Source of the DNA: an uncultured delta proteobacterium
Lineage (GTDB): Bacteria > Myxococcota_A > Polyangia > Haliangiales > Haliangiaceae
Assembly (NCBI GenBank): GCA_963848295.1
Contig: CAWKDB010000010.1
Coordinates: 1,664,001 to 1,728,000, forward strand
Length of the DNA: 64,000 nucleotides
Direction of reading: 5' to 3'
In this document: positions 1-64,000 of the stretch, piece after piece
How positions within the stretch are numbered: position 1 is the first letter of the stretch
Layout: each line of letters opens with the position of its first letter
Program-made: the position numbers and the translations under genes
The notes under the pieces: model-generated
What the model was told of the DNA's origin: nothing
The model's database searches: none
Seen by the model: the letters and a program-made list of their open reading frames with translations, nothing else

Positions 1-2
1 AC

Positions 3-326
3 AAGCGGTGGTCGCCCGCCTGGAGCCCGGATGCGAGCGAGCAGGCTGCGATCCGCGAGACGTTCGCGAATCCAGCGAGCCTCGACGCGGCGTTCGGCTA
101 CTACCGACAGCTTCGCTTTCGCCCGCAGCCCTTCTTGCGAAAGCCGATCGAGGTGCCGACCGTCGTGTTCGCGGGACTCGATGACGTGATCGTCCATCCG
201 GCCGACTATCACCGCGCCGAGCGGATGTTCTCGGCCGGCTACGTCGTGGAAGAAATGCGAGGCGGTCACTTCATGCACCGCGAGCATCCCGACCAGTTCG
301 CAGAGAAGCTACTCAAGCACCTCTGA
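3..326 (+). CDS. Alpha/beta hydrolase, C-terminal part (runs off the window start)
   Basis: Frame open from base 3. Motifs YYRQ, PTVVFAGLDD and GGHFMHREHP match the hydrolase C-terminal Asp/His region. Confidence 0.8.
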   Translation, partial: KRWSPAWSPDASEQAAIRETFANPASLDAAFGYYRQLRFRPQPFLRKPIEVPTVVFAGLDDVIVHPADYHRAERMFSAGYVVEEMRGGHFMHREHPDQFAEKLLKHL

Positions 327-1059
327 CGCCGGCGAGCGTGAACACGATGAGCAGAGTGCCGACGACGATCAGCCCCGCGTAGACGTACTTGAAGAACGAC
401 GAGCCTTGCAGCCGGCGATTGAGATGCCGGCCGATGAAGATAGCCGGGACGATCGCGGGCAAGCAGATGAGGAAGTAGCGGATCACGCTCCACGTCACGA
501 GCCCGTTCAGCGCGAAGCCGATCGCGCCGAGCAAGCTGGCCGGTAGGAAGTACGCCTGCAGCGTCGCGCGGAACTGCGGCGCGCTCCACCGGCGCAGATT
601 GCCGTAGATCACGAGCGGCGGTCCGTTGATCCCGTACGCGCCGCCGAGCACGCCGGACAGGAAGCCGCACGCGAACAACCACAGTCGTCGGTCTTGCTCG
701 AGATGAAACACGCGCTTGCTGAGCAACGCGTAACCGCTGTACGCGACGACGAGTCCGCCGAGCCCGAGCTTGACCGCATCCGAGTCGAGGCAGAGCAGGA
801 TCACGAGGCCGAGCGGGATGCCGACGAGCGCGAACAGCACGAGCCACTTCGCGCTATGGAAATGGATCTGCTCGTGATCCTGGACGACCACGATCAGCGC
901 GACGAGGATCGAGATCAGGACCCCGAGTGGAACCGCGATCTCGAGCGGGATGACGAGCGCGAGCAGCGGCACCGCGACGAGTGACTCGCCGAAACCGAAC
1001 GTCGACCTCGTCAGGGTCGCGAGGAAGCAGATGACGAGGACGGGAACGACCGGCATCAC
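313..1059 (-). CDS. TauE/SafE family membrane transporter
   Basis: 248 aa hydrophobic protein with GFGESLVAVPLL and GGAYGINGPP motifs. Confidence 0.85.
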   Translation of the reverse strand: MMPVVPVLVICFLATLTRSTFGFGESLVAVPLLALVIPLEIAVPLGVLISILVALIVVVQDHEQIHFHSAKWLVLFALVGIPLGLVILLCLDSDAVKLGLGGLVVAYSGYALLSKRVFHLEQDRRLWLFACGFLSGVLGGAYGINGPPLVIYGNLRRWSAPQFRATLQAYFLPASLLGAIGFALNGLVTWSVIRYFLICLPAIVPAIFIGRHLNRRLQGSSFFKYVYAGLIVVGTLLIVFTLAGVRGA

Positions 1060-2273
1060 GGATGCGACGCGACGATGCGCGCGTGCGCGAACGCGTCGCG
1101 CAGTGCCGCGAGTCCCCGATCGGTGATCTGCGTTGCGCCGACGCCGAGCGCGGTGATCGAGCGGAGGGTCGTCGAAGCGGCATGCGCGAGCGCGAACGCG
1201 GCGTCATCGTCGATCGGATTCGAGCCGAGCACGAGCGTCTGCAACGAGCCTAGCCGCGACGAACCCGCGAGTGCGGCGACGCCCGCGTTGCTGACCCTCG
1301 CGCCGAACAGGAACAGTCCGCGGAGCCCACTGCCCGGTGCGTTGGCGATCGCCCGGACGGTCGCGTCGCCCGCCGATGATTGCGGAGCCTGGAGCACCTG
1401 TAGTCGCGGCGCGGCCGCGATCACGCGTGCGAGCGTTTGATCGAAACCTTGCGAGCGCTTGGCGTTGAACCCGACGCTGAGATCCTCGAGCGCGGCGATC
1501 CACGGGGCGCCGGCGAGTGCGGCTGGGCCGTCTGCACCGCACTTGTTCGACGCGAGGTCGAGCCTGCGCAGCGCGGGGAACCTCGCCGAGGCGAGCGCCG
1601 CGATGCCCTCGTCGCCGAGGTCGTTCTCGTCGAGTAGCAACGTGTGGAGCGCGCCCGACGGCGCGGATGCCAGCGCGCGCCCGGTGTCCGGCTCGAGGCG
1701 ATTGGCGCGGAGATCGAGCTCCTCGATCAGGTCGAGCGACGGCGAAGGAAACCCCGCCGGTAACGGCAGCCCGGTAAACCACGACGCGTTCTCGGCGAGA
1801 TCTGACTTCGACGCGATCTCGAGCCGCAGCTTGCGGATCGGCGCGCGCGCCATCGCGAGCTCGAAAGCTTCGGCATAGCGCTGCGCCGGGAGGTGAAGCG
1901 ACTCTACGAAGCCTCGGACGAACTGCCCCTCGAGGATCCCGACGTACGTCACGTTCCCGCGCTGCTCGTAGTTCCGCACCAGCCCGAGCTCGCCGAGCCA
2001 GGCGCTGACGTGGAGCTCCCAGCTCGTGCGGATCTTCTTGTCGAGCTCCTGCCGCTCCGGCGTCCCGCGTGATCGCTCGATGGCGCTCATCGCATCGGGG
2101 AGCTCCCAGCGCGCTGGGCCCGCCAGCCGGATCCGCTCGAGCTGGCATTGCATGGTGATGAAGCTCGCTCGGGCGTCGTCGCCGCCGGCGCGGTATCGCT
2201 CGGCGATCGCCGCCCGCAATGCGTCGTCCGCAGGTGCTGCGCGGAGCGCCGCCACCTCGTCTGGCGTGATCAT
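1056..2273 (-). CDS. TIGR02996-like N-terminal domain plus leucine-rich repeats
   Basis: APADDALRAAIAE...RASFITMQCQL and FVRGFV, then LRRs (LEELDLRANRL-type, LRRLDLASNKC). 4-bp overlap with the TauE gene. Confidence 0.75.
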   Translation of the reverse strand: MITPDEVAALRAAPADDALRAAIAERYRAGGDDARASFITMQCQLERIRLAGPARWELPDAMSAIERSRGTPERQELDKKIRTSWELHVSAWLGELGLVRNYEQRGNVTYVGILEGQFVRGFVESLHLPAQRYAEAFELAMARAPIRKLRLEIASKSDLAENASWFTGLPLPAGFPSPSLDLIEELDLRANRLEPDTGRALASAPSGALHTLLLDENDLGDEGIAALASARFPALRRLDLASNKCGADGPAALAGAPWIAALEDLSVGFNAKRSQGFDQTLARVIAAAPRLQVLQAPQSSAGDATVRAIANAPGSGLRGLFLFGARVSNAGVAALAGSSRLGSLQTLVLGSNPIDDDAAFALAHAASTTLRSITALGVGATQITDRGLAALRDAFAHARIVASHP

Positions 2274-2401
2274 GGCGCGCACTATCGCACCTCGAACACG
2301 CAGCACGGTGAGCGCGCCATCCGATCAACACATCGAGCTCGTCGCCAATTCAAGGCTCGAGAACAGGCAACCGGCCGCGCGCCAAGACACCCTAATACGC
2401 G

Positions 2402-4708
2402 ATGCGTACCCACCCGGTCATCCTGCTCGTGGCGCCGATCGTCGGCTGCACCTCGCCGCCACCGCCGATCAGCGCTCCGGCTCCGGCGCGAATCACCGTG
2501 CCACCCGCGCGCCACACCGTCGCGTCGACGACCCGAGCAGAGCTCGAGGCTGCGTTCAGCTTCGAAGGCTCGCCGCCCGGCAGCCCGCCTCGGCACTGGA
2601 CGACCCGGCCCGACGGAACGGGCGTCATCGACGACTCGATCGTCCACGGGGGACACGGCGCGATCCGGTTAGAGCGGACCGCCACGACGCCGGCGGCGTT
2701 CTCGACGATCATCGACCACATTCCGATCGACTTCTCCGGATCGAGCGTCGAGCTACGCGGGTTCATCCGGACCGAGAACGTCGACGGAGACACCGGCCTG
2801 TGGTTGCGCGAGGACGGCGCGAATAGCGTGGTGCAGTTCACCAACATGCAGGACATGAAGCTGCATGGCACGACCGGGTGGACCGAGTACTCGGTCCAGC
2901 TACCGCTGGACACCGAGGCGACGCAGCTGGTCTGGGGCGTCCTCTTGCACGGCCAGGGCAAGGCATGGGCCGACGACCTCCAGCTGCTCGTCGACGGCAA
3001 GCCGATCTGGGACGCTCCGTATGTCGAGAAAGTCGCGCCCGGGCCCATCCACGGCTCCGGCATTTCGGTCGCTCGTCTGTCGCCCGTGCAGATCGCGAAC
3101 CTGGTCGCGCTCGGCAGGGTATGGGGCTTTCTCAAGTACCACCACCCGAAGATCACGGCCGGCCTGGTGCAATGGGACGACGAGTTACTCCGCGTGCTGC
3201 CGTCGATCCTCGCCGCGAGCGATCGCGCGGCTGGCGATGCGTCGCTGCTGCGCTGGATCGATGACCTGGGTCCGGTCCCGCCGTGCCGGTCGTGCGTGAC
3301 GCTGGACGAGCACGACCTCGCGCTCCGTCCGGATCTCGCTTGGCTCGACGATCGCGCGGCGATCGGAGCGGAGCTGAGCGCGCGCCTTCACGCGATCTAC
3401 GACGCCCGGGTTCCGAATCAACAGTTCTACGTCGCGCTCGCGCCAGGGGTCGGCAACCCGGAGCTCAAACACGAGCCGGCGTACGCCGCTGTAAAGCTCC
3501 CCGATGCCGGCTATCAGCTGCTCGCGCTGTTCCGGCTATGGAACATCGTCGAGTACTGGGCTCCGGACCGGACGCTCGCCGACCGTTGGCAAGCTCAGCT
3601 CGCGCAGCTCGTGCCGACCGTGATGCTCGCGGCGACGGCGAAGGACTATCAGCTCGCGATGATGGAGGCGATCGCCCGATTGCGCGACAGTCACGCCAAC
3701 CTGTGGAGCTCGCTCGACGTGCGCCCACCGGAGGGGCCGTGCGAGCTCGCGATCGATCTTCGATTCGTCGGCAGGCAACCGGTCGTCGCGACCGCCGATC
3801 CGGATCGGAAGCTCGAACCCGGCGACGTGATCACGAGCGTCGATGGCGCGCCGATCGATGACCTCGTTGCGCGGTGGCTGCCGTACTACGCCGGGTCGAA
3901 CGAGGCGTCGCAGCTCCGCGACGTCGCGCTATCGATGACGCGCGGCCCATGCGGTCCAGTCGCGATCGGCGTGGACCGGCGCGGCTCGGCGCTGCTGCGG
4001 ACTCTCCACCGAGCCACACCCGCGGCACGCAAGGCGATGGTACACGACCTCGCCGGGCCGGCGTTCCGGTTGCTGTCGCCGGACATCGCGTACCTGAAGT
4101 TGTCCTCGGTCGACGCGAGCGCCGTCGCGCACTACGTCGAACAGGCGGCCGGCACGAAGGGCTGGATCATCGACATCCGGAACTATCCCGCCGAGTTCGT
4201 CGTGTTCGCACTCGGGTCGCTGCTGGTCGACAAGACGACGCCGTTCGCCCGGTTCACGACCGGCGACCTGTCCAACCCCGGGGCGTTCCACTGGACCGAC
4301 AACGAGTCGCTCGACCCGAGCACGCCGCACTACGCTGGCAAGGTCGTCGTCCTGGTGGACGAGCTGTCTCAAAGCCAGGCCGAGTACACCGCGATGGCGC
4401 TGCGGGCGTCGCCACGTACCGTGATCGTCGGCTCGACCACCGCCGGCGCGGATGGCAACGTCTCGCCGTTCTCGCTGCCCGGCGGACTGAGCACGATGAT
4501 CAGTGGCATCGGCGTGTTCTATCCCGACAGGACTCCGACCCAACGCGTCGGGATCGTGCCCGACGTCGTGGTGACGCCGACGATCGCGGGATTGCGAGCC
4601 GGTCGAGACGAAGTCCTCGAAGCCGCGATCCGCGAGGTCCTCGGCAAGGCCGCGCCGGCCGCAGAGATCGAACGGATCTCGAAGGCGGCTCGGAGCGGGC
4701 CGAAGTAA
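2402..4708 (+). CDS. S41 family peptidase lipoprotein with N-terminal carbohydrate-binding-like domain and PDZ
   Basis: Lipobox IVGC; VWGFLKYHHP, IIDIRNYP, SQSQAE, GSTTAGADG and GIVPDV motifs. Confidence 0.85.
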   Translation: MRTHPVILLVAPIVGCTSPPPPISAPAPARITVPPARHTVASTTRAELEAAFSFEGSPPGSPPRHWTTRPDGTGVIDDSIVHGGHGAIRLERTATTPAAFSTIIDHIPIDFSGSSVELRGFIRTENVDGDTGLWLREDGANSVVQFTNMQDMKLHGTTGWTEYSVQLPLDTEATQLVWGVLLHGQGKAWADDLQLLVDGKPIWDAPYVEKVAPGPIHGSGISVARLSPVQIANLVALGRVWGFLKYHHPKITAGLVQWDDELLRVLPSILAASDRAAGDASLLRWIDDLGPVPPCRSCVTLDEHDLALRPDLAWLDDRAAIGAELSARLHAIYDARVPNQQFYVALAPGVGNPELKHEPAYAAVKLPDAGYQLLALFRLWNIVEYWAPDRTLADRWQAQLAQLVPTVMLAATAKDYQLAMMEAIARLRDSHANLWSSLDVRPPEGPCELAIDLRFVGRQPVVATADPDRKLEPGDVITSVDGAPIDDLVARWLPYYAGSNEASQLRDVALSMTRGPCGPVAIGVDRRGSALLRTLHRATPAARKAMVHDLAGPAFRLLSPDIAYLKLSSVDASAVAHYVEQAAGTKGWIIDIRNYPAEFVVFALGSLLVDKTTPFARFTTGDLSNPGAFHWTDNESLDPSTPHYAGKVVVLVDELSQSQAEYTAMALRASPRTVIVGSTTAGADGNVSPFSLPGGLSTMISGIGVFYPDRTPTQRVGIVPDVVVTPTIAGLRAGRDEVLEAAIREVLGKAAPAAEIERISKAARSGPK

Positions 4709-4720
4709 CGCGCACGCGCG

Positions 4721-5514
4721 CTACGGGCACGAATACATCGCGGCGACGGGGAGATCGATCGGCGTCGGCGTCGGCGTGCCATCGCCGAGCTCGCCGTACG
4801 TGTCATCGCCCCAGCACCGGATCGCGTCGCCGGCCAAGACCACACACGCATGAGCGTTGCCTACGACGAGCGCCGATGCCGTAGACGGCAGCGGCACTTC
4901 GATCGGCGATGGCGACATCGCGGGCGTCAACGCACCGATACCGAGCTCGCCGGTCGTGTTGTCACCCCAGCACCACACGGTGCCGTCGCTCTTGCGCGCA
5001 CACGAGTCTCGATCGCCGAGCCCGATCTCGACCGCGCCGGCAAACGCTACGCCGTCGAGCGCGACGACGACCTCGGTCGGCGTCGGCACCTGCATGGCGC
5101 CGAGGTTGCCGTCGCCGAGCTGCCCGAGCTCGTCGTCGCCGAAACAGAACACGGTTCCGTCGCTCAGCCGGGCGCACGTGTGGATGTCCGACGATGACGA
5201 CTGGACGACATTGGCCAGCGGCACGGCGTCCGGATACGGCTGGTTGTTCGTCGAGCCATCGCCGAGCTGGCCATTCGTATTCGAGCCCCAGCAGCGGAAG
5301 TTATCACCGTGCCGTCGCCGAGCTGCCCGAAGCCGTTCGCGCCCCAAGACCAGATCGTGCCATCGCCGCGCAACACGCACGTATCGGCGCCGCCCGCCGA
5401 GATCTGAGCGATGCACGCGGAGCTCGTCGCATCGCCCGCGTCGATGTGGTGATCGAATCCGGCTCGCCCGCACCCCGCCATCCAGCCCATGCAAAGCAGC
5501 CAACGGCGCACCAT
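4721..5514 (-). pseudogene. RCC1-repeat lipoprotein, frameshifted or internally deleted near 5300-5310
   Basis: Signal peptide and first RCC1 repeat (WSWGANGFGQLGDGTV) are in one frame; later repeats (CWGSNTNGQLGDG, CWGDNTTGELG) are in another. Confidence 0.75.
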
Positions 5515-5560
5515 CCCGACTCTACACGTACGCGGGTCGGAGCCTAGAATTCGGACACGA

Positions 5561-5647
5561 GCTTCAATGGCCCCGTCGACGAACGTCGACGGAACGGGCT
5601 GCGTCTTGTGAGACACGACCGGATGCGAAGCTTCAATGGTGCCGTCG
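5561..5647 (-). CRISPR. Orphan CRISPR-like mini-array: one full ~35-nt repeat, 34-nt spacer, one partial repeat
   Basis: GCTTCAATGGCCCCGTCGACGAACGTCGACGGAAC at 5561-5595 with an 8-bp stem; GCTTCAATGGTGCCGTCG at 5630-5647. On the minus strand both end in ATTGAAGC. Confidence 0.6.
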
Positions 5648-5688
5648 GTGTTCGTTCATCCGCCTCCGCCCATGCGCGCCGGCAGCGC

Positions 5689-8253
5689 ATGTCAGACCTC
5701 CGTGCCAGCGTCGCGGCCGTGGAGACTTCGATCGCGTCGATCCCTTCGCGCCCCTTCGCGGCCACGACCGTGGTCGCCGACGAGGCGTTCGCGGTGCTCG
5801 CCGACCTCGCGTCGAGGCGGCGAGAGACCGAGCCGATCGCGGCGATGCTCGCTGCCCGCGCGCTGCGCGTGACGGCCGGCGCGGACTTCGCGGTCGCGCG
5901 CGATGCGCTCGAGGCGTTGATGAGGCGGGCGGAGTCGGCGCGCGACGTCGAGCTACGGCCGGCGCGCGGCGGGTATCGCGCGGCGCCGAGTGCGGGGCGG
6001 CGCGGCAGCTACGACGTGTGGCTCGCGAGCGATCGCGAGCTCGAGGGCAGTTGTAGCTGTCCTGATTTCGGCAAGGCGTCACTCGGGTTGTGCAAGCACT
6101 TGCTCTCCGCGCTGGCGCTGCCGCGGCGGCGCACGTCGCCGCGCGCGTTGCGCTGGGATCCGGTGCGCCCGCTCACCGGGCCCGGCGATCGGCTGGAACG
6201 GCTGTGGCTGAACGCCGGCGCGCGCGTGTCGCCCGCGATCGCGATGCTGTTCCAGGCCGCGCCGGCGGGGCGGCCGATCGAGCCGGGCGCGGTCTCCGGC
6301 GCCGCGCGGCTCACCACGATCGAAGCGCTGCTCGCGGCGTGCCGTCGCGATCCGCAGCTCGCGGAGCCGGCGATCGCACCGCTGCTCGAGGACGAGCTGG
6401 CGGCGTCGCGTCGGCGGCTCGGTTCGGTCGGGTCGCACAGCCGGCTCGCCGGGCGCGAGCTCGACCGCGCGTTGCGCGGGCTGAAGCGGAAGCTGTTCCC
6501 GTATCAACGCGAAGGCGTCGCGAGGTTCCTCGGGGCCGGCCGACTGCTGCTCGCGGACGACATGGGGCTCGGCAAGACGGCGCAGGCGATCGCGTCCTGC
6601 CACGCGTTGCTCGCGAGCGGCCGGATCGAACGCGCGATGGTGGTCGCCCCGGCGTCGCTCAAGCCGCAGTGGGCGCGCGAGTGGCGCGCGTTCACCGACG
6701 TCGAGTTCGTGACCGTCGAGGGGCCGCCGAACGAGCGCGAGCGGATGTATCGCCGTCGCGGCGGCGGGATCTTGCTCGTCAACTACGAGCAGCTGCTGCG
6801 CGACCTACCGCATGTCCAGGCCTTCGCGCCGGAGCTCGTGATCCTCGACGAGGCGCAGCGGATCAAGAACTGGGAGACGCGCACCGCCGGCGTCGTGAAG
6901 CGGCTGCAACCGGAGTGGCGCTTGGTGTTGACCGGGACGCCGATGGAGAACCGGCTCGACGAGCTGTCGTCGATCATGGAGTGGGTCGACGAGCACGCGC
7001 TCGAACCGCGCTGGCGGCTGTCGAGCTGGCACGCGATCCGCGCCGACGGCTCGAAGGAGATCATCGGTGCGCGCAACCTCGATACGTTGCGCGCGCGGCT
7101 CGCGCCGGCGATGTTGCGTCGCATCCGCGGCGACGTGCTCGCGCAGCTCCCGCCGCGCCGCGACACGCGGATCCCGGTCGCGCTGACCCCGCTGCAGCAA
7201 GACGCGCACGACGAGCTCAACCTACCGATCGCGAGGCTCGCCGGCATCGCGAAGCGAAGGCCGCTGGCCCGGCCGGAGTTCCTGAAGTTGATGACGCTGC
7301 TCGCACAGCAGCGGATGACCTGCAACGCGCTCGCGCTGCGCGACTTCATCGCGACATGGCCGATGTTCGCGCGGAGTCGAAAGCGCACGAGCTCGCTGAT
7401 CGAGGCGCTCGGTAGCCCCAAGCTCGAGGATCTGAGAGAGCGGCTCGTCGAGCTCGTCGTCGACCAGGGCCGCAAGGTCGTGGTGTTCAGCCAGTGGCGG
7501 CGCATGCTCCAGCTCGCCGACTGGACCTGCGGCGACGTGCTGGAGCGCCGCGGCCTGCGCGCCGTGTTCTTCACCGGCCAGGAGTCACCGCGCCGCCGCG
7601 ACGAGAACCTGGTCGCATTTCACGACGACCCGGCGGTGCGCGTGCTGTTCGCGACCGACGCCGGCGGCGTGGGGCTGAACCTCCAGCGCGCGGCGAGCTG
7701 CTGCATCAACCTCGAGCTGCCGTGGAACCCCGCGGTGCTCGAGCAGCGCGTCGGCCGGATCTTCCGGCTCGGCCAGGATCAGCCGGTCGAGGTCTACAAC
7801 TACATCGCATCGGGCGGCATCGAGGAGCGCATCGCGCACTTGGTCGGGGACAAGCGCGCGCTGTTCACCGGGCTGTTCGACGGCACGAGTGACGAGGTGC
7901 CGTTCGACTCGTCGGGATCATTCCTGTCCCGCGTCCACGAGGTCTTGCGTCCCGAGCTCGCCGACGGCGAAGACCCCGACGTCGAGAGGGTCGACGATGC
8001 TAGCGGCGCCGAGCCTGACGAGCTCGAGCCCGAGCCCACACCGCCCACCAACGCCCGTGCGTCGCTCGACCCGGCGGCCATCGCCGAGCTCGCCCGGACG
8101 GCATCGCAGCTCGAAGCGCGAACCACCGGAGACGGCCGGATCGTATTCGAGCTGCCCGCGCCGGCGGCTGGTGCGTTGAGTGGCTTGCTTCGCGCGCTGG
8201 CGGCGGCGCTCGACGCGCCTTCGCCTGCCCCCGGGACTGTTCTAGAGCGTTGA
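5689..8253 (+). CDS. SWIM zinc finger plus SNF2-family helicase/ATPase
   Basis: CSCPDF...CKH (SWIM), LLADDMGLGKT, DEAQ, LTGTPMEN, GGVGLNLQ, QRVGRIFRLGQ. Confidence 0.9.
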   Translation: MSDLRASVAAVETSIASIPSRPFAATTVVADEAFAVLADLASRRRETEPIAAMLAARALRVTAGADFAVARDALEALMRRAESARDVELRPARGGYRAAPSAGRRGSYDVWLASDRELEGSCSCPDFGKASLGLCKHLLSALALPRRRTSPRALRWDPVRPLTGPGDRLERLWLNAGARVSPAIAMLFQAAPAGRPIEPGAVSGAARLTTIEALLAACRRDPQLAEPAIAPLLEDELAASRRRLGSVGSHSRLAGRELDRALRGLKRKLFPYQREGVARFLGAGRLLLADDMGLGKTAQAIASCHALLASGRIERAMVVAPASLKPQWAREWRAFTDVEFVTVEGPPNERERMYRRRGGGILLVNYEQLLRDLPHVQAFAPELVILDEAQRIKNWETRTAGVVKRLQPEWRLVLTGTPMENRLDELSSIMEWVDEHALEPRWRLSSWHAIRADGSKEIIGARNLDTLRARLAPAMLRRIRGDVLAQLPPRRDTRIPVALTPLQQDAHDELNLPIARLAGIAKRRPLARPEFLKLMTLLAQQRMTCNALALRDFIATWPMFARSRKRTSSLIEALGSPKLEDLRERLVELVVDQGRKVVVFSQWRRMLQLADWTCGDVLERRGLRAVFFTGQESPRRRDENLVAFHDDPAVRVLFATDAGGVGLNLQRAASCCINLELPWNPAVLEQRVGRIFRLGQDQPVEVYNYIASGGIEERIAHLVGDKRALFTGLFDGTSDEVPFDSSGSFLSRVHEVLRPELADGEDPDVERVDDASGAEPDELEPEPTPPTNARASLDPAAIAELARTASQLEARTTGDGRIVFELPAPAAGALSGLLRALAAALDAPSPAPGTVLER

Positions 8254-8336
8254 CGGCCACGACGAGGCTCGGAGTTTCGGCCGTGCAGACGCGGCTCCCC
8301 CGACTCGGGTCGCGTTTCGTCCTGTAACCTGAGCGC

Positions 8337-8627
8337 ATGAAGCTAGCAGCGGACGATCTCCACGGCGTCGCCGAGACGCTGCTCATCCCGCTCGCGTACC
8401 GCGACGATTCGTTCGCCCGCGCGTTCCGCGACCGCATCGACTACGACTGGCAGAAGTTCGCGGGCGGCGGCTTGCAACGCGTGGGCATCGTCGCGCGCGC
8501 GCGGTTCGTGCGCGAGTACCCGCTGTCCGACGCCTTTCCCGAGATCGTGCCGCCACAGCTGACCGCGGACGAGCTCCGCCGCGCAGCGAAGATCGTCCAG
8601 GCGCGTTTCGTCTCGGCGAACGGCTAG
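8337..8627 (+). pseudogene. Remnant of an LCM-like class I SAM O-methyltransferase
   Basis: ETLLIPLAYR and IDYDWQKF...GIVAR resemble the family N-terminus, but the protein is only 96 aa and has no SAM-binding GxG motif. Confidence 0.5.
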
Positions 8628-10597
8628 TCGTCGAGCGAACGCGGGCCTTCGACCTCGTCGAACTCGGCGCTCGCGCTCACGTCGCCGGTCACCGTGAATT
8701 CGCAGTACGGGAAGTTGCCGGAGCAGGCGCCCTCCCACGTGTCGAACACGTAGTCCGAATCGGGGTCGGCGTACGCTCCGAGATCGACCTCGATTCCACG
8801 CTGCAAGAAGTACGTGCAAGCGCCGCCGCACGTGGCGATCGTGGCGCTTTCGGGGACGGCGGTGACGTCGATGGACTCACCGCCGCCGCTGATCTGGACC
8901 GACAGCGCCTCGAGCTCGACCGTGGAGAACAGCGCATAGAGGTTCATGTTCGAGGTCAGCGTGATCGTGCACGTGGCCGAGTGGCTGTCGCTGCACGCGT
9001 CGCCCCACCACTCCAGGCTGTTGCTGCCGGACGGCGTGCCGGTGAGCGTGATCCGAGAATTCGCGGGCAGCGTGACCGAGCACGTCGAGGCCCCCTCGCC
9101 GCAGTCGATCAACGTGACACCGTCGGAGCCCGTTGCGACGACCGCGCCTGCGGACTGGGTCGACTCGGCGCCGATCGCGTCATCCTCTTGGAGGTAGATC
9201 GTCGGCAGCGAGACCTCGAGCGTGAAGTTGGCGAGCGCGAAGTCGGCCGTGACGGTAGCCGCCGCGGTGAGATCGACGGTGCAGATCCAGCCCGAGCCGG
9301 TGCACGCGCCCGTCCAGCCGACGAACGTCGCGGTCGGCGAGGGACGAGCCTCCAACGTGATGAGCGTGTTCGCCGGCACCGACGTGTCACACGTCGTGCC
9401 GCTGCCGCCGGCGCAGTCGACGTATCCTGTCGCGGTGACGCTGCCGGATCCCGGGCCGGTGAGCCGCACGGTCAAGGCTTCCGGAAGGTCGGCGAACGTG
9501 GCGACGACCTCGGTGAATTGATCCATCGTCACCGTGCAGGGACCCAGGTCCGGGCACAGCCCCGACCAGCCCGTGAACGTCGATCCCGAACCGGGCGACG
9601 CCGTCAGCGTCACGGTCGCGCCGTAGTCGAAGCTTGCCGAGCATGCGCCGTTCGGGCAATCGAAGCAGTCGTCGCTCCCGCACGCGCTCGACGTCGCGAT
9701 CACCTCGCCCGGGCCGCCGCCCTCGAACGACACCGACAGCGTCTCCAGGTCTTGCGTGAACACCGGGTCGAGCGTGATCGGGTCAGCCATCCTCAGCTCG
9801 CAGTCGCCCGCGCCCGCGTCAGCGCACGCTTCGTTCGCGCTGTTCCATCGCGCGAACTGCCAGCCGGGCGCGGCGACCGCGCGCACCGTCGTCGTCGTAC
9901 CGTACGCCACGTTCGCCGAGCATTCGCCGGCGCCGTCGACGCAATCGAGTCCCCCGACCGTCGCCGTGATCGTGCCACGCCCGGCCAGATCGATGGTCAG
10001 TGGCTCGGTGGCGGGCTCGAACTCCGCGCGCACGGTGTCGAGACCCGAGCCGATCGTCGTCGTGCACGTCGGCGCCGAGCCGGTGCACCCGCCGCTCCAG
10101 CCGGTGAAGATCGAGTCCGTCGACGGCGTCGCCGTGAGCGCGACGGTGGTCTGGGGCACGAACGCGCCGGTGCAGGTGTCGCCGGTGGCGCACGCGATGC
10201 CCGACGGCGAGGACGTGATCGAGCCGCGGCCGTCGCCGGTGAACAGCACCGCGAGTGAGGTCGACACGGGCACGAACACCGCGGTCACGGAGATGTCGGC
10301 AGTCGCGGGTGTCACCGCGATGGCGCACGTGGTCGCCGTTCCACCGCACGCGCCCATCCAGCCGGCCAGCACGTCGCCCTCCCCGCTCGTCGCGGTCAGT
10401 GTCACCGTGGTCCCGACCGACGCATCCGCGGTGCACGTCCCGGCAGAGCTCTCGGTGCACGCGATGCCGGTGGAGCTGCTCGTCACGGTGCCGACTCCTT
10501 CGACCTGGACAACCAGCGCGGTGACGTCGTTCGCCGGTGAGCACCCCGACGATGCGAGCACCAGCGCGATCGACCCGCACATCGCAAGATTTCGCAT
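8624..10597 (-). CDS. Surface lipoprotein with tandem divergent InlB B-type repeats
   Basis: Lipobox SSGC; about 7 repeats of G.G.VTS...C...C...VTLTA.P...F.GW.G.C...C....V.A.F. Confidence 0.85.
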   Translation of the reverse strand: MRNLAMCGSIALVLASSGCSPANDVTALVVQVEGVGTVTSSSTGIACTESSAGTCTADASVGTTVTLTATSGEGDVLAGWMGACGGTATTCAIAVTPATADISVTAVFVPVSTSLAVLFTGDGRGSITSSPSGIACATGDTCTGAFVPQTTVALTATPSTDSIFTGWSGGCTGSAPTCTTTIGSGLDTVRAEFEPATEPLTIDLAGRGTITATVGGLDCVDGAGECSANVAYGTTTTVRAVAAPGWQFARWNSANEACADAGAGDCELRMADPITLDPVFTQDLETLSVSFEGGGPGEVIATSSACGSDDCFDCPNGACSASFDYGATVTLTASPGSGSTFTGWSGLCPDLGPCTVTMDQFTEVVATFADLPEALTVRLTGPGSGSVTATGYVDCAGGSGTTCDTSVPANTLITLEARPSPTATFVGWTGACTGSGWICTVDLTAAATVTADFALANFTLEVSLPTIYLQEDDAIGAESTQSAGAVVATGSDGVTLIDCGEGASTCSVTLPANSRITLTGTPSGSNSLEWWGDACSDSHSATCTITLTSNMNLYALFSTVELEALSVQISGGGESIDVTAVPESATIATCGGACTYFLQRGIEVDLGAYADPDSDYVFDTWEGACSGNFPYCEFTVTGDVSASAEFDEVEGPRSLDD

Positions 10598-10768
10598 GCG
10601 AGCGATGTAAGGCCGCCGCAGCGGGCCCTCAAGCCGAATCGCTCGGCTTAAGACTCCATCACCTGGGCGCAAGACTCGCCTCGAAACAAACGTCGATCAC
10701 GCCCAAGCTCGACGCGGACTTCGACGAACGCGCCCGGCGGCTTTGTGAACGGCGCGCCCGGACGATCG

Positions 10769-12148
10769 TTACTGCTCGGGGAGCGCCAAGCGCGGATCGG
10801 ACACCTGCGCCAAGAGCAGGACGACCTTGAACGTCGAGCCGTGACCGGGCTTGGAGTCGACGGATACCGTGCCGCCACTTGCTTCTGCGATCCGCCGGAC
10901 GATCGCGAGCCCGAGCCCGGTTCCGGGGACGCTGCTCGTCGCCGCGCAGCGATAAAACGGTTCGAACGCGTGGGTCGCGTCCTCGCTGGACATGCCCTGG
11001 CCGTTGTCGATGACGCGGATCTCGTAGCGCTCGGCGGTTCGTCTGCCGATCAGCTCGATCGCGGCCGGTACGTCACTGCGACGGTACTTGACCGCGTTCT
11101 CACCGAGGTTCCACAGGAGCTGGCGGAGTAACCCTTCGCTGCACGATACCGCCGCCGGCTGCAGGTCGACCCGGAGCGCGCCTCCGGCGTCCTTGACCAG
11201 TGCCCCGAGATCGGTCTCCAGCGCCGAGGCGATCGGCTCGGTACGCGCGACCGACCCGACCATCGACCCCACCCGCGACAGCGCGAGCAGGTCTTCGACT
11301 AGGCTGGTCATCTGCGCGATGCCGCGCTCCATGACCGTGGCCGTCTTGGCGTCGGGAGTGCGCTCGGCGAGCATCGACGCCGAGAGGCTGATCGTGTTCA
11401 GCGGCCCGCGCAGGTCGTGGGCGACCCGCCCGGCGAACGCATCGAGCTCGCGGTTGCGGACCTCGAGCTCGGACGCGTTGCGGACAAGGCGACGCTGGAT
11501 GCGGACCACGACGCGCGTCACCCAGATCCCGGCGAGGAGCGTCACGATCAAGACGAACGCCGACAGCGCAGACCGGACGCCCAGCACGCTGAGCTCGAGG
11601 TGCGCGGTGCGTTCGCGAGCGCGATCAGCGGCCGTGTGGTTGATCTCGACGAGCGTCGCCACGTCACGCGCGATGGCGTCGAACACCGGCTCGAGCGCGG
11701 TCATCGCGGCCGCGGCTTCGGTGTTTCGGTTGCCGCGAGATGCGTCGAGCGCAGCCGTGATCGGCTTGTCGAGCAATGCGACGTCGACCGTGAGCCCGCG
11801 CCACGCGTCGGCCTCCCCCGGGAACGTGGCCAGCGGCGAGTACCCGTTCGCGGCGACCGCGAAGTCGCGCTTGGTCTGCTGAATCTCGCTCTCCAGCTCG
11901 GTCATCGCAGCGCCCTCGTGCTCGAAGATGTGACGCTCGATCAAGCTGCGTTCGCGCCCGATGTCGATCCCCATCCTGCCGACGAGCTCGACGCTGACCA
12001 GCGCGTTCTTCTCGATCGCGTCGACGCTGACCTGGACGTCCGTCCACTGGAAGTACGCGACGACCTGGCTCACCACGAGCAGCACGGTGACCGCCCCGAA
12101 TGCAAACCCGAGCGTCGCGCCGGTCCGTCGATCGATCGTGGTCGGCAT
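10769..12148 (-). CDS. Membrane sensor histidine kinase (four-helix-bundle-type sensor, HisKA, HATPase)
   Basis: Two TM segments; H-box VAHDLRGPL, NLGENAVKY, DNGQG, GTGLGL. Confidence 0.9.
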   Translation of the reverse strand: MPTTIDRRTGATLGFAFGAVTVLLVVSQVVAYFQWTDVQVSVDAIEKNALVSVELVGRMGIDIGRERSLIERHIFEHEGAAMTELESEIQQTKRDFAVAANGYSPLATFPGEADAWRGLTVDVALLDKPITAALDASRGNRNTEAAAAMTALEPVFDAIARDVATLVEINHTAADRARERTAHLELSVLGVRSALSAFVLIVTLLAGIWVTRVVVRIQRRLVRNASELEVRNRELDAFAGRVAHDLRGPLNTISLSASMLAERTPDAKTATVMERGIAQMTSLVEDLLALSRVGSMVGSVARTEPIASALETDLGALVKDAGGALRVDLQPAAVSCSEGLLRQLLWNLGENAVKYRRSDVPAAIELIGRRTAERYEIRVIDNGQGMSSEDATHAFEPFYRCAATSSVPGTGLGLAIVRRIAEASGGTVSVDSKPGHGSTFKVVLLLAQVSDPRLALPEQ

Positions 12149-12394
12149 TGAACCTCGTCGGGCCGCGCGCAGCAGCATTCGTGTCCGCCGACGACACCAT
12201 ACGGGCTGCGCCGGAGCGCGCCAAGCGCCTCTCGATTGCGATGTGTTGCGCCGTGCCAGCGCTCACGCGCGTCGGCGGGCTGGGGCACGACACTTTAATG
12301 CGACCTTCACCATGTTGCGGGCGGTGACCCTGGCTCAGCGAGAGCAACTCGATCCGATCGCGTTCACGCATCCGAGCGATCAGCTCGAGGCGTT

Positions 12395-15300
12395 CTACTG
12401 CCGATCGAGCTCGACGAGCAGGCCGGTGCAGGAATCGGTGAGCTGGAGGGTCGCGTCGTCGATCACGGCAAGCCCGGTGAGGCACCTCGTGACGCTCGCC
12501 GGGAAGGTCGAGCGCGGACCCGCACCATAGATCGTCCACACCGCGCCGGTGCCGTCGACCACTCCGTTGGCATCGGCGGCAAGCTCGCGCACGGTCGAAC
12601 GCGAGGTGGCGTAGACGTTGCCGTGCATGTCACAGCCGAGCCCGCTCGGCGTATCGATCGTGAACGTCGCGGCCGGAGCGCCGGCGCCGGACGAGTCCGC
12701 GATGCCGTCGCCGAGCACGGTCGTGATCGCGCCGCTGCCATCGATGCGTCGGATGCGCTCGTTGCCGGTATCGGCGACGAAAAAGTCGCCATTCGTGCAG
12801 CGCACGATGCCCTGCGGCGAGTACAGCAGTGCGCTGGTCGCCGGACCGCCGTCGCCGGCGAACCCGCGCGTCGCCCCGGTGCCGATCGCGGTGGTCACCA
12901 TGTTCGACGTCAGATCGACCGCACGGATCACGTGGTTGCCTGTATCGGCGACATAGAGCACGTGAGCCACGGCGTCGAGGTAAAGACCGGTCGGATTGCG
13001 GAACATCGCGCTGGCTGCCGCCCCGTCGACGTAACCAGCGGTGCCCGCGGCGCCGGCAAGCGGTGCGATCGTCCACGTATCGACGTTCGCCGGATCGACC
13101 ATCGTCACCGCCTGGATGCGGTTCGCGCTCGATTCGGTGAGATAGAACACGCTAGCGGCGGCGTCGTACGCGACGCCCGAGACCGTGCCGAAGCTCGCGT
13201 CGCGGTAGCGCGCGAGCTGGCCGGCCACGGCGGGCTGAGGGTAGCGCCCGGCGACCACGCGGACCACGGTGCGCGACATCGCCTGCACCGTGCCGCTCGT
13301 TCCGCCCGCCACGAACGCGAGCGCTTCGCCGGGCATCACCGCGAGCTGTTGCGGATCGAACAGCCGCGCCTGACCGATCGGACCCATCCCGAGCGCATCG
13401 ATCGCGCCGGCGACGGTCGTGATTACCCCGGTGTGAGCGTCGACCCGCCGGATCGCGTTGTTGTACGGATCGGCGATGAACACGTTGCCCGCGGCGTCGA
13501 CCGCGACGTCGGCTGGCCGTTGGTTGAGCTCCGCGCTGCTCGCCGGGCCACCGTCGCCCGAGAACCCCTCGACGCCCGTGCCGGCGAGCGTGGTGATGAT
13601 GCCGGTCTGACCGTCGATCCGGCGCACGCGCTCGTTGTTGGAATCGGCGATGTACACGTTGCCGGCCGAGTCCGCGGCGGCCGAGTACGGCGTCATCAGC
13701 TCGGCGCCCGTCGCCGCAGCGCCATCGCCCGCGAAGCCCGCGGTGCTCGAGCCGGCGATCGTCGTGATGTCGCGCGTCGTCCCGTCGACACGGCGGATCC
13801 GGTTGTTACCGGTGTCGGCGACATAGATGTTGCCCGCCGGGTCGACGTTGGCGTTGTAGATCTGGCGCAGCTCGGCGGCGAGCGCCGGTCCGCCATCCCC
13901 CGAGAAGCCGTTCATACCGTTGCCGACCGCGACCGACATCATGCCAGTCGCACTCGCGATCATGCGCACCGTCGCGGCCTGCTCATCCTCGAAGTAGACG
14001 TTACCGGCAGCGTCGGTCGCGATACCTTGTGGGTAACTGACCGTCGCATCGACCGCCGGCCCGCCGTTGCCGGTCTCGTTCGCGGTGCCATTGCCGGCGC
14101 ACGTCGTGATCACGCCGCTGGCACCATCGATCCGGCGGATCCGCTGATTGCTGCTGTCGGCGATATAGATGTTGCCGGCGCCGTCGGCCGCGACGTCCCA
14201 CGGGCTCGCGAGCTCGGCCGCAGTGGCGAGGCCGCCGTCGCCGCCGTAACCGTGCCCGCCGCCGCCGCCGATCGTGGTGATCAACCCGGTGGTCACATCG
14301 ACGCGGCGGATGCGGTCGGCGTAGAGATCGGCGATCAACAGATTCCCGGCAGCGTCGAGCCCGATGCCCTGGACGTAGGTCAGCTGCGCGCTGGTCGCCA
14401 GACCACCATCGCCGTTGGATTGATCTTGGCCGTTGCCAGCGACCGTCGCGATGTCGCCGGTCGTGGCATCGACCCGGCGGATGCGCAGGTTGTTGTAGTC
14501 GGCGATATCGATGTTGCCCGCGCGGTCGACCGCAACGCCCGACGCATAGTTGAGCTCCGCGGCGAGCGCCGAGCCGCCGTCGCCGGAAGCGCCGGCGCTG
14601 CCGTTGCCGGCGACGGTCGTGATGATCCCGGTCGTCGCATCGATCCGCCGGATCCGGCTGTCGTCCGAATCGGCGATGTAGATGTCGCCCGCGAGATCGA
14701 GCGCGACGCCGCTCGGACGGTTGAGTATCGACTCGCTGGCCGGGCCGCCGTCGCCGAGCCCGGTGCCACCGCCTGCGCCGGCGAGCGTGCTCAGGATCCC
14801 GGTGGTCGGGTCGATGCGGTGCAGGTACGTGCCCGAAACGAACAGCACCGCGGAGTCGGAAGCGATCACGATGCTGTTGGGGAATTGCAGCTCGGCATCG
14901 ACCGCGGGCCCGCCGCTGCCGGTCTCGCCGAAGCCGCCGTCGCCCGCGATCGTGGTGATCACGCCGGTCGTGGCGTCGATCCGCCGCACGCGAGAGTTGT
15001 ACGAGTCGCTGACGAACACGTTGCCGAGCCCGTCGATCGCCACACCGGCGGTGTTCCACAGCTCCGCGGAGGTCGCCGGGCCGCCGTCACCGCTGAACCC
15101 CGGCGCGCCGGTGCCGGCGATCGTCGTGATCACGCCGGTCTCGGCGTCGATGCGGCGGACGCGATTGCTATCGGCGATGAACAAGTTACCCAACCCGTCG
15201 ATCGCCACGTCGCTCGGGCCTTCGAGCATCGCGCCCGTCGCCGGACCGCCGTCGCCGCTGAATCCTTCCGTGCCGTTCCCGGCGGCGACCGTTACGACGC

Positions 15301-15784
15301 CGGTCGCGGCGTCGATGCGCTCGATTCTGTAGCCGTGAATGTCGGTGAAGAAGGCGTTGCCGGCGGCATCGAATCGCACCGCGGTGGGCAGACCGATCGG
15401 ACCGGAGGTCGTCGAGCCGCCGATCACCGCCGACGCTGCCCAGGTCGTGAGCATGCACGCGTTGCAGCCGTCGGCGGGGTTCTGATTGCCGTCGTCGCAC
15501 TGCTCGCCGGCCTCGACGACGCCGTCGCCGCAGTACTGCACGCACACGCCGCTCTGGCATGTGCCGGGCGCGCTCGACGCCGGCATGCATGGCGCTCCTT
15601 CCGGCATGCCATTGCACGCGTCGATCTGATCCTGGCGTACGCACGCGTCACCGGCGGGCGAGCACACGTCGCTCGGCGGGCACGACAAGTTCCCGCACGC
15701 GACGAGATTATCGCCGATACAGCCCGCAGCCGTCAGCGCGGTCGCCAGCGCGACCCAAAGTCGACCCACATCACCACGATACAC
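12395..15784 (-). CDS. Large NHL-repeat lipoprotein with Cys-rich N-terminal repeat
   Basis: Lipobox AAGC; CGDGVVEAGEQCDDGN motif; many GFSGDGGPATSA.L..P..VA.D..GN.YIAD..N.RIRRID repeats. Confidence 0.9.
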   Translation of the reverse strand: MYRGDVGRLWVALATALTAAGCIGDNLVACGNLSCPPSDVCSPAGDACVRQDQIDACNGMPEGAPCMPASSAPGTCQSGVCVQYCGDGVVEAGEQCDDGNQNPADGCNACMLTTWAASAVIGGSTTSGPIGLPTAVRFDAAGNAFFTDIHGYRIERIDAATGVVTVAAGNGTEGFSGDGGPATGAMLEGPSDVAIDGLGNLFIADSNRVRRIDAETGVITTIAGTGAPGFSGDGGPATSAELWNTAGVAIDGLGNVFVSDSYNSRVRRIDATTGVITTIAGDGGFGETGSGGPAVDAELQFPNSIVIASDSAVLFVSGTYLHRIDPTTGILSTLAGAGGGTGLGDGGPASESILNRPSGVALDLAGDIYIADSDDSRIRRIDATTGIITTVAGNGSAGASGDGGSALAAELNYASGVAVDRAGNIDIADYNNLRIRRVDATTGDIATVAGNGQDQSNGDGGLATSAQLTYVQGIGLDAAGNLLIADLYADRIRRVDVTTGLITTIGGGGGHGYGGDGGLATAAELASPWDVAADGAGNIYIADSSNQRIRRIDGASGVITTCAGNGTANETGNGGPAVDATVSYPQGIATDAAGNVYFEDEQAATVRMIASATGMMSVAVGNGMNGFSGDGGPALAAELRQIYNANVDPAGNIYVADTGNNRIRRVDGTTRDITTIAGSSTAGFAGDGAAATGAELMTPYSAAADSAGNVYIADSNNERVRRIDGQTGIITTLAGTGVEGFSGDGGPASSAELNQRPADVAVDAAGNVFIADPYNNAIRRVDAHTGVITTVAGAIDALGMGPIGQARLFDPQQLAVMPGEALAFVAGGTSGTVQAMSRTVVRVVAGRYPQPAVAGQLARYRDASFGTVSGVAYDAAASVFYLTESSANRIQAVTMVDPANVDTWTIAPLAGAAGTAGYVDGAAASAMFRNPTGLYLDAVAHVLYVADTGNHVIRAVDLTSNMVTTAIGTGATRGFAGDGGPATSALLYSPQGIVRCTNGDFFVADTGNERIRRIDGSGAITTVLGDGIADSSGAGAPAATFTIDTPSGLGCDMHGNVYATSRSTVRELAADANGVVDGTGAVWTIYGAGPRSTFPASVTRCLTGLAVIDDATLQLTDSCTGLLVELDRQ

Positions 15785-15948
15785 CGATCAACCGTCGAGG
15801 TGTGGCGGTCCGACGCTCGCACCCGGGGCTGCCAGAACGAACAAGAGGTGCGGATGCTCGACGTGCGAAACCGGCGAGCGATTTCGCCCGTAGCGCGCCG
15901 TTGCCAACCTCACTCGAACGGCTTCGCTGGACTACCGATCGTCACCCC

Positions 15949-15964
15949 AGGCACGGCCGATGCA
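15949..15964 (+). promoter_or_regulatory. Putative sigma54 -24/-12 promoter
   Basis: AGGCACGGCCGATGCA (GG-N10-GC), followed by AGGAGG and the ATG at 15991. Confidence 0.5.
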
Positions 15965-15990
15965 CTCAGTTGCGAACCAGGAGGCATCGC

Positions 15991-16560
15991 ATGCGGCCGA
16001 TCATGTTTAGCCTAGCTGTCGCGCTCGCAGTCCCGCCTGCCGCGGCGGATACAGCGCTCGCACCCGTCATCGATCTCGGGACGATCCCGGCGCACTGCCG
16101 TCCGCTCGCTTCCGCGCCGAGTAACGCGACCACCCGGGGTCCCCTACTCGATGCGTACATCTCGGTCGCGAGCTGCGAGGTCCTCGTCCGTACCCACGCA
16201 CTCGCGCTCGCGACAACGCCGCAGTCGCGAGATGCGCTCGATCACGCCGTGCGACCATCGCTGGAGCTTCTCGGCTACGTGATCGCGCACGGTGATCTCG
16301 CGCATCAGATCGCGGCCCAGCGCGCGAAAGCCGACACGTATGCCGGCATGGTCGTGTTGTTGGCGACCACGGTGTCGTCACGGTCGTTGCCGCTGACCAA
16401 CGCGATGACCATCGACGAGTACGTCCAGCGATTTCGCTATGCCGACGCACTCACCAGGACGTGGCGGGTTCGCGCAGATGCCGCGAACCGCGAGGCATCG
16501 CGGCTGGCGACTCGGACCGAGCCGCTCGAGCGAGCGCTGCCTCAGCTCACGCGGGGCTAG
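15991..16560 (+). CDS. Hypothetical secreted protein
   Basis: AGGAGG ribosome-binding site; signal peptide MRPIMFSLAVALAVPPAAA. Confidence 0.7.
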   Translation: MRPIMFSLAVALAVPPAAADTALAPVIDLGTIPAHCRPLASAPSNATTRGPLLDAYISVASCEVLVRTHALALATTPQSRDALDHAVRPSLELLGYVIAHGDLAHQIAAQRAKADTYAGMVVLLATTVSSRSLPLTNAMTIDEYVQRFRYADALTRTWRVRADAANREASRLATRTEPLERALPQLTRG

Positions 16561-16645
16561 CGCGAATGGGAGGATCCTGGCCGGGTACGCGAGCTGCGTC
16601 GCTTGATACACGCGAATCCGTGTGAGTACCGGATCATGTCCTCGG

Positions 16646-17422
16646 TCACATCGACGGCTGGCCGTTGCCAGCTACGCGCTCCGCTCGCTGCGGCATCACG
16701 ACGATACAGATCAGGATGAACGCGGCGAGCACAACCGACGCCGTGTAGCGACTGAGCTCGAGACCCCCGTTTGCGTGCGGCTTGTCGAGCAGGTCGCCAA
16801 CCGTCGCGCCGAGCGGTCGTGTGAGGATGAACGCAGCCCAGAACAAGAAGGTGCGTGACACCTTTGTGAACAAGTATGCGGCGAGGACGAGCAACAAGCC
16901 GCCCGCAAACACCAGCGCGCCGCCTTCATAGCCGAGGCCGAGACCGGTGTCGGAGTCGGCCATCCAATCGCCGAGCGCGGTGCCTAGCGTCTGCGAGAAC
17001 AGGATCGTCGTCCAGTAGAACAGCTCAGCCTTACGTGACGTGATCGACGCGATCGAGACCGAACCGAGCATGCGATGCCACAGCGCGAGCGTTCCGAACA
17101 GCAACGCGATCAGGATCGCCGTGCCGCCGAGGTAACCGATGCCCAACGACCGATCGAGTAGGTCGGCGAGTGTCGTCCCGACGGTCGTGGTGGCGACGAT
17201 CACGACCCAGAACAAGATCGGGTGGAACCGCCTCGCGACGACCTGCGAGCCGACAGCGACCGCAAAGACCGCTGCGAAGATGAGCGTGCCGACGAGGTAG
17301 CCGAGGCCCATCGACATCGTCACCGCATCGCCGCCGGTCTCACCGAGCGTGGTCGCCGCGATCTTGATGACCCAGAACCCGATCGTAGCTTGCGGTACCT
17401 TACCGAGCGCGACTGCGACCAT
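16646..17422 (-). CDS. COG4705/DUF347-repeat membrane protein
   Basis: KVPQATIGFWVIKIAATTLGETGGD, FYWTTILFSQTLGTALGD and FWAAFILTRPLGATVGD. Confidence 0.85.
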   Translation of the reverse strand: MVAVALGKVPQATIGFWVIKIAATTLGETGGDAVTMSMGLGYLVGTLIFAAVFAVAVGSQVVARRFHPILFWVVIVATTTVGTTLADLLDRSLGIGYLGGTAILIALLFGTLALWHRMLGSVSIASITSRKAELFYWTTILFSQTLGTALGDWMADSDTGLGLGYEGGALVFAGGLLLVLAAYLFTKVSRTFLFWAAFILTRPLGATVGDLLDKPHANGGLELSRYTASVVLAAFILICIVVMPQRAERVAGNGQPSM

Positions 17423-17691
17423 GCGCGACGCTACTGCGCTTCCATGATCGGATCGAGCGGTACGGCGAAGAGCTCGTGCACCGTCGCGACCCTGTCGCCC
17501 ATACTGAGGAGCTTCTGGCATCGCGGTGATTGCGCGCGGAATCGCGAAGATAGCGCTCGCCATCGCTCGCGGTGCTCCGCCCGGGCGACCGCGCTTGCAC
17601 ACGCCGCAATACCGGAGACCGTCAGTGGCCGTGGTCCTGTCACGCTCGCTAACCAACAATCACGCGGCAGAGTCGTGGTTCTACTTGAATC

Positions 17692-17706
17692 TGAAAACGA
17701 CTTTCA
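17692..17706. promoter_or_regulatory. Fur-box-like imperfect 7-1-7 inverted repeat
   Basis: TGAAAAC-G-ACTTTCA in an AT-rich patch between divergent genes. Confidence 0.35.
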
Positions 17707-17719
17707 ATACCGTTGCCGC

Positions 17720-18100
17720 GTGCGGGGCGTCCATTCTCCTTACGGCGCGCTGATCCGCTTGCGACGCCTGGAACACGGTCGCACGCTCCGCGACGTCGCG
17801 AGCGCGGTCGGGATCTCTCATCAATACCTCGCTGACGTCGAGATCGGCGTAGCTGGGCCGTTGAGGAAGTCCTTCGAACGCGCGCTGCTGCGATGCCTCC
17901 CCACCGTTTCGAAGCGAGAGCTCGACCACGCGCGCGACCTGTCGAAGCCGGTGCTCATCACTCTCAAGAACACGCCCAAGCAGTACATCGAAGTCACCAG
18001 AGCGATCGCGCGCCGGTACGCCCGCCGAGATCTGAGCCGCGAGCAAGTCGAGGAGCTACTTCGCATCCTCCATCAAAGCCATCGGCGGTCGGGACGATGA
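17720..18100 (+). CDS. XRE-family helix-turn-helix protein
   Basis: YGALIRLRRLEHGRTLRDVASAVGISHQYLADVEIG; start codon uncertain. Confidence 0.75.
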   Translation: MRGVHSPYGALIRLRRLEHGRTLRDVASAVGISHQYLADVEIGVAGPLRKSFERALLRCLPTVSKRELDHARDLSKPVLITLKNTPKQYIEVTRAIARRYARRDLSREQVEELLRILHQSHRRSGR

Positions 18101-18113
18101 CCGCGCGCTATAG

Positions 18114-19181
18114 TTAGCGTGGCGGCGAGACAACTAGCAGGTCCGATCCCTTCGAGTGCGACAAGTAGACCTTGCCCTCGCCTGTCACGACGCCGTTTCG
18201 TACGCCTTCTTCGGTTCTTACCGTCGCTGAGACCGTCAGCGCCCCTTGGCGGTCGAGGCTCGCGATGGTGAGGGTCGCCGCCTTCGCCGCGCCGGCATAG
18301 ATCGTGTGGGTCGCCGACGCGTAGTCGAGATCATCCACGCCGTCGCCCGTGTCGATCGAACCGAGCGTAGCCCCGTCGTGTCCGGCGTCGAGGATCTCGA
18401 CTCGCGTGCTACATGCAACGATAAGGAATCCTTCCGTCTCGGCGAGTCGAAGGCCATGTGGACCTTGCTCGCCGCACGAAGGCTTCCAGGTCGCGACCGT
18501 CTTGTGCGTATCGACGTCGATCGCGAGCGTTAGGTCCTTGTCTTCCAAGTTCGTGTAGAAGCGCCCGCGAGTCGCATCCGGTGCAAAGCCTTCTGGCTCG
18601 CCGTCGAAATCGAGCTTTGCCTTCTGCGCGAGCGTCGCGCCGTCGAGGATCCGGATCGACTTGTCACGCGGGGTGGTCACCCAGACTTCCTTCGTCTTCG
18701 CGACATACGAAATGCCGTCCGGCATCGAGTCGAGCTTGCCGCACGCACCTTTCGCCAGCTTGACTTCGTCGATCGCGCACACAGTGGAGTCGCCGCGATT
18801 CCCGACGTATACCGTGCCGTCGGCGCCGAGCGTGGCGGAGCTCGGTCCGACGGTGCGCTTCTTGCCCCTCCGCTCCACCTCTCGGGTCACGAAGCCTTCG
18901 ATGCGCGACACCTTGCCGGTCGACACATCGACTACGTCGACCGATCCGGTGTTTCCGGCTGGCACCCAGACGGTCTTGGTGCGCGGGTTGTACAGCAGAA
19001 AATCCATCCCGATACCGTCGGGACCGCCGCCGGGCAGTGCGATCTCGCCGGTCGTGTACCCGTTGGCACGTGGCGGCTCCCGGGTCGCCGAGCCCGGCGT
19101 AGGCTTGGCTACCGTTCCGGATGACTTCGATTTGCAGCCGACGAGCAGCAGCGCGATGCTGAACAGAATGTACCTTCGCAT
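18114..19181 (-). CDS. YncE-like beta-propeller lipoprotein
   Basis: Lipobox LVGC; repeated beta blades (VYVGNRGDSTV, PDGISY, PEGFA, PHGL). Confidence 0.8.
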   Translation of the reverse strand: MRRYILFSIALLLVGCKSKSSGTVAKPTPGSATREPPRANGYTTGEIALPGGGPDGIGMDFLLYNPRTKTVWVPAGNTGSVDVVDVSTGKVSRIEGFVTREVERRGKKRTVGPSSATLGADGTVYVGNRGDSTVCAIDEVKLAKGACGKLDSMPDGISYVAKTKEVWVTTPRDKSIRILDGATLAQKAKLDFDGEPEGFAPDATRGRFYTNLEDKDLTLAIDVDTHKTVATWKPSCGEQGPHGLRLAETEGFLIVACSTRVEILDAGHDGATLGSIDTGDGVDDLDYASATHTIYAGAAKAATLTIASLDRQGALTVSATVRTEEGVRNGVVTGEGKVYLSHSKGSDLLVVSPPR

Positions 19182-19248
19182 GGGTGGAACGTTGCACGCG
19201 ACAAGTGGCCATACAACCTGTCGCTGACCGAGCCTCCTACATGAAAGA

Positions 19249-19557
19249 TCATTTACCCCGCTCGAACGAAGCCGCACTCGCGTCCGGGGCGATGAAGTCG
19301 CGCAGCGGCGCTCGAATTCGCCCGGTGAAGTAGCACCCGAAGCCAGGATAACGGTCGAGCTGTGGGTGGGCCTCGGCGATCGCGAGTCTGCGATGCGCAC
19401 CATGACCGATCGCGATCGCGGACCGAAACTCGAAATCGGTCTCGTTGACCCAGTCGATGTCGACGAGCGTGACCCACTGATCGGGATAACGGCGACGCAC
19501 CTCATCCCACGTGAGGCGTTCAGCGTTTTCGGTCACGCCAATAGATCCGGTTGACAC
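19249..19557 (-). CDS. Small hypothetical protein, DUF5678-like
   Basis: LTWDEVRRRYPDQWVTL motif. Confidence 0.55.
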   Translation of the reverse strand: MSTGSIGVTENAERLTWDEVRRRYPDQWVTLVDIDWVNETDFEFRSAIAIGHGAHRRLAIAEAHPQLDRYPGFGCYFTGRIRAPLRDFIAPDASAASFERGK

Positions 19558-19584
19558 GTAGCGCTCGCTCCCATCGATGTCACT

Positions 19585-20100
19585 TCACGCAGCCCGCTGA
19601 AGAGTGGCTCCGTCGATGCGGTAACCGCGTTTCTTCGACCGTGGACGAGGCTGGTCCGCCGTGAATGCAGGTGCAACGCCTTCGATCGGCGGATTTCGTT
19701 CGTGGAGTCGGAAGAATGCATGCGACCGGATCGCGTAGGCATCCGGTCCCTTCACCGCTTCGGCGCCGTTTTCCCAGCGGTTGACCGTCGCGCGCACGAC
19801 GCCCAAGCGATGCGCGAACTCCTCCTGCGTGTCGCCGACCAACTTGCGGAGGTAACGAACCTCCATTGGAGCGAGCTCTTGGAGTTGGAGGAGGTCGACG
19901 GCGAGCAGAATCGCGATCTGATCCAAGAGCCCGCCGTACATGCTGACGTTCCCGCACTTCTGGCAAACGAGTGCGGGCATGTTGTGGACGACCACCTTCT
20001 TCATGTCGAGAAGCGGTCCGACATCGTGGTCGACATGCTTCTGAACAAGGTTGGCCTTGTGACAGACCCCGCAACGGATCTCGCTGGTTTTGGTTCGCAT
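19585..20100 (-). CDS. MqsA/YgiT-type zinc-finger plus XRE HTH antitoxin
   Basis: CGVC...VHNMPALVCQKCG; VRYLRKLVGDTQEEFAHRLGVVRATVNRWENG. Confidence 0.85.
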   Translation of the reverse strand: MRTKTSEIRCGVCHKANLVQKHVDHDVGPLLDMKKVVVHNMPALVCQKCGNVSMYGGLLDQIAILLAVDLLQLQELAPMEVRYLRKLVGDTQEEFAHRLGVVRATVNRWENGAEAVKGPDAYAIRSHAFFRLHERNPPIEGVAPAFTADQPRPRSKKRGYRIDGATLQRAA

Positions 20101-20103
20101 GTC

Positions 20104-20414
20104 CTATCCGTCCATGATCGTGATGAGGATGACCTGCTTGCCGAGATGATCTTTGTAGGCTCGACGCCGACCTTCGCGGTCGTCCCATCGAGCGCGGTTC
20201 CGGTGACTCGCCACGAGGTTCCAGACGCTAGCCGCGGCGCATCGGGGTACGTCGTGCAGGCTGAAGCCGTCGCCACGATCTTCTTGGCATCGAACACGCT
20301 GAAGCTTCGAGCCTTCGCACGTTTCTCGAAATGAGCATCGACGATGTTTCGGCCGCCTAGCATCGCCTCCTGGATCCAGGCGAGGGCCTCGGTAGCGTTT
20401 CTTGGACCAGGCAC
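20104..20414 (-). pseudogene. Putative DUF4258/RelE-like toxin with a 1-nt frameshift near 20160
   Basis: HFEKRAKARSF...WRVTGTALDG. Adding one G gives VGVEAYKDHLGKQVILITIMDG-stop, ending 3 nt before the antitoxin ATG. Confidence 0.65.
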
Positions 20415-20417
20415 CGA

Positions 20418-20436
20418 ATGTAACATAGTGTTACAT
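20418..20436. promoter_or_regulatory. Perfect palindrome, putative antitoxin operator overlapping the TA promoter
   Basis: ATGTAACA-TAG-TGTTACAT; TTGACA on the minus strand at 20449-20454. Confidence 0.7.
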
Positions 20437-20727
20437 GAGACAGCTGGTTGTCAAACCGGTCGAGAGCCCAAGCCGAGCTTGACCGTCCTACGCGTGTGAT
20501 GGCGCGCCTCGGCAGCGTGAACCTTGTGTTGCGCGAGAAACGAGTGGTCGGGCCGTGCGGCGACAAGGACGTTCTCGTCACGTACGCGTGCAGCGCGGGA
20601 GACGCCCTCTCGATCATGATGCGAGACGTCGCCATCGGAAAGAGTGTCCGCGGCTCATCGAGGACGAAGAATTCACGCGCGGGGCTGGTGCCTCGACCTC
20701 TGCGACGCAGACGAAGAACGATGATCG

Positions 20728-20988
20728 TTGCATCGGCATGGCGGTGACCCGTTGGACGCCGACAAGCTGCGCCACGTCCTCCAGGACTTCGACACCCTGT
20801 TCGCGGTGGCCAACCCCACCGAACGCGAGCAGCTTCTGAAGCTCCTCATCAAACGGATCGTGTTCCGCGGCTTCGATGCCGAGGTAACGATGGAGCCTTT
20901 CAGCTCCGTTAACCTTCCCGGTGAAGGTTCGAAATTTCGAGCGTCTTGGCTCCGAAGGAGGGTTTCGAACCCCCGACCCGGCGGTTAA
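20728..20988 (+). pseudogene. C-terminal remnant of a large serine recombinase
   Basis: LQDFDTLFAVANPTEREQLLKLLIKRIVF resembles recombinase C-termini; the frame reads into the tRNA 3' end; no catalytic N-terminus seen. Confidence 0.55.
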
Positions 20989-21021
20989 CAGCCGCCTGCT
21001 CTACCACTGAGCTACTTCGGA
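20947..21021 (-). tRNA. tRNA-Asn (GTT)
   Basis: TCCGAAG-TAGCTCAGTGGTAGAGC-AGGCGGCT-GTT-AACCGCC-GGGTCGGGGGTTCGAAACCCTC-CTTCGGA-GCCA; 75 nt with encoded CCA. Confidence 0.97.
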
Positions 21022-21085
21022 AGAAGGGCCCTATAGATGACGCACGAGGTCGGGCCGTGTCAAGGACGGCGACCGCCGCGAACGG

Positions 21086-21943
21086 CTACTTGATGTAATA
21101 CCGGCCGACAAACGTAATGATGTAGTCGTCGCCGGCCGCTTTGAGGTCGTCGGCGAACACGATGCCGGCGTCGAACTTCGCCATCGAGTAGAAGCCGCCG
21201 ATCGCGACCGGGATGAAATCGGCAAACAGCACCTGGCCGCGCTTGCCGTTCTCACCGTTCGCGAACCAGATGTTCGCGAATTCGGTCGCGAAGAACGCGT
21301 AGATGTTCGGCGTGGCCTGGATCCCGACGCCGACCGGGAACGCGAAGGTCACCGGCTGGTTGTTGTTGAAGCCGATCGCGAGCTGGTAGCCGATCGGCGG
21401 GGGCTGGTAGTACTCGCCGAGGCCGGCGAGCGCGGTCGGGATGCCGTTGTTTCCCGTGAACACCGAGACCATCGGCGTGATCCGGTAGCGCAGCCACGCG
21501 CCGACCGACAGGCCGACCTTCGTGGCGCCGTCGAGGTTGAGGGTCAGCGCACCGGCCGCGGCGATGTCGAGCTTGTCGCGGTGGAACACGGCGTACGCGC
21601 CGTGGAACGCGAGCAGGCCGCCCGCCGAGGCGTCCGGGTTAAGGATCGCGGAGTAGTCGGCGCCGACTTCGAGGTTCGGAATCACGCCGTAGCTCGCGCC
21701 GAGCGACAGCAGCTCGGTGGTGTCGTGGCTGACGATCCCGGTCGGCGAGGTGGCGGTGACCTCGACGATCGGGATGCCGCCGTGGAGCTCGAGCTTGCCC
21801 TCGGGCGTGATCAGCGAGCGGTTGCCGATCTCGCTCGACCAATCGCTGTCGACCGGCGGCGCGGGGTCGGCGGGCGGATCGGCGAACGCGGTCGACGAGC
21901 TCAGCAGGCCGGCGCTTGCCAGCAACATCGCGCGCATCGTCAT
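21086..21943 (-). CDS. Probable outer-membrane beta-barrel protein
   Basis: Signal peptide, amphipathic strands and aromatic C-terminal strand (ITFVGRYYIK). Confidence 0.65.
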   Translation of the reverse strand: MTMRAMLLASAGLLSSSTAFADPPADPAPPVDSDWSSEIGNRSLITPEGKLELHGGIPIVEVTATSPTGIVSHDTTELLSLGASYGVIPNLEVGADYSAILNPDASAGGLLAFHGAYAVFHRDKLDIAAAGALTLNLDGATKVGLSVGAWLRYRITPMVSVFTGNNGIPTALAGLGEYYQPPPIGYQLAIGFNNNQPVTFAFPVGVGIQATPNIYAFFATEFANIWFANGENGKRGQVLFADFIPVAIGGFYSMAKFDAGIVFADDLKAAGDDYIITFVGRYYIK

Positions 21944-21982
21944 CCCGAAATCATCCCGCGCGACGCGATCGGGCGGCAAGGC

Positions 21983-23131
21983 CTATCGCGCGATCTTGCC
22001 GCGGTCGCCGAGGTATTCGCGCAGCATGACTTCAGACGACACACCGCCAACGACTTGCGGCTGAGCTCGCGACCGCTCGAGTGCGAACCCGACGATCTGC
22101 TGGATCGCTTGCTCGTAGGTCCGGCCACTCGCACGCACGCATTGCGCGTAGGCGCAGCCATCGGCGAGGTCGGGGTTCGGGTTGACCTCGAGGATGAACG
22201 CCTCGCCGGTCTTGGGATCGAGGCGCATGTCGACGCGCGCGTAGTCGCGACAGCCGAGCGCCTCGTAGGCGCGCAACGCGATCGACTGGATGTTCGCGAC
22301 GATCTGCGGGTCGAGGTCGTCGACCGGGCACTTGCTCTCCATCGAGTGGTAGTCGCGAGAGAACGGATCCCACTTCGCGCGGTAGGTGATGATATTCGGC
22401 AGCTTGCGGCCTTCGTTATCGGTGCCGCCCTTGAACTGCATCTCGTACAGCGGCATCGCCTCGGGCGGATTGTTGCCGATGATCGCGCAGTGGATCTCGC
22501 GGCCTTCGATGTACTCCTCGACCAGCGCCGCCATCTTGTGATCGCTCCGCACGTGGGCGATCCGCGCATCGAGCTCCGCGCGGTTGTGGACGACCGAGCC
22601 GGCGTCGATACCGCCCGAGGCGTCTTCGTACGCGGGCTTGATCATCAGCGGATAGCGCAGATCGAGGTCTTTCGGCGCGACGTTGCCGGTGACGACGACC
22701 GCGCGTGGCGTCGGCAAGCCGGCGTTGCGCAGGATCGCCTTCGCGTGCGGCTTCTTCTGACACAGCGACAGCGCGAGCGGCCGGTTGCCGGTGTACGAGA
22801 TGCCGAGCAGCTCGAACAGCGCGGGGACGTGATGCTCGTGCTCGAGGTCGTCGTGAAACCATTCGACGAGGTTCACCACGACGTCCGGCTTGTCGGCCGA
22901 GATCGCATCGAGCATCGCCTTCAGGTCGTCTTGAATGTTGACCGCGGTCGCGTGATGGCCGGCCGCGCGCACGCAGTCGGCGATCAGCTCGATCTCCTCG
23001 GCGACCGTATCCCACGGCTCGATGATCTTCGACGAATCCCAATCCGGGCTTCGTCGGCCTTCGCGGCGCCAGTGCTCGACGACGTCCTCGTCGGTCTGGT
23101 TCCACAAGATCAATACGCGTGCGCGATCCAT
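21983..23131 (-). CDS. D-Ala-D-Ala ligase-like ATP-grasp enzyme
   Basis: YPLMIKPAYEDASGGI, VEEYIEGRE, DYARVDMR, ILEVNPNPDL. Confidence 0.85.
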   Translation of the reverse strand: MDRARVLILWNQTDEDVVEHWRREGRRSPDWDSSKIIEPWDTVAEEIELIADCVRAAGHHATAVNIQDDLKAMLDAISADKPDVVVNLVEWFHDDLEHEHHVPALFELLGISYTGNRPLALSLCQKKPHAKAILRNAGLPTPRAVVVTGNVAPKDLDLRYPLMIKPAYEDASGGIDAGSVVHNRAELDARIAHVRSDHKMAALVEEYIEGREIHCAIIGNNPPEAMPLYEMQFKGGTDNEGRKLPNIITYRAKWDPFSRDYHSMESKCPVDDLDPQIVANIQSIALRAYEALGCRDYARVDMRLDPKTGEAFILEVNPNPDLADGCAYAQCVRASGRTYEQAIQQIVGFALERSRAQPQVVGGVSSEVMLREYLGDRGKIAR

Positions 23132-23204
23132 GCGACCCGACTACTCATACACAGGTACCACTGTGTGCGCGCGATGTCGATTGCGATGCGATCTCAGGTG
23201 ACGG

Positions 23205-25022
23205 TCATCCGATCGACGCGGTGCCCTGTCTCGTGCCCCACGGTTGCTTCGCGGCCACGTCATCCGCGCGCCGGCGTTGCTCGGGTGTCAGGCCGGCGCC
23301 GATCGCCGCGGTGAACCAAGCCGCGAATTCCCCCGCGGTCGCGATCCGATCGCGCCGATCCTTCGCGAGGCCGACCGCGAGCACGCGATCGACGTCGCCG
23401 GGCAGCTGCGCGAGGATCGACGGCTGCGTCGGCACTCGATACACGACGTCGTACAGCGTCGTCGGTACGTCCTTGCCCGAGAACGCGGGATGACCGGTGA
23501 CCGCGCGGTACACGATCGCGGCGAGCGAGTAGACGTCGGCGCGATGATCGACGTCCTCGCCCTTCGCCTGCTCGGGCGCCATGTAGGCCGGTGTGCCGAT
23601 GACGTGCCCCTTCGTCAGGGTGCCGGTCGAGCCGTGCTTGCTGACGCCGAAGTCGAGCACCTTCCAGACGCGCGCGTTGCCTTGGTCGGCGTGGAACACG
23701 TTGTGCGGCTTGAGATCGCGATGGACGATGCCCCCGGCCCGCGCCGCCTCGAGCCCGGCGGCGACTTGTTCGACGAGCTGGCGCACCGGCTCGAGCGCGA
23801 GCTTGCGCTGCCGGCGCAGCTGGTGCGCGAGGTCGTGGCCGCGCAGCCGCTCCATCGCGAGGAACGGGACCTCGCCGACCGTCGTGCCGACCTCCAGCAC
23901 GCGGACCACGTTCGGGGAGTCGAGCTTCGCGGACGTCTTGGCCTCGCGGATGAACCGCTGGACGTGAGTCGGATCGCCGAGTGCGCCGGGATGGAGCAGC
24001 TTGACCGCCGCCTCGCCGCCATCGGGGGTGCGCGCTTCATAGACCTCGCCCATGCCGCCGCGACCGATCAGCACGCCGAGCTTGAACGAACCGACGGTCT
24101 GGTCGGTGAATCGACCCGGCCCGCCGATCTTGAGCGCGCGATCGAGCTCGGCCCGCGCTTCGGCGAGCAACGCCTCGCGTTGCGCGACACCGCGCACTGC
24201 TTGCTCGAGCTTGTGCACCGCATCGAGCGTGACGCGTTGACTGACCCGGCCGGTATAGAACGCGATGAAGTAGAGGAACTCGACGACGAGCAGCACCGCG
24301 ACTTGCTCGAACGTCTTGAGCCCCGTCATGTTGACGATGCCGCGATCGACGAGCAACCCGGCCGCGATGCCGCCGCCGAGCACGAGGTGGAGCAACGCCA
24401 CGACGATGTACATGCCGGTCGTCACTCGCCCGTTCGAGCCGAGGCTGAAGAAGTAGATGCCGTAGACGATCATCGCGGCCACCGGCGAGCCCGCGCCCCA
24501 GTAATAGACGCCGCCGTACGAGCCGAACGCGATGACGAGCGCAGGCCCGAGCACGCGCCGCGGCCCGTAGGTCGCGGGATCCCGGGTGACGTGGAGCATC
24601 CACGCAGCGCCGATCGTCGTGAGGATGCAGCCGAGCATCACGACGCGAAACGCGATCGGATCGCCGCTCGTGGTGAACGCGCCGATCAAGCCGGCGAGGC
24701 ACGTGAAGATCGCGACCTTGAGAAACACCTGGGTCCGCGCGATCTCTTCGAGGCGCATCGCCTCGACCGGCGACGCGGTCATCGAGAACTTTGTCTGATG
24801 CGAATCGGTCGACGCGCGACGGCGCGGCAGGTCCGCGGTCGATTGCGCGTGTAGGTCCACCACGACCGGTGGCATCACGGTCGCGGTCGGCGCGGGCTCC
24901 GGCTCTTGCGCCGCCTCGAGGTCGTCGGCCTCGGTATCGCCGTCGTGATCCCCGTCGACGCGATGCTGCGGCCCGAGATCGACCGTCGGACGGTCGTCAT
25001 CCCCTGGGTGCCTTACCGCCAC
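23205..25022 (-). CDS. Membrane Ser/Thr protein kinase with N-terminal multi-TM region and C-terminal kinase
   Basis: IGRGGMGEVY, AVKLL, HRDLKPHN, DFG, GTPAYMAPE. GTG start supported by TATGCT 6 nt upstream. Confidence 0.9.
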   Translation of the reverse strand: MAVRHPGDDDRPTVDLGPQHRVDGDHDGDTEADDLEAAQEPEPAPTATVMPPVVVDLHAQSTADLPRRRASTDSHQTKFSMTASPVEAMRLEEIARTQVFLKVAIFTCLAGLIGAFTTSGDPIAFRVVMLGCILTTIGAAWMLHVTRDPATYGPRRVLGPALVIAFGSYGGVYYWGAGSPVAAMIVYGIYFFSLGSNGRVTTGMYIVVALLHLVLGGGIAAGLLVDRGIVNMTGLKTFEQVAVLLVVEFLYFIAFYTGRVSQRVTLDAVHKLEQAVRGVAQREALLAEARAELDRALKIGGPGRFTDQTVGSFKLGVLIGRGGMGEVYEARTPDGGEAAVKLLHPGALGDPTHVQRFIREAKTSAKLDSPNVVRVLEVGTTVGEVPFLAMERLRGHDLAHQLRRQRKLALEPVRQLVEQVAAGLEAARAGGIVHRDLKPHNVFHADQGNARVWKVLDFGVSKHGSTGTLTKGHVIGTPAYMAPEQAKGEDVDHRADVYSLAAIVYRAVTGHPAFSGKDVPTTLYDVVYRVPTQPSILAQLPGDVDRVLAVGLAKDRRDRIATAGEFAAWFTAAIGAGLTPEQRRRADDVAAKQPWGTRQGTASIG

Positions 25023-25075
25023 CGAAAAAGCATATGCCGCGGCGTCAGCGAGGGCCAGAACGACTCTTACGGGTC

Positions 25076-25741
25076 CTACAACCGGCCCGGGGTCTCGCAG
25101 TACGCGAACGTCTCGGTCTGGCACGTACAGCCATGTTCGTCACACGTGCAATTCATGCCGGTGTAGACCGCTTCGCAATCGCTGCGCGCGGTGCAGGCCG
25201 CCTCGTCGGTGAGGGACTCACATGCGGCGGGTGCGGTCTCGGGGGCGCAGCTCGTGAAGCTCGCGCTCGTCGTAGCGCCGGTGTACGTCGTGGTGCAATC
25301 GTCGCGCGTCGAGCAGCCGGTCGCGTCGAGCGTCGCGCACGCGCCGGTGAACCCTTCGTAGGGACCGGCCGCGTCGCAGGTCCAGAACTTCGTCTCGGCT
25401 CCGTTGGTGTCGTAGGTCGCGTGGCAGCCGGTCGCGCTCAAGCAAGCTTGCTCGGCGAGGCCGGTGCACGCGCTATCGCACTGCGGCCAGCCAGGGAACG
25501 GCTCGCAGCCGCCAGAGCCGTCCGGGCCCTGGTCATAGCAAGGCTGGCAGTCCTCGTAGCCCGACACCGGGTACGCGACGCACTGGTTCGTGGACGGATC
25601 GATCAAGTCCAGTTCGAGGACCTTGGCGACCGCACAACCGGCGTCGGGTTGGGTATCGTCGCCGTGGCCGCTACTGTTGTAGAGCGAGCACGCCGAGGTT
25701 GCCCCCAACGCGGCGAACGCCACGGCGAGCATCGCCTTCAT
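25076..25741 (-). CDS. Cys-rich lipoprotein, paralog C
   Basis: Lipobox TSAC; modules C..L.E..C....C.A.Y...F..C. Confidence 0.75.
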   Translation of the reverse strand: MKAMLAVAFAALGATSACSLYNSSGHGDDTQPDAGCAVAKVLELDLIDPSTNQCVAYPVSGYEDCQPCYDQGPDGSGGCEPFPGWPQCDSACTGLAEQACLSATGCHATYDTNGAETKFWTCDAAGPYEGFTGACATLDATGCSTRDDCTTTYTGATTSASFTSCAPETAPAACESLTDEAACTARSDCEAVYTGMNCTCDEHGCTCQTETFAYCETPGRL

Positions 25742-26388
25742 CGTGGAGTCTCGCAGTCGAGGAAGGTCTCGCTCGCGCACGTGCAGCCGCTCGCATCGCA
25801 CGTGCAGTTCATGCCGGTGTAGACCGCTTCGCAATCACTGCGGGCGGTGCACGTCGCCTCCTCGGTGAGCGTGGCGCATGCCGGGGCCGGGACTTCGGGC
25901 GCGCAGCTCGCGAAGATGAAGGTCGGCGCCGAGTTCGAGCCCGTGCTCTGCGGGCCGAGGTCGCTGAACGTCGCGGCGCAATCGTCGCGGGTCGAGCAAT
26001 CCTGCGCGTCGAGCGCCTTGCACGCCGCGGTGGAACCACCCGACGGGGTGAGCGCGTCGCACGTCCAGAAGCTCGTGCCGGTTGTGGTGGTCTCGTAGGT
26101 CGCGTGGCAGCCGCTCGTGGTCAAGCACGCTTGCTCGGCGAGACCGGTGCACGCGCTGTCGCACTGCGCCCAGTCGGGAGGATCCACGCCGCTGCCCTGG
26201 TCGGGACACGGTTCGCACCCGCACCAGCCGCCGCCGAGCGCGAACGTCTCGCACTGGTTCGTCGACGGATCGATCAAGCTCTCGGCGGGTTCCTTCGCGA
26301 CCGCACAACCCGCGTCGAGCTGGGTGTTGCCGCCGTTGTACAGCGAGCACGCCGAGGTCACGGCGAGCAACGCGACGAGCGCCTTCAC
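25738..26388 (-). CDS. Cys-rich lipoprotein, paralog B
   Basis: GTG start (VKALVALLAVTSAC) overlapping the upstream stop; closely similar to paralog C. Confidence 0.75.
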   Translation of the reverse strand: MKALVALLAVTSACSLYNGGNTQLDAGCAVAKEPAESLIDPSTNQCETFALGGGWCGCEPCPDQGSGVDPPDWAQCDSACTGLAEQACLTTSGCHATYETTTTGTSFWTCDALTPSGGSTAACKALDAQDCSTRDDCAATFSDLGPQSTGSNSAPTFIFASCAPEVPAPACATLTEEATCTARSDCEAVYTGMNCTCDASGCTCASETFLDCETPR

Positions 26389-27557
26389 AGGCCGCCCGCC
26401 CCTTCGCACCGCGAGAATGTCTCCGAGTCGCAGGTGCACGTGCCGTTCGCGTCGCACGTGCAGTTCACGCCGGTGAACACCGCCGCGCAATCGCTGCGCG
26501 CTTCGCACGCGCTCTGGGTCGTCAGCGTCGTGCAGTCCGGGGTCGGGCACGACGCATCGGGGATGCAGTAGCCGCTCCAGCAACCGTCGGTGATGCCCGG
26601 CGTCGTGTTCGGCGGGCACGCCGGCGGCGCCATCGCGCACATCGGGCCGCTGCTCGTGCACGTGCCGGGGTCGCCCGGGCCGCAGTCCGCGCTCGGGATG
26701 CAGTAGCCGCTCCAGCAGCCGTCGAGGATGCCCGGCACGGTGTTGACCGGGCACGCCGGCGCCGCGATCGAGCACATCGGCCCGGTGCTCGTGCACGTGC
26801 CGGGGTTGCTGCCGTCGGGGATGCACAGGTTCGAGCAGTTCGTGCTGCCGTCGCCGGACATCGCGCAGGTCTGCGCGCAGTCGTAGCCGGTCGGGCACGA
26901 CATGTCTTCGCCGCACGCTTGGTCGGGCACGCACACCGCGGAGCACGTCATGCACGGCGTCTTCGGCTCGCTACCGTTACTGCCGCTGCAGCCCACGGTG
27001 CACTCCTGGGCACAGTGCGCTCCGGAGCCGCACGATCCGTCGGCGCCGCACGTCGTCGGGTTCTCGGCGGCACACGATTCGAAGCTCGTGGTCGAGCCGT
27101 CGCTCGCGTAGATCGAGATGCAGTTGTCGTGATCGGAGCAGTCCTGCGAGCCGAGGCCGTCGCATGCGGTCTCGACCGGACCGTTCGGCGCGACCGCTTC
27201 GCATTCCCAGTACGAGGTGCTGGCATCGGTCGCCGATTGATCGATGAAGAACGCGTGACAGCCCGCCGCCGCTTCACAGCTCGTCAGATCGAGCCCGTTG
27301 CAGCCGCTCGTGCACTGCGCCCAGTCGCCGGGGATCGCTTCGGGCGGCGTTTCGTAGCAAGGCCCGCACGAGTCGGTGCAGCCGCCGCCGCCGTCGGAGA
27401 ACGACTGGCACGAGCCGGTGTCCGGGTTGATCAGCATCTTGACGATACCGGAGCTCTCGCCACGGCTGGCCCCGGCGCAGACGTCATCGCCATTGCCAGG
27501 CCAGTACAGGCTGCAGCCGCCGAGGAATGCGCACAGGACGGCTAGCCTCATCTTCAT
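26385..27557 (-). CDS. Cys-rich lipoprotein, paralog A (with inserted repeats)
   Basis: Lipobox LGGC; same modules as B and C plus additional Cys-rich inserts. Confidence 0.8.
   Translation of the reverse strand: MKMRLAVLCAFLGGCSLYWPGNGDDVCAGASRGESSGIVKMLINPDTGSCQSFSDGGGGCTDSCGPCYETPPEAIPGDWAQCTSGCNGLDLTSCEAAAGCHAFFIDQSATDASTSYWECEAVAPNGPVETACDGLGSQDCSDHDNCISIYASDGSTTSFESCAAENPTTCGADGSCGSGAHCAQECTVGCSGSNGSEPKTPCMTCSAVCVPDQACGEDMSCPTGYDCAQTCAMSGDGSTNCSNLCIPDGSNPGTCTSTGPMCSIAAPACPVNTVPGILDGCWSGYCIPSADCGPGDPGTCTSSGPMCAMAPPACPPNTTPGITDGCWSGYCIPDASCPTPDCTTLTTQSACEARSDCAAVFTGVNCTCDANGTCTCDSETFSRCEGAGGL
26563..26805 (-). repeat. Intragenic tandem repeat, 135-bp period
   Basis: Two copies of PGTCTS.GPMC..A.PACP.NT.PGI.DGCWSGYCIP; on the + strand they begin at 26563 and 26698. 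Confidence 0.85.
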
Positions 27558-27570
27558 GGCGGTGAGCTTC

Positions 27571-27586
27571 AGCAAGCCTCGCGCCA
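27571..27586 (-). promoter_or_regulatory. Putative sigma54 promoter of the Cys-rich lipoprotein operon
   Basis: TGGCGCGAGGCTTGCT on the minus strand. Confidence 0.65.
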
Positions 27587-27732
27587 CCGGAATTCGCGGC
27601 GCAAGTGCGCGATCGCGCTCGGCAACCCGAGGTTCCGCCTCGAAAATCTGAGTCCGGGCGCGCTTCGATCTACCTGGTTTTCGACGCCCCCGCGCCTTGT
27701 GCCGGCTCGCGGCCCCTCATTAGATCCGCTGC

Positions 27733-28323
27733 GTGCGCGGCTCCTTTCATCCCTGGCTCGCCTTCGTCAGCTTCTTCAAGATCCTGTTCGGACGCCCGCT
27801 GCCGGCCGAGCTCGGCGACCTGTTGCCGGAAGCGGCGAGACCGAAAGCACTCCCGGCCGCGAAGCCGGAGGTCGCGAAGACCGAGCCCAAGCCCGAACCG
27901 AAACCGGATCCGGTGAAAGCGGCGAAGCTATCGGCGGCGCAACATCAGCGCGATGGCGCGCTCGCGTTGCTCGCGTTGTTGCAGCGCGAGGGCCGGCTCG
28001 TCGACTTCGTCCGCGATTCGGTCGACGGCGCGAGCGATGCGGACATCGGCGCCGCGGCGCGCGAGGTTCATCGCGGTTGTCGCAAGGTGCTCGATCAGCA
28101 CGTCACGCTCGAGCCTGTGATGCCAGGCGACGACGACGCGAAGGTCAGCGTGCCGAAGGGCTTCGACCCGGCCGAGATCCGGCTGATCGGCGAGGCGAAG
28201 GGCGAGCCGCCGTTCGCTGGCACGCTGCGCCATCACGGTTGGCGCGCGGTCGACACGAAGTTGCCGACGCTCGCCGAGGGCGTCGATCGCACCGTGATCG
28301 CACCGGCGGAAGTCGAGGTATGA
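27733..28323 (+). CDS. DUF2760 domain protein
   Basis: ALALLALLQREGRLVDF, IGAAAREVHRGC, GTLRHHGW, VIAPAEVE. Confidence 0.85.
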   Translation: MRGSFHPWLAFVSFFKILFGRPLPAELGDLLPEAARPKALPAAKPEVAKTEPKPEPKPDPVKAAKLSAAQHQRDGALALLALLQREGRLVDFVRDSVDGASDADIGAAAREVHRGCRKVLDQHVTLEPVMPGDDDAKVSVPKGFDPAEIRLIGEAKGEPPFAGTLRHHGWRAVDTKLPTLAEGVDRTVIAPAEVEV

Positions 28324-30116
28324 CCCGCGTCCTCGGCATCGACCTCGGGACGACGAGCTCCGCGCTCGCGGTCGCGGACGACGAGCACGCGGCGCGAGCG
28401 CACGACATCGCGCAAGTCGTCGGGCCGGGCGAGGTCGAGGCGCGGCCGACGCTGCCGTCGTTCCTGCTGCTACCGACCGAGCAAGAGGTCCCGGCGGCGC
28501 AGCTCCAGCTGCCGTGGTCCGGCAAGCTGCGTTACGCGGTCGGCACGTTCGCGCGCGAGCGCGGCGCCGAGCTGCCGCATCGGCTCGTCGCCTCGGCGAA
28601 GTCGTGGCTGTGCAACTCGGCGATCGATCGTACCGCGCAGGTGCTGCCTTTTTCCCTCTCCAGGGATTCCGAAGCGGCTCGCGGCGCGCAACGCGAGCTC
28701 GAGGCGGCGATGGCCGATGGCGAGCGGGTCTCGCCGGTCAACGCGTCGGCGCGCTACCTCGCGCACCTCCGCGCCGCCTGGGACGACGAGCACGAGGACG
28801 AGCCGGCCGACGAGCAAGACGTGCTCGTCACCGTGCCGGCGAGCTTCGATCCGGTCGCGCGCGAGCTGACGGTGGTCGCGGCGCGCGAGGCGGGGTTCGC
28901 GAACATCACGCTGCTCGAAGAGCCGCAGGCGGCGTTCTATGCGTACCTCGCGGCGCGCGGCGAGCGCTGGCGCGATGACCTGAAGCCAGGCGACGTCGTG
29001 CTCGTATGCGATGTCGGTGGCGGCACGACCGACTTCTCGCTGATCGAGGTCGCGGACGACGGTGGCACGCTCGCGCTCGAGCGCATCGCGGTGGGCGATC
29101 ACATCTTGCTCGGCGGCGACAACATGGATCTCGCGCTCGCCGCGCTCGTCGCCAAGCAACTCGCCGACGCCGGCAAGACACTCGATGCGCTGCAGCAACG
29201 CGCGCTCGTGCACGCGTGTCGCCGTGCGAAGGAGACGTTGCTCGCCGATGATGCGCCGTCGTCCGCGCCGATCGCGATCCTCGCGCGCGGCAGCAAGCTG
29301 ATCGGCGGCACGATCAAGGTCGACGTCACGCGCGCCGACGCGGAAGCCCTGCTGGTCGACGGCTTCCTGCCGAGGGTCGGCGCCGAGGCGCGCGCCGAGA
29401 AGCGCCGTGCCGGCGGCTTGCGCGAGATGGGCTTGCCATACGCGCACGACCCGGCGATCACGCGTCACCTCGCCGAGTTCCTGGGCCGGTTCGGTCGGAT
29501 GCCGACCGCGGTGTTGTTCAACGGCGGCGTGATGAAGTCGTCGCGGCTGCGCGAGCGGATCGTCGAGCTGCTGCGCACGTGGGCAGGTCGCGACATCGCG
29601 GTCCTGCAAGGTGCGGATCTCGATCTCGCCGTCGCGCTCGGCGCCGCGCACTACGGCCGAGTCCGCCGCGGCAAGGGCGTGCGGATCCGCGGCGGCACCG
29701 CGCGCGCGTATTACATCGGGATCGAGAGCGCGATGCCTGCGATCCCCGGGTTCGCGCCGCCGGTGAAGGCGCTGTGCGTCGCGCCGCAGGGCCTCGAGGA
29801 GGGCCAATCGGTCGCGCTGCCCGACGACGAGCTCGGCTTGATCGTCGGCGAGACCGCGACGTTCCGATTCTTCGCCGCGGCGACGCGCAAAGAGGATCCG
29901 GCCGGCGCGCTGATCGACGCCGACGCCGCCGGCATCGTCGAGCTCGATCCGGTCGAGAAGCTCGTCGAGGCCGAGGGCGAGCGCACGGCGGGCGAGCTGG
30001 TGCCGGTGCGGCTCGAAGCTCACGTCACCGAGGTCGGCACGCTCGAGCTCTGGTGCGTCGCGCGCGACGGCCACGGCCGATGGAAGCTCGAGTATTCGGT
30101 GCGCGAGCGCGATTAG
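28320..30116 (+). CDS. Atypical Hsp70 family protein
   Basis: GIDLGTT, TVPASFD, LLEEPQAAFY, DVGGGTTD. ATGA overlap with DUF2760. Confidence 0.9.
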   Translation: MTRVLGIDLGTTSSALAVADDEHAARAHDIAQVVGPGEVEARPTLPSFLLLPTEQEVPAAQLQLPWSGKLRYAVGTFARERGAELPHRLVASAKSWLCNSAIDRTAQVLPFSLSRDSEAARGAQRELEAAMADGERVSPVNASARYLAHLRAAWDDEHEDEPADEQDVLVTVPASFDPVARELTVVAAREAGFANITLLEEPQAAFYAYLAARGERWRDDLKPGDVVLVCDVGGGTTDFSLIEVADDGGTLALERIAVGDHILLGGDNMDLALAALVAKQLADAGKTLDALQQRALVHACRRAKETLLADDAPSSAPIAILARGSKLIGGTIKVDVTRADAEALLVDGFLPRVGAEARAEKRRAGGLREMGLPYAHDPAITRHLAEFLGRFGRMPTAVLFNGGVMKSSRLRERIVELLRTWAGRDIAVLQGADLDLAVALGAAHYGRVRRGKGVRIRGGTARAYYIGIESAMPAIPGFAPPVKALCVAPQGLEEGQSVALPDDELGLIVGETATFRFFAAATRKEDPAGALIDADAAGIVELDPVEKLVEAEGERTAGELVPVRLEAHVTEVGTLELWCVARDGHGRWKLEYSVRERD

Positions 30117-30132
30117 AGGTACCCTGGCCGTT

Positions 30133-30582
30133 ATGGCCACCGCGCTCGATACCATCGCTCATGTCATCTTGCCGAACGTGATGAAGCTGAAGGGCGCGTC
30201 GGTCGTGATGTCCGCGATGGAGCGCCGGGACGTCTCGTTGTTCGCGCACGTCTGGGAGCAGACCGGCGTGACGCACACGCCGCAGGTCGTCGCGAAGGAA
30301 CACGATGCGTGGCGGATCGGCGTGATGTCGCTCCCCAAGCCGAACGAGATGGGCGAGGCGTTCATGTGCGCGTTCGTCGCGAAGAAGCAGGACGCCGCGA
30401 TGGCGCGGTACTTCACGCTCGAGAACGACTACGTGCTCGCGACGAAGACGCATCGCACGCTGCTATGCGAGCGCGATGGCGCGCGCATGGTGAGGGTCGG
30501 CGATGGGCCGCCGGTGACCGGCGACTTCGCGGCCGATGCGAACGCGTTCGTCGAGGCGATCGTCGTCGTGCTCACGAAGTAG
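30133..30582 (+). CDS. Hypothetical protein
   Basis: 149-aa ORF with GC3-rich codons filling the gap between the two Hsp70 genes. Confidence 0.7.
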   Translation: MATALDTIAHVILPNVMKLKGASVVMSAMERRDVSLFAHVWEQTGVTHTPQVVAKEHDAWRIGVMSLPKPNEMGEAFMCAFVAKKQDAAMARYFTLENDYVLATKTHRTLLCERDGARMVRVGDGPPVTGDFAADANAFVEAIVVVLTK

Positions 30583-30698
30583 TCACGGGTTGCTGATCGA
30601 GGCGTACGCGAGCGCCTGCCAGCCGTCGCTCATCGACCGGTCATATCAGGACCAGCTCGCCGGCTGTCATGCGGCTGCGGATGCGGTAAGACCGCGCC

Positions 30699-33425
30699 GT
30701 GGCCGCGCGCTACCTGATCGGCATCGACCTCGGCACGACGAACTCGGCGGTCGCGTTCGTCGACACCGCGGCGGCCGATCCGCGCGTCCGGGTGTGCGAG
30801 GTCGCGCAGCTGATCGCGCCGGGGGAGGTCGCGGCGCGCCGCCAGCTTCCGTCGTTCATCTATCTCGCGGGCGAGCACGACCTCGCACCACACGAGACCG
30901 CACTGCCGTGGAATCCGCCGTCGCGTGTCGTCGTCGGAGAGCTCGCGCGGGCACAGGGCGCGCGCATGGCATCGCGGATGATCTCGTCCGCGAAGTCGTG
31001 GCTGTGTCATCCCGGCGTCGACCGCAGCGCGGCGATCTTGCCGTGGGGCGGAGTCGACGTCCCGAAGCTGTCGCCGATCCAGGCGCAAGCCGAGATCCTC
31101 GGTCATATTCGCGGCGCGTGGGACGCCGCGCACCCCGACGCCTTGCTCGCGGCGCAAGAAGTCTTGATCACGGTGCCGGCGAGCTTCGACGAGGCCGCGC
31201 GCGAGCTCACGCTGCAGGCCGCTGCGAAGGCGGGATATCCGCCGGTCGTGCTGCTCGAAGAGCCACAGGCGGCGTTCTATGCGTGGCTCGACGGCAAGTC
31301 GGGGAACCTCGCACCTGGCGAGCGCGTGCTCGTGTTCGATGTCGGCGGCGGTACGACCGACTTCACGCTGATCGACGCCGATGCCGATGGGTTCACGCGC
31401 ACCGCGGTCGGCGATCACCTGCTGCTCGGCGGCGATAACCTCGACCTCACGCTCGCGAAGATCGTCGAGCAACGGGTCGCCGCGAAGACCGGCAAGAAGC
31501 TCGACACGCTGCAGTGGCACGGCCTCGTTCACGCGTGCCGGCTCGCGAAGGAAGCCCTGCTCGGTGACGCCCCGCCGGCGAGCGCGCCGATCGCGGTGCA
31601 GAGCCGCGGCAGCAAGATGATCGGCGGCACCGTGCGCGACGAGATCACGCGCAGCGAGCTCGATCACATCCTGTTCGATGGCTTCTTCCCGATCGTCGCC
31701 CGCGATGCGCAGCTGTCACGCGCGCGCGGCGGGTTACAAGAATTCGGCCTGCCCTACGCCGCCGATCCGGCGATCACCCGTCACCTCGCGTCGTTCGTGC
31801 AGCGCCATGTCGCGGCCGGCGCGCGGATCGACGCGGTGCTCTTCAACGGCGGCGCGATGACGCCGGCATCCTTGCGCGCGCGTGTGCTCGACCAGATCGG
31901 ACGCTGGCAGAGCAGCAGGCCCCGCGAGCTCCCGGCCGCGATGCCCGAGATGGCGGTCGCGCAAGGCGCGGCGTACTACGGGCTCGTCCGCCGCGGCCTG
32001 GCGACCCGGATCAAGGGCGGCACGCCGCGCGCGTTCTACGTCGGCGTGGAGACCGGCGGCGCCGACCGCATGGCGGTGTGCCTCGCGCCGGGAGGGCTCG
32101 AAGACGGCGCGCGGGTCGAGCTCGCGCGCGACTTCACGCTCGTGACGAATCGGCCGGTCAGCTTCCGGTTGTACTCGAGCAGCTCGCGTGAGGACTCGCC
32201 CGGTGCGCTCGTGCCGATCGGAGATGGCCGGCCCGAGACGCTCGACGACGGCAGCGACTTGCTCGAGCTGCCGCCGATCGTCACGGTGCTGCGCGCGCGG
32301 GGCCGCAGCGAGGTCACGGTCCGGCTCGCCGTTCACATCACCGAGCTCGGCGCGCTCGAGATCCTGTGCGTGGACCATGGCGAAGCGCACGAGCAGTGGA
32401 AGCTCGCGTTCGACATGCGCTCGGGCGGTGCGGCCGCGGCGCCGAGCGACGGCAGCGAGTCGCATCCCAAGACCGACGAGGCGGTCGCGCTCGTGAAACG
32501 AGCGTTCGCGTCCGGCACCGGCTTGCCGACGCTCGCGCGCGATCTCGAGACGTTGCTCGAAGTCCGCCGTGACGAGTGGACGATGCAGACCGCGCGCGCG
32601 TTGTTCGATGCGCTGCTCGAGGTCGCCCCCGATCGCAAGAAGTCCGCGGATCACGAGCAGCGCTGGCTCAACCTCGCCGGGTTCTTGCTTCGGCCCGGCA
32701 CCGGCGCACCGCTCGATGCATGGCGATCGCGCGTGATGTGGGGCGTGTTCAACGAAGGGCTCGCGTTCGGGAAAGTCGAGCCGAACAAGCTCGCGTGGTG
32801 GATCGCGTGGCGGCGGATCGCCGGCGGCTTGGTGAAGGGTCAGCAAGAGCAACTGTGGGATCGGCTGTCCCAGCTGCTGTTGCCGAGCACCAAGCAGAAC
32901 AAGAGGCTCGCCGACGTGAAGCCGAGCAAGCAGGAGCTCGCCGAGATCTGGCGAACCGTCGCGAGCCTCGAGCGCCTGCCCACCGCACACAAGGTCCGGC
33001 TCGGCGACGAGGTCGTGCAGCGTATGGCGACGAAGAGGGGCCTCGAGGACGGCGTTCATCTGTGGGCGTTGTCTCGCCTCGGCGCGCGCGTGCCGCTGTA
33101 CGGACCACTCGACGCCGTCGTTGCACCATCGAAGGTGTCGGCGTGGATCGCCGCGGTGCTCGACGCGGAATGGCCGGAGCCCGACAAGGTCGCGTTCCCG
33201 CTCGCGCAGCTCGGGCGGCGCACCGGCGATCGCACGCGCGACATCGACGACGCGACCCGCAGCAAGCTCGCCGCAGTGGTGCGCGCGCTACCCGGCGGCG
33301 ATCGCGCGGTCGTGCTGCTGGAGCAAGTGGTCGCGCTCGAAGCGCGGGAAGAGCGCGTCGCGCTCGGCGATACGCTGCCCGCGGGCTTGCGACTCGTGCT
33401 CGATGGATCGAACGTCGCGGACTAG
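30699..33425 (+). CDS. Hsp70 family protein with DUF3731-like C-terminal domain
   Basis: GIDLGTTN, DVGGGTTD; C-terminal HEQRWLNLAGFLLRPG and WALSRLGARVPLYG. Confidence 0.9.
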   Translation: MAARYLIGIDLGTTNSAVAFVDTAAADPRVRVCEVAQLIAPGEVAARRQLPSFIYLAGEHDLAPHETALPWNPPSRVVVGELARAQGARMASRMISSAKSWLCHPGVDRSAAILPWGGVDVPKLSPIQAQAEILGHIRGAWDAAHPDALLAAQEVLITVPASFDEAARELTLQAAAKAGYPPVVLLEEPQAAFYAWLDGKSGNLAPGERVLVFDVGGGTTDFTLIDADADGFTRTAVGDHLLLGGDNLDLTLAKIVEQRVAAKTGKKLDTLQWHGLVHACRLAKEALLGDAPPASAPIAVQSRGSKMIGGTVRDEITRSELDHILFDGFFPIVARDAQLSRARGGLQEFGLPYAADPAITRHLASFVQRHVAAGARIDAVLFNGGAMTPASLRARVLDQIGRWQSSRPRELPAAMPEMAVAQGAAYYGLVRRGLATRIKGGTPRAFYVGVETGGADRMAVCLAPGGLEDGARVELARDFTLVTNRPVSFRLYSSSSREDSPGALVPIGDGRPETLDDGSDLLELPPIVTVLRARGRSEVTVRLAVHITELGALEILCVDHGEAHEQWKLAFDMRSGGAAAAPSDGSESHPKTDEAVALVKRAFASGTGLPTLARDLETLLEVRRDEWTMQTARALFDALLEVAPDRKKSADHEQRWLNLAGFLLRPGTGAPLDAWRSRVMWGVFNEGLAFGKVEPNKLAWWIAWRRIAGGLVKGQQEQLWDRLSQLLLPSTKQNKRLADVKPSKQELAEIWRTVASLERLPTAHKVRLGDEVVQRMATKRGLEDGVHLWALSRLGARVPLYGPLDAVVAPSKVSAWIAAVLDAEWPEPDKVAFPLAQLGRRTGDRTRDIDDATRSKLAAVVRALPGGDRAVVLLEQVVALEAREERVALGDTLPAGLRLVLDGSNVAD

Positions 33426-33442
33426 CTCGGGTAGACTTGGCA

Positions 33443-34324
33443 GTGGTGCGCGCTAGCTTCTTGCTCGCAGCGATCGTCGTCGCGACGGGCTGTGGTCGCG
33501 TGCGGTTCGACGATCGCGGCGATGCCGAGCCGTCCGACGCCGGTTGCACGTTCGGGCCGTGGACCGCACCGCGCGCGCTGACCGAGCTAGCGAGCACGAG
33601 CGACGAGTACGGGCCGTGGCTATCGGCGGATCGCTTGACCGCGGTGTTCGCGTCGGATCGCAGCGGTGGATTCGAGATCCTGACCGCGCAGCGCGCCACC
33701 GTGCAATCGCCGTTCGCCGCACCGACCGTGATCGCGCTCGGCCCGAGCACGTACGGCGATCCGTATGTGTCGCCGGACGGGCTGACGCTGTGGCTCGACA
33801 GCGAGCCGACGGTGACGATCCTCCAGTCCACCCGCGCGACCGTGGGCGCGGCTTTCGGTGCTCCGGTCGTCGAGACCGAGCTCGCGCTCGGGCGCGACGA
33901 GTTCAACCCGAGCCTGTCGCTCGACCAGCTCAGGATCGCATTCGATACGCTCACGACGCCACAGGTCGTCTACATCGCGACGCGCGGCCGCGTCATCGAC
34001 CCGTTCGACGCGCCGCAACCGGTGCCGTCGCTCGAGGTGGCGGCGCAGAATTGCTGCGTGAGCTTTTCCGGTGATGGCACGTTCGTGCTGATCGCCAGCG
34101 ACCTCGACACGCCGAGCGTGCTCCACATCTATCAAGCCGCCGACAATGGCGACGGCACGTTCGGCGCACCGGTCGAATTTGCGCCCACGCTCGTCGGCAG
34201 CGACGGCACGAACGACTCGGATCCGTACATCACGCCGAGCGGCGACGCCGTGATCTTTGGATCGGAGCGCGCGCCGAGCCTCGGCGGTTACGATCTGTTC
34301 GAGATCGATCGCGAGTGTCTGTAG
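33443..34324 (+). CDS. Lipoprotein with PD40/TolB-like beta-propeller repeats
   Basis: Lipobox ATGC; repeats such as EYGPWLSADRLTAVFASDR and DSDPYITPSGDAVIFGSER. Confidence 0.75.
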   Translation: MVRASFLLAAIVVATGCGRVRFDDRGDAEPSDAGCTFGPWTAPRALTELASTSDEYGPWLSADRLTAVFASDRSGGFEILTAQRATVQSPFAAPTVIALGPSTYGDPYVSPDGLTLWLDSEPTVTILQSTRATVGAAFGAPVVETELALGRDEFNPSLSLDQLRIAFDTLTTPQVVYIATRGRVIDPFDAPQPVPSLEVAAQNCCVSFSGDGTFVLIASDLDTPSVLHIYQAADNGDGTFGAPVEFAPTLVGSDGTNDSDPYITPSGDAVIFGSERAPSLGGYDLFEIDRECL

Positions 34325-34667
34325 CGGCACTCTGCGCGAGGTAGTACGTGCCGCCGCGCACGAGCACCGTCACCGTACGCGCCGGGCTGCCGAGGCCGCG
34401 CACCGCGGTCTGCGCCCGAGCGAGCGACGCGAATGGCCCGTCGCTGGGGTCGGCGTTCGGCGCGGCGAGCGTGCCCGACCACGCGTCGTTGCCGTCGGTC
34501 GCGACGAAGAAGTCGGCGGTCGGTGAGCCCGGGTTGCACGCGGCCGAGCCCATCGCATCGCCGCCCCCCGCGGCGTCGCCGGGCGGCGGCGAGGAGTCTG
34601 GCTGACCCTCACTGGCGGAGTGACATCCGAACCCGAGGACACCGAGGACAAGAGCTAAGCGCAGCAT
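34325..34667 (-). pseudogene. Truncated lipoprotein; N-terminus of a right-handed beta-helix polysaccharide enzyme
   Basis: FFVATDGNDAWSGTLAAPNA...GPFASLARAQTAVR...VLVRGGTYYL, then the frame runs into the convergent gene. Confidence 0.7.
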
Positions 34668-34784
34668 ATGCGTGCCACGAGTGCAGCCGGCATGCCGCGA
34701 AGGGCCTGCGCGCGGTACGCACGTTCGCGCACCGCGTGATGCCAACCGTCCGCCGCGGGGGCGATGTCCGGCAGACCGGTCAGG

Positions 34785-35999
34785 TCAGCGCGAGCCCATG
34801 AACAACAGCGCGAACTGACGCAACCGCAACACCGATGGGATGCCCTCCGCCGAGCTGAACGACAGCGTGTCGGCGAACTTCACGTTGTCGGCGGCTTGCC
34901 ACGCGACGTATGCGGTGCCGGCCGGAGATCCGAGCAGCGCGTTGAGCTTGGTCTCGTATTCGCCTTGGACCTTCGCGACCATCGCATCGCCTTCGGCGCC
35001 GAGCCGACCCTCGATCGCATCGGCTTGCGACGTGATCCGGTTCTTGTACTCGAGCGTCTCGGCTTGGATGTTCTTGATCCCGATCAAGTAGTCCTCGCCG
35101 ACCGAATCGGCGTCCATGCTGAACGCCTTCGCGGCCTCGGCCTTCTTCGCGGCGAGATCGGCGGGCGACAGCGACACGAGCCTCGCGCGCGATGCACCGG
35201 GGGTCGCGTCTTCGACGCCGAGCAAGCCGACCTGGTAATCGCGCTCGAGCTCTGCGATCCGCTTCGCCCATTCGGCCGCTTTCTGGGACACCTGTGCGCT
35301 CGTGCCTTGCTGATAGTTATCGAGGCTCTGCTGCGTGTTCGCGAGCTTCTGGGTCGCGGCGTCGAGCAGCTTGTTCTGCGCGTTGAGCTGGATCTGCTGG
35401 AGCTGCTTCTCGTACTCGTCGCGGAACGTCACGGCGCGGACGAGCACGGCCTGAGCCTCGAGGTGCATCGCGCCGAGCTGCTTGTTGAGTGCCTTGAGCG
35501 CGGCTCCGCTCGCGTCGAGTCGCTCCTTGGTCGTATAGAACCCGGCGGAATCGAGCGCGGCCATCTGCTCGCGGAGCACGCTCGTCGCGGTCTCCTCGGC
35601 GAGCCGCATGTAGCGATAGCGACCATCGGGATCGAGCACGTGATTGCCGGCCTCGACGAGCAAGTGCGCCTCGCCCGGCTTGATCCGGACCGGCACGGAG
35701 ACGTCGATGTCGACCGTATTGTTGTCCTTCGTGCGAATGACGAGCGGCTTCTGCGGGCCGACCTTGTCTTCGGTGAAGTCGAGCACGAAGTAGTTGCTCG
35801 GCAGCAAGATGTACTTGTGCATGCCCGGGATCCGCATGTGCCAGCCCGGGCCGAGGTCGGTGTCGAGCACGCCGCTCGCCGCGCTCTGCCGCACGCCGAT
35901 CTGGTTCGGGCCGACCGTCGTGGTGAACACCGAGCTGACCAGCCACAGCACGAGCGCCGAGAGCACGACGACCTTCGAGATCCGTACGAGTGTCTTCAC
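34785..35999 (-). CDS. SPFH/band 7 domain protein
   Basis: N-terminal TM, VGPNQIGVRQ, GPGWH, RTKDNNTVDIDVSV, C-terminal coiled coil. Confidence 0.85.
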   Translation of the reverse strand: MKTLVRISKVVVLSALVLWLVSSVFTTTVGPNQIGVRQSAASGVLDTDLGPGWHMRIPGMHKYILLPSNYFVLDFTEDKVGPQKPLVIRTKDNNTVDIDVSVPVRIKPGEAHLLVEAGNHVLDPDGRYRYMRLAEETATSVLREQMAALDSAGFYTTKERLDASGAALKALNKQLGAMHLEAQAVLVRAVTFRDEYEKQLQQIQLNAQNKLLDAATQKLANTQQSLDNYQQGTSAQVSQKAAEWAKRIAELERDYQVGLLGVEDATPGASRARLVSLSPADLAAKKAEAAKAFSMDADSVGEDYLIGIKNIQAETLEYKNRITSQADAIEGRLGAEGDAMVAKVQGEYETKLNALLGSPAGTAYVAWQAADNVKFADTLSFSSAEGIPSVLRLRQFALLFMGSR

Positions 36000-37105
36000 T
36001 TCGCACCTCCGACGTTCTCGAGCTGGACTCGGGTCGGATTGCCGTCCTGGCGCACCGGTTGGATCTCGATCGTCACGCCCTTGAGGCGATCGCCGAGCCG
36101 CTCCATCACGCGCTCGACCGGCTGGTTGCGGAACGCGTCGATCTCCGCTTTGCGCGCTTGATACTGCGCGTCGAGCTGGCCCTTGAGCTCGTCGGCCTTG
36201 CTCTTCGCGGCCGAGCGCGCCGCTTCGCCGGCGGCGAGCTTGTCGACGCGATAACCGTCGACCTCGCGATGGGTCTCCGCCTTCGCGGCGACCGCTTCGG
36301 CGAGCGCGGCTTCGAGCTCGGCGCGCTTGGTCTGGTTGATCTTGTTCTGATCGCGTTCGACCTCGGCGAGCTTGCGGGCGCGCTCGGTCTGCGCGCGCTC
36401 GAGATCCGAACCGATCACGGCGAGCTGGTTCTCGGCCTGGTTGCGCGCCTCGATCAGGTCCTCGTACTCCTTCGAGAACCGCGGGCGCGGCGTCACGATG
36501 CTCGTGACCTCGATGCCATGCTCGCCGAGCATCTTGTTCATGCCTTTCTTCGCGAGCGCTTCGGCGTCGCCGAACATCGTCGGGTTCGACGCGTCGATCG
36601 TCGTCAGGTTACCGAACTCGTCGCGCATGATCGCGCGCACGTACGGCAGCATCCATTCATAGTAGGCGTGGTCGAGGCCGGAGTCGCGCAGCGTCTCGTC
36701 GGCCTTGCTCGGAATCGCGCGGAACAGGATCGTCGTGTCGTTGAACGAGAAGCTCGAGCCGTCCTTCGCGCGAACGTCGAGCTCGCGAACTTCGAGCGGA
36801 CTCTTGTTCGCGTTGCCGCGCAGGTGAAACGTCTGCGGGCTGACGTCGAGGATGTAGACGTCCTGGATCCCGAACGGCAGCCGCGTGATGAGGCCCGGCT
36901 GGGTGATGACCTCCATCGACCCGGTGACGTTGTTGACGCGCACCGCGACCTGGCCGGCTTCGACCGACGCGCACGAGTGGAACCCGACCAGCGCGAGCAC
37001 GATCGCGCCGCCGGCGAGCCACAGCCGCGAAGGCTCGCTGCCCGCGCCGCGCAGGACGTTGAAGATCGACCGAACGCGGTCTTTAGGATCCTTGGGATCA
37101 GCCAT
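35996..37105 (-). CDS. SPFH/band 7 domain protein
   Basis: VEAGQVAVRVNN, QPGL, VRAKDGSSF, coiled coil; GGAGG ribosome-binding site. Confidence 0.85.
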   Translation of the reverse strand: MADPKDPKDRVRSIFNVLRGAGSEPSRLWLAGGAIVLALVGFHSCASVEAGQVAVRVNNVTGSMEVITQPGLITRLPFGIQDVYILDVSPQTFHLRGNANKSPLEVRELDVRAKDGSSFSFNDTTILFRAIPSKADETLRDSGLDHAYYEWMLPYVRAIMRDEFGNLTTIDASNPTMFGDAEALAKKGMNKMLGEHGIEVTSIVTPRPRFSKEYEDLIEARNQAENQLAVIGSDLERAQTERARKLAEVERDQNKINQTKRAELEAALAEAVAAKAETHREVDGYRVDKLAAGEAARSAAKSKADELKGQLDAQYQARKAEIDAFRNQPVERVMERLGDRLKGVTIEIQPVRQDGNPTRVQLENVGGAK

Positions 37106-37124
37106 ATCGCCTCCATCGCGCACC

Positions 37125-39206
37125 TTAGCCGTTCTGTCGGCGGCGCACGACGACGGCGAGCAGATCTTCGCTCGGCGGACCGGCGCGCAACGCGGTCTCG
37201 ACCACCACGCTCGCGAGCCGGCCGCCGGCCGGCGCGATCTCGCGCAGGGTCTCGAGCCAACGCGCGTCATCGTTGCCGCGCAGCCCGGTCGAGGCGACGA
37301 CGACGAGCGTCGCAGGTGGATAGCCGGTGCGGCCTCGCGTCGCGATCGACAAGCTCGCACCGCTGTGCTCGCCGCTCGCGCCTGGCCCGATCGCGATCGG
37401 CCTCGGTCGCGGACCGCCGCGCGCGGAGCCGGCCGGAAACTCGGCGTCGATGTCGATCGGCCCGACGAGTGCCGCGCCGGGATGTCCGGCGCACGCCCAC
37501 TCGATCAGCTGCTGGTCGGCGTCGAGGATCGCGAGGAACGCCGCGACCGGCTCGCCGCCTCGCATCACGCCGTCCGCGCTCGCTTGCATCGCCTCGAGCA
37601 GCTCGTCGAGCCGCAAGCCCGATGCTCCAGTCGTCGCCGCCGCAAAAGCGCCGGTCACCGCCGCGGTCGCGAGCGCGGCAGCGACACCGTGCGCCTGGGA
37701 TTCGGTGACGAGCAACGCGAGCCGGCCGTCGCCGAGCTCGGTCGCCGACCAGCCCGCGCCGCCGCGCTTCGCGGTGCGATACTCCACCATCACCGCCCAC
37801 CGTCCGAGCTCGGCATCGCGGCTCGCCGAGGCCTGCAGGCGCAGCGCGTCGGCGACCTCGACCTCGCGTTCCGTCTCGCGTTCGCGCGCCGCGGATCGCG
37901 CGAGCCCGATGAACGTCATCGCGCGTGCCGCGGCTCGCGCCGACTCGATGATCAGCCCGCGCTCGCCTTCGCGCAACGCGCGATCGTACGTCGCCTCGAC
38001 CAGACCGACGAGCTCGCCGCGATCGACGAGCGGCACGAGCAAGTCGACGCCGCGCGCCGCCGCGAGCGCCTCGAGCGGCCCGCGATTCGTACCGAGCCGC
38101 ATCGTCGCGAGATCGGTGACCGCGAGCGCTTCGCTCGACCGGACGAACCAGGCGGCGAGCTGCGGCGCCAGTTGCCAGTGTTGACCGTTCGAGACGAGCT
38201 CGCCGGCCTCGGTCCACCACGTCGCGCTAACCTCGATGCCGATCGAGCGCTTCCATAGCGTCGCCAACCGTTCGGCGATCGCCGCGCCGGTGTCGAGCTC
38301 GGTCACTCGCGCGACGAACTGCTCGAGGGCGCGCTCGCCCGCGACCCGCACAGGTCGGCGGCGCCCGAGCGTCCATGCGATGCCGGTCACGATCGTCCAC
38401 GCGCTCGCTCCGATCGCCGCGAGCACGACCGGCGACCCGTCGGGCAGCGCGACCGCGACACCGCCGACCACGACGGCGATCGTGCCGAAGCCGCCGACCT
38501 CGACCGCGATGCCGCGATCGAGCCCTTGCGGCCGCAGCAGATCGGTCGCGAGCACGAGATACAGCGTCAACGACGCCGCGATCAAGGCGGCGAGCCAGGC
38601 GACCGGATAGCTGCCGCCTTGGTGGTACAGCAACAACGTGTCGCTCGAGCCGAGCGCGCCGAGCACGAACACGCCGATCATCATCCGCACGATTCGCCGC
38701 CGCTCGCCGCGCGGGGTCGACCGCCCGACGATCACGAGCCCGACTCCGAGCCAGCCGACGAGCAGCGACAAGTGGATCGCTGTCAACGGCCCGGGCTGGA
38801 CGTAGTACATCCCCGATGACAGCTGCTGGACGCCCGGTACCGTCCATGGCGTCGCCCAACACGCGATCGTGAAGACGGTCCCGATCACCCCCGAGATCCG
38901 CGCGAGCCAGCGATAGCGCTCGAGCTGCCCGCTGACCCCGAGCAAGACGAGCAACAGGTTGGGCCCGACGAGCGCGATCGGCGCATTGCCCAGCCGCAAC
39001 AACCGGGTCGCGACCTCGGGATCGTGCGTGCACGCGGCGAGTGCTTGGCACACCGCCCACGGCGCCGCACTGAACGCCGCGCTGATCACGCCGAGGCGCA
39101 ACACGCGGTCGCCGCGAACCAACGCCGCCGCGAGTGCGACCGCGAGTACGGCGACGGTGCACGCCACGTACGGCGCGCACAGCCAGCTCCACTGCAGGTC
39201 GAACAC
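37125..39206 (-). CDS. Multi-TM sensor, GAF-like domain and degenerate SpoIIE/RsbU-type phosphatase domain
   Basis: About 9 hydrophobic segments; LLVPLVDRGELVG; AHGVAAAL and WACAGHPG. Confidence 0.75.
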   Translation of the reverse strand: MFDLQWSWLCAPYVACTVAVLAVALAAALVRGDRVLRLGVISAAFSAAPWAVCQALAACTHDPEVATRLLRLGNAPIALVGPNLLLVLLGVSGQLERYRWLARISGVIGTVFTIACWATPWTVPGVQQLSSGMYYVQPGPLTAIHLSLLVGWLGVGLVIVGRSTPRGERRRIVRMMIGVFVLGALGSSDTLLLYHQGGSYPVAWLAALIAASLTLYLVLATDLLRPQGLDRGIAVEVGGFGTIAVVVGGVAVALPDGSPVVLAAIGASAWTIVTGIAWTLGRRRPVRVAGERALEQFVARVTELDTGAAIAERLATLWKRSIGIEVSATWWTEAGELVSNGQHWQLAPQLAAWFVRSSEALAVTDLATMRLGTNRGPLEALAAARGVDLLVPLVDRGELVGLVEATYDRALREGERGLIIESARAAARAMTFIGLARSAARERETEREVEVADALRLQASASRDAELGRWAVMVEYRTAKRGGAGWSATELGDGRLALLVTESQAHGVAAALATAAVTGAFAAATTGASGLRLDELLEAMQASADGVMRGGEPVAAFLAILDADQQLIEWACAGHPGAALVGPIDIDAEFPAGSARGGPRPRPIAIGPGASGEHSGASLSIATRGRTGYPPATLVVVASTGLRGNDDARWLETLREIAPAGGRLASVVVETALRAGPPSEDLLAVVVRRRQNG

Positions 39207-39216
39207 TTCGCCGATG

Positions 39217-39801
39217 TTACGGCGGGCCGACCTGAAGGGTCACGGCGTAGTCATTGAAGTTGCACGTACCGTTGCAATCGCCCTCGCCGGTCGGCGCGAC
39301 CTCGATGCCGTAGTGGCCGCTGTTCGCGAGCGCGCCGGTCAAGCATTGTTCGGCGTCGAGGCCCTGCGAATCGCCGCAGGCGTCGCTCGTCGCGATCACC
39401 GAGCTCGCATCGAGGTCCCAGAGCTGGACGTCGAGCACTTCGAACGCGAGCGGCGACTTCAAGCGGATCGTCGCGGCGATCGCACTGCAGTTCGCCGACG
39501 TGTCGAACACCAGCCAGTTCGCGCTGTCGCCCGCGGCGAGGCAGCCGTCGCTGTCGAGCGGCACGGTCGCGCAGCGCTGCACGCCGAGCGAGAAGCCTTG
39601 TGCCGCGGTGTCGTCGGGCTCGTGCAGCACCATCGGATCGCACGCGAACGGTTCCGCGGTCCCGGTGAACACGCACGTGCCATCGCCGCTGCATTCTTGG
39701 CCCGGTGGGCACAGCTCCTCGGAGCCACACAGATATGCGCCCTCGCCGATCGACGGCGAGCACGCGGCGAGCGCGAGCGCGGCGATCGCGAACGCGCGCA
39801 T
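39217..39801 (-). CDS. Cys-containing lipoprotein
   Basis: MRAFAIAALALAAC lipobox; TGATG coupling to the upstream gene. Confidence 0.7.
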   Translation of the reverse strand: MRAFAIAALALAACSPSIGEGAYLCGSEELCPPGQECSGDGTCVFTGTAEPFACDPMVLHEPDDTAAQGFSLGVQRCATVPLDSDGCLAAGDSANWLVFDTSANCSAIAATIRLKSPLAFEVLDVQLWDLDASSVIATSDACGDSQGLDAEQCLTGALANSGHYGIEVAPTGEGDCNGTCNFNDYAVTLQVGPP

Positions 39802-40415
39802 CAGAACGTCCATGCTCCGCCGAGGATCGCGCCGCCTGGAGTCGGAGCGACGGTCGGCTGCGGGCCATAGCCGTGCGGCCGGATCGCGGTGACTTCGTCC
39901 TTCGGTGCGGTGACGATGTACGCGATCGCCGCCGTGATCAGCGCGGCGCCGCCGAGCCCGTAGAACACGCCGGCCACGACGCCCGAGGTGTGCGCGCGGT
40001 CGTACGCCTTCTGATCGGCCGGCGTCCACGGGATCGCGGTCGCTTGCACGAGCGTGACCTTGTTCGCTTGCGACTGCGAATCGAGGTTGAATGCCACGCC
40101 GACGAGGCCGAGCACCGCAGCACCGCCGGCGATGCTGCCGAGCACGACCATGTTCTTCGTCGAGCGATCGCCGTGCGACGTGATCGTGTACACCGGTCCG
40201 ACCGGTTCCGGCTTGACCGCGCTCGGCGGTTGCGGCGCGGCCGGCGGTGGCGCGGGAGCCGGTTCGGGTGCCGTCGGTGTCGTCGGTGCCGTCGGTCTGG
40301 CCGGTGCGGGCTGCGGCGGTGGCGGCGCCGGTTCATCGGCGCGCGCTGAGGCACCCATCCCGGCGATCGCGAAGACCGTTGCGGACGCGATAGCGCGCTG
40401 GATCGCGGGGAGCAT
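39801..40415 (-). CDS. Secreted or membrane protein with Pro-rich linker
   Basis: Signal peptide, Pro-rich stretch, two hydrophobic segments, ends GGAILGGAWTF. Confidence 0.7.
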   Translation of the reverse strand: MLPAIQRAIASATVFAIAGMGASARADEPAPPPPQPAPARPTAPTTPTAPEPAPAPPPAAPQPPSAVKPEPVGPVYTITSHGDRSTKNMVVLGSIAGGAAVLGLVGVAFNLDSQSQANKVTLVQATAIPWTPADQKAYDRAHTSGVVAGVFYGLGGAALITAAIAYIVTAPKDEVTAIRPHGYGPQPTVAPTPGGAILGGAWTF

Positions 40416-40442
40416 CGGTATGCGGTGATACAATAGTCCTCG

Positions 40443-41111
40443 GTGTCGCGTCGCGCGCCCCGCTATCGGATCTCGCTATCGGCCACTGTCTCCCCGCTGC
40501 TCGGGGGTGACATCGTGGTGTGTCGCACCCGTGACGTCTCCGACGTCGGAATGTGCCTCGACACCGCGGCATGGTTGCCGGTCGGTACGCGCGTATCGGT
40601 CAGCCTCGCGGATCCCGCCGGTGGATCGCTCGAGACGATCGGCGACGTGGTGCGCGAGGCCAACGGCGTCAATCCGGCGCTCGGCGTGCTGCTGATCGAG
40701 CCGTCGCTCGAGTGGAAGTCGCTGGTCGCGCACGCGGCTCGCACGTCGGGCCCGATCGAGCGCGCTGGAAAGCGGATGCGGGTGCTCGTCGTCGGCGACG
40801 ATCATCGCCAGCGCGGCGCGATGGCGCTCTACGTGTCGAGCGGCTGGGACGTGTTGTTCGCGAGCGACGATCAGAGCGTGCGCGAAGCGCTCGACCACAT
40901 CCCGCTCGATGCGGTGATCGCGGAGCTCGATGCCGGCGACCCGCGCGTCGAAGGCATCATGGACGACGTCGAGCACGCGCAGCCTCAGGCGCGCCGGATC
41001 GTCCGCGGTATCGGCAAGGGCACGGTCGCGCTGGTCCATCGCTACGTCGATCGCGACGCCGGCCTCGAAGCGCTCGTCGACGCGGTGACCGCGAACTTCA
41101 CCGCCGGTTAG
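40443..41111 (+). CDS. PilZ domain plus receiver-like domain
   Basis: RRAPR and DVSDVG motifs; C-terminal RVLVVGDD. Confidence 0.75.
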   Translation: MSRRAPRYRISLSATVSPLLGGDIVVCRTRDVSDVGMCLDTAAWLPVGTRVSVSLADPAGGSLETIGDVVREANGVNPALGVLLIEPSLEWKSLVAHAARTSGPIERAGKRMRVLVVGDDHRQRGAMALYVSSGWDVLFASDDQSVREALDHIPLDAVIAELDAGDPRVEGIMDDVEHAQPQARRIVRGIGKGTVALVHRYVDRDAGLEALVDAVTANFTAG

Positions 41112-41150
41112 GTCGCTCGATCAGCCTGAGTGAGGATTCCCGGATCTGTT

Positions 41151-41648
41151 CTAGGTCGCCGGATAGTCGTCGTCGCCTTGGAGCTCGAGGCGGACGATGC
41201 TCGCGCGCTGTTTGTCGAGCACGTCGCGGAGCTGGCGCTGCGCCATCTCCTCGCGCAATCGCGCCGCTCGATCGCGCGCCGCACGCGCGACGGCTGCGAG
41301 TGACACGACGCGCGCGACCGACACCGCGACCTCGGTCGCCGCTTCGATCACCACCATGCGGTCGGCGGGATCGCGAAACGCGCGATCGACGGCGATCATC
41401 AGGCGATCGAACACGAGCTCGGCGTCGGTCACCACGACCTCTTCGGTGTCGCCCCACGCGAGTCGGCGAGCGACCGCGTCGTGCAACGTCAGATCGAGGC
41501 CGGATGCCGAATCGCCGCCGATCGACAGCGCGCGTAACAAGCCGTCGAACACTTCGGCGCCCGGCGGATCGCGATCGCCACGCTCGACGGTATCGAGCAC
41601 CTCGTCGCGCAACACGCGGATCGCTTCGACGAGATCGACGTCCGACAT
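41151..41648 (-). CDS. Hypothetical all-helical protein with C-terminal coiled coil
   Basis: TGATG overlap with the PP2C gene stop. Confidence 0.7.
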   Translation of the reverse strand: MSDVDLVEAIRVLRDEVLDTVERGDRDPPGAEVFDGLLRALSIGGDSASGLDLTLHDAVARRLAWGDTEEVVVTDAELVFDRLMIAVDRAFRDPADRMVVIEAATEVAVSVARVVSLAAVARAARDRAARLREEMAQRQLRDVLDKQRASIVRLELQGDDDYPAT

Positions 41649-43531
41649 CACCACTCCGTGTTGCCGCGTTGATCCCACGGCAGGCTCGGGTCTACGGTCG
41701 TCGCGAACTTGCGCTCGAGGTCGGCGCGCTTGCGCTCGGCGCGCTCGACTTGTTCGCGCAGTTGCTGGGTCTCGGCCTGGACCTCGCGCAGGCGGTCGGA
41801 GAACGGGGCGACCGCTTCCAGCACGAGCCCGGTGACCGCGCCGACGAGCCGTTGGTGCGCATTCGACAGCTCGCGCAACACCTTCGCGCGCATCGCGTCG
41901 GTCGACGAAGCTTGATGGACGCTCGATGCGGTGATGATCCGTACCTGATCGAGCGCATCGAACAGCGGCATGATGCCTTGATCGTCGACCGAACGAACCC
42001 CGTAGAGCTCGCGTGCCGCGACGACGGCGGCGGCAAAGCTGCCGGTGCGATCCGTGGAGATCACTTCGAGCGCCGACAAGATCTGGCGCGCGAGGTCGGC
42101 GCGAGGAGCGATGCGCTTGCGCGCGATCTCGAGCGTCTTGGCGATCTGCTGGATGAGCTCGTCGCTGAGCTGCGACGCGGTGACGCGGCGATCGGGGCGC
42201 AGGAATGGCACGGTCGGCTGATCGAGGAACCGCGCGCCGGTCGTATCCTCGGGGCCCGCCTCGACGATCGTTTCCTGGATCGCGCCGTGGATCGCGATGA
42301 GATCGGCGTCGACCTGACGGAGCCGATCAGCGAGGAGCCCGCCGATCGCGAGCTCGGCGACGACGAGCGCGCGACCGACCGCGACGTCGAGCAGAAACCC
42401 GAGCGCGGGATCGGTCGTTCGGACCTCCGCGATCACCGCGCGCGCGCAATCACCGAGCACGTCGACGAGCTCGCGCAGCGGCCCCCACGCGCCGTCCTTC
42501 CCGCTCGCAGCTCCTGGCTGAGCTTCGAGCGCGAAGCGCTCGAACCACGCGCTCGCGAGGTTCTGCGCGAACGTCCAGACGTTGACGCCAGTCGACTTCT
42601 CGAGATCGTGGAAGATCGCTTCGCACAGCGAGCGCGCCACTAGATCGATGGCCTCGTCGGGCTCGAGCCCGCGACAGATCGGGTTGGCGGCGAGTCCGCG
42701 CTCCTTCGCGACTTGCAGGAACCGTTGCCGGCGTTGCCACCAGCCGATCGCACCCGTCGTGCGCACGACCTGGGTCGAGCTCGGTGGCGCCGCCGGTGCT
42801 TCGATCACGATCGCCGACACGTTGTCGCCGCCGCCGCCGCGCAGCGCGAGATCGATCAAGTCACGGACGACATGCTCGGGCGCATCGCCGGAGCCGAGCT
42901 GATACTGGATCGCCTCGGCCGATGCGTACCCGTACAGCCCGTCCGAGCACAGCATCAGGCGATCGCCCGGGCGAAGCTCGACGTCGACCAAGTCGACGCG
43001 CGCGTCCGGTTTCGCGCCGAGGTTGCGCGACAACACGTTCTTGTACGGATGGCGCTCGGCCTCTTCGGCCGGCAGCAAGCCGCGATCGACGAGCTCCTCG
43101 ACGATCGTGTGATCCCGAGTCAGCACCTGGATCCGGTTGTTGCGCCACAGGTACGCGCGGCTGTCGCCGACGTGCGCGACGACCGCGTGCTTCGCATCGA
43201 CCACCAGACACGCGACGACGGTCGTGCCCATGCCGTGGCGCTCGCGATGGCCTTGTGCCGCCGCAAAGATCGCCGCCGACGCCATGTTGATCGCCTCGTC
43301 GAGCAATTGCCGCGGCGGGACTTGCCCCCAACGCTGCGAGATGAACTCGCGGATCGCGTCGCGCGCGGTTTGCGACGCGACATCGCCGGCGCTCGCGCCG
43401 CCCATGCCGTCGAGCACGACGTACAGGCCGCGCCCGGGCTCGACGATCATCGAGTCTTCGTTCGTCGTCCGGACCTTACCGATGTGGGTATCGCCGGCGA
43501 TCCGCATCCCGAGCTCGGCGGCGGTCGTCAC
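41648..43531 (-). CDS. PP2C-family Ser/Thr phosphatase with long helical C-terminal extension
   Basis: GKVRTTNED, LDGMGG, HVGDSRAY, LCSDGL, GGGDN. Confidence 0.9.
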   Translation of the reverse strand: MTTAAELGMRIAGDTHIGKVRTTNEDSMIVEPGRGLYVVLDGMGGASAGDVASQTARDAIREFISQRWGQVPPRQLLDEAINMASAAIFAAAQGHRERHGMGTTVVACLVVDAKHAVVAHVGDSRAYLWRNNRIQVLTRDHTIVEELVDRGLLPAEEAERHPYKNVLSRNLGAKPDARVDLVDVELRPGDRLMLCSDGLYGYASAEAIQYQLGSGDAPEHVVRDLIDLALRGGGGDNVSAIVIEAPAAPPSSTQVVRTTGAIGWWQRRQRFLQVAKERGLAANPICRGLEPDEAIDLVARSLCEAIFHDLEKSTGVNVWTFAQNLASAWFERFALEAQPGAASGKDGAWGPLRELVDVLGDCARAVIAEVRTTDPALGFLLDVAVGRALVVAELAIGGLLADRLRQVDADLIAIHGAIQETIVEAGPEDTTGARFLDQPTVPFLRPDRRVTASQLSDELIQQIAKTLEIARKRIAPRADLARQILSALEVISTDRTGSFAAAVVAARELYGVRSVDDQGIMPLFDALDQVRIITASSVHQASSTDAMRAKVLRELSNAHQRLVGAVTGLVLEAVAPFSDRLREVQAETQQLREQVERAERKRADLERKFATTVDPSLPWDQRGNTEW

Positions 43532-44001
43532 GAGCGGGGCCCGCCTTTGCGCTCGCGGTGCGCGAGCTCGTGCCACTGCGCAGTGCGGCGCGCGAGCTCG
43601 TCCGCGATCAGGTCGTTGACCGCTCGAGCGGTGCTCGCGGTGACGCGCGTCAGCAGGAGCGTGAGCTCGGCGCCTTCCGAGGTCCCGGCGCCGGACTCCT
43701 GTGCGACTTGTGCGGCCGTGTCGCCGATCGCGACGAGCATCGCGAGGACCGCCGCCGCGCCCTGAGCTTCGGCCGCGCGCATCGCCATGAACGTGTGCAG
43801 GAACGCGCGATGCATTCCGAGATCGCCGGTCGCGATGTAGTTGCCGAGGTGATCGAGCACCGCGCCGATCTGCGCCTTTGCAGTGGCATCGTCGACGCGC
43901 CCGAGCGACGGATCGAGGCTCGCTCGCATCTGGAGCAAGCGCTCCAAGATTTTCGGACGGAGGCCTTCGTAGGCCCTTGCCAGCGGCGGCGCCGTCGCCA
44001 T
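43528..44001 (-). CDS. Hypothetical all-helical protein (RsbR N-terminal/globin-like, tentative)
   Basis: GTGA overlap with the PP2C start; amphipathic helices throughout. Confidence 0.7.
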   Translation of the reverse strand: MATAPPLARAYEGLRPKILERLLQMRASLDPSLGRVDDATAKAQIGAVLDHLGNYIATGDLGMHRAFLHTFMAMRAAEAQGAAAVLAMLVAIGDTAAQVAQESGAGTSEGAELTLLLTRVTASTARAVNDLIADELARRTAQWHELAHRERKGGPRS

Positions 44002-44047
44002 TGTTGCGATGCTACACCGCGCGGCATCGGGGTGGTACGCTCCGTCC

Positions 44048-44815
44048 GTGAAAGGTGGGCGGATCCTCGTCGTCGATGACGAGCCGATGGTGAGAACCAC
44101 GTTGGGCCAGGTGCTCGCCGACGAAGGCTACGTCGTCGACATCGCCGTCGATGGGGTCGACGCGCTCGATCGCGTTCACGCTGCCCGGCCCGACGCGATT
44201 CTCCTGGATTTGCTGATGCCGGGCATGAACGGCCGGCAGTTCCTGCAAGCGCTGCGCGGCGAGTCCGAGTATGCCGAGGTCCCGGTGCTGATCATGACCG
44301 CGGTCCACGGCCTCAACGTGAATCTGTCGACGATCGGCGCGAGCGAGCTCGTCGAGAAGCCGTTCAACGTCGACGACCTACTCAACAAAGTGGCGCTCGC
44401 GGTCTACCGCTCGCGCGACGCCGGCGAGCCGACGACCGCGCCGATCGCCGTCGTCGTCGACCCGGCACCGGAGCCGATCGATCGCGGCGTCGTGCTCGTC
44501 GTCGAGCAAGATCGCGCACGGTTACAGCAGCTCGATCTCGTGCTGAGCAAGCACGGCTACACCGTGGTGTCGATGACGCGTGCGCTCGTCCAGCTCTCGA
44601 GACTCGCTCGCGCCTTGCGGCCGCGTGCGATCCTGCTCGATGTCTCGAGCGAGGGGGTCGGCGATGTGCTGCGCGAGCTGCGCGCCGAGAAGGAGGTCGC
44701 GCAGGTCGGTATCCTCGTGTTCGCGCGCGACGCCGCGAGTGGCTCGGCCGCGCCCGGTCTGCTCGAACGTGCCGCCGACGCCGACTTGCTCAGCTTCGTC
44801 GAGCGCCAGAACTGA
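44048..44815 (+). CDS. Response regulator with two receiver domains and no output domain
   Basis: ILVVDDE, LLDLLMPGMNG, KPF; second domain VLVVEQD...ILLDVS. Confidence 0.85.
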   Translation: MKGGRILVVDDEPMVRTTLGQVLADEGYVVDIAVDGVDALDRVHAARPDAILLDLLMPGMNGRQFLQALRGESEYAEVPVLIMTAVHGLNVNLSTIGASELVEKPFNVDDLLNKVALAVYRSRDAGEPTTAPIAVVVDPAPEPIDRGVVLVVEQDRARLQQLDLVLSKHGYTVVSMTRALVQLSRLARALRPRAILLDVSSEGVGDVLRELRAEKEVAQVGILVFARDAASGSAAPGLLERAADADLLSFVERQN

Positions 44816-45601
44816 TCAGTCGACGAGCGTGCCGTCGCGGCGCAGCTTGCGCCACGGGCCGCGATGGAGCTCGACCTCGGCGGTCCCCTGCACGAACGGC
44901 CGCACGGTCGAGAACCTCTTGGCCATCGGCAGGACCCAGCGGCCGGCATCGTCGATCGCGCCGTACGAGTACGGCGTGCCCTCTTGCTCTTCGACCCAGT
45001 GCACATCGCGATCGCCGCCCGTGCCGAGCGCGTAGTTGAGGACGCGATGCGGATCGTCGTCGCCCTCGTCGCGCATCACCGCGATGCGCTCGTCGGTCAA
45101 CCCTGCGACGAATCCGGCGATCCGCTCGATCTCACCGTCGAGCCACTCCGTGAACGTGCCGATCGGCTCGATCACGCCGCCTTCGACCAGCCACACGATC
45201 GATTCGCCGTCATCGTCGGGTCCTAATGCCCAGCCGACGATGTCGGACAGCTCGGTACCGGCGAAGAACGCGACCTTGCACTCGGTCGGCTTGCCTTCGA
45301 CCGCGGCGGGCATCTCGCCATCGAGATCGGCGACATCGGCGCTGATCCGCGCGATGTGCTCGGGCGGCAAGAACGACAGCCCGTCGCCGCAGTAGTAGCG
45401 AAACCCGAGGATCGGATAGCCGATCGCCGCCACGAGCTCGCGATAGTCGTCGGGCACGAGGTGCTCCCAGCGACTGCCGTGCGGGTGACGAGCGCGACGC
45501 GCGACGCGCAGATCAGCGGGCGCACGACTGATCGCCCAATCGATCCCGCGAGCGCGAATCCGTTGTTCGAGGGCGAGCCAGCGTTCGGCAAGCGTCGACA
45601 T
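44816..45601 (-). CDS. SMI1/KNR4-like protein with C-terminal WG-type repeat
   Basis: VPDDYRELVAAIG...GTFTEWL; YGAIDDAGRWVLP...RPFVQGTAEV. Confidence 0.6.
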   Translation of the reverse strand: MSTLAERWLALEQRIRARGIDWAISRAPADLRVARRARHPHGSRWEHLVPDDYRELVAAIGYPILGFRYYCGDGLSFLPPEHIARISADVADLDGEMPAAVEGKPTECKVAFFAGTELSDIVGWALGPDDDGESIVWLVEGGVIEPIGTFTEWLDGEIERIAGFVAGLTDERIAVMRDEGDDDPHRVLNYALGTGGDRDVHWVEEQEGTPYSYGAIDDAGRWVLPMAKRFSTVRPFVQGTAEVELHRGPWRKLRRDGTLVD

Positions 45602-45605
45602 CGGC

Positions 45606-47423
45606 TCAGTCTCCCATAGCCGCGCCGCCGCCGCGCGGGTCTGCGGTGCCGCTCCAGCCCTGCGGCGTTCGCGCGATCGCGGTCACCGCGCCGAACTCCC
45701 GCGGGGTCGCGCTCCAGGATAGCTTGTAGCCTGCGGCGATCAGTGCCTTCGCATCGGCTTCGCTGACCGATTCCGCCTCGAGCCGGACCTCGTCGGGCAG
45801 ATGTTGGTGATGCAGCCGCGGCGCGGCGACCGCGCGATCGAGCGGCATGCCGAAATCGAGCACGTTCGAGATCGTCTGCCACACCGCCGTGATGATCCGA
45901 GGCCCACCGCCCGCGCCGGCGAGCAGCACGACCGCGCCTTTCGGGTCGAGCACGATCGTCGGCGCCATCGACGACAGCATCCGCTTGCCCGGCTCGATGC
46001 GATTCGCCCTGCCCTGGACGAGGCCGAACACGTTCGGCGTGCCGGGCTTGCTCGCGAAATCGTCCATCTCGTTGTTCAACAGAAAGCCCGAGACCGTGAC
46101 GCCGTTGCCGAATGCGGTGTTGATCGTCGTTGTCAGCGCGACCGCCATCCCTGCGGCATCGACCACGCACAGGTTCGTCGTGTGATCGCCCTCGATCAGC
46201 GGCGCGACCGGTAGCGATGGCGTTGCCCTCGGCCCGATCGTCGCAGCTAGCTTCGCCGCGTACTCCTTCGACAGCATCTTCGCGACCGGCATGTCCTTCA
46301 CGTACGCCGGATCGCCGAGCAACTCGTTGCGAGCCGCGAACGCGCGGCGCCAGACCTCGACCAGCCGGTGCACGTGCTCGAACGAGTGCCAGCGCAGCTT
46401 GGTGATGTCGCCCAACATCTCGGCGGTCATCGCGATCACGACGCCTCCCGACGACGGCGGCGGCATCGCGACGAACGTCGCGTGCGGGTCGGGGTAGCGG
46501 ATCGGTTCGCGCCAGATAGCCTTGTAACCGGCGAGGTCCTTCGCGGTGATCAGGCCCTTGCCCGCGGTCATCTCGGCGACGATCGCCTCGGCGGTCGGAC
46601 CTTGATAGAAACCGTCGGCACCGTGCTGCGCGATCCGCTGAAGGACCGCGGCGAGCTCGGGGTTCTTGACGACCTCGCCGGTCGCGCGCGGTTTGCCACC
46701 CGGCATCCACAGCGCGGCGCTCGCCGGGTTCGCGCCGAGCAACTTCGACAGCCGCACGATCGAGCCGTGGAGCCTTTCGTCGACGGCGAAGCCATCGGTC
46801 GCGTAGGCGATCGCCGGTGCGATCACCTCGCGCCACGGCCGCTTGCCGAGCTTCTGGTGGAGCTCCCACAGGCCCGCGACCGAGCCCGGGACCCCGGACG
46901 CGCGATCGCCGATCAACGAGCCCCTCGTCGGGTTGCCGGAGGCATCGAGGAACATCGTTTCGGTCGCGGCCGCGGGCGCGGTCTCGCGAAAATCGAGCGC
47001 GCGATCGTCGCCCGGCTTGACGTGAATGACCGCGAACCCTCCGCCCGCGAGGTTGCCCGCGCTCGGATGCACGACCGCGAGCGCGAACGCAGTCGCGACC
47101 GCCGCATCGACCGCGTTGCCCCCGCCCGCGAGGATGTCGCGCCCTGCCCGCGTCGCCAGCTCGTTCTCCGACGCGACCATGAACGTCTTGCCGACGCCCG
47201 TGACTCTGGGATCGAGATTCCATCCGCTGTCATCCGTGCGGTACTTCGGCGGCGCGTCCTTGGGAAACTTGGTCGAGATAGCGCTCAAGCCTGAGACTGC
47301 GCTCGTGCCCGAGCCTGAAGCTTTGCTGACCGCGGCCGAACCTTTGCCAGCCGGTTCCGCCGCCCGGTGCGACTTCCCGCACGCCGCCGCGATCAAGACA
47401 CCGAGCGCGATCGATCGAAGCAT
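45606..47423 (-). CDS. ggt: Gamma-glutamyltransferase (lipoprotein)
   Basis: GGNAVDAAVA, DFRETAP, HTTNLCVVD (catalytic Thr), LNNEMDDF, PGKRMLSSMAP. Confidence 0.95.
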   Translation of the reverse strand: MLRSIALGVLIAAACGKSHRAAEPAGKGSAAVSKASGSGTSAVSGLSAISTKFPKDAPPKYRTDDSGWNLDPRVTGVGKTFMVASENELATRAGRDILAGGGNAVDAAVATAFALAVVHPSAGNLAGGGFAVIHVKPGDDRALDFRETAPAAATETMFLDASGNPTRGSLIGDRASGVPGSVAGLWELHQKLGKRPWREVIAPAIAYATDGFAVDERLHGSIVRLSKLLGANPASAALWMPGGKPRATGEVVKNPELAAVLQRIAQHGADGFYQGPTAEAIVAEMTAGKGLITAKDLAGYKAIWREPIRYPDPHATFVAMPPPSSGGVVIAMTAEMLGDITKLRWHSFEHVHRLVEVWRRAFAARNELLGDPAYVKDMPVAKMLSKEYAAKLAATIGPRATPSLPVAPLIEGDHTTNLCVVDAAGMAVALTTTINTAFGNGVTVSGFLLNNEMDDFASKPGTPNVFGLVQGRANRIEPGKRMLSSMAPTIVLDPKGAVVLLAGAGGGPRIITAVWQTISNVLDFGMPLDRAVAAPRLHHQHLPDEVRLEAESVSEADAKALIAAGYKLSWSATPREFGAVTAIARTPQGWSGTADPRGGGAAMGD

Positions 47424-47546
47424 GGCGCATCCTACGACACCGATGTCCCGATCGGCGGGCGTGGCGGCGAAGTCGTGATCGCGGCGGAGCGCGCGCGCGC
47501 CTCTGCAAGTCATCCGTCGCCCTCGACAAAACCGTGATTCGCGAGT

Positions 47547-47562
47547 TGGCACCGCGGTTGCT
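47547..47562 (+). promoter_or_regulatory. Putative sigma54 promoter
   Basis: TGGCACCGCGGTTGCT, a full match to TGGCAC-N5-TTGC(A/T). Confidence 0.75.
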
Positions 47563-47574
47563 GAACAGCCGCGT

Positions 47575-49206
47575 ATGCGTCCACGCTCGATCGCTCTCGT
47601 CCTGTTCGTCACGGCCTGCAGCTCGTCTTCGGAGAGTGGCGGCGGCAATGTCAGCTTCGGCGGCGCCCAAGACATCGGCCAGTTCCAGAGCATTCTCGAC
47701 AGCGGCGGCATCCCCGGGCCCGACACCCTCGACGCGAACGGCTTCTTCAACACGCACTACACCGCACCGCCGCCGGCGGACTGCGGCGAGGTGCTGTGCC
47801 TGGTGCCCGGACTGTCGGTCGGTCACGACTGGCTGACCGGAGCGAAGCAAGCGACGTTGCAGCTCGCGGTCGACACCCCGATCGATCCGTCGACCTACAC
47901 GCGACCGCCGCTCGATCTCGTCGTCGTCATCGATCACTCCGGTTCGATGGCGTCGGACGGCCGACTCGACAAGGTCAAGGCCGGGCTCGATACGCTGGTC
48001 GACAACTTGATCGACGGCGATCGGCTCGCGATCGTGAAGTTCGACGATCAGGTCGAGGTCGTCACGCCGTTCACCGACATGCTCGATCGCGATGCGCTCC
48101 ACGCCGAGGTCGCCGCGCTCGAGCCCGGCGGCGGCACCGACATCTACGACGGCCTGGCGCAGGGCTTCGCGATCGCGCAAGCCTCGGCCGAGGCGACCGA
48201 CACCGCGACTCGCCAACACCGCGTGATCTTCATGTCCGACGGCAACGCGACGTCGGGCGACACGAGCACCGACGACATCTTGCAGATGTCGGACTACGAC
48301 ATCGAGCTCGGCATCCAGCTCACGACGGTCGGCGTCGGGACCGACTTCGACGTCGACTTGATGAAGCGGCTCGCCGAGCACGGCGCCGGCAACTTCTATT
48401 ACCTCGAGAGCACCGACGACGCGACCAACGTGTTCACCGACGAGCTCGCGTACTTCGTCGTGCCGCTCGCAGACAACATCGACATCCGGACCACGGCCGG
48501 CGACGGCTTCGGGCTCGGCGCGGTCACCGGCGCGCCCGCGTGGACCGGCAGCACTCAGGTCGGCGAGATCGCGATCCCGGCGGCGTTCCTGGCGCGCCGC
48601 ACGACCGACTCCGACCCGAACGGCGATCGCCGCGGCGGCGGTAGCATGATCTTCGTCGACGTCACGCCGACCGGCGACAACGCGAGCGGTGTCGTCGCGT
48701 ACACCGCGATGCAGTTCAATGCGCAGGGCGACCTCGACGACAAGATCAGCGAGACCGGCGAGCTCGCATATCCGACGACGAACGACGACCCGTACTTGTC
48801 GTCGTCGGACATGGCGCCCCGGTTCGCGATGTACAACATCTTTCTCGGGCTGCAGGCCGCGACCAACATGGACAGCCCGGACTGCGCCACTGCCGCGTTG
48901 CTCGCGACCCAGACGAACGCGCAGAGCTGGAATGCCACGCACGAAGATCCCGACGTCGCTGCCGACCTCGAGTTGATCTCGGAGTACCTCGGCAACCTCC
49001 AGGCGGCCGGCGCGACCGCGACGACATCGGAGAACCTGGCCGACTGCATCGCGAACAACCCGGAGACAACGGGCAACGGCAGCGGCAGCGACACCTACTA
49101 CGGTGGTGGCTACGATGGCGCGTGCTCGGCCGGGCGCAACGGCGCGGGCACCGGCCTCGTCATCGTGATCGCCGGCTTGCTCGTATCGCGCCGCCGTCGC
49201 CGGTGA
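47575..49206 (+). CDS. VWA-domain lipoprotein with MYXO-CTERM-like tail
   Basis: Lipobox VTAC; MIDAS DHSGSM, GGGT, SDG; C-terminal GACSAG, hydrophobic stretch, RRRR. Confidence 0.85.
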   Translation: MRPRSIALVLFVTACSSSSESGGGNVSFGGAQDIGQFQSILDSGGIPGPDTLDANGFFNTHYTAPPPADCGEVLCLVPGLSVGHDWLTGAKQATLQLAVDTPIDPSTYTRPPLDLVVVIDHSGSMASDGRLDKVKAGLDTLVDNLIDGDRLAIVKFDDQVEVVTPFTDMLDRDALHAEVAALEPGGGTDIYDGLAQGFAIAQASAEATDTATRQHRVIFMSDGNATSGDTSTDDILQMSDYDIELGIQLTTVGVGTDFDVDLMKRLAEHGAGNFYYLESTDDATNVFTDELAYFVVPLADNIDIRTTAGDGFGLGAVTGAPAWTGSTQVGEIAIPAAFLARRTTDSDPNGDRRGGGSMIFVDVTPTGDNASGVVAYTAMQFNAQGDLDDKISETGELAYPTTNDDPYLSSSDMAPRFAMYNIFLGLQAATNMDSPDCATAALLATQTNAQSWNATHEDPDVAADLELISEYLGNLQAAGATATTSENLADCIANNPETTGNGSGSDTYYGGGYDGACSAGRNGAGTGLVIVIAGLLVSRRRRR

Positions 49207-49221
49207 TGCTATATCAACGGG

Positions 49222-50541
49222 ATGTTCGATCCCGCCGTGTTCGCGGCGCGCCGCGACGCGTTCATGCAGGCGATCGGCCCAGCGGCGGTCGCGGTCGTGC
49301 GTTCGCTGCCGGAGCGATTGCGCAACGGAGATGCCTACTACCCGTTTCGCCAGCAGTCCGACGTGTTCTACCTGACGGGCTTCGTCGAGCCCGAGACCAC
49401 GCTCGTGTTGCGCCCTGGCGCCGAGACCGAGCGGTTCGTGATGTTCGTGCGACCGCGCGATCCGGAGATGGAGACGTGGGATGGCCGGCGCGCTGGCCTG
49501 GAAGGCGCGAAGGCGGAGTTCGGCGCCGACGAGGCCTATCCCGCGGTCGAGCTCGCCGGCCGCCTCGGCGACCTCGTGGCGAACTGCGACGAGCTGCACT
49601 ACGGGCTCGGGTTCGACGAAGACGCCGATCGCATGATCGCGCGGACGATCGCGGCGCTGCGCAAGACCGAGAAGCGCGGCAAGCGCCCACCCCGCGCCGT
49701 CATCGATCCTCGCGTCGCCTTGCACGAGCTGCGGCTGCGCAAACATCCCGACGAGCTCCGCGCGCTGCGCAAGGCCGCCGAGATCACTGCCGACGCGCAT
49801 CTCGCCGCGATGCGCTCGGGCAAACCCGGCGTGTTCGAGCACGAGCTCGAGGCGCTGATCAACTACACGTTCCGCAAGTCCGGTGGCGCCGGCCCGGGCT
49901 ACACGTCGATCGTCGGCGCCGGCGACAACGCGACGATCCTGCACTACGTCGAGAATCGTTGCGCGATCGCGACCGGCGACCTCGTGCTCGTCGATGCCGG
50001 CTGCGAGTACGAGCATTACACCGCCGATGTCACGCGTACGTGGCCGGCGACCGGCACGTTCTCCCCGGCGCAACGCAAGGTCTACGAGCTCGTGCTCGGG
50101 GTTCAGATGTCGGCGATCGAGATGGTGAAGCCCGGCGTGACGATCGATGACATCCACGCGTACTGCGTCCGCGAGCTGACCGCCGGCATGATCGAGCTCG
50201 GCCTGCTGACCGGCAGCGTCGACGATCGCGTCGCCGATCAGTCGTATCGCCGCTACTACATGCACGGCACGTCGCACTGGCTCGGCCTCGATGTCCACGA
50301 CGCCGGCGCCTACATGAAATCCGGCAAGGCTCGCCCGCTCGAGCCCGGGATGGTCATCACGATCGAGCCCGGGCTCTACGTCGCGAACGACGCGCCCGAG
50401 ACTCACGGCGCTCCCGCCGAGCTGCGCGGCATCGGCGTACGGATCGAGGACGATGTCGTCGTGACCGAGACCGGCCACGACGTGTTGACCCGCGCGTGCC
50501 CGAAGTCAATCGCGGACATCGAGGCAGCGTGCCGAAGCTAA
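49222..50541 (+). CDS. pepP: Xaa-Pro aminopeptidase
   Basis: YPFRQQSDVFYLTG, LHY, DAGCE, DVTRT, HWLGLDVHD, TIEPGLY, GVRIEDD. Confidence 0.95.
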   Translation: MFDPAVFAARRDAFMQAIGPAAVAVVRSLPERLRNGDAYYPFRQQSDVFYLTGFVEPETTLVLRPGAETERFVMFVRPRDPEMETWDGRRAGLEGAKAEFGADEAYPAVELAGRLGDLVANCDELHYGLGFDEDADRMIARTIAALRKTEKRGKRPPRAVIDPRVALHELRLRKHPDELRALRKAAEITADAHLAAMRSGKPGVFEHELEALINYTFRKSGGAGPGYTSIVGAGDNATILHYVENRCAIATGDLVLVDAGCEYEHYTADVTRTWPATGTFSPAQRKVYELVLGVQMSAIEMVKPGVTIDDIHAYCVRELTAGMIELGLLTGSVDDRVADQSYRRYYMHGTSHWLGLDVHDAGAYMKSGKARPLEPGMVITIEPGLYVANDAPETHGAPAELRGIGVRIEDDVVVTETGHDVLTRACPKSIADIEAACRS

Positions 50542-50849
50542 GCGGCAAACAGCGGCGATACCTGCGAGCACTCGCGCACGAGCTGCATCCGCTCGTCCAC
50601 ATCGGCAAGAGCGGGATCGACGACGGGCTCGTCGCCGCGGTCGATCGCGCGCTGCTCGACCACGAGCTGATCAAGGTCAAGCTCGGCGACGCCGCCGGGC
50701 TCGACCGTCACGATGCCGCCGACTCGCTCGCGGTCCGCACGCACAGTGACGTCGCGCAGGTGCTCGGCAACATCGTCATTCTGTACCGACCTCACCCCGA
50801 TGAAGCGAAGATCAAGCTGCCGGGACCAGGGATCTCTCCCGAGGATTGA
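50529..50849 (+). CDS. yhbY: CRM-domain RNA-binding protein YhbY
   Basis: LSGKQRRYLRALAHELHPLVHIGKSG, HELIKVK, QVLGNIVILYRP. Confidence 0.93.
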   Translation: MPKLSGKQRRYLRALAHELHPLVHIGKSGIDDGLVAAVDRALLDHELIKVKLGDAAGLDRHDAADSLAVRTHSDVAQVLGNIVILYRPHPDEAKIKLPGPGISPED

Positions 50850-50854
50850 CCGCC

Positions 50855-50887
50855 GCGTCGCCTGGCCGTCACGCCGCCGTCATTTGA
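50855..50887 (+). promoter_or_regulatory. Pho-box-like array upstream of the porin
   Basis: GTCGC, GTCAC and GTCAT at 50857, 50868 and 50879 (11-bp period). Confidence 0.7.
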
Positions 50888-50908
50888 CGCGGCAAATGTC
50901 CGTGGCGC

Positions 50909-52426
50909 ATGTCGACCTTTCGATTCACCACCCTCGCGACTCTCCTCTTTGCCGCCGCGCCTGCGTTCGCGCAGCCGAGCGACACGCCGCCTCCGACGCC
51001 CACGCCGCCGGAGACGACCGTGCCGCCGACGCCGCCGACCCCGCCGGCGCCACCGCCGACACCACCGACACCGCCGCCGCCCGAGAACGTCGCGCCGCCG
51101 GAACCGCCGGTGACGCCGCCGACCCCGCCCGCGGCACACCCGACCTACACCGTCGCGAGCAAGTGGGAGGCGTCGCTCTACGGGTTCGTCGAGTTCGACA
51201 TGATCAAGGACACCACGCAAGGCTTGATCGATCTCGCCGCCAACTCGGCGATCGCGCGGCCGAGCACCTACGCCGGCGATCACGGCCAGGTGATGATCGG
51301 TGCGCGCAACTCGCGCATCGGGTTCAAGCTCGGCGCCCCGACGTACGACGGCATCAAGGCCACCGCGCAGCTCGAGATGGACTTCCTCGGGAACCAGCCA
51401 GGCAAGCCATTCGATGCGAGCGGTCTCGTTTCGGAATCGGCGTTCTGGCAGAACCCCGGGTTTCGCATCCGCCACATGAACGTGAAGCTCGAGATGCCGA
51501 TGGACACCTACTTGCTCGCCGGTCAGTACTGGCAGTTATTCGGTTGGCAGTCGGCATTCCACCCGAGCTCGGTCGCGATTCAGGGTCTGCCCGGCCAGGT
51601 CTACTCGCGCGCTCCGCAGCTCCGCGCCGGCAAGATCTTCAAGTCCGATGCGGTCAACGTCGATGTCGCGGTCGCCGCGCTGCGCCCACCCGACCGCGCG
51701 TCGAGCACGCCGGATGGCCAGGCCGGCGTCAAGCTGAGCATCAACCACTGGAAGGCTTGGCACACCGGCGGCTCGGCGGGCAGCGGGCTCGACGCCGCCG
51801 CGATCGGCGTGTCGGTCGACGGCCGGCGGTTCGCGGCCGATACGTTCTCGTCCGCGCCGAACAAGCAGGTCACGCGCAACGGCTACGGTATCTCGCTCGA
51901 TGCGCTGATCCCGGTCGTGGCCGCGACGAAAGAGAGCAAGGCCAACGCGCTGACCCTGACCGCGAGCTTCGTCACCGGCGCCGGCATCGCGGATCAGTAC
52001 ACGAGCCTCAACGGCGGCGTATCGAACCCGGCGTTGCCGAACCCGACGATGGCTACCCCCGCTCCGACCTACACGCCGAACATCGACTCGGGACTCGCGA
52101 TGTTCTACGCGAACGGCGATGGCACGTACTCCCTGCACCCGATCCAGTGGACCTCGGAGATCGTCGGCCTGCAGTACTACTTGCCGCCTTCTGGCCGGCT
52201 GTTCCTCAGCGTCAACTACTCGCACCTGTCGTCGGGCAACGTCGACGATTTCGGACCGCATAACAAGACGTTCAACGCGTCCCAGTTCGCAGATCTCAAC
52301 GTGTTCTTCGACCTGACGCCGGCGGTCCGGTTCGGGCTGGAAGGCTCTTACCTCGACCAGACTTACACCGACGGGACCGATGCCCCGGACTACCGGGCGC
52401 AATTCTCCGCGTTCTTCATCTTCTGA
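50909..52426 (+). CDS. Outer-membrane porin, DcaP-like, with Pro-rich N-terminal linker
   Basis: Signal peptide; LYGFVEFD, ARNSRIGFKL, QLEMDF, LLAGQYW; C-terminal Phe. Confidence 0.8.
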   Translation: MSTFRFTTLATLLFAAAPAFAQPSDTPPPTPTPPETTVPPTPPTPPAPPPTPPTPPPPENVAPPEPPVTPPTPPAAHPTYTVASKWEASLYGFVEFDMIKDTTQGLIDLAANSAIARPSTYAGDHGQVMIGARNSRIGFKLGAPTYDGIKATAQLEMDFLGNQPGKPFDASGLVSESAFWQNPGFRIRHMNVKLEMPMDTYLLAGQYWQLFGWQSAFHPSSVAIQGLPGQVYSRAPQLRAGKIFKSDAVNVDVAVAALRPPDRASSTPDGQAGVKLSINHWKAWHTGGSAGSGLDAAAIGVSVDGRRFAADTFSSAPNKQVTRNGYGISLDALIPVVAATKESKANALTLTASFVTGAGIADQYTSLNGGVSNPALPNPTMATPAPTYTPNIDSGLAMFYANGDGTYSLHPIQWTSEIVGLQYYLPPSGRLFLSVNYSHLSSGNVDDFGPHNKTFNASQFADLNVFFDLTPAVRFGLEGSYLDQTYTDGTDAPDYRAQFSAFFIF

Positions 52427-52434
52427 CCACCGAG

Positions 52435-52454
52435 CCGTCACACCAACGTCACCG
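52435..52454 (+). promoter_or_regulatory. Pho-box-like direct repeat upstream of phoB
   Basis: GTCAC at 52437 and 52448. Confidence 0.7.
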
Positions 52455-52475
52455 ACGGCATGCTAAGGGTTGGCC

Positions 52476-53174
52476 ATGCTCGTACTGGTAATCGAGGACG
52501 AGACCGACCTGGCCACGACGATCGAGTACAACCTCCGATCGGAAGGCTTCCAAGTCCGGCTCGCGCATAGCGGGCGCCAGGGCCTGGCGAGTGCAACGTC
52601 GGATCCATTGCCCGATGTGATCGTGCTGGATCTGATGTTGCCCGACCTGTCCGGCACCGAGCTGTGCCGGCGGTTGCGCGAGCAAGAGCGCACGCGCGAC
52701 ATCCCGGTCGTGATGTGCACCGCGAAAGGCGAAGAGATCGATCGCGTCGTCGGCTTCGAAGTCGGAGCCGACGATTACATCGTCAAGCCATTCTCGGTGC
52801 GCGAGCTGATCCTGCGGATTCGCGCGCTGCTCCGCCGCGTTCATCGCGTCGAAGGCGAGCCGTCGTTGATCCGGTTCGGCCGGCTCAAGATCGATCGCGA
52901 CGCGCACCGCGCGTGGGTCGACGAAGCCGAGATCGGGCTGACCGCGCTCGAGTTCCGGTTGCTCCACGCGTTCCTGTCGCGGCGCGGCCGAGTCCAGACC
53001 CGGGATGCGCTGCTGTCCGACGTCTGGGGCATCGATGCCGATGTCACGACTCGCACGGTCGACACCCACGTCAAGCGGCTGCGCGAGAAGCTCGGCGACG
53101 CCGGAGACTACATCGAGACGCTGCGCGGCGTCGGTTACCGGTTCAAGGACCAGCCCGACGAGGCGACCGCGTGA
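52476..53174 (+). CDS. phoB: Phosphate regulon response regulator (OmpR family)
   Basis: LDLMLP, GADDYIVKPF, RTVDTHVKRLREKL, TLRGVGY; adjacent to phoU and pst. Confidence 0.88.
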   Translation: MLVLVIEDETDLATTIEYNLRSEGFQVRLAHSGRQGLASATSDPLPDVIVLDLMLPDLSGTELCRRLREQERTRDIPVVMCTAKGEEIDRVVGFEVGADDYIVKPFSVRELILRIRALLRRVHRVEGEPSLIRFGRLKIDRDAHRAWVDEAEIGLTALEFRLLHAFLSRRGRVQTRDALLSDVWGIDADVTTRTVDTHVKRLREKLGDAGDYIETLRGVGYRFKDQPDEATA

Positions 53175-54415
53175 TCGTCCTCGCGATCGGCTTGGCGCTC
53201 GCGCTCGTGGGCGCGATCGTCGCGATCGCGGTGCAACGGCGAGCGCTGCAACGATTCTCGGACGCGACGCGCGATGCGGTGCGGGATCCGAGCAAGCGCG
53301 TACCGACTGCGTCGACCGCCGGCCCTCTGCGCTCGCTCGGCGAATGGATCAATGCGCTCGCGGAAGATGCCGAGCGCAGCCGCAACGCGCTCGCGCACGA
53401 GCGGACGCTGCTCGCCTCGCTCGCCGACGGCTTGACCCAGGGCGTGATCGCGCTCGACGGCGATCAGCGGATCGAGATGCTCAACGAAGCCGCGCGCCGG
53501 ATGCTCGGCGTCACGAGCTCGCTCGTCGGCGAGCCGTTGCTCGAGTTCGTGCGCGTGCCCGAGCTGCGCACGCTGATCGAGCACCCTGCCGATTCGAGCG
53601 CCGAGGTCCAGCTGCCGAACGGACCGCGCACGCTCGTCCGCGCCGCGCGCACCTGGGGCCGCGCCGGTCGCGTCTTGCTGCTCGAAGACGTCACGACCAT
53701 GCGCCGGCTCGAGACCGTGCGGCGCGACTTCGTGGCGAACGTCTCGCACGAGCTGCGCACGCCGGTCGCGGTGATTCGCGCGAATGCCGAGACGCTGCTC
53801 GCCGGAGCGAAGGACGATCCGGTGATCGCGAACAAGCTGATCGACGGCTTGCATCGCAACGCCGAGCGGCTCGCCCGCATCCTCGCGGACCTGCTCGATC
53901 TGTCGCGGCTCGACGCCGGCCAGTATCGCCTCGAGGTCGGGACCGTGCCGGTGCTGGTCGTGACCGAGCAGTCGCTGACCGCGGTCGAGCCGCAAGCCCA
54001 GAAGCGGGGCGTCACCGTCGAGGTCGCGATCCCGGAGCAGCTGGTGGTCCGCGCCGACCCGAAGGCGCTCGACCAGATCCTCGTCAACCTGATCGACAAC
54101 GGCGTGAAGTACACGCGCGCCGAAGGCCACGTCTGGGTCGAAGCCCGCGCCGTCGGCGACTCGGTGCGGATCGAAGTCCGCGACGACGGCCCCGGCATCG
54201 CCGACAAGCATCGAGAGCGGGTGTTCGAGCGGTTCTATCGCGCCGACCCTTCGCGATCGCGCGAAGCCGGTGGCACCGGCCTCGGCTTGTCGATCGTCAA
54301 GCACCTCGTCGAGAGCATGGGCGGCGAAGTCGGCGTCGAAGCCAACGCGCCGCGCGGTAGCATCTTCTGGCTCCGTCTCCCGAAGGCCTCACCTCAAACC
54401 CTCATGGCATCATGA
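53171..54415 (+). CDS. phoR: Phosphate regulon sensor kinase
   Basis: TM, PAS, RRDFVANVSHELRTP, ERFYRAD.SRSR..GGTGLGLSIVKH. Confidence 0.9.
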   Translation: MIVLAIGLALALVGAIVAIAVQRRALQRFSDATRDAVRDPSKRVPTASTAGPLRSLGEWINALAEDAERSRNALAHERTLLASLADGLTQGVIALDGDQRIEMLNEAARRMLGVTSSLVGEPLLEFVRVPELRTLIEHPADSSAEVQLPNGPRTLVRAARTWGRAGRVLLLEDVTTMRRLETVRRDFVANVSHELRTPVAVIRANAETLLAGAKDDPVIANKLIDGLHRNAERLARILADLLDLSRLDAGQYRLEVGTVPVLVVTEQSLTAVEPQAQKRGVTVEVAIPEQLVVRADPKALDQILVNLIDNGVKYTRAEGHVWVEARAVGDSVRIEVRDDGPGIADKHRERVFERFYRADPSRSREAGGTGLGLSIVKHLVESMGGEVGVEANAPRGSIFWLRLPKASPQTLMAS

Positions 54416-55101
54416 TGACCACGCACACGAGCAAGGATTTCGAGCAAGAGCTGCGCACGTTGCGCGAGCGGCTCGCGGGCATGGGCGGCAAGTGCGAGCA
54501 TCAGATCGTCGCCGCGATGGAAGCGTTGACCGAGCGCAACGACGATCTCGCGAAGAAGGTCGTCGACGGCGATATGGCGATCGACCGCGACGAAAACGAG
54601 ATCGACGAGCTCGCGCTACAGATCCTGGCGACGCGCCAACCCGTCGCGAGCGACCTCCGGTTCATCACGATGGCGCTCAAGTTCGTCACCGACCTCGAGC
54701 GGATCGGTGATCTCGCGGCCGGCATCGCGAAGCGCGCGCTCGAGCTCAATCGTTTGCCGGTGCTGACCCCACACGGCGATCTGACCTCGCTCGCCAGCCT
54801 CGTCCAGAAGAACCTGCGCGCCGCGCTCGACAGCTTCGTCGCCCGCGACGCCGACCGCGCCACCGCGGTGATGACCGCCGACCTCGAAGTCGACCGGCTC
54901 AACGCGAGCCTGTTCGCCGAGCTCCTCGCGCACGTCGCGACTGATCCGGCGTCGGTCACGCGCGTGCTGCCGTTGACCTCGGTGTGCCGCTACCTCGAGC
55001 GCATCGGCGACCACGTCAAGAACATCTGCGAAGAGGTCGTCTACATGGTGCGCGCCCAAGACGTGCGCCATCGGCCGCCGCAGATTCCGTCGGCGAACTG
55101 A
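54412..55101 (+). CDS. phoU: Phosphate signalling protein PhoU
   Basis: QPVASDLR, DLERIGD, LERIGDH.KNICE. Confidence 0.95.
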   Translation: MMTTHTSKDFEQELRTLRERLAGMGGKCEHQIVAAMEALTERNDDLAKKVVDGDMAIDRDENEIDELALQILATRQPVASDLRFITMALKFVTDLERIGDLAAGIAKRALELNRLPVLTPHGDLTSLASLVQKNLRAALDSFVARDADRATAVMTADLEVDRLNASLFAELLAHVATDPASVTRVLPLTSVCRYLERIGDHVKNICEEVVYMVRAQDVRHRPPQIPSAN

Positions 55102-55114
55102 CGCGGTTCGAGCG

Positions 55115-55435
55115 CTACGGCTTCGGCGGCGCCAGGATCGCGAGCCGCGCGTCGCACCACGCGCTCCAGTCGTTCGAGATCGACTCCTGCTTCGCCCGGT
55201 CGGAGCAGACCTGGTACTTGTCGCTCGCCGACTTGAACAGTGGCTCGGCCTGTTCGGTCAACGCGTCGCAGTACGCCTTGGAGGTGTCGGCCGGATCGGA
55301 CTTGTCCGGTCTCGCGGCGAGCTTGACCGCGAACGGCGCCGCATCGGCACTACAGTGCGTCGGCTTCGCATCGGCGTGCGCGACAGCGACGAGAGGACCG
55401 AGGACGAGGACGAGGACAGCGATTAGAGCTTCCAT
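55115..55435 (-). CDS. Small secreted hypothetical protein
   Basis: Signal peptide; shares a Cys/Trp motif with 56167-56847. Confidence 0.65.
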   Translation of the reverse strand: MEALIAVLVLVLGPLVAVAHADAKPTHCSADAAPFAVKLAARPDKSDPADTSKAYCDALTEQAEPLFKSASDKYQVCSDRAKQESISNDWSAWCDARLAILAPPKP

Positions 55436-55673
55436 GGGGCTATGGACACTCATCGCACGACCGCGTTGCTACCATCGCGCGATGCGATGGCTGATCTCGT
55501 GCACGTTGGTCGGTTGTGGCACCTCGGCGGACAGCCCCCCGGGAAGGGCAGCGACGACCCCAAGCCGGCGCCCGATTCCGCGAGACGCGGTGCAGGGGAC
55601 CAGGCTCGCCGCGACGCTGATGGACAAGAAAGCGGCGATCCGCCTGGGCTCAGCGCGCACCCGAAGCGGTGAG

Positions 55674-56153
55674 CTACGAGCAGCCCTTCGCGAGCGGATT
55701 CTGAACGCACTCGGGGCTGATCTTCACGCCCTTCGCGCGCTCGGCTTGCTCGGCCCCACGCTTCGCCGCGGCGACCTCCGCTAGGGCCGCCGCGTGCTCC
55801 TTCTGGAGCTCGGCGAGCGCGGCCTTTGCGGTGGCGCGGTCGGCCTGCGTCGTCGCATTCACCACCATGTTGACAGCGGCATCGAGCTTCGCCTGCTGGT
55901 CCTCGAGCGCCTTCGCGAGCTTCTCGACCTTGTCTCCGGCCGCCTTGGCGTCGGCTCGCGCCTGATTCGTCGCGGCCACGGCGGCCTGCATCTTCTGCTC
56001 GGCGTCGGCCTGCTCGGCCCGCGCGCGGTCCACGACCGGGTCGATGCTCGGCTCCGGCGCGGTCGCGGATCCTTGCGGCGCGACCTCGTTGCCGCTGCCG
56101 TGACACGCCGCACCCGCAAGCAGACTCACGAACCCTAGGACGATCGATCGCAT
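55674..56153 (-). CDS. Coiled-coil lipoprotein with C-terminal Cys pair
   Basis: Lipobox GAAC; Ala/Lys/Glu-rich coil; ends ISPECVQNPLAKGCS. Confidence 0.75.
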   Translation of the reverse strand: MRSIVLGFVSLLAGAACHGSGNEVAPQGSATAPEPSIDPVVDRARAEQADAEQKMQAAVAATNQARADAKAAGDKVEKLAKALEDQQAKLDAAVNMVVNATTQADRATAKAALAELQKEHAAALAEVAAAKRGAEQAERAKGVKISPECVQNPLAKGCS

Positions 56154-56166
56154 ACCCTACCGTACG

Positions 56167-56847
56167 CTATTTCGCCGGCGGTTCGCTCGTGATCACCGGC
56201 GCAGCACGCGCCGGGCCGAGCAACTCGTCTCGCGCCGGGTATTTCTCGGGCGCGAGCTGTTCTAGCCGGAGCTCGCACCAAACGGACCATTCGTTCGCGA
56301 CCATCGTGTTCGTCGCTTGCTGGAGACATTGGACGTAGGAAGCCACCGCGCGCTCCTCCAGTGGCTCCGCCGCGGTGATCAGCTCTTCGCAAAACTCAGA
56401 CACGCGCGCATCCGCGTCCGGCGCGGCGAGGAGCTGAGCCGGGATCGGCTCGACAAGCAGCGATTCGGCGAAGTCCTCGACCATCTGCCCCATGCGCGCG
56501 TACGCCTCGAGCGCGCGGTCCGGCGAGACCAGCGCAGCCGCCGCCAGGTACTTCGCCGTCAACGCCTCCCCGCTCTCGTTCTTGCGCTGTGCCCACGACG
56601 TAAGCCACGCCACGCTGCGCCGGCGCATCGCAGGGTCGTTCGAATCGAAGTCGAGCCCTTTCGGGATCGCGAGCCGGAAGTAAGCAAGCAACTCGAGGTC
56701 GAGCGCGGCGATCGGGTCGCCCTTCGGTGCCGGGACCTGACGGGTCACCCGGGTCAGTCGCCGCGTCGACTCGGGCCCACAACGGGTTGGCGAAGGGCTC
56801 GCACGCGCGGTCGTGGCCAACACGACGAGCAACGCCAGAGATCTCAT
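56167..56847 (-). CDS. Secreted helical hypothetical protein
   Basis: Signal peptide MRSLALLVVLATTARA; C-terminal FCEEL...AEPLEERA...YVQCL...NEWSVWCELRL. Confidence 0.7.
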   Translation of the reverse strand: MRSLALLVVLATTARASPSPTRCGPESTRRLTRVTRQVPAPKGDPIAALDLELLAYFRLAIPKGLDFDSNDPAMRRRSVAWLTSWAQRKNESGEALTAKYLAAAALVSPDRALEAYARMGQMVEDFAESLLVEPIPAQLLAAPDADARVSEFCEELITAAEPLEERAVASYVQCLQQATNTMVANEWSVWCELRLEQLAPEKYPARDELLGPARAAPVITSEPPAK

Positions 56848-56906
56848 GCCAACACGACACGATCGGGGGTCGAGTGGTTGCGGGAGCTGACGGATCCCCG
56901 CGGGCG

Positions 56907-56948
56907 TCGTCACCGTCCCGACACATTCGGGCCGCCGAGGTGCCACCG
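56907..56948 (+). promoter_or_regulatory. Pho-box-like array upstream of pstS
   Basis: GTCAC, GACAC, GCCGC and GCCAC at 56909, 56920, 56931 and 56942. Confidence 0.65.
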
Positions 56949-56968
56949 TCGGTGACTAGGTTCGGGCC

Positions 56969-58066
56969 ATGAAGACCTCGATCCATCTCCTGATCAGCGC
57001 GTTCGCGATCGCGGCGCTGTCGACCTCGTGCAAGAAGAAGGCGGAAGACGGCGGCGGCAACGCCAAGACCGTCGAGAACACCGGAGGCATGAAGGGCGGC
57101 GACAAGCCGGCCGGCGGCTCGGTGACGCTCAACGGCAGTGGGTCGACGTTCCAGAAGCCATTCGACGAGGTGTGCATCGAAGCGTTCACGAAGGCGAACC
57201 CCGGGACGCAGATCAACTACGCGGGCGGCGGCTCCGGCAAGGGCCGCAAGGACCTCGGCGACATGGTCGTCGACTTCGCCGGCACGGACTCGCCGTTCAA
57301 GGACGAAGAGGCGAAGAGCGCCAAGGGCGGCGACCTGCTGCACTTCCCCATCCTGCTCGGAGCGGTGACGATCAGCTACAACCTCGACGGCGTCGACAAG
57401 CTCCAGCTGTCGGGTGAGACCGCGGCCAAGATCTTCCAGCGCGACATCAAGAAGTGGAACGACCCGGCGATCGCCGCCGACAACCCGGGCGTCAAGCTCC
57501 CCGCCACCGACATCGTCGTCGCGCACCGCGGCGATGGCTCGGGCACGACCGACATCTTCACGAAGTTCCTCGACGGAGGCTCGAACGGCACGTGGAAGCT
57601 CAAGAGCGGCTCGACGGTCGAGTGGCCGACCGACACGCAAGCCGGCCAGGGCAACGGCGGCGTCGCGCAGATCATCAAGACCACCGGCGGCGCGGTCGGT
57701 TACGTCGACCTCTCGGATGCCAAGCAGACCGGCCTGCACTACGCCGCGATCAAGAACAGCGCCGGCAAGTTCATCGAACCGGACGCGGCGTCGGTCTCGG
57801 CCGCGGGCGAAGGCATCGATGTCAAGGACAACTTGACGTTCAGCGCGGTCAACGCGAAGGGCGATGCGGCCTACCCGATCACAGGCCAGACCTGGATGGT
57901 CGTCTACGCGAAGCAGACCGACAAGGCCAAGGGCGACGCGGTCAAGAGCTTCCTCAAGTTCGTGCTCACCGATGGTCAGAAGCTTGCGGCCGGCGTCGAC
58001 TATGCGCCGCTTCCCAAGTCGCTTGCTGACAAGGCGATCGCGCAACTGGACAAGATCAAGACCTGA
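56969..58066 (+). CDS. pstS: Phosphate ABC transporter substrate-binding lipoprotein
   Basis: GSGSTF, GGGSGKG, DFAGTD, HRGDGSGTT, AYPI. Confidence 0.96.
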   Translation: MKTSIHLLISAFAIAALSTSCKKKAEDGGGNAKTVENTGGMKGGDKPAGGSVTLNGSGSTFQKPFDEVCIEAFTKANPGTQINYAGGGSGKGRKDLGDMVVDFAGTDSPFKDEEAKSAKGGDLLHFPILLGAVTISYNLDGVDKLQLSGETAAKIFQRDIKKWNDPAIAADNPGVKLPATDIVVAHRGDGSGTTDIFTKFLDGGSNGTWKLKSGSTVEWPTDTQAGQGNGGVAQIIKTTGGAVGYVDLSDAKQTGLHYAAIKNSAGKFIEPDAASVSAAGEGIDVKDNLTFSAVNAKGDAAYPITGQTWMVVYAKQTDKAKGDAVKSFLKFVLTDGQKLAAGVDYAPLPKSLADKAIAQLDKIKT

Positions 58067-58074
58067 GCAGACCC

Positions 58075-59022
58075 GTGGCCGGCATCGACCTACGCAGCAA
58101 AGGCGACCGCGCGGACCGAACGTTCCGCTGGCTCGCGATCGGCGCGGCCGCGCTCGTGTTGCTCGTGCTCGGGTTGATCGCACTGACGATGTCGACGCAG
58201 TCGGGACCGGTGCTCGACAAGATGGGCTTGAAGTTCTTCACCTCGAGTCGCTGGGCCGCGAACGACACCGATCCGAGCCAGGCGCTCTACGGCGCGCTGC
58301 CGTTCATCTGGGGCACGCTGTACACCGCGACGGTCGCGGTCATCCTCGCGGTGCCGGTCAGCCTCGGGATCGCGCTGTTCATCACGCAGGTCGCGCCGGC
58401 GAAGCTGCGCCGCCCGCTGGTCTATTTCGTCGATCTGCTCGCGGTCGTGCCGTCGGTCGTCTACGGGCTGTGGGGCGTGCTCGTGCTCGCGCCGAAGATC
58501 AAGCACGTCTACGACTCGATCCACAATGCCGTCGACGGCATCCCGGTGCTGCAATCGATCTTCGGTTCGGCCTCGGCCGGCAAGTCGTTCATGACCGCGG
58601 GCGTGATCCTCGCGATCATGATCATCCCGATCATCACATCGCTCGCGCGCGAGGTGATCGAGACGACGCCGCCGGGCGAGAAAGAAGCCGCGCTCGCGCT
58701 CGGAGCGACACGATGGGAGATGATCAGGATGTCGGTGCTGCCGCACAGCCGCGCCGGGTTGGTCGGCGCCGTGATGCTCGGCCTCGGCCGCGCGATGGGT
58801 GAGACGATCGCGGCGACGCTCGTGATCGGCGGTTCGGCCTCGATCACGACGAACCTGTTTGGCTCGGGCAACTCCATGCCCGCGGTCATCGCGAGCGAGT
58901 GGGGCGAAGCCGGCGATCTCCACAAGTCGGCGCTGATCGCGCTCGCGATGACGCTGTTCCTGATCACGATCGCGGTGAACCTGATCGCGACGCGCATCGT
59001 CGGCGCGAAGAGGCTCGCATGA
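58075..59022 (+). CDS. pstC: Phosphate ABC transporter permease
   Basis: [33 protein letters not shown]. Confidence 0.96.
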
Positions 59023-60041
59023 TCGAGCCACCCGTCGCGATCGACCTGCGGGCGCGCCCGAGCTGGCGCCACGTCAAGAGCAACATTCTCGCCGGGTTGA
59101 TGCTCGGCGCCCTGTTGCTCGTCGCGTTCCCGCTGGTGTTCGTGCTCGCGTCGGTGATCGAGAAAGGTGCGGGCTCCGCGTTCAAGGACGCGCCGCTCAC
59201 ACCGATCCCGCTCGTCATCGGCTTGGGCATCCTGTTGTTCCGCGGCCTCAAGTCGAGGGTCGGGTTGGCGATCTCGGCGATCGGCCTCGTCATCGTGATC
59301 GTGTGCGTGGCGACCGACTCGACCGTGTTACCCGCGTTCTTCACCGCGACGATCCCGAAGGTCTCGTTCCGGCCAGGACCCGGGATGGGCCCCGCGATCG
59401 TCGGTACGTTACTCGTCACCGGCGGCGCGACCCTGATCGCGGTGCCGCTCGGCATCCTCGGCGCGGTCTATCTCAACGAGTATGGGGGCAACGCCGTGTT
59501 CGCGCGGCTCGTCCGGTTCATGGCGGTCGTGATGACCGGCGTACCTTCGGTCGTGATGGGCCTGTTCGTCTACATCACCTGGACGCTCAGCTTCGGCTAC
59601 TCCGCGTTCGGCGGCGCGCTCGCGCTCGCCTGTCTGATGTTGCCGGTCGTGATCGGCACGACCGAACAGATGCTCAAGCTCGTACCGAATCATCTCCGCG
59701 AAGCGTCGTACGCGCTCGGCGCCACCAAGGCACGCACGATCTTGACCGTCGTGTTACCGGCCGGTCTGCCCGGCATCGTGTCTGGCACGTTGCTCGCGAT
59801 CGCGCGTGCCGCGGGAGAGACCGCTCCGCTGCTGTTCACGGTCGGCGCGTCCACCGCCTACAACGTCCACTTCTTCGACGGCGCGAACAACGCGTTGCCG
59901 CCGCAGATCTTCGAGAACGCCAAGGCCGCAGCGGTCGCGCAAAACGATCGCGCGTGGGGCGCGGCGCTCACACTCATTCTCCTGACGTTCTTGATCACGC
60001 TGATCGCGCGCGTCGTCACCGCGCGGTTCGCGAAGAGGTAG
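59019..60041 (+). CDS. pstA: Phosphate ABC transporter permease
   Basis: [38 protein letters not shown]. Confidence 0.95.
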
Positions 60042-60064
60042 CTCCGTTGCCCAGCGAGGATCCC

Positions 60065-60967
60065 ATGGTCGTAGAGCAAACCCAGACGAGCGAAGACAAG
60101 CCCCGCCCCGCGGTGGCTGGCGCACCTTCGAACCCGGTGCAGACGCCGGAGGTCCGCGCGAGCATGATCGAGATCCTCGACTCCGCGCCGGCGGTGTTCG
60201 ACGTCAGCGACCTCGAGGTGTTCTACGGCAGCTACCGCGCGGTGCACGGCGTGTCGATGAAGGTGCGCAAGAACCAGATCACCGCGTTCATCGGTCCGTC
60301 GGGCTGCGGCAAGACGACCGTGTTGCGCTGCTTCAACCGGATGAACGATCTGATCCAGGGCGCGCGCGTCGCCGGCAGCGTCAAGTATCACGGGACCGAT
60401 CTCTACGGCCCCGGGGTGTCTGCGACCGAAGTTCGCCGGCGTATCGGCATGGTGTTCCAGAAGCCGAACCCGTTTCCAAAAAGCATCTACGACAACATCG
60501 CGTTCGGCCCGCGGATCAACGGCGTCACCGATCGCTCGAAGCTAGACGAGATCGTCGAGAGGTCGCTGCGCGCCGCCGCCCTGTGGGACGAGGTCAAGGA
60601 TCGGCTCAAGAGCTCGGCGGTCGGCATGTCCGGCGGCCAGCAACAGCGGTTGTGCATCGCGCGCACGATCGCGGTCGAGCCCGAGGTCGTGCTGATGGAC
60701 GAGCCGTGCAGCGCGCTCGATCCGATCGCGACCGCGCGCGTCGAAGACCTGATGCGCGAGCTCAAGAGTCGGTTCACGATCGTGATCGTCACGCACAACA
60801 TGCAGCAAGCGGCGCGCGTCAGCGACCGCACCGCGTTCTTCACGGCCGAGGTGTCGAAGACCGAGCAGCGCTGCGGCGTGCTCGTCGAATACGATCACAC
60901 GTCGAAGATCTTCTCGAATCCGCGCGACGAACGGACCGAGAACTACATCACCGGCCGGTTCGGCTGA
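60065..60967 (+). CDS. pstB: Phosphate ABC transporter ATPase
   Basis: [45 protein letters not shown]. Confidence 0.97.
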
Positions 60968-60968
60968 G

Positions 60969-60993
60969 CACGGCGAAACGCCCCATCGCCGTG
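60969..60993 (+). terminator. Hairpin right after pstB (no U-tract)
   Basis: CACGGCGA-N9-TCGCCGTG. Confidence 0.4.
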
Positions 60994-61067
60994 AGAGAAA
61001 CCCGCAGGTTCGCCGCAACGACCTCGTAAGAGTTTGCCTGCGCGGCCGGCGATGAGATTATTCGAGC

Positions 61068-61394
61068 GTGGGCCGTCGGTTGCTGTCGCTGGTGCTGTGC
61101 ACGAGCTGCTCGTACTTCGCGGTCCACGGGCCGGGTGGCGAGAAGGATCCGCCGTGCACCGAGAGCGCGTTCTTGCCCTCGGCGGACGGCGTGATCGGCA
61201 CGTTCGCCGTCGCGGGAGCGATCGCGGGCGAGGTCGTCGACCACAAGAGCTCGCATCCGATCGATCACTTCGAGCTCTTGATCGGCCTGCCGGTGCTGAT
61301 CGCCGGGTTCACGTTCCTGTTCTCGGCGAACCACGGCACCGACAAGGTCGAAGAGTGCCGCGCGTCGAAGCCGCCGCCGCCGCCCGCCGAGTGA
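61068..61394 (+). CDS. Small membrane lipoprotein, hypothetical
   Basis: Lipobox CTSC, two hydrophobic segments, paired Cys. Confidence 0.6.
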   Translation: MGRRLLSLVLCTSCSYFAVHGPGGEKDPPCTESAFLPSADGVIGTFAVAGAIAGEVVDHKSSHPIDHFELLIGLPVLIAGFTFLFSANHGTDKVEECRASKPPPPPAE

Positions 61395-61401
61395 TCGCGG
61401 C

Positions 61402-63279
61402 TTACTGCTGCGCGCCGGCGATCAGCGCCTTGTACGTCGCATCCGGTCCGGGCAGACCAGCGCAGGCATGCGCCGCGGTCCCGACGGTCTGCGCACCGTA
61501 CGCGTAGTCGAGCGTGCATTCGTGCAGCTCGATCGTGGTCGCCGCGTGAGCGAACGCGAACGGCAACACCGCCGGCAGATAATCGGCTGCCCAGATTTGG
61601 CCGCCGGCATACGTGCCATCGGCGACGCCGGTCGCCGCGAACTGCACCATGGTATTCGGCGTGCAACTCGCGGCCGCGACGAACCACGAGCCGTTCAGCG
61701 CGTCGTTCGCGTTGCCGGTGACCTGCACGGTCGTCGTTCCAGTGCAATACAGCGAGCAGCCCGCACCGCAGGTCGCGGTCGCCACGCCGGCGCTGACCGT
61801 GATGCTATCGATCGCGAAGGTCTCGGCTTGCACACCACCACCGCCGGGCCAATAGGTCTGCAGGTGACGGATGACCGGCGCGGTGCGAAACACGTCGAAG
61901 TTCTCGACCCAATCGTGACGAGTGACCTTGCCCGCGTTGTAGAGCGCGATGTCGGACAAGCTCACACTTTCGTTGCCGAAGCCGAGCCCGTTGGCGACCG
62001 CCGAGACCGCGGAGGCATCGGCGTACGCCCAGTTGGCGTTGAACGGCGGGCCATCGTGTGACGAGATATCGAGTGGAATCGCGCTGTGTTGAGCGGCGAT
62101 AAACGCGTAGACCGAGTGCACGAAGCCGAGGTAGGCCGCGTCGGTAAAGCCTTTCGCCGCGCCGTTCGGTCCCGGCCACATCGCGTACTTCACCGCACCG
62201 CTGTCGCTGTTGGCGAGGCCGGTATTGCGCCAGCTCGCCACCGATCCATCCGCTGCGGTGTTGCAGCCTGCGGTCTGGCACCACGTCGGCGCGGTCGCCG
62301 CCGAAGCGCCATCACTGTTCGCGACGAAGTAGTAATCACCAGCGTTGCCGCTCGTCGGTTGGATCAAGTCGCCGGCGCGAACCGCGGCGCTCGCGGTCCA
62401 GTCGGTCGAGGGTACGAAACCAGTCGACGCGCACGCCGGATCGTCTTCGCCGCCGTGAAAACCGACGCGGATGTACGCGAAGTACGGCGCGAGCGTAGGT
62501 CCGTCACCGCTACCTGCGGCCGAGTAGTGGACGAGCAGCGCCGCGAGAAAGTGCTCGTACGCGGTCGTGAACGGCACTTCGTATTCGACTGGAAAGCCGG
62601 AGAAGTTCGTCGTGGGAAACGGTCCGGTCAGCGCGAGCCCGCTGCCCGCGACGATCTGACCACCCGCGACATTCCACGTCGCGAAGTCGGCGCCGCCGAA
62701 CGTCCCGGTGATCGGCGAGCCGACCGCCCAACCTTCGCTGCCGCCCTGCATGTTCTTGCACACCGCTACGTCTTGCGGCGGCGCACCGAGCGAGGTCGCG
62801 TAGGACTGGCTGTATACATAGCTCGGCGTGTACGTGTTGTCGTCGCCGGAGTCGCCGGTCGGCGAGACGATCAGCACGATCTTGCAGGCGCGACCGCCCG
62901 CGCAGCCCGATCCGAACGGCGTCGTCGCGTTCGTCGCGTACTTCATGAGCAGCGAGTCGAGCGCAGCCCAATGAAAGTCAGGTTCGGTAGCGCACGGCGC
63001 GGCGCCGCAGGCATCGATCGCGGACCAGCGCACGATCGCGCCGATGCCCGAGACATTCGGCAACACGTCGGACAAGAAATTGTCGAAGTGCGTGGTGTCC
63101 GCCGGACTCGGTGCCTCGAATGCGATCACGAGCGCCGGGCTCGTCGCACCTGAGCCGGCGTCGGAGCCGCTGGCGTCGACGACGTTCGCATCCGGGGTCG
63201 AGGTTCCGCTGTCCGGCGCAGCAGACTTTGTAGGTCCGTTGCACGCGGTGATGCAGGCTAAGGCGATGATAGGGCGCAT
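61402..63279 (-). CDS. Lipoprotein, possible glycoside-hydrolase-like barrel with inserted domains
   Basis: Lipobox ITAC; VRWSAID...DFHWAALD and YIRVG..GED resemble clan-A GH barrels. Confidence 0.6.
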   Translation of the reverse strand: MRPIIALACITACNGPTKSAAPDSGTSTPDANVVDASGSDAGSGATSPALVIAFEAPSPADTTHFDNFLSDVLPNVSGIGAIVRWSAIDACGAAPCATEPDFHWAALDSLLMKYATNATTPFGSGCAGGRACKIVLIVSPTGDSGDDNTYTPSYVYSQSYATSLGAPPQDVAVCKNMQGGSEGWAVGSPITGTFGGADFATWNVAGGQIVAGSGLALTGPFPTTNFSGFPVEYEVPFTTAYEHFLAALLVHYSAAGSGDGPTLAPYFAYIRVGFHGGEDDPACASTGFVPSTDWTASAAVRAGDLIQPTSGNAGDYYFVANSDGASAATAPTWCQTAGCNTAADGSVASWRNTGLANSDSGAVKYAMWPGPNGAAKGFTDAAYLGFVHSVYAFIAAQHSAIPLDISSHDGPPFNANWAYADASAVSAVANGLGFGNESVSLSDIALYNAGKVTRHDWVENFDVFRTAPVIRHLQTYWPGGGGVQAETFAIDSITVSAGVATATCGAGCSLYCTGTTTVQVTGNANDALNGSWFVAAASCTPNTMVQFAATGVADGTYAGGQIWAADYLPAVLPFAFAHAATTIELHECTLDYAYGAQTVGTAAHACAGLPGPDATYKALIAGAQQ

Positions 63280-63295
63280 ATATGCGGTGACCCGT

Positions 63296-63311
63296 TGCAA
63301 CGCACGTACCC
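63296..63311 (-). promoter_or_regulatory. Putative sigma54 promoter
   Basis: GGGTACGTGCGTTGCA (GG-N10-GC). Confidence 0.5.
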
Positions 63312-63355
63312 GCACAGGTAGGCCGCGCAGCCCGATCCGCTGTCCGGTCGAGCAG

Positions 63356-64000
63356 TCAGTGTCCTGCGAGGAAGTCAGCGATCGCCGCCGCGAAGTCCGT
63401 CGTATCGACGGTCGTGCACTGCGGGAGCTCGCGGCGATAAACCTCGGCAACCTCCCGTGGATGCTGCGGGTCGACGCCGGGCACGAGCAGCACCGGTGGC
63501 GCGATCGCGGCGAGCTCCGCCGCGGTGGCGAACGGCTGGGCGCCGGAGGCCATAAACCGGGTCAGCGCCGCGACGCTCGCCGGATCGTACGTCGCGAACG
63601 CTTGGCGCGCGGCCGCTTGCACCGCGAGTGGCAACGCGGCGAGCAGCGGGAACATCGCGTTCATGCCTTCGGTCAGCGCGCGCGCACCGGCATCCGCCAT
63701 CGCCTGCATCGCCGCGGCTTGCGCCGGCGTGAGCCCGATGTCGCCGCCCGCGAACGCCGGGTGGAGCACGACGAGCGCTTGCACGAGCTCGGGATGGCGC
63801 AACGCGACGCGCACCGCGACGCCCGCGCCGAACGAGATCCCGCCGATCACCGCGCGCGCCAGGCCGAGATGGCGAACCAGCGCGACGATGTCGTCGGCGA
63901 GCAGATCCCACGTGATCGCGCCCGCGTAGATCGAGCGGCCGCTGGCGCGCAGGTCCGGCGTGATCACGCGAAACCGCTCGGTCAGCGATCCAGCGATCAG
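63356..64000 (-). CDS. Alpha/beta hydrolase (N-terminus outside the window)
   Basis: PDLRASGRS, nucleophile motif GISFG, VPGVDPQHP. Confidence 0.85.
   Translation of the reverse strand: MIAGSLTERFRVITPDLRASGRSIYAGAITWDLLADDIVALVRHLGLARAVIGGISFGAGVAVRVALRHPELVQALVVLHPAFAGGDIGLTPAQAAAMQAMADAGARALTEGMNAMFPLLAALPLAVQAAARQAFATYDPASVAALTRFMASGAQPFATAAELAAIAPPVLLVPGVDPQHPREVAEVYRRELPQCTTVDTTDFAAAIADFLAGH

Follow-up and report, generated by a model that had tools for sequence, protein, structure and literature searches.

A one-spacer type I-G CRISPR unit upstream of a SWIM-SNF2 helicase gene, likely an array remnant

The repeat-spacer unit and its neighbours

The window, that is the whole 64,000-nucleotide stretch of DNA that was analysed, carries a single repeat-spacer unit on its minus strand, lying between a broken RCC1-repeat gene and a gene for a SWIM-SNF2 helicase. 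The features of the locus are:

4721..5514, minus strand: RCC1-repeat gene, downstream of the array in the crRNA sense; a change of frame near 5300 breaks it
5521..5550, plus strand: weak sigma-70-like match (9/12), antisense to the crRNA direction
5561..5595, minus strand: near-complete type I-G CRISPR repeat, last unit in the crRNA sense
5596..5629, minus strand: single spacer of 34 nt, without a protospacer in the collections searched
5630..5647, minus strand: partial repeat, first unit in the crRNA sense, no leader beyond
5690..5711, plus strand: promoter-like motif of the helicase (TGTCA[GC], 10 bases, NANNNT, with GTG 7 bases on)
5719..8253, plus strand: SWIM-SNF2 helicase, 844 aa when read from the inferred GTG, in a frame that is open from 5608 on

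The preliminary description of this DNA had reported a 35-nt unit with an 8-bp stem, a 34-nt spacer and a second partial unit, and all three are present. The repeat at 5561-5595 folds on the minus strand, the spacer occupies 5596-5629 and the 18-nt partial repeat (5630-5647), with its handle at 5630, is identical to the first unit at 16 of 18 handle-end bases; the start-to-start distance of the repeats is 69. The full unit forms one hairpin on the minus strand (-18.8 kcal/mol, z -3.44, matched by 1 of 200 shuffles), the core of which grows from 8 bp to 11 pairs when G-U is counted. Both the hairpin and the 8-nt handle are intact, and the repeat differs from the array repeat of G006 and G030, two genomes of the same genus, by two substitutions and one missing base. 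The partial repeat does not fold (-3.2 kcal/mol, z 0.72); it keeps 17 of the 18 handle-end bases of the cognate array repeat, with weak likeness up to about 5655, and has lost the hairpin. The spacer's own hairpin is ordinary, as 30% of 501 array spacers fold equally well, and Rfam gave no match.

Two smaller observations were made here. The degenerate arm of the partial repeat can pair with spacer bases 1-10 (5620-5663, -9.2 kcal/mol) and so enclose the handle, which is either a trace of fold-back synthesis at the break or chance. The minus strand also has a frame of eight codons (5633-5659) overlapping the partial repeat, its ATG preceded at a distance of three bases by a stretch rich in purines; this is probably due to chance.

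A 151-nt contig from an independent-looking public run, which may be the source sample, reproduces 5465-5594 with a single difference that falls outside the repeat. In run X1, one contig proceeds through the repeat to bases found at 5598-5603 and then from 5669 on, hinting at a deletion variant that lost most of the spacer and the partial repeat (depth 2, 21 far-side bases); another X1 contig holds 5652-5833 unchanged.

The flanks of the unit are ordinary chromosomal genes. No phage, plasmid or integrase families were found among the ORFs scanned over about 54 kb around it, and the GC content is flat. In the RCC1 gene one repeat period measures 56 instead of about 156 bases, with about 100 bases and the frame lost. 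The S41 peptidase, RCC1 and helicase parts of the region match different contigs of the genus, and none of the relatives searched spans the element. Between 5300 and 5950 the plus-strand match at 5521-5550 is the sole promoter-like site, none being found on the crRNA (minus) strand. The helicase gene is followed by a 96-codon ORF (8337-8627) with no Pfam, NCBIfam or PADLOC match; its start resembles the N-termini of class I methyltransferases, and it may be a gene fragment. Further along, at 19588-21021, an MqsA-like antitoxin gene stands by a tRNA-Asn in a stretch of slightly lower GC, and no second copy of the tRNA-Asn end was found.

The helicase gene and its promoter-like motif

The helicase possesses a SWIM finger, an SNF2 ATPase and a Helicase_C domain. 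It scores under the cut-off of each named NCBIfam family that it matched, and far under those of the RapA, DrmD, DpdE, ZorD and SCO1167 families. Its distribution in the genus is patchy, with changing neighbours, and its nearest relatives with named records are in Kofleriaceae bins (60-68% identity), which makes this the likely family of the host. The unit had been placed about 40 bp before the helicase start, which holds for an ATG at 5689 but not for the GTG at 5719 that orthologs favour. The promoter-like motif TGTCA[GC]-N10-NANNNT followed by GTG is present in all 11 of the close orthologs, and similarity among the orthologs begins at this motif, at 5690 in the window, between the repeats and the gene. 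Since it is kept in 11/11 orthologs, the motif belongs to the helicase and not to the repeats. On sequence grounds the helicase is a self-contained gene with its own promoter-like motif.

A connection between the unit and the helicase had been put forward as well. Upstream regions were inspected for 86 other helicase loci (81 distinct, 67 of them with at least 300 upstream bases and the N-terminus). The unit is present at none of the 81 distinct homologous loci, where no I-G cas protein match was found either, and is also missing from ten further genus loci, mostly duplicates; the proposed link is not supported by this comparison. Relaxed searching returned 13 "repeat-like" rows in the helicase loci, all lacking the handle and 10 of them being one helicase coding motif, and these were rejected. 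It is therefore very improbable that the repeats belong to the helicase gene as a cis-acting element, such as a 5′ leader hairpin or control site. Mere adjacency speaks for this, as does the weak plus-strand match at 5521-5550, which could read through the repeats into the helicase; against it, besides the ortholog counts, the conserved motif begins downstream of the repeats and no SNF2 match occurs in the annotated neighbourhoods of six other cas-distant units (G024:C608, G249, G027, G176, G100, and G036).

The motif of the helicase has further copies in the host assembly, G000. There TGTCA[GC]-N10 also precedes ORFs whose translations, compared by eye, resemble recJ, a DUF3127 protein, thymidine kinase and an integrase, and a spacing of 10 occurs most often (49, other spacings giving 19-38). 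Its letters resemble those of PafBC/RecA-NDp promoters. The form TGTCA[GC]-N10-[CT]ANNNT stands shortly before the starts of DNA-metabolism-like genes at 5690-5711 and about 16 other G000 sites. WYL-like genes are present in G000, and these sites are a candidate WYL-activator DNA-damage regulon in the family, the concept of actinobacterial WYL-activator (PafBC) DNA-damage promoters being outlined in the available text of PMC8223512 and PMC6789036.

Repeat family, cas genes and truncated arrays in relatives

The window repeat is 33/36 identical to the repeat of true type I-G arrays in G006, and arrays of the cognate repeat are present in the same genus in G006, G030, and metagenome locus L134. 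A relaxed repeat pattern was detected in 43 of 401 class genomes and in 13 of the 43 other genomes of the genus (taking in G088, which is flagged unpublished and on which no further statement here depends), and the same pattern read backwards in 0/401. The 10-mer handle has four copies on both strands of the 7.78 Mb of G000, two of which are the window pair. Because of this rarity of the handle, the match to the genus array repeat and the empty backwards control, the unit is not a product of chance.

In G003, an array of a related repeat follows a full Cas3g-Cas8g-Cas7-Csb2-Cas4/1-Cas2 operon, with a WYL gene between Csb2 and Cas4-Cas1, and its leader stands on the side opposite the handle. 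From this order and leader side it follows that the crRNA sense of the window unit is the minus strand. In the predicted sense the partial repeat comes first and the full repeat last, the unit pointing away from the helicase. This orientation agrees with type I-G processing as given in the available text of bioRxiv 10.1101/2022.08.08.503147, in which Csb2 binds the hairpin, cuts 4 nt below it and leaves an 8-nt handle. With the type I-G arrays described there (Thioalkalivibrio model) the window unit has in common a 35-36-nt repeat, a long hairpin, four bases and an 8-nt handle; it differs from them in having one spacer, a first repeat of 18 bases, no leader and no cas genes found. There is no regular multi-repeat array with a leader at the window site, which has one full and one partial repeat. 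The assignment to type I-G is upheld by the identity to the genus arrays, by the related repeat beside the Cas3g/Cas8g1/Csb2 genes of G003 and by the hairpin fold. As a side observation, L134 and L190 (G100:C133) are I-G arrays with blocks or single repeats in opposed, facing orientations.

Within G000 (85% complete, with 15% of marker genes missing) the unit is single-copy at up to 8 mismatches, which rules out a dispersed REP-like element, and a spaced-repeat scan returned no array, only tandem or coding repeats; searching the repeat against the rest of the genome thus gave neither a second copy nor a cognate array. A family profile search of G000 detected no Cas1, Cas2, Cas3 HD, RAMP, Csb1 or Csb2, with matches in both positive controls (G003 and G024), and tblastn with six I-G proteins found none, with 7 to 18 of 20 control loci matched. 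The flanks of the unit are without cas remnants. The statement that no cas genes surround it accordingly extends, for the families and proteins searched, to the rest of the assembly, though at 85% completeness these genes are "not found" rather than "absent".

The favoured reading, judged to be somewhat better than an even bet, is that the unit is an inactive trailer-end relic of a type I-G array. A longer array would once have stood at this site (the relatives gave no syntenic locus with a longer array); its leader and cas genes would presumably have gone when a deletion or insertion cut into the last repeat but one, and the helicase, with its own promoter, would have arrived or stayed independently. 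No crRNA would be made, because there is no promoter-like site on the crRNA strand, no Csb2 and no hairpin in the first repeat. Established for this reading are the repeat family and orientation, the missing leader, the lack of cas genes in the assembly and the lack of a helicase link; the broken RCC1 neighbour, the lack of a TTN-flanked seed match within 1 kb and, weakly, the X1 contig that rejoins the window near 5669 also count in its favour.

Comparable truncations are present among the relatives. Arrays that end in a leader-side partial repeat without a leader were identified in G036, G153, G100, G145, G249, and G024:C608, that of G249 sharing the one-spacer form of the window unit, and lone repeats without a leader in G027 and G176. 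The search for the partial-repeat pattern, to which most of these truncated arrays are due, matched 8 of the 138 family genomes; G000 is one of them, and in three the matches are irregular repeats inside arrays. Extended to the class, it added, besides G249, only array-internal cases in G076 and G307. A random break of an array would be expected to fall in a repeat about half the time, giving exactly such a form. No Cas7g match was found in 11 of the 18 family genomes with such repeats, these being incomplete bins (78-95% complete). The decayed array suggested at the outset is thus the best reading, supported by the cognate genus arrays, the recurrent leader-side truncations and the lack of cas genes found. 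Against it, the cas locus could be missing from an 85% complete assembly, and in relatives it is usually the handle end that a trailer repeat has lost, whereas in the window this end is intact.

The orphan one-spacer unit of G249 (G249:C128, L187:5480-5733) has a first repeat of different sequence, with a hairpin kept four bases before the handle. It adjoins a small ORF that resembles, by eye, a nucleotidyltransferase, and no target was found for it.

Spacer targets and the mini-arrays of cas loci

The spacer was searched in several collections. The exact 34-mer was not found in IMG/VR, nor was a 26-nt seed pattern in metagenome contigs; a 19-nt seed pattern gave 21 matches in IMG/VR, none reaching past 23/34, and blastn against phage and plasmid records returned chance-level pieces only. 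The best match in its own genome was 24/34 and there was no likeness to 505 array spacers of relatives. The repeat pattern was likewise not found in IMG/VR. The proposed comparison of the spacer with the genome and phages therefore yielded no protospacer among the viral, metagenome, phage and plasmid sequences searched; for spacers of soil bacteria a missing match is the usual outcome. A stretch 148 bp upstream was rejected as a target, having 8 contiguous spacer bases outside the seed and no TTN PAM, and not being the best of 280 positions.

Positive controls were provided by the relatives. Handles that lie outside perfect repeats were sought in 22 I-G cas loci; of the 46 rows obtained, three have seed runs of at least 13 with a TTN PAM within 1 kb. 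These, with two weaker units, are:

L105:1196-1306 (G003:C128, L105:1073-1306): G003 mini-array, run 18, PAM TTG, 141 bp upstream
L208:14147-14330: G024:C160 mini-array, run 13, PAM TTA, 147 bp
L216:2390-2575: G024:C380 mini-array, run 18, PAM TTC, 144 bp
L217:10252: G465 unit, weaker run 9, 2/300 shuffles as good
L222:6944: G457 unit, weaker run 7, 5/300 shuffles as good

In the three strong matches mismatches fall only at positions 6 or 12, no shuffle of 300 was as good, and the matched DNA is in every case intergenic and upstream of cas3. These G003 and G024 units are candidate CreR/CreA-like mini-arrays, their targets being putative promoters. Two handles in cas loci of G108 have runs at chance level, so that runs of 18, 18, 13, 9, and 7 were obtained for five of seven such handles, those of G024 having been chosen because an earlier unselected scan had shown their targets. 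The TTN PAM used here rests on the positive controls (TTG, TTA, TTC); for a Bifidobacterium I-G system a PAM of TAT/TAC is reported in the available text of PMC9335239.

For the window spacer the best TTN-flanked seed run within 1 kb is 4, equalled by 72 of 300 shuffles, and for five other cas-distant units the runs are 0-3; with any PAM, its best run within 3 kb is 8. Genome-wide, it has two TTN-flanked 13-nt seed matches (shuffle mean 0.12, with 1 of 60 shuffles reaching 2, in a shuffle that ignores codon bias), both inside long ORFs, far away and not extending, and no 13-nt seed with a TAN PAM. These two matches, being more than shuffled seeds give, count against the relic reading. So does the anatomy of the unit, as a handle-only first repeat and a hairpin-bearing second repeat are also found in the G003 regulatory mini-array.

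This anatomy raises the alternative that the unit is a stranded mini-array of the CreR/CreA type, which would once have directed the I-G Cascade to a promoter some 140 bp upstream and so repressed it. The promoter, target and cas operon would have been replaced by the helicase cassette, leaving a unit that is now inactive, as the relic would be, and different in origin. The layout is that of the G003 unit (17-nt first repeat, spacer and hairpin repeat, upstream of cas3), for which, as for the two of G024, a PAM-flanked seed lies 141-147 bp upstream; the helicase cassette starts 60 bp upstream of the handle, over the expected place of the target; and the spacer is short for its repeat family, only 11 of 505 array spacers being of 34 nt or less (mode 37). 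Against this, no trace of a target is present 60-200 bp upstream (best 17/34, no seed, no TTN PAM), the second repeat keeps its handle and departs little from an array repeat whereas in two of the three targeted units no second repeat can be recognised, and the flanks are without a cas remnant. In the available text of bioRxiv 10.1101/2023.03.10.532045, CreR/CreA are likewise two-repeat mini-arrays with a handle-keeping first and a hairpin-keeping second repeat, but the window unit lies outside a cas locus, has no nearby PAM-flanked seed and is not conserved in relatives. The upstream repeat is the better kept one in what is available of bioRxiv 10.1101/2023.03.03.530964, the opposite of the window unit. 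The unit is regulator-like in layout and fails two defining CreR/CreA tests, those of cas context and target, and the stranded regulator is considered unlikely, though a possibility to be taken seriously.

It had also been suggested that the unit is a guide-like RNA using Cas proteins in trans. It would then be a working guide repressing a distant gene or a decoy soaking up Csb2/Cas7, with an I-G Cascade encoded either in sequence missing from the assembly or on an element arriving from outside. In favour of this, the hairpin is undamaged, as are both handles, I-G systems are frequent among the genomes of the genus, two distant TTN-flanked seed matches exist, and the missing marker genes leave room for a cas locus. 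The suggestion was not borne out, however: 7.78 Mb of assembly yielded no cas gene or array, no PAM-flanked seed lies nearby, the crRNA strand is without a promoter-like site and the first repeat offers Csb2 no hairpin and can instead pair with spacer bases 1-10. Neither is the seed enriched in the 22 I-G loci (369 kb; 5 matches against a shuffled mean of 2.5, longest TTN-flanked run 10), and the flanks are chromosomal, of flat GC and free of phage or plasmid genes. A trans-acting guide or decoy is quite improbable. A special form of it, a live and portable I-G guide that has no cas genes of its own, silent until Cascade arrives on a mobile element and with the fold-back as a safety catch, is viewed with strong doubt; if true, it would be loaded to repress a host gene or act as a decoy. 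The Cracr/Racr anti-CRISPR RNAs of phages and plasmids, as far as the available text of bioRxiv 10.1101/2024.10.29.618823 goes, are also cas-less repeat-spacer units outside a CRISPR locus; the window unit differs in being on no recognisable mobile element and in having a spacer unmatched in the 22 I-G cas loci, which are only a sample of possible hosts. Explanations other than the relic, the stranded regulator, the trans guide and the helicase element are given hardly any weight.

The window unit is thus likely a genuine, if ordinary, remnant left by a type I-G CRISPR locus. In the first reading of this DNA the type I-G repeat and the decayed array stood, and the guide in trans and the helicase link did not. 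As a relic the unit matters little, marking the past loss of an I-G system, and mini-array anatomy alone is no proof of a regulatory RNA. In the literature on mini-arrays and CreR with type I-G, as partially checked, no such unit beside an SNF2 helicase was found, and supplements, for example Figure S7 of I-U elements, may list such units.

A by-product of the comparison is a discriminator within this lineage, as I-G cas-locus mini-arrays have long PAM-flanked seeds about 140 bp upstream and orphans do not. The G003 and G024 cas-locus units are better candidates than the window unit for RNA-guided autoregulation in type I-G. They match the creR picture of bioRxiv 10.1101/2023.03.10.532045, and creA-like elements are already mentioned for I-U (= I-G) in the available text of that preprint and of 10.1101/2023.03.03.530964. 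By eye, the stretch preceding the handle and the one following the spacer are mutual inverted repeats in both G024 units, an arrangement that would close the guide into a single large loop.
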